This document shows, piece by piece, positions 1-64,000 of a DNA stretch of 64,000 nucleotides (its first letter is position 1; each line of letters begins with the position of its first letter). The position numbers and the translations under genes were made by a program. The stretch spans positions 124,001 to 188,000 of the IMG/VR virus record IMGVR_UViG_3300032782_000001. The stretch is one strand, 5' to 3'. A model generated the notes under the pieces. The model was not told the DNA's origin and searched no databases. It saw only the letters and a list, made by a program, of their open reading frames with translations.

Positions 1-149
1 ATTTCTATCGAGATATCGAACGTCATGTTAATTCCCGTTCGTTGAATCTCTTCATTAACTGTAGTCAGTCCAAGACTGAAGAGCTTCGAGCACGAGTGAT
101 GATGTATCCTCCTCCTCGAGCATAAATCGACCTGAAGGTCGAGTATGTA

Positions 150-1442
150 TTGGGACTCATGGGAATGTACGAAGAAGCTTCCAAGCGGAAGGCGCTCGCT
201 GTCAGGGCTCTTCGTTCTCTTCTTGTAAGTCAGAAACCCCTTGAAATGGATGCTATTTTCATGCTTCCAGGGGAAGCTTATGAACGTCGAGATTCTCCCA
301 ATCGGGCCTGGCAGAACGAATTCATGGCTTCTTTGATCGGAAGCGGGATTGTTCAAGAGCACTCGAAAAATAAGGGACGATCCATGTTTGTCTTAAAGAA
401 CCCGGATCGTGTTATCCAGCTCTTGAAAGACGAAAACGCGGGTGGTGATGAGTTAGCAGAACTCGTCACCGAGACGTCTGAAAATGCTCAGTGGTCTAAG
501 ACCGGACAGTCTAACGTCACTCGGACAGCTAAGGGGATCCCTCTTACCAGCAAACCATTTCATAATCTTCCCAGTCTTCTCAAGACGCCAGAATCCACTA
601 AGACTAATGTAAACGTCACTGTATTCGGCCTCAACGATGATATGAATGTGGAAACTGAAGACGGAGGGAAATTCGAGACTGAGGAAGAGACTGAGGAGAC
701 TGAAGAATCAGATGACGAATCTGAGACTTCAGGAAATGAAGTTCCGCCAACTTATCAGTGGCCTACTGTCATTCTTGATTATGTTGAAGCCACTAATAAG
801 CAATATGTTTCCACTTCAGAGATCGCAGTTCACGCTCTCAAGTTTTCGCCTTCCAACGTCAACGTTTCTGTCCTGAGAGCCATTGGCGGAGTGCTTCGCA
901 ATAATGGTTGGCGAAATGGGAAATCTAAACCTAATGATGGTTCTAGGCCTATAAGGATTTGGATCCGAAAGGGTTCGCCGGATCCTCAAAACTATGACCT
1001 TCCCGGTTCTTCCCATTCAGAGTATGAGACCGAATCTAACTCACGTGATTCCATTGTTCCGACAGCGATTCCTGGTGTTCAAACCATCACTCAGACCAGT
1101 CTTGATTCTATTCAGAATACTCTTTCTGAACTTCAAGATCTGCAGGCTAGGGTATGTGAGAATCTAATCTACGTCAGGGATAGTGTAAACACTCTTCACG
1201 ATAGAATGGAAAGTCTGGAAACTAAACTGGACAGATTGGAAGCCGATAGAAGCACGGATCTAGACTCTGCTCTTGTAAATTCCATGCGTAAAGAAGTAAG
1301 GGCAGCAATGGAAGAGGCAGTAAGTCAGATTGAGACCGGGCGTTCGGCACGCGCCATGGCTGCTGCAGGGAAACTGTCCAGCGAAATCGCAAGTCTCCGC
1401 GATCTCATTCAAAACGCGATGGACGGAGACGAAGATGAATGA
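150..1442 (+). CDS. Hypothetical protein (acidic tract, possible winged-helix region, C-terminal coiled coil)
   Basis: 430-aa ORF; E/D-rich tract, heptad-rich C-terminus; stop overlaps next start. Confidence 0.6.
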   Translation: MGLMGMYEEASKRKALAVRALRSLLVSQKPLEMDAIFMLPGEAYERRDSPNRAWQNEFMASLIGSGIVQEHSKNKGRSMFVLKNPDRVIQLLKDENAGGDELAELVTETSENAQWSKTGQSNVTRTAKGIPLTSKPFHNLPSLLKTPESTKTNVNVTVFGLNDDMNVETEDGGKFETEEETEETEESDDESETSGNEVPPTYQWPTVILDYVEATNKQYVSTSEIAVHALKFSPSNVNVSVLRAIGGVLRNNGWRNGKSKPNDGSRPIRIWIRKGSPDPQNYDLPGSSHSEYETESNSRDSIVPTAIPGVQTITQTSLDSIQNTLSELQDLQARVCENLIYVRDSVNTLHDRMESLETKLDRLEADRSTDLDSALVNSMRKEVRAAMEEAVSQIETGRSARAMAAAGKLSSEIASLRDLIQNAMDGDEDE

Positions 1443-2385
1443 TTTGACCAAAATGATTTCCTCTTACAAGGGGAACTCCAAATCAATGACGGAAAGACAG
1501 AAAGCAGAGCTGGAGAGTCAACTCTGGGCGAGTTATACCGCCTCTTCCGGTAAATCTTCAAATGGTTCCAGTCGAGAATGGTTGGTGACTGTTCTTGGTG
1601 GGAAGAGTAGGGATTATGAACTTCGTTTCACCTTGTGGAACGCTGGTGAATGGGTACAGCCACTATGGGATTTACTTGAAAACGGAATGCCGAGAACCAC
1701 TGCCGTTCGACTCATGCGAGAGGCGCGCAGTAATGCATCTCTGAATCGGGTATCTCTCGCCGTATCTTTGCAGGCTGTGCTCGCCGCGTACAATGAATCA
1801 GGGTACGAAGCACGAACCCCGGAGGGGAAGACTTACAGGCGGACATCTCCTGGTCAGAAGTCTCAACAAGAAACGGAGTCGGAATCAAATCCTATCTTTG
1901 ATTCCGATCAGTTCCAGATCACCAGGTCCAAAAAGTTCCGAGATAAGCTCGTGGCTCTGACGAGCGAATATGTTAGGACTAGTCTTACTGATTATCCCAA
2001 CATCGATGTCATCGAGGCTCGTAGGGCCGTAGACGATTTCACAAGCTTTGTTCGCGAAGCTTGTGAAGATTTGCGCCGGAAGATCTCAGTAATGAGGTCT
2101 GAAGGTCGCAAGGATAGTAAACGTCAAAAGGTGACTAGAGACCAGCTTCGCCATGCGTGTGAAGTCCTAGGCATTTCTGTAATTTACGGACACGTGCCAG
2201 ACCTTAGAGTGGCTAAAAGGGCCATGCTTAAACGAGCTCGCGAACTCCATCCCGACAGGCACGGAGGTTCGGAAAAAACTCGTGCAGAGTACCAGGCCGT
2301 CATTGAATCTTATGGAGTGATCGAAACTTACGAGAAAGGACTGACCGTTCATGCGAATGGAGATCGTAGCAATGAAGTCCGCTAA
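1435..2385 (+). CDS. Protein with C-terminal J-domain
   Basis: ACEVLGI...ARELHPDRHGG...YQAVIESY with HPD motif; ATG 1435 overlaps upstream stop. Confidence 0.7.
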   Translation: MNDLTKMISSYKGNSKSMTERQKAELESQLWASYTASSGKSSNGSSREWLVTVLGGKSRDYELRFTLWNAGEWVQPLWDLLENGMPRTTAVRLMREARSNASLNRVSLAVSLQAVLAAYNESGYEARTPEGKTYRRTSPGQKSQQETESESNPIFDSDQFQITRSKKFRDKLVALTSEYVRTSLTDYPNIDVIEARRAVDDFTSFVREACEDLRRKISVMRSEGRKDSKRQKVTRDQLRHACEVLGISVIYGHVPDLRVAKRAMLKRARELHPDRHGGSEKTRAEYQAVIESYGVIETYEKGLTVHANGDRSNEVR

Positions 2386-2947
2386 CCGCAACCCGCCTCC
2401 TGCGCCGCCCCCGGCTCACAGGAAGTCTGTCAACTTCGAAGATTTCATCCCCGATCGGAATCTGAGTGAAGTCCAAAGGGCTGCCCAGTTCCTTTTTTGG
2501 GCAGCGGAGAATATGCCGAAGCGTTTCGTCCCATTCGTATGGATCGCGAAATACGCCTACATCAAACCTAAGTTGCCTCGTTCCGATTCGGCAGAGGTAA
2601 CTTTGATCCGTCAAAAGAAGATGGACCAGATCAAGCGTGTTCTGTGGACCGAGTATAAGCGGCGCACGGTATCCGCTCCTCGGAATTCTGAGCCAGGAGT
2701 CCGAGCGACTTACGATCACGACGACATGGCCAATACCGACCTTGTGCGTCGGAGGCGTCATGTGGCCAGCAGCATCAAGCAGATGGCTGACACTCACGCG
2801 GCTATCGATCCGGAACAGATGAATGACGCGTTGGCTAAGGCCATGGTCTTGGATATGAAACCGATCGTCAAGAAACTCAACACTCCCGATCTTATTCGGA
2901 GGTTGGAACTTCCTCCCCACAAGAAAAAGAAGGAAGATGATAAATGA
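2351..2947 (+). CDS. Hypothetical basic protein
   Basis: 198-aa ORF in co-oriented operon. Confidence 0.6.
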   Translation: MRMEIVAMKSANRNPPPAPPPAHRKSVNFEDFIPDRNLSEVQRAAQFLFWAAENMPKRFVPFVWIAKYAYIKPKLPRSDSAEVTLIRQKKMDQIKRVLWTEYKRRTVSAPRNSEPGVRATYDHDDMANTDLVRRRRHVASSIKQMADTHAAIDPEQMNDALAKAMVLDMKPIVKKLNTPDLIRRLELPPHKKKKEDDK

Positions 2948-3303
2948 AAAAACTCTTCATCGTGGATGACGATGCGAATGTCCTCCGTGTCCATGTCAGA
3001 GCGCTTTCCAAACACCATCAGGTCACGGCTTCTTTGGATGCCGAAGATCTGATGGCTTCGCTACGGGCCGGTCATTCTTATGACGTCGTGGTTTCCGACG
3101 TTGAAATGCCAGGCATGTCGGGGAAGCAGCTTCTGGATGCTTTGCGCTCGGAATTCCCCAGCTATGAATCGAAATTGATTTTTGTAACTGGGGGAGCCGA
3201 CTCCAAAATCTTGGAGTCGCTCGGCACTAAGGCCATCATACTCTGGAAACCGGTCCCAGTGACTGAATTGTTGGAAGCAGTCCAAAACGTGAACGGATCT
3301 TGA
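2944..3303 (+). CDS. Stand-alone response regulator receiver (CheY-like)
   Basis: IVDDD, DVVVSDVEMPGMSG, FVTG, KP motifs. Confidence 0.9.
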   Translation: MKKLFIVDDDANVLRVHVRALSKHHQVTASLDAEDLMASLRAGHSYDVVVSDVEMPGMSGKQLLDALRSEFPSYESKLIFVTGGADSKILESLGTKAIILWKPVPVTELLEAVQNVNGS

Positions 3304-3716
3304 AACCGATTCCGACAGTCGTCATTATCCAAGGGAAGGCTGTCAATCAGCATCATTTGGAATGCCCGGAGTGTGGATCCACAATGGAGCTCCGTGGAAT
3401 AAATGAGAAGCTCTATTATGTTTGTATTTCAGTAGGATGTAAAGGTATTCACGGGTCTCATCCGGATGGCAAACCTTTAGGCATTCCTGCTAAAGCTAAC
3501 ATCAGGAAGGCCAGATCTGCAGCCCATATTGCCTTCGATAGGATTTGGGAGCACAAGAAAATGACGCGCACTGAAGCGTATGCTTGGCTTTCCAAAATCA
3601 TGGGTGTTCAAGAGGCTCACATTGGTAACTTCGATGCCGAGCAATGCAGGAAAATTGTCACGACAGTCAAAACAGAATTCCCTGAGCTCTTCCCATTCAG
3701 CGACGACATCCCATGA
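3300..3716 (+). CDS. Zinc-finger protein (DUF3268-like)
   Basis: CPECG..., HPDGKPLG, AHIAFDRIW, AYAWL, HIGNFD..QC. Confidence 0.75.
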   Translation: MKPIPTVVIIQGKAVNQHHLECPECGSTMELRGINEKLYYVCISVGCKGIHGSHPDGKPLGIPAKANIRKARSAAHIAFDRIWEHKKMTRTEAYAWLSKIMGVQEAHIGNFDAEQCRKIVTTVKTEFPELFPFSDDIP

Positions 3717-4539
3717 ACCCTGGTGGGTTTATATGGTTCGATGTTCAGATAACACATTTTATACAGGCATCACGAACAACATTCCAAAGCGAATTGAGAA
3801 ACATGACGACGGGAAAGGTGCCAAATACACACGCGGGCGTGGGCCCGTGACCTTGGTTTGGGCTCGAAAATTCCAAAGCAAGTCTGAAGCTTTAACTGAA
3901 GAAGCGCGCGTCAAGAAACTCTCAAGATTTACAAAAGAATCCATGGCTCCTTGGTGGTGCCATACTCCCAGTCTTCGAAAGAAGAATATTCTCTTTCAAG
4001 CATTCATTGAAGTGAATGCTAAATATGAGCAAAAAACGAAAGGGAAACTTATTGGATCCCCTTCTATCAGGAAGGAATTATTCAATACATATTCCAGGGC
4101 GGTGCCAACTGAAGAGGCACTCCGTGCTATTGTGAGACTCTCTCCCCTTGTGGAAATGGGTGCCGGCACTGGATACTGGGCTTCTCTCTTGAATCATTTA
4201 GGAGCGGATATCATTGCATATGACAGAATTGATTCAGTTAACCTTTGGCACACCGGACCGACTCGATTCTTTGATGTCAAAAACGGTTCTCCCGAATCTT
4301 TGTTGAATCATTCGGATCGTTCTCTTTTCCTTTGCTGGCCTCCTGCCGACAGCAAGATGGCTGTGGAATGTCTTCGGAATTGGAAAGGACGGGAATTAGC
4401 TTACGTGGGAGATTTCAATGGATTAACTGGAGATCAGGAATTCTATGACGTTTTGCGTCGAGATTTCGTTCTCACACAGACCATTGAAATCCCGCAGTGG
4501 GCGGGGGCAGAAGATTACTTAACTATCTGGCAAAAATGA
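3712..4539 (+). CDS. GIY-YIG nuclease fused to SAM-methyltransferase-like domain (start uncertain)
   Basis: WVYMVRCSDNTFYTGIT...GKGAKYTRGRGP then VEMGAGTGYWA and LFLCWPP. Confidence 0.75.
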   Translation, partial: HEPWWVYMVRCSDNTFYTGITNNIPKRIEKHDDGKGAKYTRGRGPVTLVWARKFQSKSEALTEEARVKKLSRFTKESMAPWWCHTPSLRKKNILFQAFIEVNAKYEQKTKGKLIGSPSIRKELFNTYSRAVPTEEALRAIVRLSPLVEMGAGTGYWASLLNHLGADIIAYDRIDSVNLWHTGPTRFFDVKNGSPESLLNHSDRSLFLCWPPADSKMAVECLRNWKGRELAYVGDFNGLTGDQEFYDVLRRDFVLTQTIEIPQWAGAEDYLTIWQK

Positions 4540-4564
4540 TTCATCCTCCAGCGTAATGTGACTC

Positions 4565-4897
4565 ATGAAGCCTGATCAGATCATTTCGCTCACCGAGAAA
4601 TACGAAGAAGCTTTCCGGCGCGTCGGTACCAGGCCTAAGGAGATCGACAGGAGCATTACGCCTCCTGGTATGCAGAAGGCATGCGAACACGCAATGTGGA
4701 TGCTCCCTAAGATCCGGGAGATCCTCCAGGAGGGAAAGCATGCGAAAGCTGAAAGGTGGTTTTGTTTCGTACAGAGCGTTATGTGGCAGGCAGGATTCTT
4801 CAGCATCAATGATATGCGTGATCACAACCGGACCCCCGAAGAGGAAAAACCTGTTAGCCCGAATCCGGATGCCTGTTCTAATATCCTTGAAGATTAG
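4565..4897 (+). CDS. Hypothetical protein
   Basis: 110-aa ORF preceded by gTAATGT-N5-ATG. Confidence 0.6.
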   Translation: MKPDQIISLTEKYEEAFRRVGTRPKEIDRSITPPGMQKACEHAMWMLPKIREILQEGKHAKAERWFCFVQSVMWQAGFFSINDMRDHNRTPEEEKPVSPNPDACSNILED

Positions 4898-5325
4898 CTG
4901 TCCATTACCTCCGTCGCAATCTTGGACATGTCAGCGTTAGCCTCAAGCAGGACCCACAAGACGCGGGCATCTGCCGCTACCATAAATTTCTCGTGTCGCC
5001 AATCCTGGCAGTACCAGTCATAACCTTCGTAAGTTTTCTTTCGTTCTCCTTGATGGAGACGGGTCCTACAAGGACGTACTTGCAGCATTACATGTCCGTT
5101 ACTAAGTTCAGGGAGAACTTCGAAATGGAGCATGGCGATAGTCGTGGAAGTCGGGTTTGAAGAATAATCTTTGTGCTCGGATGTTGACCATTTCACCCAA
5201 AAACGGTTACCACCACTGCAATGAATATGGATATGGTAGGAACAAAATTCAACGGATGCTTTTAGCCTGTCAAATTCTTGGATCAGGTGAGAAATTACTG
5301 AGTCATGTAGCTCACTGAACATCAT
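4894..5325 (-). CDS. Hypothetical protein with VMDS C-terminal tag
   Basis: Ends TEVMDS*; start set at 5325 from gTATTAT-N5-ATG, which also avoids overlap with the divergent RF gene. Confidence 0.6.
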   Translation of the reverse strand: MMFSELHDSVISHLIQEFDRLKASVEFCSYHIHIHCSGGNRFWVKWSTSEHKDYSSNPTSTTIAMLHFEVLPELSNGHVMLQVRPCRTRLHQGERKKTYEGYDWYCQDWRHEKFMVAADARVLWVLLEANADMSKIATEVMDS

Positions 5326-5374
5326 TCCAGATAATACGTTCAGACTTTGCTGTAAAATGAATCCGGAGGTTTCC

Positions 5375-6041
5375 ATGTCAGTTATTGTAGAGATCAGGGC
5401 CGCCGAAGGCGGAGATGACGCCAAACTCCTCGTTGAGGATCAACTCCGAGTCTATGCGCGCCGCGCGGTTCGGAGGGGTCTTTGACCTTGAAGTAACCGA
5501 ACGCCTTCCGGGCCTCGTCGTCTTCCGGTTAACCGGTAAAGGTGCAGACGAAGCTTGGAAGGATGAAGCCGGTGGACACCGCTGGCAAAGGATTCCCCCA
5601 ACCGAAAAAAGGGGTCGAGTCCAAACGAGCACTGTGACAGTGGCAGTTTTGCCAGAGCCCACAGAAGCTCAGATCCGGATCGATCCGAGGGACATAGAAG
5701 CGTCCACTACTCGTGGATCTGGTCCTGGTGGTCAAAATCGAAATAAAGTGGAAACGTGTGTCATTTTGAAGCACATCCCTACGGGGCTAACTGTTCGTTG
5801 TGAATCTGAGAGATCACAACATCAGAATCGAGCTATTGCCCTGGCACTCCTCCGGGCCAGATTATGGGACGCTGCACAGAAGCAGGCCATTGGAGCTCGT
5901 GATGATAACCGGAAACGTCAAATTGGATCCGGAATGCGTGGAGACAAGAGAAGAACAATTCGATGCCAGGATGGGATAGTCAACGATCACTTGACTGGAA
6001 GACACTGGAACTTCAAAGAATATGAGCGCGGTGACTGGTAA
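5375..6041 (+). CDS. Peptide chain release factor (RF1-like, lacks domain 1), expressed via +1 frameshift at CTT-TGA 5480-5485; about 221 aa
   Basis: SD GGAGGT 5365-70; frame 0 MSVIVEIRAAEGGDDA...RRGL*; +1 frame continues DLEV...GGHRWQRIPPTEKRGRVQTS...GPGGQNRNK...ERSQHQNR. Confidence 0.88.
5472..5486 (+). promoter_or_regulatory. prfB-type programmed +1 frameshift cassette
   Basis: GGAGG-GGT-CTT-TGA-C: internal SD, 3-nt spacer, CUU-UGA-C, as in bacterial prfB. Confidence 0.88.
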
Positions 6042-6404
6042 CTAGCGCTTCATCAAGAAACTCAAAGCCTTATTGTGGAAAGTGACGAGACCTTTACCGG
6101 CCTCGTCTCTCTCTGCAGTTCCGTGGTCGGAAACCAGCCATTTACAGAGGACTTCTCGAGCTTCCACAGCCATGGCCTTTGCTTCATCATCTTCTATTTT
6201 ATCCAGAATATCAATGGTCTCCTCGATCATACCCTGGAAAATAGAATAGGTTCCAGAGATCTTACTCATTCGCTGGCGAAAACTTCGCCAGTTCACTTGC
6301 TGGGTAGAATCTTGGAAACCCTCGGTGCACCAATGACATATGGCGTCGGATTCACCTCCGCAGGCCTCGCAAACCCTAGGTGTATCTGCCGGATCGTCCA
6401 TCAC
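6042..6404 (-). CDS. Hypothetical protein, N-terminal Zn ribbon
   Basis: CEACG...CHWC. Confidence 0.55.
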   Translation of the reverse strand: MMDDPADTPRVCEACGGESDAICHWCTEGFQDSTQQVNWRSFRQRMSKISGTYSIFQGMIEETIDILDKIEDDEAKAMAVEAREVLCKWLVSDHGTAERDEAGKGLVTFHNKALSFLMKR

Positions 6405-6441
6405 AAACTACAGAAGACAAAAGGTCGTTCAAGTGGACGAT

Positions 6442-6942
6442 TTATTTCTTGGCTTTGTCTTCGACTGCCTTGAAATCCGGGGGTATGACAACCGCTGTCT
6501 GCGGATTCATAGAAGGAAGGGGAGGCGGAACAGGAGCAGTAATAACTGGCTTCGGTTTCGGCTTGAGTTTATTCCCTACCGCAGGCGGTGCTGGATGGGG
6601 CGTTCCTGCAGGTGGTTCAGTGGTGGGTTCCGCGGATGCTGCAGCCATGGCTTCTTTGCGAACTTCCCGATCCTTTTTTAGGTATTCGTGAAGCGCTTTA
6701 ATGTCTTCGTTCGTCTTCAAATTTGCTTCAGACAAGTTGGAAATGGACTTCGAGAGCTCTTCATAACTTGCCTTCTGAAGAGAGGTATCCATGGTTTTTA
6801 CGAGCGCAGTGACGGCAGTAATGAGAGCCGTCAGAGCAGTAATCACAACTGCTACTGCTTTGGCCCTAGCGTAGAAATTTTTAGCCTCCGGAGGAATGCT
6901 TTCCTTGGCAGAATCGGGGCCTGAAATTTCTATCTGATTCAT
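6442..6942 (-). CDS. Membrane-anchored coiled-coil protein with Pro-rich tail
   Basis: Hydrophobic segment AVAVVITALTALITAVTALV, then coiled coil. Confidence 0.6.
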   Translation of the reverse strand: MNQIEISGPDSAKESIPPEAKNFYARAKAVAVVITALTALITAVTALVKTMDTSLQKASYEELSKSISNLSEANLKTNEDIKALHEYLKKDREVRKEAMAAASAEPTTEPPAGTPHPAPPAVGNKLKPKPKPVITAPVPPPLPSMNPQTAVVIPPDFKAVEDKAKK

Positions 6943-6973
6943 ATTAGACCCCGCCCATTAGACGTCTCTAATA

Positions 6974-7013
6974 CCTACGACCGCGGAAATTGTGAAATTT
7001 CCGCGGTCGTAGG
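6974..7013. terminator. Perfect 18-bp hairpin, probable terminator of the histone-like gene
   Basis: CCTACGACCGCGGAAATT-GTGA-AATTTCCGCGGTCGTAGG. Confidence 0.7.
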
Positions 7014-7025
7014 AGCCACCTAGCT

Positions 7026-7130
7026 TTACTTCTTGGCTGCCTTCTTGGCTGCCTTCTTCGCGGGCTTTTTGGCTGCCTTCTTCGCGGGCTTCTTTGCGGC
7101 CTTCTTGGCTGCCTTCTTTGCGGTTGCCAT
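7026..7130 (-). CDS. 34-aa histone H1-like Lys/Ala repeat peptide (not in ORF track)
   Basis: MATAKKAAKKAAKKPAKKAAKKPAKKAAKKAAKK*; SD GAGG; downstream hairpin. Confidence 0.8.
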   Translation of the reverse strand: MATAKKAAKKAAKKPAKKAAKKPAKKAAKKAAKK

Positions 7131-7199
7131 GATTTCCTCTGGGTTTGATGGAGTGATGTCTGAAGGCCAATGCATTCAGACAGAGAATCTAGTTGATAG

Positions 7200-7661
7200 C
7201 TAGATCCCTACAGGAGTGTCCGAAGGTTCAATGAGCCGACGGAATTCCTCCCGGAGTTCTTTGTACATTACGAGTGTGCCTGTATAAACACGACACAACC
7301 CTAGAGAATCAGCTTGACAATAACATAAGAACCCGACTTGCCTATCGACGGGGTTCGCGAATTTCCTGAACCCTGGATGGCTACCGTGCTCCATTAGGGC
7401 AGTTTCCATCGCTTCTGCACTGATAGAATAGTCTACTTTAGGAGTCATTTTCTTCCCGAAAGGATAGAATGTGACTCGAATACCATCTTCATCCGCTTCA
7501 GTCCAATTCCCGGCAAAATTATCCGGCTTTGGATGGAAAGCTACGAAAGCGACACGCCCGAATTCCGGCCTATCATAAGGAATTATCGTCCTTCCACTAA
7601 TCCGAAGCTGCTCGGATCTTGAATTAAGATCAGCCAGACTAATAACTAATTCAGTCTTCAT
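7200..7661 (-). CDS. Hypothetical protein
   Basis: 153-aa ORF; gTAGCGT-N5-ATG. Confidence 0.6.
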   Translation of the reverse strand: MKTELVISLADLNSRSEQLRISGRTIIPYDRPEFGRVAFVAFHPKPDNFAGNWTEADEDGIRVTFYPFGKKMTPKVDYSISAEAMETALMEHGSHPGFRKFANPVDRQVGFLCYCQADSLGLCRVYTGTLVMYKELREEFRRLIEPSDTPVGI

Positions 7662-7750
7662 AATTCACGCTACCAATTTTAGGCCTTTCTTGTTCTATTG
7701 GAAAGAAGCTCGTCCTGTGCGGCACCGGAGCCGCAGAAGGACGGAATCTC

Positions 7751-8032
7751 ATGGATAGGAAACTGGAGATCGGATCTGCCGTGGTATTCATCACGGCAGA
7801 GCGTGTGAAGGTTAACGCTCTCATCGAATACGTCCACCATAGTGGTAGCGTAGACGCTGAAGAGCACAGGCAGAAGTATGGAAACTGGCCGTGCGTGAAT
7901 TTGATGTTCCTGTCGCCGGATCCCAACAAGGTGGATCAGCATGGCAGGCAGAAGGAACGCGCCTCGTCAGTTTCTCACGGCAGTGTCCAGGGGACTCCTC
8001 AGGGTTACTGTTGGCTTTGGCCTGACGAGTAA
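7751..8032 (+). CDS. Hypothetical protein
   Basis: 93-aa ORF ending CWLWPDE; purine-rich leader. Confidence 0.6.
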   Translation: MDRKLEIGSAVVFITAERVKVNALIEYVHHSGSVDAEEHRQKYGNWPCVNLMFLSPDPNKVDQHGRQKERASSVSHGSVQGTPQGYCWLWPDE

Positions 8033-8102
8033 TCTTCCCGCCTTCGGTCGGTACCCAAAAGGCGCCGATGACCGGAGGTTCCGACGCCGCGCAGGGCGAG
8101 CT

Positions 8103-8834
8103 TCAAATGCCGGTGAGTTCGCACCACCGGTCTATCACCATTTGAGCGTATGCAATGGATGGCATTCCGTAGGCACCCAGAGAAAAGGCATCGTTTACTT
8201 CAACAACAAGTGTCTTTCCTTCCGACGTGACTCCGAGGTCCAGAGAATAAGCCACAGGCGCGCTTTTAAACGCCAGTACACATTTTTGCGCAATTTCAAA
8301 ATCCGGATATTTCGTGAAGTCACCTCGATAATGACGACAGTTCACAATCAGTCCTCGATGAATGAACAGTCTATATTCAGCCACGAAGTCCACCACATCA
8401 GAGGCTAAGATTTCGAATTCATCCGGGAATGAAGCCGTCTTGATAAGATCCCGGATTGCGCCACTCGTTACAAACCCTGTGAACGCTTTACCACTTTTGA
8501 GTGGCTTGATGAACATGTGATGATTATTTTCGAGACGCTCCCTAACATATTTCATGTTGGTTTCCCACATATGTCGACCATAAAATTCGCGAATTTCTTC
8601 GACAGGTCCGTGATCTAATGTAGGTTGCACAATTCCAAGTCTATCCAGAGCTCGACGCACAGGGCCGATCCATCCATGAACTAACGTCTCTTTGCGGAGT
8701 TCTAGTGAATCGATTTCCTCGGCCGTGAAAGGAATTGTTTCTATACCAAGCATATAACATCCATACCACAGGGAAAAAGCGGTCTCATTAATGAACTCAC
8801 CGTTTTTCTTCTGGATGTATGCGAGATCAATCAT
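8103..8834 (-). CDS. ATP-grasp domain protein (R2K/DUF4343-like)
   Basis: FIKP...KAFTG, EYRLF, YSLDLG, VEVNDAFSLGAYG. Confidence 0.8.
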   Translation of the reverse strand: MIDLAYIQKKNGEFINETAFSLWYGCYMLGIETIPFTAEEIDSLELRKETLVHGWIGPVRRALDRLGIVQPTLDHGPVEEIREFYGRHMWETNMKYVRERLENNHHMFIKPLKSGKAFTGFVTSGAIRDLIKTASFPDEFEILASDVVDFVAEYRLFIHRGLIVNCRHYRGDFTKYPDFEIAQKCVLAFKSAPVAYSLDLGVTSEGKTLVVEVNDAFSLGAYGMPSIAYAQMVIDRWCELTGI

Positions 8835-8861
8835 TAGACATGTTACAGCGTAAGATCTCGC

Positions 8862-17432: not shown

Positions 17433-17806
17433 GGGCCTGATCGGCTTCGACTGGGGAAGAAAGAACGATCTGCGTGCAGGCGGCGCTCGATCCGCCATAA
17501 CCAATCGAGCCGACACAGCTGCCAACGACAACGGCGCCCTCCGCATCGCGGCCTAAAAAACCGCGCGGATGTCTTCCCGGCGAAACTGCTTCCAGTAACC
17601 GGATGAAGGCACGAACCCAAGAGGAAGCTGGCCGTGGGAGTAACCCTCCTTTTATCCCGACGCCTCAGCCGGGAAGGCGAGATCAAGTCTAGGCTGACAG
17701 TGCGGAAAGACGCGCAAACTCAGTCGCAGGGGATACGGCGACTACGCACGTGAACGAGGGTTGTTTGGACAACTTCAGGACGCGGGTTCGATTCCCGCCA
17801 GGTCCA
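17433..17806 (+). ncRNA. ssrA: tmRNA, tag (A)ANDNGALRIAA
   Basis: GGGCCTG/CAGGTCC-A acceptor with G3-U70; 5' GA..GGCTTCGAC; T-arm GCGGG-TTCGATT-CCCGC; tag ORF 17521-17556. Confidence 0.95.
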
Positions 17807-17820
17807 CAAGGTGTTTGGAA

Positions 17821-18009
17821 ATGCATCAATGGGAAGGTTGGGTATTTCCCAATCCAAAAGACGGTAAAGTCTTAGCTTGGGTCATTTGTGGTAGATGCAG
17901 TTATTGTGTCCATTATGTAAATCATCAGCCCGGGTTCACACCCCCGATTCCACCGGACAATCCTCCTGATTGCAATGAACGATTGGTGAAATGGGTAATG
18001 GAACAATGA
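17821..18009 (+). CDS. Small Zn-binding protein with VMEQ tag
   Basis: MHQW...CGRC...DCNERLVKWVMEQ*; start moved downstream of tmRNA. Confidence 0.6.
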   Translation: MHQWEGWVFPNPKDGKVLAWVICGRCSYCVHYVNHQPGFTPPIPPDNPPDCNERLVKWVMEQ

Positions 18010-18215
18010 CTCGTATTGAACTTTTGAAGGAAATTCAAGAACATCCGGAGAGACACCGGCATGACTTTGACGCGCTCCAAGATTGTTGCTTTATTGATGG
18101 TGCTATTGATCTCGGAGTCATGCAAGCTCACGAGAACGTCAACCTCGGGATGAATGGTGGGATTCGCTGCGACGTGACTTCAGGGCCTTGCGCTTGTGGA
18201 GCTTGGCATCGATGA
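18006..18215 (+). CDS. Small Cys/His-rich hypothetical protein
   Basis: ATGA overlap; ends CDVTSGPCACGAWHR. Confidence 0.6.
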   Translation: MTRIELLKEIQEHPERHRHDFDALQDCCFIDGAIDLGVMQAHENVNLGMNGGIRCDVTSGPCACGAWHR

Positions 18216-18425
18216 GTGGATTCCATTTCACTGCCACGCCGGTTGCGCCGGCAGTGAAATGGAATCCAAATGCACCACAAGCGTCGTCGTCCCAAGAACC
18301 GTCGTGCCGGATGCTTGCTTTGTAAACCGTGGAAGAGTAACGGAGTTAATCAGGAGAAGCCTTCGATTCGGAGGAAACTCCAAGAGAAGTTGGAAGTTTT
18401 GGTTTGCTCCGTGTAACCTGCTTCC

Positions 18426-19082
18426 ATGAAGCTCAAAGACATCAATCTTCTCGACGTCGGTAACACGATCCAGATCGTCGGTGCTGTTTATGCCGACGAC
18501 AAGAAAGTCCTGATCTGTCTCTTTCCGGAGGATCGCGGAGAGATCCAGACTGAGCAGGACCACTCATATGGCGACTGCATGGGGACTGCCACTTCCCAGC
18601 TCGTCACCAAGGACAAGAAGTACCTGGATATTGATGTTCTCGACATGGATGCCGAGGACTGGTTGAAGTTCCTGAAGCAAACCGACGTCATGGAGACCGA
18701 GATTCTGACGAAGGCATCTGATGGGACGCTGGCGAAGGCCATCTACCGGAAGAGCCAACGTCAAATCGACCAGGTCGTGAGTTGGCAAGTCTTCAAGCGC
18801 GATAGCTACACTTGCCGTTACTGCGGCAACGACGCCGTTCCTCTGACGGTGGATCATCTCGTTCGATGGGAAGAGGGCGGTCCAACGATCGCGGATAACC
18901 TCGTTGCTTCTTGTAAGAAATGCAACAAGACCCGCGGGAATCTCTCCTACGAGGAGTGGCTCCGACATCCACGATACCTGGAGGTCTCCAAGAGCCTCAC
19001 CGTGGAAGTGAGGGCTTTGAACGAAGATCTCGTCGGCAAAATCCGATTCATCAAGAGGAACGTTCACGTTCGGACTCGGTGA
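18426..19082 (+). CDS. HNH endonuclease domain protein
   Basis: RDSYTCRYCG, TVDHL, NLVASCKKCN. Confidence 0.88.
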   Translation: MKLKDINLLDVGNTIQIVGAVYADDKKVLICLFPEDRGEIQTEQDHSYGDCMGTATSQLVTKDKKYLDIDVLDMDAEDWLKFLKQTDVMETEILTKASDGTLAKAIYRKSQRQIDQVVSWQVFKRDSYTCRYCGNDAVPLTVDHLVRWEEGGPTIADNLVASCKKCNKTRGNLSYEEWLRHPRYLEVSKSLTVEVRALNEDLVGKIRFIKRNVHVRTR

Positions 19083-19261
19083 AACGACTTAGCTATTCTG
19101 ACCTGAGGGAAGCCAAGACGGCGGCCCTGGAAAGGCTGGCGAAGGCCATTGCTGTTCGGATTCCCTCAGGTCAAATATCGGAAAAAGAGTATCGTAGTCG
19201 TCTCATCTACGCCATAATGAGGAAAGAAAAAGAAATCTCCCGTGCACCCCGTAATAGATAA
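19079..19261 (+). CDS. Small basic hypothetical protein
   Basis: GTGA overlap with HNH stop. Confidence 0.45.
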   Translation: MKRLSYSDLREAKTAALERLAKAIAVRIPSGQISEKEYRSRLIYAIMRKEKEISRAPRNR

Positions 19262-19276
19262 TGATGAGGTCGGACC

Positions 19277-19549
19277 GTGGTCCGTCGAAATCCGAAACAC
19301 CTCCCAAAATCCTTCAATCTCCAGGGTCCAATCCACATCCCTGAGGCTTCGAACCTTGGAGATTCAGTTGCGGCAGCGAGTGTGGAAATGGCTGCGTTCA
19401 ACTCGCCCCCTCAAGGGGAACTCATCTACCAAAAATTCCACGCGTTGACTCGCTGTCCACAATGCGATTCCATCATCGATCCCAGTAAAAGTGATCACGG
19501 TTCAGAAGAATGTAACCGTCGAATTGTGCTTCAGGTTATGGAGTCCTGA
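19277..19549 (+). CDS. Small Zn-binding protein with VMES tag
   Basis: CPQC...H..EECNRRIVLQVMES*. Confidence 0.65.
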   Translation: MVRRNPKHLPKSFNLQGPIHIPEASNLGDSVAAASVEMAAFNSPPQGELIYQKFHALTRCPQCDSIIDPSKSDHGSEECNRRIVLQVMES

Positions 19550-19566
19550 AAATGTAACGTAATACC

Positions 19567-19764
19567 ATGACCATGCCCTCCGATCGGAAGGATTGGGAAG
19601 GACTCTCAGCTCTTCAGCTCCTTGAAAGGGTCCTAGTTGAGAATCGACAGCTCAACGAAAATATGACTTCCGTGCAAAACCGTAGTAGTGAACTTCTCGA
19701 GAAAGCTCGAGCATGGCGGAAAAGGCTTATTGAACTCGGGGAACCAGACCCCGGTCCTCCCTGA
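19567..19764 (+). CDS. Small coiled-coil protein
   Basis: 65 aa; gTAACGT-N6-ATG. Confidence 0.55.
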   Translation: MTMPSDRKDWEGLSALQLLERVLVENRQLNENMTSVQNRSSELLEKARAWRKRLIELGEPDPGPP

Positions 19765-19785
19765 CTGTTAATTGGCTCGAGAAGT

Positions 19786-20349
19786 GTGAGCCACCAAAGG
19801 CGATCCAGTATTAAACAGAATGAACGTGAAATTGGGAAACTCCGAGGCCCTCGCGGATATAGACTGTGTCGCTTTTGTCGCAAAGAAGTAATGCCTCCAC
19901 GGCAGACTTTCTGTAGCGATTATTGTGTTCATGAATGGAGAATCCGTTCAGATCCTCAGTATTTGAGGAAGTTCGTCTATGAACGAGATCTTGGCATTTG
20001 TGCCATATGCCATGTAGATACTCGGTATATCCGCATAGCTCTAGAGAATGCCGCGCGAGATTCCATGATCGCCAGTGGTGTGTGGTATTGGAAAGACCAT
20101 CCAATATTTCTTGCTGAATGCAAGAAATATGGACTCACGGTCAAAGAGTCTGCGAAATCTCTTTGGCAAGCCGATCATATTATTGAAGTAGTTGATGGTG
20201 GGGGCGAGACAGATCTATCCAATATCCGCACTCTTTGCATACCGTGTCATAAACAAAAAACCCGGTCTGCTAACGCAGTGCGGAAACAAATGGCTTACGT
20301 GGACAAGGACTTAGCACCACTTCCCGACGTCAAACGTCTCATCGACTAG
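19786..20349 (+). CDS. HNH endonuclease
   Basis: CRFC..FCS..C; RDLGICAIC; WQADHII..GGG..NIRTLC..CH. Confidence 0.88.
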   Translation: MSHQRRSSIKQNEREIGKLRGPRGYRLCRFCRKEVMPPRQTFCSDYCVHEWRIRSDPQYLRKFVYERDLGICAICHVDTRYIRIALENAARDSMIASGVWYWKDHPIFLAECKKYGLTVKESAKSLWQADHIIEVVDGGGETDLSNIRTLCIPCHKQKTRSANAVRKQMAYVDKDLAPLPDVKRLID

Positions 20350-21062
20350 GCTGCACGACGCCTGCGCCTGGCAGGCTCCACGGCCGGGTCGACCACGGGG
20401 GCTTGAGGGGCTTGAGGGGCTTCCAATTGAAGGCGGTTAATTCCCGCCAGGTTGGCAAATCCATCTCCGGCTGGGACTACAAATGCATCTCCCATGGTCT
20501 CGGGATGATAATTCTTGTTCGCGATCTTGAAAAACTGATCCGGATGGGATTGGAGCATGAATTTCTGAATCAGCATTTGATCAGGAATAGGAATGTTGAA
20601 TACTTTGAATATGACACAAAATTTTGCTGTGACTTCCCCATCTTCTACCCTGGAAACATTCCAGCAGGAAGAATTTTCGATCCGATAAAGGAATCCGTCT
20701 GAAGACCGAACGTGGAAATGTTTGAAACGTCTAAATTCAGACTTCTGATCTTTATCTAAATGTCGACGTAGAAGTTTGGCCGCCTTTTTGGTGGCGACGA
20801 CCATCTCCTTCGCTTCGATTTGCGTTTGGGTGCCGCGCCTGTCGAAATATGCCGCGCGAACTTCCGGGACTAGACTGATCTCAGATAAAGACCAAGACCA
20901 AACGTGCTCTTCGTTACAACAAGAGCAACTGAATCCGATTCGCCTTTCGAAAGGCCAGCCTTCAGCGCGGAATTGGGAATGATCTCGATGCTCAGTCCAA
21001 GATCGTCGACGATGGTCCGGATCACGATCTCCAACAGCTCTTACAACCTCTTCTACCTGCAT
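20346..21062 (-). CDS. Hypothetical protein, paralog family 1
   Basis: Shares LLRRHL..Q...FC....P..DxMLxQK..L...F.KIAN with 22054 and 22736 ORFs. Confidence 0.7.
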   Translation of the reverse strand: MQVEEVVRAVGDRDPDHRRRSWTEHRDHSQFRAEGWPFERRIGFSCSCCNEEHVWSWSLSEISLVPEVRAAYFDRRGTQTQIEAKEMVVATKKAAKLLRRHLDKDQKSEFRRFKHFHVRSSDGFLYRIENSSCWNVSRVEDGEVTAKFCVIFKVFNIPIPDQMLIQKFMLQSHPDQFFKIANKNYHPETMGDAFVVPAGDGFANLAGINRLQLEAPQAPQAPVVDPAVEPARRRRRAA

Positions 21063-21162
21063 TCTTCATTAATACACCCAAAAAGCTCGAGCGGCTTCCG
21101 ATAGAGTATCGTTAGGTAGAGCATGGCTCTGCGTGCTGGTAGTCTTAGAACAGATCCGAGCC

Positions 21163-21624
21163 ATGGCAAAGAATAAAAAACCCCCGGTCAGACTGATTCT
21201 CTCTCTTCCGGAAGAAATAGCGTCGGGACTGGATAAAGAAATCAGGAAGCTCCGGAAGCGCCATCCGGGTGTCCATCCGACAAGAGCTAGTATTACTCTC
21301 GCTCTAATCAAGAGCGGGTTGCTTAGGCGTGTAGACACGAAGGAAGAGCGCAATGAGTCTTATAAACTCATAGTGCGGGAAGCCAATATTTTCAAGAATC
21401 GCGGTAAAGAAGCTATGAAAGCGGGTGATGATGTCGGGGCTCGAGCTCTATATCTGAAAGCAGCAGCAGCAGAACTCGATGCCCTTTCCGTTTTAGGTAC
21501 GAATGACGAAGTCGCTACCAAAACGGTGGTCATTGAAATGTTACTTCTTTTGAAAGCAGCTACAGGTTATAAGCATCTACCAGAAGTACCGCTTAGCATG
21601 GATGCTCCATTACATAATTCTTGA
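21163..21624 (+). CDS. Hypothetical protein (RHH-like N-terminus, TPR-like helices)
   Basis: VRLILSLPEEI...RASI; helical C-terminal half. Confidence 0.5.
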   Translation: MAKNKKPPVRLILSLPEEIASGLDKEIRKLRKRHPGVHPTRASITLALIKSGLLRRVDTKEERNESYKLIVREANIFKNRGKEAMKAGDDVGARALYLKAAAAELDALSVLGTNDEVATKTVVIEMLLLLKAATGYKHLPEVPLSMDAPLHNS

Positions 21625-21669
21625 ACATGGTTCCATTGTATTGTGACTGAAGCCCGCTAGGAGGATCAA

Positions 21670-21966
21670 ATGGACACTCAGATTCAGACTCAGACTGCCG
21701 ACGAATTCTCCGCCAAGAACTCTCTCCAGGGCACCGGATTTGGAGAGCTTGCCATCATGGGCAAGGAAGGCGATACCAAGATCATGTGGGACAAGTCCAA
21801 GCCCGTCGAAGTGGACACTGCTCGGGATACTTTCAAGCGCCTTCGCAAGGAAGGATACCTCATCTATCGCGTCGTTGGTGAGAAGGGCGACAAGGGCGAG
21901 CAGATGAATGAATTCGACCCCGATGCTGGCCGACTCATTGCAGCTCCTGCGATGACGGGTGGATAG
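21670..21966 (+). CDS. Hypothetical protein
   Basis: Strong SD AGGAGG; ends PAMTGG. Confidence 0.7.
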   Translation: MDTQIQTQTADEFSAKNSLQGTGFGELAIMGKEGDTKIMWDKSKPVEVDTARDTFKRLRKEGYLIYRVVGEKGDKGEQMNEFDPDAGRLIAAPAMTGG

Positions 21967-22053
21967 CGATCATACTGTCGTTCAAGTGGCTCCATAGCCG
22001 CATTCATGGAATAGCCACAAACAACGGCATTTGTTTGCATGTAAACTCGGCTG

Positions 22054-22746
22054 ATGCCGATCTATGGTAGAGACAAGGGGCTTTCAAAAGAGGTGCTTGA
22101 AGCCCGGGCCAGAGCGGAGCGGCTCCTTCGTAGCCATCTGAGTCCGGATCAGGTCCGTGATTTGGACCAGCACAACTGGTTCGAAGTCCACGTGGCAGAC
22201 CGAGTCTATCGGCTGCTCCGCGGTCGGATGGGGAATGTCCGTCTCATGTGCGACGGGAAAGCCGTCGCACAGTTCTGCATCCATCCCAAGACGGATGTTC
22301 CCGATGCCGACACGATGCTTGCTCAAAAGCTCATGCTTGAAAGTGACGAGGAGTCGTTCCTGCGCATCGCTAACCGATCAGAACTAATGGGTCGGTATGA
22401 TGGCCTTTACGAGGGCAGTCGAGTCCGTCGAGGAACCGGTCCTGTTGAAGTACGGCCTCTCGATCCAGTGGCACGAGAAGAAATCATTACGCGTAGTCTC
22501 TTAACTGCTGAAGGACGAGAGAGACTAGCATCGGCTGTTTGGACCGCCGCTCGATATCATCGGATTGCCAATCCTAATGCGAGCTCTGAAACTACCTCTG
22601 CTGAACCCCCGGCTCGTGTTGGACAACTTGAAATCGCAGCTAGATTAGCTGCTGCATATCAGCCCGGTGATCACAGGATCGTTAGGGCTATGAAGAAATG
22701 GGCAGCGTTTTCCAGACATTTGACGGAGATCTCCAATGCCGCTTGA
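22054..22746 (+). CDS. Hypothetical protein, paralog family 1
   Basis: FCIHP..VPDADTMLAQK domain. Confidence 0.7.
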   Translation: MPIYGRDKGLSKEVLEARARAERLLRSHLSPDQVRDLDQHNWFEVHVADRVYRLLRGRMGNVRLMCDGKAVAQFCIHPKTDVPDADTMLAQKLMLESDEESFLRIANRSELMGRYDGLYEGSRVRRGTGPVEVRPLDPVAREEIITRSLLTAEGRERLASAVWTAARYHRIANPNASSETTSAEPPARVGQLEIAARLAAAYQPGDHRIVRAMKKWAAFSRHLTEISNAA

Positions 22747-23599
22747 TTCACTTGTTCGAGCAGTAAATGAAATTCAAACCACGAATTCAGGGCCGATTTT
22801 GACTGCGGCCACGGGAGCTGGAACCGTGAACTGCGTATGGGGACCTTGGAACGTCCAGTTTATTCAGACTGGGACTTCTACCACTACGTATACGGCCACT
22901 AATGCTACCAATGATTCTTGGGTTGTCTGGAATCAACAGATGGCCCATGAGCTCCAACGAGCTGTTAACGCTGCTAGTGCAGCTATGACGTCAGTTGGAT
23001 ATGCTGTCACCAACACCATCACCGACGCGACGTCCGCTCTTTCCAACTCCAGTATTTGGACCATTTGGAATCAAACCATTTCCACAATCTCCACTACCAA
23101 TACTTGGACCGTTTGGAACGAGCAGCTTCGAAACGCCAATCCACAACAAGTTCGCCAAGCCGTCGAAAGGCGACGTCCTTCGGAAGAGGAAGTTAGGGCG
23201 AACTTGGAGCGCGAGAAAACCTGGCGCGAAGCAGAAGAAAAACGGAAGAGGGAAGAGGAAGAAGCCAAGGCGAAGGCCGAAATTCTTCTTCGTCGTCATC
23301 TTTCACCTGAACAACAAGAAGACCTGGATAAGAAGAATTGTTTCTTCCTTCATATTGGGGAAGAAAGATATCAAATTGTCCGAGGACAACATGGAAACGT
23401 CAAGCTTTTGGATGAAGATGGGAAGATTAAGAGGTCTTTCTGCATTCATCCGAAGGTGAAAGTCCCGGATGCAGATGCAATGCTCGCTCAGAAGTTTCTT
23501 CTAGAAACGGACAAGGATGCATTCTACAAGATTGCCAATATCACCGAATATGGTGGTCGGGGCGGTGCGCTTCCGCCTGCGGCCAACGCCAATCGATAG
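22736..23599 (+). CDS. Hypothetical protein, paralog family 1, with WxxWN repeats
   Basis: Four WxxWN repeats, coiled coil, FCIHP..DAMLAQK domain. Confidence 0.7.
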   Translation: MPLDSLVRAVNEIQTTNSGPILTAATGAGTVNCVWGPWNVQFIQTGTSTTTYTATNATNDSWVVWNQQMAHELQRAVNAASAAMTSVGYAVTNTITDATSALSNSSIWTIWNQTISTISTTNTWTVWNEQLRNANPQQVRQAVERRRPSEEEVRANLEREKTWREAEEKRKREEEEAKAKAEILLRRHLSPEQQEDLDKKNCFFLHIGEERYQIVRGQHGNVKLLDEDGKIKRSFCIHPKVKVPDADAMLAQKFLLETDKDAFYKIANITEYGGRGGALPPAANANR

Positions 23600-23608
23600 G
23601 GTGGCTCC

Positions 23609-23785
23609 ATGGACGAGGCAAGTCGGGTAGCCCAACAAATCCATAATCAATGGCCTTTCATACCCGAAGAGGATGCTAAGGCTTTCTATCTTTCTCTCGG
23701 AATGATTACTGTGGGTGAAGGGACTGTTCGTGTTAGTCTTTGGGTTTTGGCTCGAGTAATTGAGCACAAAATGGGCAAAAACTAA
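23609..23785 (+). CDS. 58-aa hypothetical protein (not in ORF track)
   Basis: MDEASRV...KMGKN*; fills gap, TAATG overlap with next gene. Confidence 0.5.
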   Translation: MDEASRVAQQIHNQWPFIPEEDAKAFYLSLGMITVGEGTVRVSLWVLARVIEHKMGKN

Positions 23786-24246
23786 TGCAACCCACTTATC
23801 TTATCGGAGATGCTACTCGTCCCGTAGCGGATGGACCAAAAGTAATTATACATATCGTGAACACCGCAGGTCGGTGGGGTGCCGGCTTTGTGAAAGCAAT
23901 TTCACGGAGATGGTCAGATCCTGAGAAACGCTACAGGAAGTGGGCTAAAGAAGAAAGCTTCAAACTAGGGGAGGTCCAGTTCGTCCAAGTTGATCATGAT
24001 ATTTGGATTGCCAATATGGTAGCTCAGCTCGGAATTGGAGAGCTGAACGGCCCTCCCATAAGATACGAAGCCTTAGAACAATGTCTTCAAAAAGTGGCGA
24101 TTTTCGCACTTGAGAAAGGAGCCACTGTCCACGCACCGAGGATTGGATGCGGTCTTGCTGGAGGAAAATGGTCCAAGGTGGGACTTCTCGTGGAATACGA
24201 GCTTTGTAACGCCGGAGTAGGTGTTTTCATTTACGATCTCAGCTAA
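23785..24246 (+). CDS. Macrodomain ADP-ribosyl hydrolase (TARG1/DarG-like)
   Basis: GDAT, HIVN..GRWGAGF, APRIGCGLAGGKW. Confidence 0.88.
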   Translation: MQPTYLIGDATRPVADGPKVIIHIVNTAGRWGAGFVKAISRRWSDPEKRYRKWAKEESFKLGEVQFVQVDHDIWIANMVAQLGIGELNGPPIRYEALEQCLQKVAIFALEKGATVHAPRIGCGLAGGKWSKVGLLVEYELCNAGVGVFIYDLS

Positions 24247-24279
24247 TCAAATTCGTAGACTCATGACGTAGAGGCAGTC

Positions 24280-26493
24280 GTGAGCGACGAAATTCAGAAG
24301 ATTCCGAAAATTCCGAATCCTTCCGGTAAGTCCGCCGTTGACGGAGAGCCCGAAGACCTAATTCAAATCGGCCAGTGGTACTGGGTCAAAAATCAAAAGG
24401 ATAAAGACCCTTGGTTTGGGTGCGTCGTCCACGTTGGGACGAACTACGCAGAAGTCCAAGCTCCTCGGTATGGCTCCAGCAGGATTCATTTCGATAATTT
24501 CTTTTCCATTTGCTCTTTGGAGCCTAATCCGGATGCGGTAATCGATAAGGAGATTTCCGAGCATCAAACGGAAGTCAATCGGCTCCTTGGACGCGTGAAA
24601 GAAGTCACCGCCCAGCTCTCTATTGTCCCGAATCCTCTTCTCCAGTCTGGCAACGAAACACGAGCACTCGCGCTCCGTGGTCCAGGCCAGGATATGGGCG
24701 AATATGGGAAGGCGCTAGAGAAAGCCAAGAAGGAGATTCTTCCTGACTTATTCCGTCGGATTCAAAGCACCAACGAATCTCTGGCAGCATGGATGACCGC
24801 TAAGATCGTCCCGTTGAAAGCTCAAGCTAAAGGTCTTGATTCCATCATTGGAGCCATCAACGAACGCATCTTCTCGGTGGAGCTTTACGCCGGGCTGACC
24901 GAGAACGTTGAGAAAATTCGCGATGGAGAACCTGCACCACTTTCCACAAAAGTTCATCTCTTTCAGCGTCGCTGTTACATGGACGAAGAGTGTCTTGCCC
25001 ATTATGAAACGGGCGGCATATCATTCCGCAACATTCACGAATTCGATAACTGGATCGCACGAGAAGACAATCTGAATAGATTGTTTCCATTCCCTCGATC
25101 CATCGTTGCCTTTCGTGTCCGTCGTTCGGAAAAACATCGAGAGATCATCAATTTCTCAGATTTTATCTCTCTTGAAGGAGAACTCAACGCAGATAAATGG
25201 ACTTTCCTCTACATCCGGAATGGAGCTCAACTCTTTCGGATGGATACGAAAATCGAATTCGGTCATAAATTATTCCCGGATCTCGGTCATAATTCCCTCG
25301 TGGGAAAACTGTGGGCGGAAATGTTCGCCGGCAACGTCAAAAGACTCATCACAGACAACGAACACACTGGCATTATCGAGGATTTAGAGCGAGAACGAAA
25401 AGAATGGAGGAAAAAGGATAAAGCTTTCCAGCAAGCCAAGAAGGCTGGAAAGAAAACTTCTGACGACGCAGAAGTTAACTGGCCAGGATTCGAACCAAGG
25501 CTCTTCCATGATTACGAGCCTTACGATCGTTCGAGCGTATACAAGGATGATATTGCGGAGAAAATTCAAGACGAAATCCGTGAACACAATCGAATCGGAC
25601 TTGTCATTCAAGGACTCCTCGATAGATCTCCCGTTCTTCATCCGCACCCGCCTTGGCAGATTTGGACCCCAGATGGGTTCAATATGGCCTTGGAGCTTGT
25701 CTATGATGAGAGCAGGACTCTGACCACGGGTGAGGCTCCCGACTTCGAAGCGTATCGCGCGCGATTGAACCAGTCTCTCAAGACGGGTTCAGTCACTGTT
25801 GGTCAGCAAGAAGCTTGGCTTAGATATGAGGCCAAGAAGGAATCCGATCGCCGAGATCGTGATTATCGTTATGCCAGGGAGCATTACCGACCTTCCCATT
25901 TCCAACCCCACGGGAATCCGGGGCCTGGAATTCTCGCGAAGGTTATGAATTTCAACAAGAACACCAAAGAGTGTTCGTACTCTTGGAATCGGGAACGTCA
26001 AACTCACCCTAATTACGGAAGTCCAATTCGCACGACGTTTTCCTGTGTCTCCGGAATCGTGTTGAACGTGGATGCATACACCCCTGGAGATTTCAAAATT
26101 TTCTTCAATGATCCGAGAACCCGTGCCGATTACCTCCAGTGGGCTCCTTTGCTCTTGGAAGCAGAAGAATATCACGCCGGAAACCGGAAAGTAGTAGAAC
26201 CGGCGCCTCCTGGTCCAAAAATCGAAAGTAGTTGGGAAGGTCAAAAAAGGTACGAAAATCGCAAAATCCGAAAGCAGCTTATGGGTAAAGCTGTTAGATT
26301 GGTTCGTGATGTCAAAATGATGGACGGGACCGTCTACAAGTCCGGATCACTTTGGCGAGTAATTGGAGGTTCTGGACGAGATTTTGAAATTGAAGGAATC
26401 GAGACTGACGGGACCCCTTCCAAGAAGTCCCGAGGCATCCGGAAGATGCGTGCGCACGACTTCGAAGTAGATCCGGACATTCCGGAAAAGTAG
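24280..26493 (+). CDS. Large hypothetical protein
   Basis: 737-aa uninterrupted ORF. Confidence 0.7.
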   Translation: MSDEIQKIPKIPNPSGKSAVDGEPEDLIQIGQWYWVKNQKDKDPWFGCVVHVGTNYAEVQAPRYGSSRIHFDNFFSICSLEPNPDAVIDKEISEHQTEVNRLLGRVKEVTAQLSIVPNPLLQSGNETRALALRGPGQDMGEYGKALEKAKKEILPDLFRRIQSTNESLAAWMTAKIVPLKAQAKGLDSIIGAINERIFSVELYAGLTENVEKIRDGEPAPLSTKVHLFQRRCYMDEECLAHYETGGISFRNIHEFDNWIAREDNLNRLFPFPRSIVAFRVRRSEKHREIINFSDFISLEGELNADKWTFLYIRNGAQLFRMDTKIEFGHKLFPDLGHNSLVGKLWAEMFAGNVKRLITDNEHTGIIEDLERERKEWRKKDKAFQQAKKAGKKTSDDAEVNWPGFEPRLFHDYEPYDRSSVYKDDIAEKIQDEIREHNRIGLVIQGLLDRSPVLHPHPPWQIWTPDGFNMALELVYDESRTLTTGEAPDFEAYRARLNQSLKTGSVTVGQQEAWLRYEAKKESDRRDRDYRYAREHYRPSHFQPHGNPGPGILAKVMNFNKNTKECSYSWNRERQTHPNYGSPIRTTFSCVSGIVLNVDAYTPGDFKIFFNDPRTRADYLQWAPLLLEAEEYHAGNRKVVEPAPPGPKIESSWEGQKRYENRKIRKQLMGKAVRLVRDVKMMDGTVYKSGSLWRVIGGSGRDFEIEGIETDGTPSKKSRGIRKMRAHDFEVDPDIPEK

Positions 26494-26494
26494 A

Positions 26495-26827
26495 TCAGCA
26501 GTTCCTCAGGAAAAGAGTGAGGAATGCAAGCGCTAGTGCCGTTCCCACGGCAAAAGCTATAATGACCTTTTTACTAACTCCGGAAGGAGGCTTAGCAAGC
26601 CCGGAGAAAGACGGTTGAGTGATTCGAATAGCGACGAACTTACCTGTATCACCCGCTTTCTTAGCCCAGGAGACATCGAACTGAGTCCTTTGGTAGCCAC
26701 AATTGCCACATTGAGATTGGGAAGCGTTTACACGCATACCACAAATCCGACAGTTCCACAACAAATCCATGTCCCCTCCTTCTATCATATTAGTTTCAAT
26801 GAACGGGCCATGAACTTGTTGTAACAT
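26495..26827 (-). CDS. Zn-ribbon membrane protein
   Basis: WNCRICG...CGNCG plus C-terminal TM helix. Confidence 0.5.
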   Translation of the reverse strand: MLQQVHGPFIETNMIEGGDMDLLWNCRICGMRVNASQSQCGNCGYQRTQFDVSWAKKAGDTGKFVAIRITQPSFSGLAKPPSGVSKKVIIAFAVGTALALAFLTLFLRNC

Positions 26828-26835
26828 GTTTTACT

Positions 26836-27357
26836 GTGCCGAATGGGTTGAAAGTCAATAGTATTTCCATTCAATCTGAACCTGTTTCTCGTGTCATGGG
26901 AGATCTTTGGATGGGTGGATTACCCCCTATTGGCACTCCCGTATCCGAGCATTTCGATTGTCTTGTGCTCGCGGCAATGGAATACCAATGTGATTGGGAC
27001 TATCCAGGAGTGGAAGTAGTCTTAGCACCATTAAATGATGATGGTAATCCTATGACGCGAGACGAAATGTCTCACGCTGTCCGAGCAGCCGGACGTGTTT
27101 CCAGATGGTTGATGGAAAGGAAGTCCGTACTGGTAACCTGTCGTATGGGTAAGAATAGGTCTGGTCTCATATGTGCATTGACCTTATGCTGTGGACCTAC
27201 TGGTCTAACTCCAGAACAGGCTGTTTCCAAAATTCGAGCAGCCCGAGGTCAAAATGCTTTAGGAAACCGTCAGTTTTTGAAATTCATCAAGGAATTTTAC
27301 GAACTAAGAGCCGACTCTCTAAAAGGAGTTGATAGGCTTCGTTCGGAGATACCTTAG
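26836..27357 (+). CDS. Dual-specificity (Cys-based) phosphatase
   Basis: VLVTCRMGKNRSG (CX5R). Confidence 0.85.
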   Translation: MPNGLKVNSISIQSEPVSRVMGDLWMGGLPPIGTPVSEHFDCLVLAAMEYQCDWDYPGVEVVLAPLNDDGNPMTRDEMSHAVRAAGRVSRWLMERKSVLVTCRMGKNRSGLICALTLCCGPTGLTPEQAVSKIRAARGQNALGNRQFLKFIKEFYELRADSLKGVDRLRSEIP

Positions 27358-27844
27358 GACTGGCATTGAAATGAATGTGTCCCGCCATGGGACCATCCCA
27401 TTTCCAAGCCCAATCACCATTCAAATAATTATTACGTCCGCACCATTCCACCAAGGCGAACCGACACATTCGTTCCATAGCCTGGACGAGGAGAATGTCA
27501 TTAGGTGGAGTTTGACTATTTTGCGATTTAATCTTTTTGGAAATTTCTTCTAATTTAGAGGCCACTTGAACAACTAGGTCGTCGGACCATCGTGATAAAA
27601 TCTCGTGTGGGTTTTCCAAGCCGGTCGGTTCCAGACACATTGATATCAACTGGAAGAAGGCTTCTACTCCATCGTTATTATTTGGAATCATGTCCTTGAC
27701 ATGTTCTTGTAGTAAAACAGAAACAGACTCTTTCAAAAAGAGTCGTTTGGTTTGGTTTTTTCCGTCTTCTTGTTGAGACAAGGTTCCCTCCGAATCATTA
27801 TGGTACACCTGAATTCGTAAGAAAAGTACCGTCCAGTATGACAC
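27287..27844 (-). CDS. Hypothetical protein (true start probably downstream of 27844)
   Basis: Only long ORF in the interval. Confidence 0.45.
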   Translation of the reverse strand: MSYWTVLFLRIQVYHNDSEGTLSQQEDGKNQTKRLFLKESVSVLLQEHVKDMIPNNNDGVEAFFQLISMCLEPTGLENPHEILSRWSDDLVVQVASKLEEISKKIKSQNSQTPPNDILLVQAMERMCRFALVEWCGRNNYLNGDWAWKWDGPMAGHIHFNASPKVSPNEAYQLLLESRLLVRKIP

Positions 27845-28194
27845 TGGCGGCTCGAGAGATCAAGAAGCAGTTATTGATTAAATCTGTGGGATATGGAGTG
27901 ATGATGGCTGAAGTGGTTCCCACTCCGGAACGGACGCTTCCAGCCAATGGTCATTTAGGAGAGCATTCCAAGGAACTCGACAAATTTGTTCGCATGTCAG
28001 GAATGGAAGTACAAGAAGTTTTAGCGGATCCAGAAGACCCTTCCAAAGCTGTCATTCTTTTACCTGAAGGTCTGCCTCCTTGCATTCACGAGAAGAATCA
28101 AACCGGGGATGAAGATTGGGCCCGTTTACAACGGATTCTGGAGGTTACGGGGAACCAGCGCCTAGCATCAAGGTTGGAATTGCTGAAGACATGA
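27838..28194 (+). CDS. Hypothetical protein
   Basis: gTACCGT-N5-ATG. Confidence 0.55.
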   Translation: MTLAAREIKKQLLIKSVGYGVMMAEVVPTPERTLPANGHLGEHSKELDKFVRMSGMEVQEVLADPEDPSKAVILLPEGLPPCIHEKNQTGDEDWARLQRILEVTGNQRLASRLELLKT

Positions 28195-28220
28195 GTTCTG
28201 GTGTACTTATCAGGTGAATT

Positions 28221-28568
28221 TTGACCAAAGAAGAAGACGAGAGGACGGCATTCGAAATATGGTGCTGTTTTTATTTCGCGCGGGCCGTCTTCGGAAAACT
28301 CGTACAAGAGTATCCATCACCAGGTCTACTTGGAGGAGCCAAGGACAAACTCCGAGTCTTAGAAAACGACGCAGCATTGGCCAAGAATGCAAAGCGGGCT
28401 ATTTCTATTCGACGGATCCCATTCATCTCGTTGGAAATAGGCCGGAGAGAAGCTGCGGTGTTGTCCGACAAAAGTTATCAAGAACTCCGCGAAACGGCGC
28501 TCCGGAGTCCATGCCTGGACGAAATGGCAACCTGGGAAGTAATTGTAGCTCTAGTCATGGACTCGTAA
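28221..28568 (+). CDS. Hypothetical protein with VMDS tag
   Basis: Ends WEVIVALVMDS*. Confidence 0.6.
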   Translation: MTKEEDERTAFEIWCCFYFARAVFGKLVQEYPSPGLLGGAKDKLRVLENDAALAKNAKRAISIRRIPFISLEIGRREAAVLSDKSYQELRETALRSPCLDEMATWEVIVALVMDS

Positions 28569-28750
28569 AACTCCCTTCATACATACCTTCGGTATTGAAT
28601 CCGAAAGATGTAAAAAGGGCTTTGGAAGAAGCCAATTTAGTATTGGTTCATGGACATGTAAGAAACCGTCAGTTTACTGATTCCGCATTCATTCTAGCCT
28701 TTCTCTTCCTCATTATCGCAACAATGTTAGTAACTTCGTGTTAAACAGCA

Positions 28751-29953
28751 GTGGAACTACGAACGAAAAATACTCCCGTCCACGGGTTGGACTTAGTTGG
28801 TAGGTATTCCAAAGAAGTTCGTGCGATCCCTCTTTTATCCAGGGACGACGAAGAGAACTATTTCAGAAGAATCGATAGCGCTGAATCTGAATATGTCAAA
28901 CACATTTTGAGTCATCCGGACGCTAAAAGCCTACTCCGAAATTTAGTAAGGCAATCTTTTTCCAGGGAAGATTCCACGATCATCCCTCTTTTGGAATCTG
29001 TCATTTCTTCAATGCATCGCAAGAATGCAGTAGAAATGACTGCGATCCTTGTTCCACAATCTCGATTTTCTGATGGCATGAGGAAGTGGCTCGATGACCT
29101 ACCTTGCGAAATGAAATCCACTAAATCTGTTCGGACTTCCACAATCTGGATGAAGAAACTATCAAAATTGTGGATGAACCGAATTGATATCAAATCACAA
29201 TTTGTCCAAGCAAATCTTCGCCTAGTGATGATGATCGCTCACAAATATGCGAGGACAGCCAATTCACTGAGTTTCCTTGATTTAGTTCAAGATGGTAATA
29301 TTGGCCTAATGAGGGCCGTCGACAAATTCGACTTGGTCCGAGGGAACCGATTTTCTACTTATGCAGTTTGGTGGATCCGCCACAGTATTAAACGATCTTT
29401 GCAAGATTGCGACAAAACTGTTCGAATTCCCGTTCATATTTCAGATAGAATGTCTCAAATGGCGAAAGTAGAACAATCATTTTATACTCAGTTCGGTAGC
29501 AGACCGGACAATAGAATTATCGCCCATGAATTAACTGTTCCTGTCGGCAAAATCAAGGCGATGGAATCCGTCCGTCGTATTTCAGTTACTTCTATTGACG
29601 CACCCGTGAATTTCATGGAAGATGGGTACGTTCTTTCGGAGGTCATCCAAGACAAGGAAACACCTTCACCACTGGAAGAACTCACGAAGGTGCGCATGTC
29701 TGGTGATGTAGATCAGGCGCTAAAAAGGTTGACCGAGCGGGAAGCTCTCGTTTTAAGGATGAGGTTCGGGTTCGGATTCCAGGAGCATACTCTCCAAGAA
29801 ATCGCCACCAAGTGGGGGCTCTCTAGAGAGAGAATTCGACAAATTGAAGCTGAAGCACTTTCCCATTTGCGTGGGAATCAGCTATTGAAAGATTATACTG
29901 AAGGAACGCCCAAACGGTTCAAAAAGCGCTCCATTGTATCGTGTCGTCCGTGA
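28751..29953 (+). CDS. RpoD/RpoS-like sigma factor
   Basis: ANLRLV, DLVQDGNIGLMRAVDKFD, RFSTYAVWWIR, RERIRQIE. Confidence 0.93.
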   Translation: MELRTKNTPVHGLDLVGRYSKEVRAIPLLSRDDEENYFRRIDSAESEYVKHILSHPDAKSLLRNLVRQSFSREDSTIIPLLESVISSMHRKNAVEMTAILVPQSRFSDGMRKWLDDLPCEMKSTKSVRTSTIWMKKLSKLWMNRIDIKSQFVQANLRLVMMIAHKYARTANSLSFLDLVQDGNIGLMRAVDKFDLVRGNRFSTYAVWWIRHSIKRSLQDCDKTVRIPVHISDRMSQMAKVEQSFYTQFGSRPDNRIIAHELTVPVGKIKAMESVRRISVTSIDAPVNFMEDGYVLSEVIQDKETPSPLEELTKVRMSGDVDQALKRLTEREALVLRMRFGFGFQEHTLQEIATKWGLSRERIRQIEAEALSHLRGNQLLKDYTEGTPKRFKKRSIVSCRP

Positions 29954-30519
29954 AGGATGTAAGAGTATATTTTGTAGGAGCCCATGCCACTGGGAAAACT
30001 ACTTTAGCTCGATATGTCTCTCGAAGATTTGGACTCCCATTGTTGACGGAAGTAGCAAGATCGGTTCTTGCTGAACGAGAACTGACGATTCAGTCACTCA
30101 GGTCAGATCTTGAAGTGGTTGATGCTTACCAGTCCGCAGTATTCCAACGGCAAGTCGCTGAGGAATCAAAACATCAGACATTCGTTTCGGACAGGAGCTT
30201 TGATAATTTAGCCTATGCTGCACAACACGCGAGGATTCTGCATGGACTGATCGATTCGGCAGGCTTGGAATGCTACGTCCAATCTCTCCAAAAAGAAGAG
30301 ACCATTATCTTCTTTGTTCGGCCGTCTCAAATTACTCTCAAAGATGATGGTGTCAGAGAATCAGTAGCCTGGGACGATGTTATTGCCATCGATGCATGTG
30401 TAAAATTCATGCTTGAAATGTGGGGGCTTCGTTATTTCACGCTTTCCATGTCGTCTTTGCAAGAAAGAGCTCGATTGGTGGATGCTGTCTTAGGGATGAC
30501 TGGGCTTTCTCCACTGTAA
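29950..30519 (+). CDS. P-loop nucleotide kinase (AAA_28-like)
   Basis: GAHATGKTT, EVARS, SDRSFDNLAY. Confidence 0.8.
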   Translation: MKDVRVYFVGAHATGKTTLARYVSRRFGLPLLTEVARSVLAERELTIQSLRSDLEVVDAYQSAVFQRQVAEESKHQTFVSDRSFDNLAYAAQHARILHGLIDSAGLECYVQSLQKEETIIFFVRPSQITLKDDGVRESVAWDDVIAIDACVKFMLEMWGLRYFTLSMSSLQERARLVDAVLGMTGLSPL

Positions 30520-30538
30520 TTCTTCTCTGGAGGCTCAC

Positions 30539-31831
30539 ATGTCCAACGAAAGTCAAAATCGGGTAGTTCATATCATTGGAGGCGGTACGACCGCTCATGT
30601 GAGGCCTCATTTAGGAATTTCAGCTAATGCATATGGAGGAACGGCGCGCAGATTGGCTTCAATGTGTAAGGAACGATGGGGGAATGGAATTGACATCCAA
30701 CTTCATCTGACGAAGATGGCATCTGCTGGAGCGAGTTCACTCGAAACGAATCACGACGTTCACAATCTCCTCAAAAATCTAGTATCAGACCCGACCACTA
30801 AAGTCATTTTCATGCCAGTGGCCCTGTGTGATTACACAGGGAGCGTGATGAGCAACGGTATTGCGACCAATAGTGGTACGACACAACCGCGTCTGAAGAG
30901 TCGAGATGGACAACAGCTCATGCTGCTCGTACCTGCTGATAAGCTCATCGGAGGAATCCGTAAATATCGGAAGGATATTTTCCTCGTTGGATTCAAAACG
31001 ACGACTTCAGCATCAGAAGATGAGCAATACTTCGCAGGTCTAGACCTGGTTAAAAGGTCCTCATGCAATTTGGTCCTGGCCAATGATCTACACACAGGAC
31101 TGAATATGACGGTCACCCCCGAACAGTCTCGATATCATGTGACCAAGGATCGGAATGAAGCGCTCCGAGGCCTCGTTGATATGGCTTATCTCCGATCCAA
31201 ACTTCATTTCACAAGGTCCACCGTAGTGAACGGAGAACTTGTGAAATGGGACTCTCCCGAGATCCCTAATTCCCTAAAGATTGTTGTTGAACACTGTATC
31301 AGCAGGGGTGCTTACAAACCGTTCCTTGGTTCCACCAACGGACATTTTGCGGCAAAATTATCAGATGGAATGATTGCCACTAGTGTCCGGAAAACTGATT
31401 TCAACAATATTCGAACTGCAGGCTTGGTGAGAGTAGAACCTGTTGGAGAAGATAAGATCATAGCATATGGTGGGAAACCGTCAGTAGGCGGACAAAGTCA
31501 GAGATACGTTTTTGCTCAGGTGCCAGAAGCCGATTGCATTGTTCATTTCCACTGCCCAGTCAAGACTGGGTCACGTGTTCCAATTCGGTCCCAGAGGGAG
31601 TTTGAATGTGGCTCCCATGAATGTGGGCAAAACACGAGTTCTGGACTCCAAAAGTTTGGAAACCTTTGGGCTGTCATGTTAGATCAACATGGACCCAATT
31701 TGGCTTTCCACAGCTCAATTGACCCTCAAGAAGTAATCCAATTCATTGAAGCGAATTTTGATTTGCTCGGTAGAACTGATGGGGTGATTGCCGAAGTGAA
31801 CATTCCGGAAATGGAGTATCCGATGATGTAA
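30539..31831 (+). CDS. CoaB/DFP-like domain fused to class II aldolase-like domain
   Basis: GGGT..., VALCDY, LVGFK, LVLAND; C-terminal KPSVG, VHFH, HG. Confidence 0.65.
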   Translation: MSNESQNRVVHIIGGGTTAHVRPHLGISANAYGGTARRLASMCKERWGNGIDIQLHLTKMASAGASSLETNHDVHNLLKNLVSDPTTKVIFMPVALCDYTGSVMSNGIATNSGTTQPRLKSRDGQQLMLLVPADKLIGGIRKYRKDIFLVGFKTTTSASEDEQYFAGLDLVKRSSCNLVLANDLHTGLNMTVTPEQSRYHVTKDRNEALRGLVDMAYLRSKLHFTRSTVVNGELVKWDSPEIPNSLKIVVEHCISRGAYKPFLGSTNGHFAAKLSDGMIATSVRKTDFNNIRTAGLVRVEPVGEDKIIAYGGKPSVGGQSQRYVFAQVPEADCIVHFHCPVKTGSRVPIRSQREFECGSHECGQNTSSGLQKFGNLWAVMLDQHGPNLAFHSSIDPQEVIQFIEANFDLLGRTDGVIAEVNIPEMEYPMM

Positions 31832-31864
31832 AACACTGGGCCCTTTCTAGGACGGCATACTAAA

Positions 31865-32200
31865 GTGTCTGATCAAAACGAAAAGAAACCCGGTCGGGAT
31901 TACGTCATACTCGGACCCAAAGACGAAAACGGAAATCCCGTTTGTATTCGTCATAAACCGGATCATACTATCCAAGTGGGAACCATCATCCCCACTCGTG
32001 ATGGTGTTCCGATTCATCCAGGATCCGAAATTGTAAAGCTGACATCCGATGGTGGGCCTTGCATGGATGTCGAAGTCCTGTACGACGGAAGTTCAGAGTC
32101 CACCGGGACAACCAAAGGACCGGCAAAGGTTACGACGCAAGCTTATAGAGAGTCATGGGACAGGATTTTTGGTTCAAAACCTGTGATTGGTAGTGCCTGA
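31865..32200 (+). CDS. Hypothetical protein
   Basis: GPAKVTTQAYRESWDRIFG C-terminal motif. Confidence 0.6.
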   Translation: MSDQNEKKPGRDYVILGPKDENGNPVCIRHKPDHTIQVGTIIPTRDGVPIHPGSEIVKLTSDGGPCMDVEVLYDGSSESTGTTKGPAKVTTQAYRESWDRIFGSKPVIGSA

Positions 32201-32220
32201 GGTGTAGAGTTTCCATCGCC

Positions 32221-32547
32221 ATGGTGGAAGACTCCAAATTAGAATGTCGGGACCTCAAGTTGGACTGCCAAGAAGAACTGGAAGAGATTTCCAAGAAATA
32301 TCCGCGGGGGATCTACGTTCATCACAAAGGCGGATTGTACTGCCTTTATTCGATGACAGTTCACGAATCTCTTTTATTGCCATTATTCCATTATTATAGT
32401 CTTCAAAAGAAAGTCCGCTGGACTCGAGATTTTGTTGCTTGGACTTCCATAGTCCAACGTGACGATCAAGAAATCCCGAGATTTAAGTTCTTGCGCGACG
32501 CGACACGCCAAGAACTGCTGGAAGCTTGTGGACTGGAATTGCCATGA
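32221..32547 (+). CDS. DUF1653-like protein
   Basis: GIYVHHKGGLY...WTR...PRF. Confidence 0.65.
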   Translation: MVEDSKLECRDLKLDCQEELEEISKKYPRGIYVHHKGGLYCLYSMTVHESLLLPLFHYYSLQKKVRWTRDFVAWTSIVQRDDQEIPRFKFLRDATRQELLEACGLELP

Positions 32548-33110
32548 AAAATTCTGCAGAACAAATTTCTCTATTTCCGAAACGTCCATACAATCAACCG
32601 GGAGATCCGGCGTCATATTCAGAAAAGCCCGTGCCTTTGTCTGAAGCAGATGTCTTTTGGATGAAAGACATGAACAAACGGATTTGGAAGCCATGCGCTC
32701 CAGATAGATTTGGTCATGTCATATATACCGATGACGGTAGTATTTCTGTGGAAGAACAAGATAAGATATTCCGACTTATCCGAGAATGCAAATTGATGAC
32801 CACAATGGGTTGTGGTATGTTTGGACTTTCGGGATATTCCATGGGGGTGTGGAACCATCCTGAATTCCCTGGTTTAGGACCAGAACACCTCATGACCTTA
32901 ACAGATGGTCATCTTCCGGCGCCGTCTAAAGAAGTAATGTCCCGGTTCAATAAGGGAGAGGAACGCCAGGCGGTATGCGAAAATGCCTGGATCCTATTTT
33001 CTCAGTTCACCCATTCTCCAACTAATTTAAAACTAATTGAGCTCTACAAGAGCGAATCGCGCGGAAGTAAAATTGAACCTCCACAAGCCCGTTCTTATTA
33101 CGATTATTAG
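32544..33110 (+). CDS. Hypothetical protein
   Basis: ATGA overlap. Confidence 0.55.
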   Translation: MKNSAEQISLFPKRPYNQPGDPASYSEKPVPLSEADVFWMKDMNKRIWKPCAPDRFGHVIYTDDGSISVEEQDKIFRLIRECKLMTTMGCGMFGLSGYSMGVWNHPEFPGLGPEHLMTLTDGHLPAPSKEVMSRFNKGEERQAVCENAWILFSQFTHSPTNLKLIELYKSESRGSKIEPPQARSYYDY

Positions 33111-33317
33111 TTGATGCTAAAAATGGCTGTGGCATTTCTGATTGGAACGTTTACAGGAGCTTTCATTTGGGAACATGCCCGAAGAATGTTCCAGTTCCCA
33201 CAGACCCCTCCGAAACCGAATGGGAAACTGGATTCCGAGTGGAGGAGTGATCATCCGAAGCCCAAAAACTGGCGCGATGTGAACTAAATTGACATAAATC
33301 CAATGTATTCATGAACG

Positions 33318-33638
33318 ATGGACAAAGACCAATCTTCAGGCATCCCCGATGTAGTCGTTACTGTTGACGGATTTACCGTATCCTACTCCTTCGACGTTTA
33401 TCAAGGAGGATTGAAATCATCTAATTTCGTGTCAATGAATTTCAAAACTTCTCGACCTGTTACTCCGGAAGAAGCTGTTATTTTGGAAGTAACTCACAGT
33501 TCCATTGTCACAGATGCAGCAGTTTATGACGCACTGGCGCGAGGTGCCATTGACACAGAGACGGCGAATGACCTGATTCGGCAGTCTCGAGAACGCCATA
33601 CCAAAATCGCTCAAAAGCTTACCGATAAGCTTAAGTGA
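33318..33638 (+). CDS. Hypothetical protein
   Basis: 106-aa ORF. Confidence 0.55.
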   Translation: MDKDQSSGIPDVVVTVDGFTVSYSFDVYQGGLKSSNFVSMNFKTSRPVTPEEAVILEVTHSSIVTDAAVYDALARGAIDTETANDLIRQSRERHTKIAQKLTDKLK

Positions 33639-33660
33639 CTGGTTGCTGTACGGTCGCTGA

Positions 33661-34458
33661 ATGCAGCAAGAGGCGCCTCTCACCAAAGAGAAACTCGATG
33701 CGATCTTAGACGAAATCGCAGAGTTCCGCGTCGACTTAGCTGAAGATCCGACACTTCCAGAACTCGGTACAAAGTACCTCCAGAGCAGCTTGGCTAAATG
33801 TCGAGCGTTCTTGAACAGGACTCATTATTATCTTCAATTAACCAAGAGATACGAAAAGGATCTCAAATCCAACCTCAAACTCTTGGAACTCAATGTAGAT
33901 CTCAAATTTAATGGTCTTTTAGCTGACGATGCCACTGTTCGTCAACAACCTTCCATTGATGACAGGAAAGCTCTTGCTATTTCAATGATGAACAGTGAAT
34001 ATGAAGAAATTGCCAAGCTCCGCGCATCTCTAATGGATGCGGAAGAGACCGTGAAACTCGTAAAGGCTAAATACGATGATCTAAACAGGACTAATTCTGA
34101 TATCAAGCTTCAACGTCATCTTGTGAAAGATGATAAGATGGATCAAATGACGGGAGGGGAGGGATACGAAAAGCCTCAAGCCCGTCAAGATAGAGTGGTA
34201 ACGGGCGGCCTAGCTCCGCCGGTGAAAGCAGAGCCAATTGACCCGAAAGACCTTCTGGACCCTAATCGGCGGCCAGAAGATATGCCAGAACCAGTTGACA
34301 TGGCTCATGCACAGCAAATTGCTGATTTCTTTTCGGGTCGATCTACCGGGAACGGAATTCAGGTTCACCAAGGTCCAGAATCACCCAAGTCAACTGAAGA
34401 GGAATCCGTCGATGAAGCGCCTCTTCAAGCTATATCCTACGATGACCTCCTCAGTTGA
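33661..34458 (+). CDS. Coiled-coil protein, possible UvsY-like recombination mediator
   Basis: Long helical region, acidic tail YDDLLS; lies in SSB-RuvC-RecA-SbcC cluster. Confidence 0.45.
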   Translation: MQQEAPLTKEKLDAILDEIAEFRVDLAEDPTLPELGTKYLQSSLAKCRAFLNRTHYYLQLTKRYEKDLKSNLKLLELNVDLKFNGLLADDATVRQQPSIDDRKALAISMMNSEYEEIAKLRASLMDAEETVKLVKAKYDDLNRTNSDIKLQRHLVKDDKMDQMTGGEGYEKPQARQDRVVTGGLAPPVKAEPIDPKDLLDPNRRPEDMPEPVDMAHAQQIADFFSGRSTGNGIQVHQGPESPKSTEEESVDEAPLQAISYDDLLS

Positions 34459-34554
34459 GGATTGAACTTTCAATGTAGGATCCTATTGCTAGACCGGGTG
34501 AGCCCCGGTCACCTTCAAGCGTATTCGCGTTCAAAGGAAGAGGAGAGGAGAGAC

Positions 34555-35430
34555 ATGAGCATCATGGAATTCGGGTTCGACGACTCCAAGGTTGTCAAGG
34601 CCCAAGGGATGGAGCAGTTCAAGCTGAGCAAGCCTGGTGAGAAGGCTCGCATCACGATCATCAGCTTCAAGCGCTTCCACGACGTGATCCTCGCCAACAA
34701 GGCGAAGGAGAAGGGTTCGGCCCTCACGGATGATGAGAAGGCCGATATCATCAAGCGCGTCGATTTGAAGCTATCGGAGAAGCTCAAGAAGAAGCCCGAA
34801 GAGATGACCGAGGTCGATCGTCTCGATATCTGCAATCCCAAGTTCTCTGTAGCATTTACTCACTACGGAGATGGCATCGGAACCATTCGTTGCCTCAGCA
34901 AGTACGAAGGCTCGACTTGCGTGAAGCCCGAACTTTGCTGTGACAAGCTCGGTGAGGCCGACCAAACGGTCGCCACGATTGTCATGCAATACCCGGTCGA
35001 TGACAATCTCGTCATCGACGGTGCGCTCCTCAAGGAGCGCAAGTATACCCATTTCTGGGTTTACAAGATGTCGGCCAAGAACTTCAAGAAGGTCGAGAGC
35101 GCGTACATCGATGCTCGCAGCGATGGCCGCCAGGTCGTCGACATGAAGGTCACCCTCGACGGCGATCCCAAGTTCAAGAAGCACCAGATCGACGCTGGCA
35201 CGAACGCATACTGGGCTCGTGAAGGATTCGACCCGGAGACCCGGGCTTGGATTCTGGATCAGGGTCTCCGTGCATGGAAGCATGTCGAGAACAACCTTGG
35301 TTTCGTGATGAAGCGTGAGACCTTGGTCGAGCGTCTTGGAGGCCAGGAGCAATCGGAGAAGGCACTTTCTGGCGGAGAGGCGTCCGCAGACGCTCCGAAG
35401 CTCGTGTCCTCTTACGAATCGCTCATCTGA
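34555..35430 (+). CDS. Probable ssDNA-binding protein (gp32-like)
   Basis: Strong SD, strong codon bias, H/C Zn ligands, own terminator, replication-cluster context. Confidence 0.5.
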   Translation: MSIMEFGFDDSKVVKAQGMEQFKLSKPGEKARITIISFKRFHDVILANKAKEKGSALTDDEKADIIKRVDLKLSEKLKKKPEEMTEVDRLDICNPKFSVAFTHYGDGIGTIRCLSKYEGSTCVKPELCCDKLGEADQTVATIVMQYPVDDNLVIDGALLKERKYTHFWVYKMSAKNFKKVESAYIDARSDGRQVVDMKVTLDGDPKFKKHQIDAGTNAYWAREGFDPETRAWILDQGLRAWKHVENNLGFVMKRETLVERLGGQEQSEKALSGGEASADAPKLVSSYESLI

Positions 35431-35446
35431 CGTATCTCGTCAGGAG

Positions 35447-35476
35447 GCGGGACGAGGGAATTACTCCTCGTCCCGC
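35447..35476 (+). terminator. Hairpin terminator
   Basis: GCGGGACGAGG-N8-CCTCGTCCCGC. Confidence 0.6.
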
Positions 35477-35483
35477 TCAGTTT

Positions 35484-36209
35484 ATGAAAACACTCGGCCT
35501 CGACCCGAGCTTGCGAGCTTATGGCTGGGCTATATACGACAGTGAAGCCCAGCCACGTAACAGGAGAGTAGCTTCTGGTCATGAGGGGACATTGCCACTT
35601 ACGATCCCCGTCGCCAGATTCATGCACTTCCGATCGATGGTATCAGATTTACTTGAAAAGTATTCTGTGGATGCCGTTGGTTTGGAAAGTCCGGCTTATG
35701 GTGGAGGGCCTTTCGCTGAAAATCACTTCGGTTTAATGATGTTTTCACTCGAATCTATTTTTGAAAAACGGAAAGATTGTGTGCTTTTCGATCCGACTAC
35801 TTTGAAATATCTTGTCGGGAAATCCAATGCCGGGAAGATGGACATCCAGAGATTTGTCCAATTGGATACAATGGACCCGGATGTCATCAACAATAATGAA
35901 GCGGATGCTTATTGTGTTGCCAGGGAAGCTGCTCGTTTCATGTTGGTGAAAGACACCAAAATCGATTTATCCCAACTTTCTGATCATGAAAGAATGGTAT
36001 TCATAGAACGCAAACGTAAGGTAAAAAACTCCACCGGAATGCTAAGACTGAAACGAACTGCTCATGCATTCCGTGAGAATAGTAGGTTTTTCAATTTCAG
36101 CAAAGTCCCGGCAGGAGATGTCAAGCTCCCGCAACGTTCAATGGTAAATAAGTCCCTATTACAGTGGCTCACGGACATGGACACTGTAAAAGAAGTGATG
36201 GAATCATAG
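35484..36209 (+). CDS. ruvC: RuvC-like Holliday junction resolvase with VMES tag
   Basis: LGLDPSL..YGW, GLE, PTTLK, K, NNEADA; ends KEVMES*. Confidence 0.8.
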   Translation: MKTLGLDPSLRAYGWAIYDSEAQPRNRRVASGHEGTLPLTIPVARFMHFRSMVSDLLEKYSVDAVGLESPAYGGGPFAENHFGLMMFSLESIFEKRKDCVLFDPTTLKYLVGKSNAGKMDIQRFVQLDTMDPDVINNNEADAYCVAREAARFMLVKDTKIDLSQLSDHERMVFIERKRKVKNSTGMLRLKRTAHAFRENSRFFNFSKVPAGDVKLPQRSMVNKSLLQWLTDMDTVKEVMES

Positions 36210-36226
36210 AACTGGTTGGAGGAGCG

Positions 36227-37555
36227 ATGGCGAAGGCAGAAGTTGGGAAGTGGCACCCGAAACTGGCGAGATTCCGAACGAATATCGAGAAGAGGACCAA
36301 CATTCGAGACGTATATTCGACGCCTTCCTTCGAAATCCCGTATATCAATTCGGGAAGCACTGTTTTAAACATGCTCATTGGTGGGTCGCGACTTGCGAAC
36401 ACTGGTAAATTCGTTTGCCCTGGTTGGCCACGGGGAAAAATCGTAGAAATTTTCGGGCGTGAAAGCTCCGGGAAATCAACCATCGCGATGACTGCGATGG
36501 CTCATGCTATTGCATCCAATGAGGGAACCGGGACCGGTGTTTATATCGATCTCGAATGTGCAGTCCAAGACACGTACGCCGTCAAACTTGGCGTGGATTT
36601 CCGGGACCCATCTCAAGGTGGGTCTGGTCAGGCCATCCGACTCCAGCCTCAAAATGCTGAGGATACAGAAACCATTGTTGGGGCTGCGGTCCATCAGGGT
36701 GTAGACCTGATCGTCATCGATTCTGTGGCTGCACTTATTCCCAGGAGGGAACAGAAGCGCGATGCCTCGAACGAAGAAGAGAAAAAGGGAGTAGCAGAAG
36801 TCCCGAGGTTCATGAGCGCTTGGCTTCCTAAGCTGACTGCCATGATCGCCAAGACCAAGACATGCGTCATCTTTCTCAACCAAACGCGGGATAAGATCGG
36901 AGCCAAAGGCTTCTCGGAAGAAGCTCTCAAAAGCACTACGGGTGGAAATGCACTGAAATTCTACTCGTCTGTTCGCATGCTTTTGAAGCCTCGAATGTCT
37001 ACGAAGGCCAAGGTATGGAACCCGATCATTAAAAAATTTGAAGATGTCCAAATTTCTGAGGACATCGAAGTAAAAATGATTAAAGATAAGCTGGATGCTA
37101 AGAAAGGCCACTCAGGTCTCATTACCATTCGGTACGGCGTCGGTATCGATGAACTCCGCACCATGCTGAATGTGGCGGAAGCATATGATATTGTCACCAA
37201 GAAGAAAAACGCAAAGAAGCAAGACGTGTTTAGCTTCAAATCTCCGAGTACCGGTCACATTGTGGAAGCAACGGGACTGGAAAAGTTTCGTCTTGCCATC
37301 AGCCGCCAAGAAGGTGGAGTTCTTCTGCAAGAGATGCTGAGTCTCGCGACAGACCGCATCATGCAAGGGTTCAAGATGTTGGACGACGAAGAATTGGCTG
37401 CGCTGGCAGATGATGCAGTCACGAAGCGTGAAGATGACGATGATGACTATGAAGCCGGTGAACCGCCGGAGATGGTCTACGAAGACGGCACCGACGAAGA
37501 AGATTCTTCGGGAGACGAATCCGAACCATCAGCCGTCACTACCATTGACGTCTGA
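36227..37555 (+). CDS. recA: RecA recombinase with acidic tail
   Basis: GRESSGKST, IVIDSVAAL, NQTRDKIG, TTGGNALKFYSSVR; SD GGAGG. Confidence 0.95.
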   Translation: MAKAEVGKWHPKLARFRTNIEKRTNIRDVYSTPSFEIPYINSGSTVLNMLIGGSRLANTGKFVCPGWPRGKIVEIFGRESSGKSTIAMTAMAHAIASNEGTGTGVYIDLECAVQDTYAVKLGVDFRDPSQGGSGQAIRLQPQNAEDTETIVGAAVHQGVDLIVIDSVAALIPRREQKRDASNEEEKKGVAEVPRFMSAWLPKLTAMIAKTKTCVIFLNQTRDKIGAKGFSEEALKSTTGGNALKFYSSVRMLLKPRMSTKAKVWNPIIKKFEDVQISEDIEVKMIKDKLDAKKGHSGLITIRYGVGIDELRTMLNVAEAYDIVTKKKNAKKQDVFSFKSPSTGHIVEATGLEKFRLAISRQEGGVLLQEMLSLATDRIMQGFKMLDDEELAALADDAVTKREDDDDDYEAGEPPEMVYEDGTDEEDSSGDESEPSAVTTIDV

Positions 37556-37593
37556 CCGATATTAGTCGAATACGACTGGTGTAGTCTTCCACA

Positions 37594-38919
37594 ATGCGCA
37601 AAGACGGATCCGATTCTTTGAGTCCCGTTGTTGTACGGATTAGCTCATTCCAATCCGTCGAGGACGTTGAACTCGAAATTCGCGGATTTACCTGTATCAC
37701 AGGTAAATCCAACATTGGGAAAAGTGCTATTGTTCGGGCCATCGCAGGAGCATTGCAAAATGCTCCTGTGGTTGGTGATGTCCGCAAAGGCGCCAAATTT
37801 TGTTCTGTCACGATTAAATCTGAAAACTGGGGTTTCAGATGGGAGAAAGGTGAAAAAGGCGGCGGAACTTATTATTTCGATGGGAATAATAAAATCTTCG
37901 ACAAGATTGGCCAGGGACAAATTGAAGAAATCGTAAAGCTCGGGTTCGGAACAGTCAAAGTCGGAGATGATACCATCGAACCTTGGCTTGCCCCGCAATG
38001 GGAACCCATCTTTTTATTGAATCGGTCTGGTCCGGCGGTTACTGATTTCATTTCCGGAGTATCTAGACTTCATGTCTTGCAAGATGCAATCGTATTGAGT
38101 TTACGTGGGAAGAAAAAATTTCTAGACGAGGTCAAGACTCGAACAGAAGTCACAGAGAAACTACGAGTCAAAGAAGCCGCTGTTGCCGGATTGGATGCGA
38201 TGATCCGCGTCGCTCGAGAATTGGAAGGACAGGCCCAATCTATTGATGAGTATGAAGCTAGGAAAAATCTAGCTGAAAATTTATTTCGGAAGATGAACCA
38301 AGCTCGAGCGGGGATTTCTCTCTTATCTCCTATTGAAGACGCTATTATTCCTGAACCGCCGGCTGCTCAGGTTATGAAACGTCTTAAATCGTGTTATTCT
38401 CATTGGAAAAAATGTGACGGAGCTGCCAAGTCCATTCTTCAAATTCGAGCAATCTCCGGAGTGCAAATCCCGGAGGCTCCTCATGCAGAAATGGCGAGAC
38501 TTAAATCGGCAGTAAAACACACAGTCATTTTTAAACTGAAACAAACTGTGGAAACCATTCAAGACATCGGGAATGTGAATATCCCCCATTCTGATGTGAA
38601 CGTAGATATTGATCGGATGAAGAAAGCCTCTTCACATTTGAAGAAAATTCATACTGCAGCAATGGAAGTACAGAGACTTTCGGCAGTTATCCCAAACGTC
38701 CAACCGCCACCTGATTTGAAAAAACTGGTGGCGGCTAAAAGACATTGGTTGTCCATTTCTGCTATCTCTCAAGAGATAGCAGAAATGGAAAAGAATTTAA
38801 TCGGAGTGTCTACTGAACTTGCAAAAGTTCAGGATGAACTTTCATCCATCCCGAGTTGTTCTGCATGTGGTCGTCCGATTGCCAACCGCCATTCACACGA
38901 AAACATCAAGACGGCGTAG
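37594..38919 (+). CDS. SbcC/Rad50 (gp46-like) N-terminal half
   Basis: FQS, GKSNIGKSAIVRA Walker A, coiled coil, terminal CSACG hook; no signature or Walker B. Confidence 0.8.
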   Translation: MRKDGSDSLSPVVVRISSFQSVEDVELEIRGFTCITGKSNIGKSAIVRAIAGALQNAPVVGDVRKGAKFCSVTIKSENWGFRWEKGEKGGGTYYFDGNNKIFDKIGQGQIEEIVKLGFGTVKVGDDTIEPWLAPQWEPIFLLNRSGPAVTDFISGVSRLHVLQDAIVLSLRGKKKFLDEVKTRTEVTEKLRVKEAAVAGLDAMIRVARELEGQAQSIDEYEARKNLAENLFRKMNQARAGISLLSPIEDAIIPEPPAAQVMKRLKSCYSHWKKCDGAAKSILQIRAISGVQIPEAPHAEMARLKSAVKHTVIFKLKQTVETIQDIGNVNIPHSDVNVDIDRMKKASSHLKKIHTAAMEVQRLSAVIPNVQPPPDLKKLVAAKRHWLSISAISQEIAEMEKNLIGVSTELAKVQDELSSIPSCSACGRPIANRHSHENIKTA

Positions 38920-39277
38920 TAGGCGGATTCGCAGCCTGAGTGGAGTCAGCAGGGGGAACAGGGGGAGGGTTGGAACCAGCTTCCTTCTTTGCTTTCATAG
39001 CGTCTGAAGGCTGCCGGTATGTCTGATGGAGTCCAACCGTTCCAGCACCCGAGAGTAGACCCATGAGCGCCGTCATGGCTGCATCCTGCCAAGTCCCACC
39101 GTTGATGACTGCCATTGCGATGCCGCTGACCAATCCCGTAAGTGTCAACACTGGCGGAATGATCCAATTGGGGATCTTGGAAGTATTGCTGATGATCTTG
39201 CCGATCACGTAGCAAACACCCATGACTACGAATGGGAAAAACTTATGGAAATCTTCAGGAGTCATATTACCTCTCAA
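38906..39277 (-). CDS. Holin-like 3-TM protein
   Basis: KIPNWIIP...GLLSGAGTVGLHQ. Confidence 0.6.
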   Translation of the reverse strand: MRGNMTPEDFHKFFPFVVMGVCYVIGKIISNTSKIPNWIIPPVLTLTGLVSGIAMAVINGGTWQDAAMTALMGLLSGAGTVGLHQTYRQPSDAMKAKKEAGSNPPPVPPADSTQAANPPTTPS

Positions 39278-39879
39278 GTTGACTGAAACTGGACTTGCAT
39301 GCGACGGATATCATCTAAGTGTTGGGTGTCAACCAACACGAAATTTTCCGCCATAACTTGCAAAGAAGTATTTTCTCCGGCCATTTTTATGGCCGCTCGA
39401 CCGGCTTCAATAGCCTCAAGTTCCATCGATGCAAGCGTTTTGAAAAAACCTTGGAGGTTCGCCGTGCACGTAGGTACTTGAATAAACGTTTGCATGGGAT
39501 CCCCGCCCATACCAACGATCCGCATCGCAAGGTCGTATGCGTGTTGTCGCTCTTCTTTGGAATGGTCATACCAATGGTCAACGAGTGAGTCCCGCCAAGG
39601 ACCTTTTACTCGATCCGCGAAACTACGGTAAGCGGCGTCAATAGCATACTTGGCCGTCAGCCACTTTTGGAGATGTGCAATTACCTGACCCGTAGGAACG
39701 ACAAAATCACCTTCCGGGTTGCTTGGGACTGTCAGAGTTGGTGAATCTTCCAGAGCCAAAAGAACTCTTCCAATATCCTGAGATATTGCAGAGCGACTAG
39801 GATTGCGATTGGAATCTAAGCCGCTGGCAATCCGATTTAATGCACCACGAATATGGCTCGGCCTGACGTTCCTGTCCAT
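39274..39879 (-). CDS. Ferritin/Dps-like protein with N-terminal extension
   Basis: EERQHA..LA.RIV.MGGDP, E.EAI, DTQHLD. Confidence 0.7.
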   Translation of the reverse strand: MDRNVRPSHIRGALNRIASGLDSNRNPSRSAISQDIGRVLLALEDSPTLTVPSNPEGDFVVPTGQVIAHLQKWLTAKYAIDAAYRSFADRVKGPWRDSLVDHWYDHSKEERQHAYDLAMRIVGMGGDPMQTFIQVPTCTANLQGFFKTLASMELEAIEAGRAAIKMAGENTSLQVMAENFVLVDTQHLDDIRRMQVQFQST

Positions 39880-39924
39880 TTCGAAATAACGGAAATAAAG
39901 GTCCTAGTCTGTATGATCTGTTAG

Positions 39925-40242
39925 ATGAGAGATTTCGATTGGAAATATGTTCCCCAAACGGGTCTCGTGTTATTGACGGTCCCGGAAATATCTAAAGATG
40001 TTCAAGTACAAATTGCGGATTTCCGCGACACGCATGCTCTAGCCTATGCTCCGTCAGGGGGATTTATTGGGTATTCCCATAAAGGGTCAGAGCTGGGCGT
40101 CCCTGGAAGTATGAGACTAGGGAAAACTCCACTCCATCTGGTAGATGGAATCTGGTTCATGTTTGAGGACGAAAAAGGTCAACAAGCTCATCAACATGTT
40201 CTTCTTAAGCTAGAATTATTGATTTTGAAGCCTCTTCCGTAA
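39925..40242 (+). CDS. Hypothetical protein
   Basis: gTATGAT-N7-ATG. Confidence 0.55.
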   Translation: MRDFDWKYVPQTGLVLLTVPEISKDVQVQIADFRDTHALAYAPSGGFIGYSHKGSELGVPGSMRLGKTPLHLVDGIWFMFEDEKGQQAHQHVLLKLELLILKPLP

Positions 40243-40271
40243 ATCTCGAGGTATCTCGCGTATCCGAGGTC

Positions 40272-40907
40272 ATGAACGCGAGCATCCTCGACAAGAATCA
40301 TCCCTCCTTCGGTTGCAAAAATGCGTGGTTCCTCTTTGGGATCCGGGCGTCCGGAAATACCGTCTCGAAGATGATTCTCGTCGAGGCAAAGGGGCCTTGG
40401 GCAGTCCAGACGATGGAAAGGCTTCTCCAGAAGGATGGGGCCGTGAGTGATACCTGTTTCTCTCTCCTGGTCCATAGGGAGTGTCCATCTATCGGGATTC
40501 GGGCAGAGATCGTGGAAGAAGTGTCTTACGTAGACTTCATGCTCGATGTGGTGGAGCCGGGACGTCTTCTCGAAGACTCTATTGTCTCGGTGTCCCTTCG
40601 GAATTCACTCACGGCGGAAGAGAGGGCACATGCATCGCGAAAGCTCGAGAATCCCGCGCCCGTCCCCGCCCGCGTCCAGAACCCGGTCCCTGTGCCTGCT
40701 CAGGCTCCCGTCTTGCGAGTGGTGAAGAACTCCATGTCTCCTCCGATGGAGGAGACCCCCACTTACGCGAAGCTTACTGGCGGACTGATTCACCTCGGTT
40801 TTAAGAAGGCCGACGTGAAGAAATTCATTGACAGCCTCGGTCCTCGACTCCATTCCGAAAAGATCGAAGACCTCATCCGCCTTGGCATCAAGGAATTGGC
40901 GGCATAA
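40272..40907 (+). CDS. Hypothetical protein with RuvA domain III-like C-terminus
   Basis: GLIHLGFKKADV...EDLIRLGIKEL. Confidence 0.55.
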   Translation: MNASILDKNHPSFGCKNAWFLFGIRASGNTVSKMILVEAKGPWAVQTMERLLQKDGAVSDTCFSLLVHRECPSIGIRAEIVEEVSYVDFMLDVVEPGRLLEDSIVSVSLRNSLTAEERAHASRKLENPAPVPARVQNPVPVPAQAPVLRVVKNSMSPPMEETPTYAKLTGGLIHLGFKKADVKKFIDSLGPRLHSEKIEDLIRLGIKELAA

Positions 40908-40936
40908 ATTCTGGAGAAACGGTAGTACATAACAGC

Positions 40937-41239
40937 GTGAAGACCGACATCCGTAGTTCAGAGGCGTTCCGCCAGCTCTTCTTGGTACCTCCTGACGAAT
41001 CCCCGGAGGTACTGGGGACCGCGGATTCTGAACAGGAACAGGACGAGTCTCAACACCTCAAGACGCTGGAAAAGTGGTATCCGGATACCAGCCAGCCGGC
41101 AGTGACTCAACCAAGCGCTGCTATGAAGGTCTTCCTGGTATCCTGCACGGCTCTTGTCTGGGTCGCCATCATCACAACCACTCTCGTGGTGTTATTCTTC
41201 GTCGGGATTGTCACTACAGCCATTGCACACGGGCTGTAA
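40937..41239 (+). CDS. Membrane protein
   Basis: C-terminal hydrophobic segment. Confidence 0.5.
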   Translation: MKTDIRSSEAFRQLFLVPPDESPEVLGTADSEQEQDESQHLKTLEKWYPDTSQPAVTQPSAAMKVFLVSCTALVWVAIITTTLVVLFFVGIVTTAIAHGL

Positions 41240-41247
41240 TATACGGA

Positions 41248-41700
41248 ATGATCGAGGTAATAGCCTTCGGTCCCCCTGCTGCCACCAATCCTCACGTTCC
41301 AGACTATATCGTGGTTCGGGACGGACCTGTCCTCCTCCGGGCAGGACAAGGTAACAAGCCAGATTCCGAGGTTATTCTGGGTCCGCTCCTTAAGAGCGGT
41401 CATGCAATCCGACTCGAACCACCCATTGAATGGCAACCAGACTCTTGGCTCGTAATCGATAATAAACCCGCCTGGATTCTGAGCGGGAAGATGGATGACT
41501 GGCGATCTCTTCGTTCCAAAGAAATCCTGACTGAAGCTTCCATGATGAATGATCCGGAAGCTAAGTTGGCCCGATTGAAAACGGCGGGACGCATTGCTGG
41601 TGTCCCAGTGGAAACTCTGGTAGGAAGACTCGAATCTGCAAGGACATCCCCCGATGAACGGTTGGAAGACGTCTATCGGCGCCTCAGGTCACAAAAATAA
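41248..41700 (+). CDS. Hypothetical protein
   Basis: gTAATAT-N5-ATG. Confidence 0.55.
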   Translation: MIEVIAFGPPAATNPHVPDYIVVRDGPVLLRAGQGNKPDSEVILGPLLKSGHAIRLEPPIEWQPDSWLVIDNKPAWILSGKMDDWRSLRSKEILTEASMMNDPEAKLARLKTAGRIAGVPVETLVGRLESARTSPDERLEDVYRRLRSQK

Positions 41701-41956
41701 CAATGAAATAAGCTACTGTAGCTGTCAACACCAAGGCTTGGAATACCCTACGACCTTTAGAAGGTATTCCAGATTCGATCGATCCAGCTTCCAATAATCC
41801 AGAAATAATGCAGTTTAGCTCGACTGCAAAAAATGCGAAGATTTCCGGTTGAGAATGTTTAGTGTTGGAATGAATCGTTGCTACAAGCATGGAAAACCAT
41901 GCTACCATAAACAATGAAGCTAAACTGCCTCGCATCCTTCGGGCAACCCAAACCAC
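41684..41956 (-). CDS. Small membrane protein
   Basis: Three hydrophobic segments. Confidence 0.45.
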   Translation of the reverse strand: MVWVARRMRGSLASLFMVAWFSMLVATIHSNTKHSQPEIFAFFAVELNCIISGLLEAGSIESGIPSKGRRVFQALVLTATVAYFIVIFVT

Positions 41957-42156
41957 TGTACGAAGATGCTCTTCACGTCTGGATTACTTAGCATCTCGTA
42001 ACACACGAGAGCAAAAACAGGATCCACACGGATTCGGGCGAAGATCGGGCCGCAACGCGACCCAAACCTCGCCCGACAATCTGCGCAAGCGCTGTCATGA
42101 AGGCGAGCAGCCTTCTGGCATCCTGCACACTTTCCAATCTGAGGGATATCAGTCAT
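41920..42156 (-). CDS. Small Zn-finger protein
   Basis: CAGC...CADC. Confidence 0.5.
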   Translation of the reverse strand: MTDIPQIGKCAGCQKAARLHDSACADCRARFGSRCGPIFARIRVDPVFALVCYEMLSNPDVKSIFVQWFGLPEGCEAV

Positions 42157-42242
42157 ATAGACCTGTACGGTCTATAGACGCTGATTTCTAGAGGACTCAA
42201 CGTCCTCTGAACACGCTCTGTCGGACCGGTATTCGACAGTCG

Positions 42243-43232
42243 TTAAATGGGGGCGCTTTGGATGACCCAAAAGTCCGAACACAAGCTTGTATTCTGGACA
42301 TACGCGTAACTCATCCAGAAGTATCCTGAGAGACCCCAACCAGTGCCCCAAGAATTACGGACGAGGAAAGCACCCTTGGAAGTGGAACCATCGGCCGTAA
42401 AGGACTTATTGTCATCGTAGCCAACGAGGCAAACCGCATGTCCACCCTGGAGCTGCTCACTCTTCTGAGGCACAGGTAGACAACCTTGATTCGCCATCGT
42501 AGAGCTCATCATATAATCATAAACCTGGAAGCCGAATCCGATGAGGAATCCGCTTGCAAGCGTAGATTTCATGGTTTCGATATCACCATCAGTAATAGCG
42601 TGATAGCTCGTGACTTTGTGAGTCGCAGCAGCAGTCCAAATGGACTGCGGCGGATTGACCGTGAACTTTGAAATGTCGTATGGCCAAGCCGCTTCGTCTG
42701 CTACTCCATATGATGCTCCACATTTGATAGCATCACGAATAGTAGCACCTGAGTCTTCACTTACCGTCCCCTCGATTTTTCGAGTTCCGTAATATTCAAA
42801 AAGCCGACTCGCTCGCTCAAGAGCTGCGGGCGTGGGGGCGGGCGTGGGGGCGGGCGCCGTACCAGGGGTCACGGTCGTCGTAAACGACATGACACCCTTA
42901 GGGTCTACAGACACCGGCGAAGTGGTAACAGTAGGAACGGTTCCCGTGGGGGAAACCACTACACCCAGACCGGAATGAAGTCCTGCAAGCCTCTTGATCT
43001 CGTTGAATTCGACGAGTCCCGAGAACATGTTAGCAGTGCAGCTTCCGAGTTCACCTTGATCGACGACAGGACTGCACATCGATTGGTTGTTGAACGAAGC
43101 CGGGATGGCAAGAAGGCTTCCGTGAAGCTTGATCTTGAAAGCTTCATCCCTCGGATCAAAGTGTTGTTTCTTCCAGCCTCCGAGGTGGATCCTTCGCGTA
43201 GAACCGTCCGGATGATGCAGCGTCTTGAGCAT
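42243..43232 (-). CDS. Papain-like cysteine peptidase (C1)
   Basis: DQGELGSCTA, GGHAVCLVGYDD, RNSWG..WG..GYF. Confidence 0.93.
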   Translation of the reverse strand: MLKTLHHPDGSTRRIHLGGWKKQHFDPRDEAFKIKLHGSLLAIPASFNNQSMCSPVVDQGELGSCTANMFSGLVEFNEIKRLAGLHSGLGVVVSPTGTVPTVTTSPVSVDPKGVMSFTTTVTPGTAPAPTPAPTPAALERASRLFEYYGTRKIEGTVSEDSGATIRDAIKCGASYGVADEAAWPYDISKFTVNPPQSIWTAAATHKVTSYHAITDGDIETMKSTLASGFLIGFGFQVYDYMMSSTMANQGCLPVPQKSEQLQGGHAVCLVGYDDNKSFTADGSTSKGAFLVRNSWGTGWGLSGYFWMSYAYVQNTSLCSDFWVIQSAPI

Positions 43233-43244
43233 TGTTCTCTCCTA

Positions 43245-43592
43245 TTACTCCGCAGGTTGCCACCAATCGGAGCAGTATTCATCTGCTGGAGCAGGGAGTT
43301 CGTCTCCTCCGTTCCAGGCTACAAAATTCGGTTCAACACAACGGGAGGTATCGTCCTCCCCAGTTGAACCAAACTTGCAGTTTGCGCAACAAGACCCGCC
43401 TTTCGGCACACGCATTCCTGCGACATGCTCGTCAGGAAGGAAGAAAGGCCCGACGCCTCCGAAGGCTTTTTCTACTCCTTCTTCGTCGTCTTGCTGATTT
43501 TGGTCCTGAACCTGGTCCTGTTGTAATTGCTCTTGATCTTGAGCAGCCAAGATATGTAGATATCTCGCTGCGACCCGCTTAGCCAGGCTCAT
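43245..43592 (-). CDS. Cys-rich hypothetical protein
   Basis: MSLAKRVAARYL leader; CANC...C...YCSDWW. Confidence 0.6.
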   Translation of the reverse strand: MSLAKRVAARYLHILAAQDQEQLQQDQVQDQNQQDDEEGVEKAFGGVGPFFLPDEHVAGMRVPKGGSCCANCKFGSTGEDDTSRCVEPNFVAWNGGDELPAPADEYCSDWWQPAE

Positions 43593-43601
43593 ATCGTCCT
43601 T

Positions 43602-43958
43602 TCAGACGTTCAATTTTCCGATGTTCTTATAGCCAGCGGCCAGATCGCTTTTGAGTTGAAGCAAATGTGAAGCTTCTTGCTCCAACTCAGACCGACTCGG
43701 GTCCTGCGGATTCAGCGTTTTGGCGGCTTTCATGATTTTGTCGAAAAGAGCTTGTAGCCCACCGACAGCCGCTTCGTATTCCTGTTTAGTAAATTTGTCG
43801 ACATGGGCAGCTTGACGAGGTGCCACAATCGCGTCCCTGATGCGTCGCAGTTCAGAAGCCACCTTGCGCTTATCAGGACGCATAGTCCCCATATATTCGC
43901 ACAGGTCTCGAAGAGCTTTGGCAGCTTCTTGGGGCGTCACGCCGGTACGAACCATCAA
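43602..43958 (-). CDS. Helical hypothetical protein
   Basis: SD AGGAG; N-terminus resembles that of the ferritin-like ORF. Confidence 0.6.
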   Translation of the reverse strand: MMVRTGVTPQEAAKALRDLCEYMGTMRPDKRKVASELRRIRDAIVAPRQAAHVDKFTKQEYEAAVGGLQALFDKIMKAAKTLNPQDPSRSELEQEASHLLQLKSDLAAGYKNIGKLNV

Positions 43959-43982
43959 ACTCCTATGAATGGGGAATAAAGG

Positions 43983-44633
43983 ATGCGAGTCTTAGTTAGC
44001 GGATTCGAACCCATTTGGGGTATTAAGAGGACTCCCAGTGGAGACCTTGCAAAATTATGGCAATCTGGAGAAATGCCGGTACCTGTAGGTGTTGAAGTGA
44101 AGGCGCTTCTGCTCCCTCAGGTGTTCGGAATGTGTACTAATGCCGTCTGCGATGCTATTTCGGAATTCCAACCGGATGCCGTAGTGATGTTCGGAGCTAC
44201 GACAAAAAATGATCCGGTCAGACTTGAGAGATTCGCAATTAACTGCGAACGATCCCCTATGGGGGATAATTCAAAAATTCCCGTCCGAGATAGGCCGGTC
44301 GTAGCCGGGGGGCCATCAGCCTACGAATCGACTTTGCCTGTGTATCATCTCGTAGATAGGCTTGAAGCCCAAGGAATCGCGGCAAAGCCTAGTTATTTCG
44401 CCGGAACGCACGTATGCAATTCCATACTGTATGGAGTTTCACACTGGCTGGCTTCCCGTCCCATCTCGAAGAAGCCAATTATTGGGTTTGTCCATGTAGC
44501 ATTCCCGAACGAATTCGGTGTAGTTGAAGATGATCTTTGGGACACTGAAACTTGGCCAAAGCTCATGAGAGCTTCCGTTGTTTTGGTGGAAGAGATTGCA
44601 GCATGGCTGTCTTCCAGGCCTGGTGCTACATGA
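43983..44633 (+). CDS. pcp: Pyroglutamyl-peptidase I (C15)
   Basis: VLVSGFEP, LERFAIN, AGTHVCN, GFVHV. Confidence 0.9.
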   Translation: MRVLVSGFEPIWGIKRTPSGDLAKLWQSGEMPVPVGVEVKALLLPQVFGMCTNAVCDAISEFQPDAVVMFGATTKNDPVRLERFAINCERSPMGDNSKIPVRDRPVVAGGPSAYESTLPVYHLVDRLEAQGIAAKPSYFAGTHVCNSILYGVSHWLASRPISKKPIIGFVHVAFPNEFGVVEDDLWDTETWPKLMRASVVLVEEIAAWLSSRPGAT

Positions 44634-44821
44634 CTGACACTCGGAAGTTTTGGTCCATCGAGTATATTGACGAAGATGGCGATCTCATTACCACAAACAT
44701 ACTTGCCACAACGGAAGAGATGAAAAAATTGATGGATGAGTTCGCACGGCGAGGGATGAAGGCAGAGACACACGACCTTTCGCCGCCGGCTGTAAACTCT
44801 TCAAATGCATTGCTCTCCTGA
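44630..44821 (+). CDS. Small hypothetical protein
   Basis: ATGA overlap. Confidence 0.5.
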   Translation: MTDTRKFWSIEYIDEDGDLITTNILATTEEMKKLMDEFARRGMKAETHDLSPPAVNSSNALLS

Positions 44822-45461
44822 ATGGAACGACCTTGTCCAGTCTTCATCCGGTGATGTGAGGCGGCTCGCCTCAGTTTGGCGTTTCAGTTCAATCCCCATT
44901 GCGGTAGACGAGAACACCGCAGAGCACTCGTATTGGGTGGCTCTCTACGCCGCCATGATTCACAGGACTGCGGCTCCTGATGGACTTTTCCAGGGGATTC
45001 TCGGTCCCATTCTCTTGAAAGCTCTGGTGCACGATCTTGCAGAATGCGTAACAGGGGACGTGGTTCGAGTATTCAAATATTCAACCCCCGAGCTCAAGCA
45101 AGAAGTGGACAGGGCAGAAAATATTCTGATGAAAAAACTGCCAAACCTCGTTCAAGACCTCGTGGGAGAAGCGGAACAGCCTCAAGGAAATGACAAGGCA
45201 TATATTTCTGCGGTGGTAAAGTGCGCTGATTTTTTGAGTCTGTTCCAGTTTATGAGGCGTGAAGCCATGCGAGGTAATTCCGAAATTGCCCCATTTTATG
45301 GTCGAATGATCACGGACTTGGAGACTATGGCTTCCGACGAGCGGGAATTAGTAGTAGGGAAAGATTTGAAGTTCCGACCTTCAGAGCTTTACACGGCTAT
45401 GTTCACGGAAGCTCGCGCTATTTACAGATTCAAATGGAATATCGGGTCTAATAATGGCTGA
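44805..45461 (+). CDS. HD-domain deoxynucleotide phosphohydrolase (YfbR-like)
   Basis: ENTAEHSYWV, HDLAECVTGD, VKCAD. Confidence 0.85.
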   Translation: MHCSPEWNDLVQSSSGDVRRLASVWRFSSIPIAVDENTAEHSYWVALYAAMIHRTAAPDGLFQGILGPILLKALVHDLAECVTGDVVRVFKYSTPELKQEVDRAENILMKKLPNLVQDLVGEAEQPQGNDKAYISAVVKCADFLSLFQFMRREAMRGNSEIAPFYGRMITDLETMASDERELVVGKDLKFRPSELYTAMFTEARAIYRFKWNIGSNNG

Positions 45462-45957
45462 AACCAAAAGTGAAATTCGGGCCAGAATCGATGAACTCGA
45501 TAAAGTCCTCGACAGTCTCGAAGCTGGTTTTGTAGAAGATATATCGCCTTACAAATTCATCGAGGCGCGGAAGAACGCACTGGAAGAGGAACTAGCTCGC
45601 GCTGAGGAAGATCTTTTCGCTTCGGTCCTTCAATCTCATAAAACCATCTGTGCAGTGAAACAGATGGAAGAAGATGCAGCCTATGGCCAAGACCCAGCCC
45701 TGTATTACACATTAGCTATTTGTGGAGAATCTGGGGAGATGGCGAATAAAATCGTCAAGGCTCTCCGGAATGGAAATGACCCCAACGCGTGCAAAAACGC
45801 TGTCATTTCGGAACTCCCGGATGTTATCATTTATAGCGCCGTCCTAGCATACGTGCTTCAGATCGATTTGACGAGGTTGGTCAACGACAAAGTAAAAATT
45901 GTCATTGAACGTGCCGAATCTGGTTATTATGGCGGGCCGCTCAGCAAGATCACATAA
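45454..45957 (+). CDS. MazG-like NTP pyrophosphatase
   Basis: GESGEMANKIVK...SELPDV. Confidence 0.8.
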   Translation: MAETKSEIRARIDELDKVLDSLEAGFVEDISPYKFIEARKNALEEELARAEEDLFASVLQSHKTICAVKQMEEDAAYGQDPALYYTLAICGESGEMANKIVKALRNGNDPNACKNAVISELPDVIIYSAVLAYVLQIDLTRLVNDKVKIVIERAESGYYGGPLSKIT

Positions 45958-46328
45958 TGAAGTCCAGAGAGTTATGTCGATGGGCGTGTAGTTGGCTCCG
46001 CGGGAAAGGTCATGAATTCCGACCAGGGAATCTTGGAGTTCCTTGTGTAGTATGTATTAAATGTAATCTGCTTCTTACTTCCAGAGGTCGAATACAGACC
46101 CCTTCACACATGTGGTTGGCTGAATCAGCACAGAAACCAAGAATCGGACGTGTAACTTATTGCGGGAGACGAAGTGGCAAGGCAATCACGCCAAAAATGA
46201 CAATCGGATCCATACGCATAACCCACCATCGAAGACAAAACGATAGTTCTTCAAGTTTGCGAAAGATGGCAATGAAAATTTCGCATTCCTGCAAAGAACT
46301 TCGTATACTAGAAGTGATGGAATCATGA
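45957..46328 (+). CDS. Basic Zn-binding protein with VMES tag
   Basis: GHEF..CIKC; ends SCKELRILEVMES*. Confidence 0.6.
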   Translation: MKSRELCRWACSWLRGKGHEFRPGNLGVPCVVCIKCNLLLTSRGRIQTPSHMWLAESAQKPRIGRVTYCGRRSGKAITPKMTIGSIRITHHRRQNDSSSSLRKMAMKISHSCKELRILEVMES

Positions 46329-46678
46329 AGATCACCGGTGCAGATAAGTTACTGTTATTGAATGGACATCCTTGCTGTGTGCTTTGGAAGGCAGTAGACC
46401 TTGAAGGGGCTTATATATGGCCAACGACCGGAGTTCATGGGTTCATCCCATCGAAAGCCTTCGAGATCAGTCGGAATACCGCTACAGGGAAAATTCATCA
46501 AGACGAAGTCGGAACAATTGAAGTGACGACTTCAATTGTTCCCATTCGAAACGGTCTTTCGGTCCATCCTGGACCAGAGGGATTTCGACTGGAGACCTTA
46601 ATTGTAGTAAATCCGAACGGAACGTGGAGTCCGGCGCCTGTTTGGATCGGCGAGAAGCTCGAACTCCAAAAAACCTAA
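46325..46678 (+). CDS. Hypothetical protein
   Basis: ATGA overlap. Confidence 0.5.
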   Translation: MKITGADKLLLLNGHPCCVLWKAVDLEGAYIWPTTGVHGFIPSKAFEISRNTATGKIHQDEVGTIEVTTSIVPIRNGLSVHPGPEGFRLETLIVVNPNGTWSPAPVWIGEKLELQKT

Positions 46679-46898
46679 ATTTTTTAGCGTTATACTTCGC
46701 CGAGCGAATTGACTGGCAAATTCGACAGAATCGCCTCTTGCCGACCACATAAGCGTCTTTGAGAGAATGTCCATGCTTGCAATGTGTGGGCTTGGGTTTG
46801 GCCAAAAGAGCAGCACGGACGCGTTCGGTATGCTCCGCCGAATGCTTTTTTCCGATCTGTGCGGCAGTAAACCGTCCAGAGGAGCCCCATGAGGACAC
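46482..46898 (-). CDS. NUMOD3/Zn-finger DNA-binding module (homing-endonuclease-like remnant)
   Basis: GKKHSAEH..., THCKHGH...RFCRIC; 3' part overlaps opposite-strand ORF. Confidence 0.45.
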   Translation of the reverse strand: MSSWGSSGRFTAAQIGKKHSAEHTERVRAALLAKPKPTHCKHGHSLKDAYVVGKRRFCRICQSIRSAKYNAKKFRFFGVRASRRSKQAPDSTFRSDLLQLRSPVEIPLVQDGPKDRFEWEQLKSSLQLFRLRLDEFSL

Positions 46899-46922
46899 CC
46901 TACCGGACCAGTAGCATTCGCT

Positions 46923-47327
46923 CTACATCGGAGTACCATCGATATTTCCCCGGAAAATCGTATAGAACGGCAACGTATTATCTTTATTGATACGATCTGC
47001 TGCCGCTTTATCGTCTTCGAGTTCGTCCGACTCGAGACGAGTTTCTCTAGCAAGCTGAAGAAGAATGGGGTCAGATGTGATCCGCATGAGATCTGCCTTG
47101 GCTTGAGGAATTTTCCTCAAAGTTAGATAGAGTTCCTCCCAGCTGATTTCATCAAGTTTGCATTTTCCATTTTGGAAATAGATGTTATTGGATTTATCCC
47201 CCTGGCAGAGAGTGCAACAATTCCAATTCTTGTTGATCCGGTCTTCCGGTTCCCTCTCACAATCAGGCATTGGAGGGCAAGGTCCGAATTGCCCATTTTG
47301 ACACGGTCCACAAGGTTTGTTATCCAT
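46923..47327 (-). CDS. Cys-rich hypothetical protein
   Basis: gTAGCGT-N5-ATG. Confidence 0.5.
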   Translation of the reverse strand: MDNKPCGPCQNGQFGPCPPMPDCEREPEDRINKNWNCCTLCQGDKSNNIYFQNGKCKLDEISWEELYLTLRKIPQAKADLMRITSDPILLQLARETRLESDELEDDKAAADRINKDNTLPFYTIFRGNIDGTPM

Positions 47328-47378
47328 ATTGAACGCTACTCATCGAAAATTCACTCATCTCCAACGTATTTTACATAT

Positions 47379-48203
47379 ATGTCAAAACGCACTATTTTTG
47401 TAGGAGACGTTCACGGGTGTCTCGAAGAATTGGATGAGCTTCTCCGAATCATTCGGTGCCAATCCGGAGACCGGCTAATTTTCCTTGGAGATCTCATCGA
47501 TCGAGGCCCGGACCCTGTCGGATGTGTTAGGCGCGTCCGTGAACTCCAGTGTGAGTCAGTCCTCGGGAATCATGAGGAGAAAGCTCTGAGATGGCTTCGT
47601 TATGAAGCTGCCCGCGCAGTTTCCGGGACGCCCAACCCCATGAAGGCCCCATGGCCGGACAGGCAGAAGGAATGGGAATCCCTGTCGAGAGACGATGTTG
47701 ACTGGCTGTCTTCCCTTCCCATCCTCATCGAGGTCAATCCGAAATTGGTGGCCGTCCACGCAGGATTAGAACCAGCGTTCCCTTTGGACCGACAAAGGAT
47801 GAATAAGGTCATTCGCGTCCGATATGTGGACTCCAAGGGGAAGATGGTTTCGCTCGGAGAGGATTCAGTTATTCAACCCGCGGGAACCACTTATTGGTCC
47901 AAATCTTGGAAGGGGCCGCAAAGCGTCATCTATGGCCATGCCGTCCATTCTCTTAACTTACCCGTCATGGATACTCCGGGTGGGAGGTGGCCATTCGGTT
48001 TGGAGCCTTCTCTGGAAATGGCGAAGGAAATTTATCAAGAACCGGTTTGCGTCGGGATTGATACTGGATGTGTCTTCGGCGGGTATTTGAGTGCCGTTTA
48101 TGTCGAAGATAGTTCTCCCATCCCCACTACTTTGGCTCGCGTCAAAGCAAAAAGGCAGTATCGGAGTTTACCTCCGGGACTAGAAGTCCCACACTTCGTC
48201 TAA
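47379..48203 (+). CDS. Calcineurin-like metallophosphoesterase (ApaH/PrpE-like)
   Basis: GDVHG, GDLIDRGP, GNHE, HAG, YGH, IDTGCVFGG. Confidence 0.92.
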   Translation: MSKRTIFVGDVHGCLEELDELLRIIRCQSGDRLIFLGDLIDRGPDPVGCVRRVRELQCESVLGNHEEKALRWLRYEAARAVSGTPNPMKAPWPDRQKEWESLSRDDVDWLSSLPILIEVNPKLVAVHAGLEPAFPLDRQRMNKVIRVRYVDSKGKMVSLGEDSVIQPAGTTYWSKSWKGPQSVIYGHAVHSLNLPVMDTPGGRWPFGLEPSLEMAKEIYQEPVCVGIDTGCVFGGYLSAVYVEDSSPIPTTLARVKAKRQYRSLPPGLEVPHFV

Positions 48204-48973
48204 AGCGCGACCGATACTACGCAATCTGCATTGAATTTCAAGCCATTCGTATGAACCGTCCAATCCGGTTCAACGATGGCTGATCCTCCATGACCAAAAT
48301 CTTGAGAAAACGTTCCATTTTCTTCTTCTCCCCACCTATTGGCAATGACAGCAGTACATCGATTGTCTGCCACAAATTCCATCCAGGAAGTAGACGGGAA
48401 GCCGCCTTTACCCCAGTTCACACACATCGCCACTAAATCGACTCGTTTCCCTTCAAAAAGAGGAGGTCCTTTAGTAGCAATCCGAGGAATGTTGTCAGGA
48501 ATTTTGTCTCTGACATCTCGACACACGACAACAGAAACTAAACCTAAATCAGTCTGAACTACGGCAGGAGGTTCTAACCCCGGTTTAGACCAAAGGAAAT
48601 CATTACCCCATAGGTTAATTTTTCGGCAAGTTAGGATCAAACTTCCGTCTGGGGCTGCTATTGACGCAGAATTATGCAGTTTTCCATCTAATAATTCTAC
48701 GAATCCCCAAGATATGTAAGCGTGTAGTTCTACAGCAGCTCGGCGCATATACCTGGCTGTAGGACCTTCTCCGGCTGGTTCTGCTACCCGGATAGCTTCA
48801 TCGGGTCCCATGAAGCTATATCCTGTCATACACAGCTCTGGGAACACGATGAGCTGAGACCCCACCAATCCAGCCGAGTGTAGAAGGTCTTCGCTCCGCC
48901 GGATATTGTCGGCTACATCAGCTTTGCAAAAAGCCATTCGAGGCCGGTATTGAATGGCACTCAAAATGGTCAT
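48200..48973 (-). CDS. Carbon-nitrogen hydrolase (nitrilase family)
   Basis: VFPE, RKINL, VCRD (E-K-C triad). Confidence 0.85.
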   Translation of the reverse strand: MTILSAIQYRPRMAFCKADVADNIRRSEDLLHSAGLVGSQLIVFPELCMTGYSFMGPDEAIRVAEPAGEGPTARYMRRAAVELHAYISWGFVELLDGKLHNSASIAAPDGSLILTCRKINLWGNDFLWSKPGLEPPAVVQTDLGLVSVVVCRDVRDKIPDNIPRIATKGPPLFEGKRVDLVAMCVNWGKGGFPSTSWMEFVADNRCTAVIANRWGEEENGTFSQDFGHGGSAIVEPDWTVHTNGLKFNADCVVSVAL

Positions 48974-48974
48974 A

Positions 48975-49298
48975 CTATTTCCGTTCAATAAAACCGTCGC
49001 GGCCTTCTGCTATCTTCCGGTCTAACTCTGCGTTCTTTTCTCGGAGAACGGCAGTGTGATGGATAATGGACTGCAGAGCTTCTTGGACTTCTCGGAATTT
49101 AGCACTGGCGCCAGGATCACCCGGATGCTTATCCGGATGGTTTCTACTGGAGACCTCTTTAGCTAGTTTCTTAGCTCTATCCAAAGCCTTCTCTGCTGCT
49201 TCTAATCGTTCGCGACGAGTAGGAAGCTTAGCCATAGACTCGATGAGAGCCTTGGGATCCTGACCCAAAGTCCACCAAGCTCTGGCAAGGTCCATCAT
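48975..49298 (-). CDS. Small J-domain protein
   Basis: NHPDKHPGD...KFREVQEA. Confidence 0.7.
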   Translation of the reverse strand: MMDLARAWWTLGQDPKALIESMAKLPTRRERLEAAEKALDRAKKLAKEVSSRNHPDKHPGDPGASAKFREVQEALQSIIHHTAVLREKNAELDRKIAEGRDGFIERK

Positions 49299-49495
49299 AG
49301 AGAAAAACCCTTCAAAGATTTGAGCGCTCGGGTCTTCTTTTTCGATACCTTCCGCCTGATCAGGTAGTTTTCGAGTTCTTCGACAGTGTGCAACTCTCGA
49401 CCATGAGCCTTGAGATAGTCCGATTTAATTTCTCGGAGTTTGTCCGAAAACTCATCAAAAGTCACTGGAATACCATACAAATTTGACTCTTCCAT
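49295..49495 (-). CDS. Small hypothetical protein
   Basis: 66 aa, coupled to J-domain gene. Confidence 0.5.
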   Translation of the reverse strand: MEESNLYGIPVTFDEFSDKLREIKSDYLKAHGRELHTVEELENYLIRRKVSKKKTRALKSLKGFSL

Positions 49496-49508
49496 TGTAA
49501 CGTATGTT

Positions 49509-49742
49509 ATGGGATTGCAGCGAGGTAGGGGTCGTCAAGTCAGAGGCGGGTACGGGACAGATTGGCCCCGACTTTTCCGACGGCTGAACGACGTATATAC
49601 CGCGACTGGTCAAGAACGACCCAAGGCAGTCTTGAACAACCATTCTGACAGGAAAGAGTTCATCTGTCGGAAGTTGGGGGTGGTTTGTGATGCCGATGTA
49701 GATCGCATTGCAAACCAGCTCGGACTGGGACGCAAGTCCTAA
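49509..49742 (+). CDS. Small basic hypothetical protein
   Basis: gTAACGT-N5-ATG. Confidence 0.45.
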   Translation: MGLQRGRGRQVRGGYGTDWPRLFRRLNDVYTATGQERPKAVLNNHSDRKEFICRKLGVVCDADVDRIANQLGLGRKS

Positions 49743-49811
49743 CTTGATCTCAAAAAATTGACGCGTTAAAGTAGCGCTTGTCAGAGCGGAAGACGCGCTA
49801 AGGAGAAACGA

Positions 49812-50468
49812 ATGAAGACGGATACGAAGAAGGCCCCCTCCCCCAAGCAGACTCAGGCGAAGATCGCCTCCCTTCTCAAGGGGATCGACAACTCTGTGGA
49901 GACGATCAATCGTCATCAGAGTACCATCCAGCAGAATGCCAAGGAGGTCAGGAAGCTGGCTGCGGGCCTCTCGGATCAGGCACCGAAGCCCGCAAAGGCG
50001 GCGAAGCCCGCCAAGGCTGCCGCCAAGACTGCCGCCAAGACTGCCGCAAAGGCGGCGAAGCCCGCCAAGCCCGCAAAGGCAGCCGCAAAGGCTGCAGACA
50101 AGCCCGCCAAGGCACCGAAGCCCGCCAAGACTGCCGCAAAGGCACCGAAGCCCGCAAAGGCGGCGTCCAAGGACGACGAGCGCAAGGATCCGGTGGAAGG
50201 ACGGCCCCATCTCAAGGAGGTCCTGAAGGATCTCATCGCCCAGGCGGGTGGAAAGCCTGTGTCTCCGGCGGAATTGTGGCATGCAGCCACCAAGAAGTGG
50301 GGGTACTGGTCCCGTCAGTCTTGCTACAATGCCCTGAAGGATACGAAGGCCTTCACTCTGAAGGGTGATGGGTACGTGAACGTCAAGGGCAATTCGAAGG
50401 TCACCGACAGTGAAGCTGAAGCCTTCGTCCAGAAGGCCTCACAGCCGGAGACGGAAGCCGTTTCCTGA
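49812..50468 (+). CDS. Histone H1-like (PAKAAK repeat) protein with C-terminal winged-helix-like domain
   Basis: K/A/P repeats; SD AGGAG; strong codon bias. Confidence 0.8.
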   Translation: MKTDTKKAPSPKQTQAKIASLLKGIDNSVETINRHQSTIQQNAKEVRKLAAGLSDQAPKPAKAAKPAKAAAKTAAKTAAKAAKPAKPAKAAAKAADKPAKAPKPAKTAAKAPKPAKAASKDDERKDPVEGRPHLKEVLKDLIAQAGGKPVSPAELWHAATKKWGYWSRQSCYNALKDTKAFTLKGDGYVNVKGNSKVTDSEAEAFVQKASQPETEAVS

Positions 50469-50479
50469 ACGGAAGGTAC

Positions 50480-50517
50480 CTTCGGGCCCGGTGTTTCCAG
50501 AAATGCCGGGCCCGAAG
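50480..50517 (+). terminator. Hairpin terminator
   Basis: CTTCGGGCCCGGTGTTT...AAATGCCGGGCCCGAAG. Confidence 0.65.
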
Positions 50518-50530
50518 CGTATTGTAAACC

Positions 50531-50884
50531 ATGACCTGTGCAATGGTTGACGATAAGACCGCGGAAATGATGGCGCTGGAAAGAGCCATCCGAACTTATG
50601 CTATCCGGATTGCTCGGAAATGCTTCCTCGAATGCCAATGCGAGGAAGACCATCCTGTTCTTATTAATGAACGCCATCTAGTGGAAATGGCAAAGTCCAA
50701 ACTCCAGGAAAGACTCCTTGCTAATCGGATGGACCCTTCCAAAATGGCATCTCAGCTTGAAGCCAAGATCCGATATATCGCAAAACTGAGGATTTCTGTC
50801 TTGGCAGATGCGGAAGATATTCGTGATGCCGGGACCTTAGTGCTCGAACGAGAGCACATTGAAGTGTTTCCTCCCATCCATTAA
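50531..50884 (+). CDS. Hypothetical protein
   Basis: gTATTGT-N5-ATG. Confidence 0.55.
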   Translation: MTCAMVDDKTAEMMALERAIRTYAIRIARKCFLECQCEEDHPVLINERHLVEMAKSKLQERLLANRMDPSKMASQLEAKIRYIAKLRISVLADAEDIRDAGTLVLEREHIEVFPPIH

Positions 50885-51492
50885 TGGACATAAAAATTGC
50901 TCAGGCATTAGGTCCCATCAAACTCAGTTTGATGGACACGGCAGTTGTAGCATCTTCTCGCCGCTTGAAAATTTATGGTAATGATGTCCCATGCAAACCT
51001 GGCTGTGCAGGTTGTTGTAGTAGGCTCATTCGTATAACTATGGCAGAAGCCACCATTCTATATGAACACTTAGTCCAGAATGGTGAGTGGACTGAGGTAA
51101 GGAAAGAAGCAAGAGATCAATTTTCATTGGTTAAAGAAGTTGATCCCGTAGCTTGGTTCAAGATGAACCGGTCTTGCCCAGTTTTGAATCCTAAGACACG
51201 TAACTGCCGAGGGTATGCCGTTAGACCGGCTTTTTGTTCTACACATTTTGTCACGTCATCGCCGGACCTATGTGATCCGTGGAATGCTGCTGATGGCATA
51301 TATCAACCAGTAGACATGGATGATCTCATGGAAATTTTCTCCAAGAGAGTTTCCGAGAATGTCGCCGGATACGGTATCTTTGGGCTAGAATTGGCGCTGC
51401 CGGTGGCATTATTACTAGCAGAAAGAATTTCCGTCCAGTCTGGATTGGAATTGGATCAGGCAGTCAAACTCCTATTTCGTGAATTCGCATGA
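50884..51492 (+). CDS. YkgJ-family Cys-cluster protein
   Basis: CKPGCAGCC, CPVL..C..Y..RP..C. Confidence 0.8.
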   Translation: MDIKIAQALGPIKLSLMDTAVVASSRRLKIYGNDVPCKPGCAGCCSRLIRITMAEATILYEHLVQNGEWTEVRKEARDQFSLVKEVDPVAWFKMNRSCPVLNPKTRNCRGYAVRPAFCSTHFVTSSPDLCDPWNAADGIYQPVDMDDLMEIFSKRVSENVAGYGIFGLELALPVALLLAERISVQSGLELDQAVKLLFREFA

Positions 51493-51737
51493 ACCAGGGT
51501 TTATGCGAATATTGTACTCGCAACGGACCTGAAAGGGTCCCTGTTAGCCATGAAGTCTCCAAACCCATTTATGTCTGTGAGACGTGTTGGAAAATGCTCA
51601 AGGAGCAGAAGACAGCCTTACCCCTAATCCGTGGAAATCTCTCTTTGAGACTCCGGGGCAAGATTTCCAAAGAAGCTTTCAAAGAAATGGCAGATAGATT
51701 CTTCCAGGAAATCAGTACCTGGAAACCCCGAAACTAG
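51489..51737 (+). CDS. Small Zn-finger protein
   Basis: CEYC...CETC. Confidence 0.55.
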   Translation: MNQGLCEYCTRNGPERVPVSHEVSKPIYVCETCWKMLKEQKTALPLIRGNLSLRLRGKISKEAFKEMADRFFQEISTWKPRN

Positions 51738-52399
51738 CGGGCTACCGCCATCCCAGCAAGCCAGTTTTTGATCTGGTTGCGCATATCCCTGACAGTCTTG
51801 GTTGAAACCTTGTGGTTATCCCAGGTGAGGGCCTCACGGATAACATCTGGACTCGCACCGCTCCTAGCGGCCCTCACATACCTCGCAAGGTCCCACATCC
51901 CATTTTGACGCATCACGCCTTCGATGTCTTCCAAATGATCATCGAAGAAATCGTCAGTAATTTCTGGGGCAGCGGCTTCCGCAATTTCCAAAATAGAATG
52001 GCCATCTTCGGTATTACAGGGAGAGTCTAAGGAATTCCTCTCTTTGTCATACCGCCGCTTCCGATGGACTAAATTTATGCAGACATTATTTGCCACCATA
52101 TAGATGTAGTGGCCGAAACTGGACTTGCGGGGATCGTGAGCGGATTTCGTGAAATTCTTGTGGATGACCGCCAAGAATACTTCTTGAAGAAGTTCGTCCA
52201 TTGGGACTTCAGGGACTCTGAAATACTTATGGACAATCTTAATGATGTCCGGACGTTTGAATTTAACGTCCACCCCTAAGGGAGTTGATGGGTCATCTGC
52301 AGCGTTCCTGGGCCACGGGAGTCTTTCTGGCGGCCTACGAATAGGATCCGAGTCCAGGTTGACAATCCTTGAACGCCGAATCCCAGAAATAGCAGCCAT
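51734..52399 (-). CDS. Divergent sigma-70 region 2 protein (ECF-like sigma factor)
   Basis: DELLQEVFL...DPRKSSFGHYIYMVANNVCIN. Confidence 0.7.
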   Translation of the reverse strand: MAAISGIRRSRIVNLDSDPIRRPPERLPWPRNAADDPSTPLGVDVKFKRPDIIKIVHKYFRVPEVPMDELLQEVFLAVIHKNFTKSAHDPRKSSFGHYIYMVANNVCINLVHRKRRYDKERNSLDSPCNTEDGHSILEIAEAAAPEITDDFFDDHLEDIEGVMRQNGMWDLARYVRAARSGASPDVIREALTWDNHKVSTKTVRDMRNQIKNWLAGMAVAR

Positions 52400-52532
52400 T
52401 CAGGCACCCTCCAGAATCGTGAAGTCTCATCTCTACCAATTTCCAATGCGGTCGGGATGGAAATTGGTAGAGATCGTGGGATTATATCACGAAGAAACGC
52501 ATTTAACAAGGGCCGTCGGAGCGTATTGTCGT

Positions 52533-52727
52533 ATGATGAGCACCCAAGAAGAGCATATCAGGCGAGTGTTGGAAGCAGTTTCGGCCGGAGTGGATAGGCC
52601 ATCCCTCATCGAAAAAAAGACGTGCCTGGCAGCTCCCCAAGTCGCAGATGCACTTCGTGCATTGCGTAAGAGGAAGCTTGTTGTTTCTGACGCAGGGCGG
52701 TATAAGAGAGCCGCCCATGAAAGCTGA
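52533..52727 (+). CDS. Small winged-helix protein
   Basis: RVLEAV...I...L....V..AL..L....LV...GRY; gTATTGT upstream. Confidence 0.5.
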   Translation: MMSTQEEHIRRVLEAVSAGVDRPSLIEKKTCLAAPQVADALRALRKRKLVVSDAGRYKRAAHES

Positions 52728-53223
52728 TTTTCTCCGAGAATGTATGGCCCCATTCGGGCCAGTTCCTATTGATGATTTCAATAGGGCATTCTGCGTTGTG
52801 TGCGCCAATAGGGAATGTGGTCGGAGTCGATCCAATGCCATGCAGTTTGACCGACGAGCAGTGGAATGGAAGGACCGACTTTTCACCTCAGTCCCTCGTG
52901 CTGCAGACAACGACCCAAGGTATGACACCATTCGAGCCAAAAAGTTCCTTCCAGTGTTGGAGTCATCTACCATCAATACTCCTCCCAGTCCTCCCCGATT
53001 TGAAGTCATATCCCCAAGCCCTCAAGAACCCACTGTCCCACAAATTCAACAGCAGGTAACTGAGGTAAAAATTACCGCTCCTGTTACTTCTGAATCAACT
53101 GAAATCGGAGTCCGGCCAGCTCTCGATAACACTCCCTTCAAACAGGGAACTATGTTGGGCCCGTCCAAAGAAGAAAAGATAATGCAGCCTGGTGGCTCGT
53201 TTACTTTTGACTCAGATGAGTAA
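52717..53223 (+). CDS. Hypothetical protein
   Basis: FCVVCANREC; Pro-rich C-terminus. Confidence 0.55.
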   Translation: MKADFLRECMAPFGPVPIDDFNRAFCVVCANRECGRSRSNAMQFDRRAVEWKDRLFTSVPRAADNDPRYDTIRAKKFLPVLESSTINTPPSPPRFEVISPSPQEPTVPQIQQQVTEVKITAPVTSESTEIGVRPALDNTPFKQGTMLGPSKEEKIMQPGGSFTFDSDE

Positions 53224-54106
53224 CAAACTTTCCCTTCGATCCATTCCTGCGTGGGGTGAAGATCTGTCTGCTTTCCTGAAGGTTTGTAGGAAAGAAGGGG
53301 ATTCCGAATTAGTTCAACAGGTAGAAGAAAAACTCTTGGCGGGATACCTGATGGGTATCCGTACCTTGTTAACAACAGATCACGTCGCTAATAAAGTAGC
53401 GGCAGAATCTTATCCTGCAACATCGGCCGCTCCGGGGCTAATAGATCGATTCTGGCATCTAGCAAAACCCGGTTCTGAAGACATCTTCCAAAAAGCTGTC
53501 GAGATAATTCTGGAAGAATTGGATGCAGCGCGTCTAAAAGAACCGAGTCTGTATTTAGTGAATGTCCAAACTGGAAGGGCAGTTCTACCTTTCAATAAAG
53601 ATACTGTTTTTCAACCTCCGGATTATATTGGAGAGGATGGCCTTGTTCATAAAGCAAGGCCCATTGTTCATCCAGCTTTGACTTCCGCCATGGCATTGGC
53701 ACAGCAAGAAGCCGCGCGCCGGGAAATTGTTCTTAAAAAATCAAAGGATCCTAAATTCAAAAGCGCAGTAGAACATCTCTTGGATCCTGAAGGGATGATC
53801 ACTTCCGCCAAAGAAAGACTTCAAGCTGTCGGGGTCGTTATTGACGACATTCCATCAGATTCAGAACCGCAAGAAGTGGAGTTTGGTAGAGAAGCAATAG
53901 ACGGCATAAACCAAGCTCCGAATTACCAGTTCCATCGCAAGAGTACCTTCAGTGCAATTTTAGCTCAAAAGATTCTGCGTTTATGTGGACCTGGAGGACA
54001 CTGTCATATTGGTCCAATCCGAGAAAGGAAAGGATCTAAACAAAGGTGGTATGCCGTGTCTGTTACTGTTCGAGCTGCTCCGTTGAGCCTTCCTGCGTCA
54101 AAATAA
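53216..54106 (+). CDS. Hypothetical protein
   Basis: About 296-aa ORF coupled to upstream gene. Confidence 0.6.
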   Translation: MSNKLSLRSIPAWGEDLSAFLKVCRKEGDSELVQQVEEKLLAGYLMGIRTLLTTDHVANKVAAESYPATSAAPGLIDRFWHLAKPGSEDIFQKAVEIILEELDAARLKEPSLYLVNVQTGRAVLPFNKDTVFQPPDYIGEDGLVHKARPIVHPALTSAMALAQQEAARREIVLKKSKDPKFKSAVEHLLDPEGMITSAKERLQAVGVVIDDIPSDSEPQEVEFGREAIDGINQAPNYQFHRKSTFSAILAQKILRLCGPGGHCHIGPIRERKGSKQRWYAVSVTVRAAPLSLPASK

Positions 54107-54605
54107 ACGCTAGCACCGTTGCGAGTGCAAATCGGAATTCCGCTACTCCAGCAACGTGTATTGATTCTAGATGATCTAGAACTTTCACCATGGCGTCCAC
54201 TCGACATCTATACTGGAATGTTATATAGGTACCTAAAGGTAGAATTGGAATTACGTCTGACGGATCTTTTAGAATCGGAAAGAATTGTGTAAACAATTCT
54301 AGTACAGATTTCATGGTCTTAGCCAATTGGTTAGTTGCTATTGAAGGAATACCGGAAGAAATTTGAATGACCTCAGGTTTAAACCGGTCTTCTGTTAATT
54401 CTGGAATCCATGCAGCGAACGGAGCCATGACTTCATATTTGTCTATGAGCCCGGCACCCAACAATGCAGGCGTTACAGTTTGCATAAGACAACATGGCAT
54501 TTGAACACGGAGAGATGCCATCCTCTGATGAGGATCATGAGATTGAATTGAGACTTCTCCATATTCGAAAAATCGGGCGTATGGCTCACCGTTGGGGAGA
54601 ATCAT
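54063..54605 (-). CDS. Hypothetical protein, possibly a degenerate ThyX fold
   Basis: Coupled to dcd; ILPLGTYITF segment; no RHR motif. Confidence 0.4.
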   Translation of the reverse strand: MILPNGEPYARFFEYGEVSIQSHDPHQRMASLRVQMPCCLMQTVTPALLGAGLIDKYEVMAPFAAWIPELTEDRFKPEVIQISSGIPSIATNQLAKTMKSVLELFTQFFPILKDPSDVIPILPLGTYITFQYRCRVDAMVKVLDHLESIHVAGVAEFRFALATVLAFILTQEGSTEQLEQ

Positions 54606-55264
54606 GGTTTTTGGAACATTTTCCAGGCCATTGATTCCACTGGGCCAGCCTGAACCCCTCGGTAATTGCCTTTGTTTTGATAAGTCACGACATCCCCGAC
54701 AAGGGTGTGAAACCGAATCTGACAAATTCTCATCCCTGGATAAATGATCGTTGGATGGATCACAACGATTTCTAATGTGTACTGACCATCGAATCCCGGG
54801 TCACCATATCCAGCAGTGACATGAACGAAGATAAAAAGACGGCCAATAGATGACTTGCCGTCCACAATGGGCACAAATTTGTTTGTTTGGATACGTTCTG
54901 CTGTGTGTGCAAGATAACCAATACCGGGCTTTAAAAGGAGCGGTTGCCCGGACTCCAATTCACACTTGATGATTTTATTTGATTTGGACGCGTCCAGTTT
55001 GTTTTCGTAGGCTCGCTCTGAATACGTGGGATCGTAACGGGGCCTTAGGAGATCACCAGCATATCCGTGACATCCTGGTTCAAAACTGCCTGAGACTACA
55101 TTTTCATATACAGCAAATTGATTCCCAAGAGTTAAATCATATGAAGCCGGATTCAGCTTATCTTCATAACTAATCTGTGTAGGATTCCACGGGTCGACAA
55201 TAATATCACCGGCTTCAACAGATTTCTTAATCTCCAATCCAGAGAGGATGCCGCCTTGATACAT
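54602..55264 (-). CDS. dcd: dCTP deaminase
   Basis: NPASYDLTLG, GKSSIGR, TAGYGDPGFDG..TLE, GMRICQ. Confidence 0.92.
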   Translation of the reverse strand: MYQGGILSGLEIKKSVEAGDIIVDPWNPTQISYEDKLNPASYDLTLGNQFAVYENVVSGSFEPGCHGYAGDLLRPRYDPTYSERAYENKLDASKSNKIIKCELESGQPLLLKPGIGYLAHTAERIQTNKFVPIVDGKSSIGRLFIFVHVTAGYGDPGFDGQYTLEIVVIHPTIIYPGMRICQIRFHTLVGDVVTYQNKGNYRGVQAGPVESMAWKMFQKP

Positions 55265-55283
55265 GGAATCTTGACCTATTCTT

Positions 55284-64000: not shown

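Follow-up and report, generated by a model that had tools for sequence, protein, structure and literature searches.

A putative RF1-derived release factor gene lacking domain 1 and interrupted by a prfB-type +1 frameshift cassette

The locus described here raises the question whether a class-I release factor other than RF2 is made by a frameshift of the prfB type and, if so, to what such a frameshift responds. In prfB an SD-like sequence 3 nt before CTTT, the stop and a C right after it promote +1 slippage of tRNA-Leu at a slow stop (PMC12421855). The same arrangement had been pointed out, in a sequence-only reading, within a 64,000-nucleotide stretch of viral DNA. This whole stretch, called the window in the following, is part of the 436-kb record IMGVR_UViG_3300032782_000001, which stems from a single metagenome assembly.

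Direct reading confirmed the proposed gene start. An SD sequence GGAGG (5365..5369, plus strand) is located 5 nt upstream of an ATG at 5375, which opens a frame of 36 codons (ORF0, 5375..5482, plus strand). These specify the first strand of domain 2 together with its helix alpha5. The translation begins with EIRAAEGGDDAKLLV and holds the sequence EIRAAEGGDDA, with the EIR motif 5 codons into ORF0 (3-6 codons in relatives). At its 3' end ORF0 reads CGG AGG GGT CTT, the last codon being Leu; next come TGA (5483-5485) and a C (5486). The cassette GGAGG-GGT-CTT-TGA-C was found as claimed and comprises the 15 nt from 5472 to 5486. It is composed of an internal SD-like GGAGG (5472..5476), presumed to stimulate frameshifting and separated from CTT by 3 nt (GGT), the slippery CTT_T (5480..5483), where the P-site tRNA-Leu is proposed to re-pair from CUU to UUU, and the gate stop TGA with its 3' C (5483..5486), which is a weak termination context. 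A single copy of GGAGGNNNCTTTGAC is present in the 64-kb window, and none appeared in 100 shuffles. What remains of the factor lies in the +1 frame, as had been stated: ORF1 (5484..6041, plus strand) starts with GAC at 5484 and is open over 185 codons to the TAA at 6039-6041. It encodes the remainder of domain 2 as well as domains 3 and 4, including the tripeptide 'anticodon' PPT (5595..5603) and the GGQ peptidyl-tRNA hydrolysis motif within SGPGGQ (5727..5735), the latter detected by translation and by profile and structure-sequence matches. Past the gate the 0 frame has a single codon before it runs into a TGA, with a TAA 19 codons on, and it shows no homology.

Thus, the window exhibits the characteristic elements of a prfB-type site, i.e. 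GGAGG with a 3-nt spacer, CTT_T before the stop, UGA as the stop and a 3' C. The location is a different one. The gate of an SPF-type RF2 is found in domain 1 at about codon 26. Here it is codon 37, in the loop that follows helix alpha5 of domain 2, and the factor is of the PPT type without domain 1, which supports the earlier statement that a prfB-type cassette is present at a site unlike that of prfB. A second in-frame TGA, to which attention had also been drawn, exists two codons past the gate (5489..5491), but a role for it is not indicated. It is kept in only 11 of 78 relatives, a frequency equal to the expectation from CTT codon usage, and we regard it as incidental. It arises from the codons GAC CTT GAA, which specify Asp-Leu-Glu in the +1 frame. 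Upstream of the gene the plus strand has a gap of 477 nt (4898-5374), which is covered only by a candidate ORF of 176 aa on the minus strand (4894-5424). An Rfam search of this gap gave no match, and a promoter and terminator scan revealed nothing exceeding chance.

The two pieces were searched separately against protein profiles. ORF0 matches positions 101-134 of Pfam PCRF (E 9e-6) and positions 105-138 of the NCBIfam prfA model, and ORF1 matches PCRF positions 153-194 and the whole RF-1 domain (E 2e-28). These are consecutive parts of one profile, indicating one release factor split over two frames. The highest NCBIfam score was obtained for prfA (183 bits), followed by prfB (120), prfH (79) and ArfB (41). 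All four scores are below the respective cut-offs because domains 2-4 alone are present: 183 versus 423 bits for RF1 (TIGR00019, the two pieces covering model positions 113-325), 79 versus 166.65 bits for PrfH (TIGR03072) and 40.6 versus 100 bits for ArfB (NF006718). ArfB consists of a GGQ domain and a C-terminal tail and does not have a domain for codon reading, whereas the window protein has domains 2 and 4. The two motifs of RF1, P-x-T and GGQ, were both found (PPT and GGQ at the coordinates given above). With the sequences of solved structures as targets the values were 139 bits for RF1, 81 for RF2 and 52 for PrfH. No domain 1 is encoded upstream of the window gene, and the relatives all begin 3-6 codons before EIRAAEGG.

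For the fold we used an AF2 model of a naturally uninterrupted homolog (L222:384-1040), the alignment being built from separate pieces. This model (pLDDT 92) resembles ribosome-bound RF1 with a TM of 0.91-0.92 and 2 A over the full length, compared to a TM of 0.82-0.87 for RF2 and 0.67 for PrfH. The frameshift junction maps to a loop of the model that connects helix 11-31 with strand 35-42, and judging from the model this loop can tolerate the residues R-R-x-L/D imposed by the cassette. By its sequence and by the predicted fold of the uninterrupted homolog the factor is to be classed as RF1-derived and not as RF2 or PrfH. The prfA best match and the fold of the homolog also support the assignment as an RF1-type factor lacking domain 1 made in the sequence-only reading. 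The product is therefore described here as a probable class-I release factor of 221 residues, RF1-derived and without domain 1 (the RF3/L11-stalk domain), an assessment that includes its origin by +1 frameshifting and the regulation discussed below. An RF1 deprived of domain 1 was reported to be active in peptide release, without interaction with RF3 (PMC1586002).

The stop-codon reading head of the window factor, GGHRWQRIPPTEKRGRVQTS, is close to the RF1 head in the structure-sequence comparison, and the RF1-type residues Q of HRWQR and T of QTS are kept. Instead of the His of GRxHTS, which is universal in RF1 and RF2, Gln is found in the window and in most relatives. The Thr of the RF1 tripeptide P-x-T is held to discriminate the first two bases of the stop codon. 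Among the best 120 proteins of the family the tripeptide is PPN in 50, PPT in 44, PPG in 6 and PPS in 5, besides others, whereas all 69 of the 69 canonical prfA loci have P-x-T with a variable middle residue. As far as these sequences tell, the pattern conserved in the family is P-P-x and not P-x-T. The use of P-x-T as a mark of RF1 thus holds for the PPT of the window but is a weak guide in a family in which N is as common as T. As the Thr is lost in half of the family, RF1-like specificity is an assumption, and the variable third residue leaves the codons read by the factor uncertain.

Relatives of the gene were collected from IMG/VR, GTDB genomes, JGI metagenomes and GenBank phages using peptide baits including WQRIPPTE, and all loci (labelled L with a number) were scanned by one script. 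The family comprises at least 109 distinct genes. The counts given in the following refer to distinct sequences, not to independent lineages, and those derived from DNA over-represent PPT members because WQRIPPTE was among the baits. Among the matches listed, a +1 shift is required in 87 of the 109 distinct genes, and all 87 have CTT as the codon preceding the stop. At exactly the codon used in the window a CTT-stop +1 site is found in 84 of the 109 genes listed, so that the objection that homologs might be uninterrupted at this position did not hold. The gate stop of the 87 frameshift-type genes listed is TGA in 59, TAG in 27 and TAA in one, and the base following it is C in 69. The commonest arrangement upstream is GGAGG with a 3-nt spacer (41 of 78 relatives). 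Conservation of SD-N3-CTTTGAC, suggested as a check, was observed in many of the homologs, while between a quarter and a third of the relatives have UAG as the gate.

The conservation concerns the nucleotides. CTTT is invariant in 87 of 87 genes, while among the other Leu codons of these genes only 15% are CTT (log10 P about -72). Arg-Arg preceding the site is encoded by CGG-AGG in 39 of 45 cases versus about 1% expected. The information content of the third base reaches 1.3 bits in CGG, 0.6 in AGG and 2.0 in CTT compared to 0.01-0.3 at neighbouring third positions. In about 100 genes the nucleotides of the cassette are thus under strong selection.

Furthermore, 109 of the best 120 database proteins begin downstream of the N-terminal motif, and no more than 2 lack an interruption. 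The +1-frame signatures F-D/E, F-S/R and F-N/K in these proteins imply TGA as the gate in 80, TAG in 12 and TAA in 2 (n=94). Together, DNA loci and protein signatures give a TAG share of 13-31% in the family. In a tree of the C-terminal 160 residues, well-supported branches require at least 5 exchanges between TGA and TAG, and parsimony gives about 16; such an exchange was seen even in pairs that are about 90% identical. We found no covariation of the gate stop with the tripeptide, the H/Q residue or the gene's own terminator.

The cassette is not confined to one position. It is located at codon 41 in L026 and L062 (CTT TGA C, ten codons downstream of the usual site) and at codon 47 in L029 (CTT TAG C, sixteen codons downstream), and these three positions indicate that it arose more than once. 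A further 18 of the 109 genes listed have no frameshift but one or two in-frame TGA or TAG codons, all confined to 30-45 codons after the EIR motif. Judging from their sequences, these genes look like localised readthrough gates and not like genes with ordinary code-4 Trp codons. A reading of the TGAs as code-4 Trp is unlikely, given their confinement to codons 30-45 and the Trp of the invariant HRWQR, which is always TGG; it is also disfavoured by the neighbouring genes of these loci, which read well in code 11. A comparison of codes by ORF density on loci of 4-12 kb is too crude for code assignment. In-frame stops were noted in L012, L018, L025, L035-L040, L043, L044, L047, L063, L064 and L138 as well as in L188, L189, L238, L262, L276 and L277; L038 and L040 each have one TGA plus one TAG in frame, and in L046 a CTT TAG C shift is accompanied by an in-frame TGA. 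Uninterrupted genes amount to 3 of the 109 among the matches listed. One of these, L222:384-1040, has retained GGAGG-TGT-CTT, and a single T in the T run distinguishes it from the cassette. Its gate may have been lost recently, or this 6-kb contig may contain a homopolymer error.

One group of explanations would do away with a frameshift altogether, namely decoding of UGA in frame by tRNA(UCA), a pseudogene or assembly error, or synthesis of ORF0 and ORF1 as two polypeptides. Two tRNA(UCA) genes 9.6 kb downstream of the gene are in line with the first of these, the origin of the window sequence from a single metagenome assembly with the second, and the last would suit the practice of gene callers and NCBI, which annotate ORF1 alone. 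Against decoding in frame stand the TGA and TAA that follow the gate in the 0 frame and the lack of homology there. The same interruption was found in 87 distinct genes from many samples, and 31 of these 87 frameshift-type genes have no possible start codon (ATG, GTG or TTG) for ORF1. ORF0, moreover, aligns with the ORF0 of the relatives as a conserved part of one folded domain. The conservation of the cassette and the missing ORF1 starts exclude assembly error, pseudogene and two separate genes for practical purposes, and we consider this whole group of explanations very improbable. A programmed +1 frameshift, on the other hand, very probably takes place at this site, as judged from the conserved sequence and the analogy to prfB.

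In phages the mini release factor gene is often found inside tRNA arrays, e.g. with 19 tRNAs in L002, 24 in L009 and 15 in L007; arrays of 11-24 tRNA genes around the gene were noted in L002, L007, L009, L021, L026, L017 and L031. A tmRNA gene adjoins it in L006 and L029. Published huge-phage genomes, which are not annotated, also carry the gene, either with the CTT TGA cassette (LR745208) or with in-frame stops (LR745206 and LR756502). ARAGORN predicted a tRNA with the four-base anticodon (taag) in L003:401-478 and a tRNA(CUA) in L035:4695-4766, the latter 1.7 kb downstream of a mini release factor gene with two in-frame TGAs.

The window itself contains a tmRNA (17433-17809, tag ANDNGALRIAA), a tRNA-Ile(UAU) (10863-10937) and two different tRNA(UCA) genes (15122-15198 and 15223-15296, with the discriminators U and G), located 9.6 kb downstream of the factor gene. 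The tRNA(UCA) genes are possible UGA suppressors. Family-A DNA polymerase, DnaB, RecA, a sigma factor, DnaJ and HNH and GIY-YIG nucleases are encoded in the window as well; tmRNA, tRNAs and release factor form a small translation tool-kit within this region of replication genes. The window reads as standard code, with 89% coding in code 11. Of its 85 genes 42 end in TGA, the most frequent stop codon there despite the two tRNA(UCA) genes. A genome-wide recoding of TGA was rejected for the window because of the 89% coding in code 11 and because no gene is convincingly split by TGA. No aminoacyl-tRNA synthetase (including TrpRS) was found among the window ORFs scanned, and RtcB was absent from the window ORFs checked and from the bacterial loci L272-L274. 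We found no conserved neighbour gene, no match in a PADLOC search for defence systems and no dedicated PHROG family, the only candidate there being a full-length RF-like family of unknown function.

The factor had been called a phage factor, and the relatives in huge phages agree with this. It is not specific for phages, because chromosomal copies exist in bacteria. Myxococcota chromosomes carry members of the family of which the downstream ORF alone is annotated as release factor. In Minicystis rosea (L272, CP016211, locus 7898-8567) a CTT-TGA-C gate is located at the same codon with CGGAGT-GGG upstream; the annotation lists the ORF0 of 37 aa as a separate gene and the ORF1 of 188 aa as 'peptide chain release factor 1'. 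In a bacterial genome of 73% GC the gene adjoins mraZ/rsmH and aromatic amino-acid genes and shows GGAGG-GGT and CTT-TGA-C at the same codon. The chromosomal copies in bacteria with the same cassette bear the labels L272, L273 and L274. Structural or hallmark phage genes were not found in the 64-kb window, which is assigned to a phage by its IMG/VR classification and by the relatives.

By analogy to prfB, ribosomes would start at the ATG at 5375 and read 36 codons until CUU occupies the P site and UGA-C the A site, where they would either terminate or slip. Termination by host RF2 would yield a dead-end peptide of 36 aa. In the case of slippage the tRNA-Leu would move from CUU to UUU, helped by pairing of the internal GGAGG with the anti-SD of the 16S rRNA three bases upstream; GAC would then be read and the factor completed. 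As one and the same paused ribosome may either terminate or slip, the two outcomes compete, and the output is expected to increase when UGA termination is slow and to decrease when it is efficient. Because the cis elements are the same as in prfB, synthesis of the factor inversely to termination at UGA-C, i.e. to RF2 activity, is the best-supported reading. A dependence of the frameshift on RF2 seems rather likely on the grounds of this analogy. Sensing of RF2 is, however, not the general logic of the family, because close relatives with the same head use UAG. Unlike prfB, an RF1-type head combined with a UGA gate would give no feedback by the product, which is a point against a simple transfer of the prfB scheme. 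If the tRNA(UCA) genes of the window suppress UGA, they would compete with RF2 and with slippage and would send ribosomes into the dead-end 0 frame. Taken together, we regard it as probable that a factor derived from RF1 and devoid of domain 1 is produced via a +1 frameshift, with an output that tracks termination failure.

As to the function, cross-sensing of RF2, an altered stop-codon specificity and a role in rescue had been put forward and each of them may apply. The product might be an auxiliary terminator made on demand, independent of RF3 and belonging to the phage tool-kit together with tRNAs and tmRNA, so that it would be supplied when the termination capacity of the host drops; we give this interpretation slightly less than an even chance. 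More tentatively, the members in huge phages and in some bacteria might together form a class of class-I release factors made on demand that has so far escaped recognition, with a UGA or UAG gate 30-47 codons after EIR that would be passed by +1 frameshifting in most members and by readthrough in others, and with a P-P-x head that may read UAG and UGA and would thereby make every gate autoregulatory.

The last point can also be seen as an explanation of its own. A relaxed P-P-x head would read UGA as well as UAG/UAA, and the factor would act on its own gate in the manner of RF2 in prfB, no matter which stop is found there. TGA and TAG replace each other as the gate in close relatives whose head is unchanged (at least 5 forced exchanges, about 16 by parsimony), and TAA, which is read by both host release factors, is nearly absent as a gate (1 of 87 loci, 2 of 94 proteins). 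Replacement of the RF1 Thr by N, G, S or A in more than half of the best 120 relatives and of the universal His of GRxHTS by Gln in the window and most relatives point in the same direction. The tripeptide of the window is nevertheless PPT, the other RF1-type residues of the head are kept, and no covariation between tripeptide and gate codon was seen. We know of no natural omnipotent release factor in bacteria. On balance true autoregulation appears rather unlikely to us, though it is the strongest of the rival explanations. Alternatively it might be that the cassette is an attenuator which sets a low constant yield or a delay irrespective of release factor levels, the stop merely acting as a slow A-site codon required for slippage. 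TGA and TAG appear to be interchangeable, as such a device would allow, and the preference for the weak context (stop followed by C) looks as if high slippage alone had been selected. In prfB, by contrast, termination and slippage compete at the same ribosome (PMC12421855), which makes a dependence on the release factor level hard to avoid, and in the 18 relatives with in-frame stops the yield likewise depends on termination failure. A fixed-ratio attenuator is therefore improbable, and an output that follows termination failure remains the reading which we prefer.

With prfB the window gene shares the SD-like purine run, the 3-nt spacer, CTT_T, the in-frame stop and the 3' C in a gene for a class-I release factor. 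It differs in being RF1-derived, in the position of the gate (codon 37 in domain 2 versus about codon 26 in domain 1), in the use of TAG in 13-31% of the family versus 0 of 8,164 prfB motifs (where the stop is UGA and rarely UAA), and in the lack of product feedback to be expected for the UGA version if its specificity is RF1-like. The occurrence of the cassette at three positions in the family argues for convergence and not for inheritance from prfB. A survey of 12,753 genomes revealed no programmed frameshift in prfA and TAG in none of the 8,164 prfB motifs (Prince et al. 2025), prfB alone is listed in the GeneTack survey, and a counterpart of RF2 recoding for UAG and RF1 was unknown to Atkins et al. 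2016 (PMC5009743), the sole viral example being of eRF1 type in giant viruses of amoebae. This example, the release factor gene of Mimivirus and Megavirus, also requires a frameshift and readthrough at stops (PMC3521657; PMC5009743), but the eRF1 type is eukaryotic/archaeal and belongs to an unrelated protein family and a different host translation system.

PrfH (RF-H), whose gene is paired with RtcB and located downstream of it, likewise lacks domain 1 and consists of about 200 residues with domains 2-4 and GGQ (PMC1586002). The window factor differs from it in scores (52 bits for PrfH versus 139 for RF1, TM 0.67 versus 0.91), in the lack of an RtcB neighbour among the ORFs and loci checked and in its head, which is RF1-like and not PrfH-like; no frameshift is reported for PrfH genes. 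Canonical RF1 (prfA) is the best match in sequence and structure, sharing GxHRxQRxPxTE..GRxxTS, GGQ and domains 2-4, but it has domain 1, P-x-T and a cut-off of 423 bits, and programmed frameshifting is reported to be absent from it. RF1 and RF2 are encoded by huge phages (Al-Shayeb 2020), and Jade phages carry RF1 in a 'code-change module' (Borges 2021). These factors are comparable to ours as release factors of large phages accompanied by tRNAs, a possible UGA suppressor and tmRNA; neither truncation nor a frameshift is mentioned for them, whereas the window factor gene is itself gated. In a code-change module a suppressor tRNA, TrpRS and the release factor are neighbours upstream of recoded genes. 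The window has its two tRNA(UCA) genes at a distance of 9.6 kb; no TrpRS was seen among the ORFs scanned, and the 64 kb show no sign of TGA recoding. We found no prior description of a frameshifted mini release factor family in full-text searches of the literature available without subscription.

The RF2 frameshift is a textbook example and prfB has hitherto been the only release factor gene regulated by recoding. The family described here is a second release factor family with the same cassette, evolved independently at three positions, with UGA or UAG as the gate and with putative readthrough variants. It tests the generality of the principle that termination failure is sensed by recoding, and its natural UAG and UGA versions can be used to ask what determines the efficiency of frameshifting. 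If the reading as an on-demand class is true, the members gated by UAG would provide the prfB loop with its first natural counterpart of the RF1 type. Furthermore, the specificity of a factor without domain 1 and with an unusual reading head is directly testable. The analysis also exposes hundreds of mis-annotated genes of which databases hold the downstream ORF alone. For the biology of huge phages it means that a regulated termination factor joins their tool-kits of tRNAs and tmRNA.
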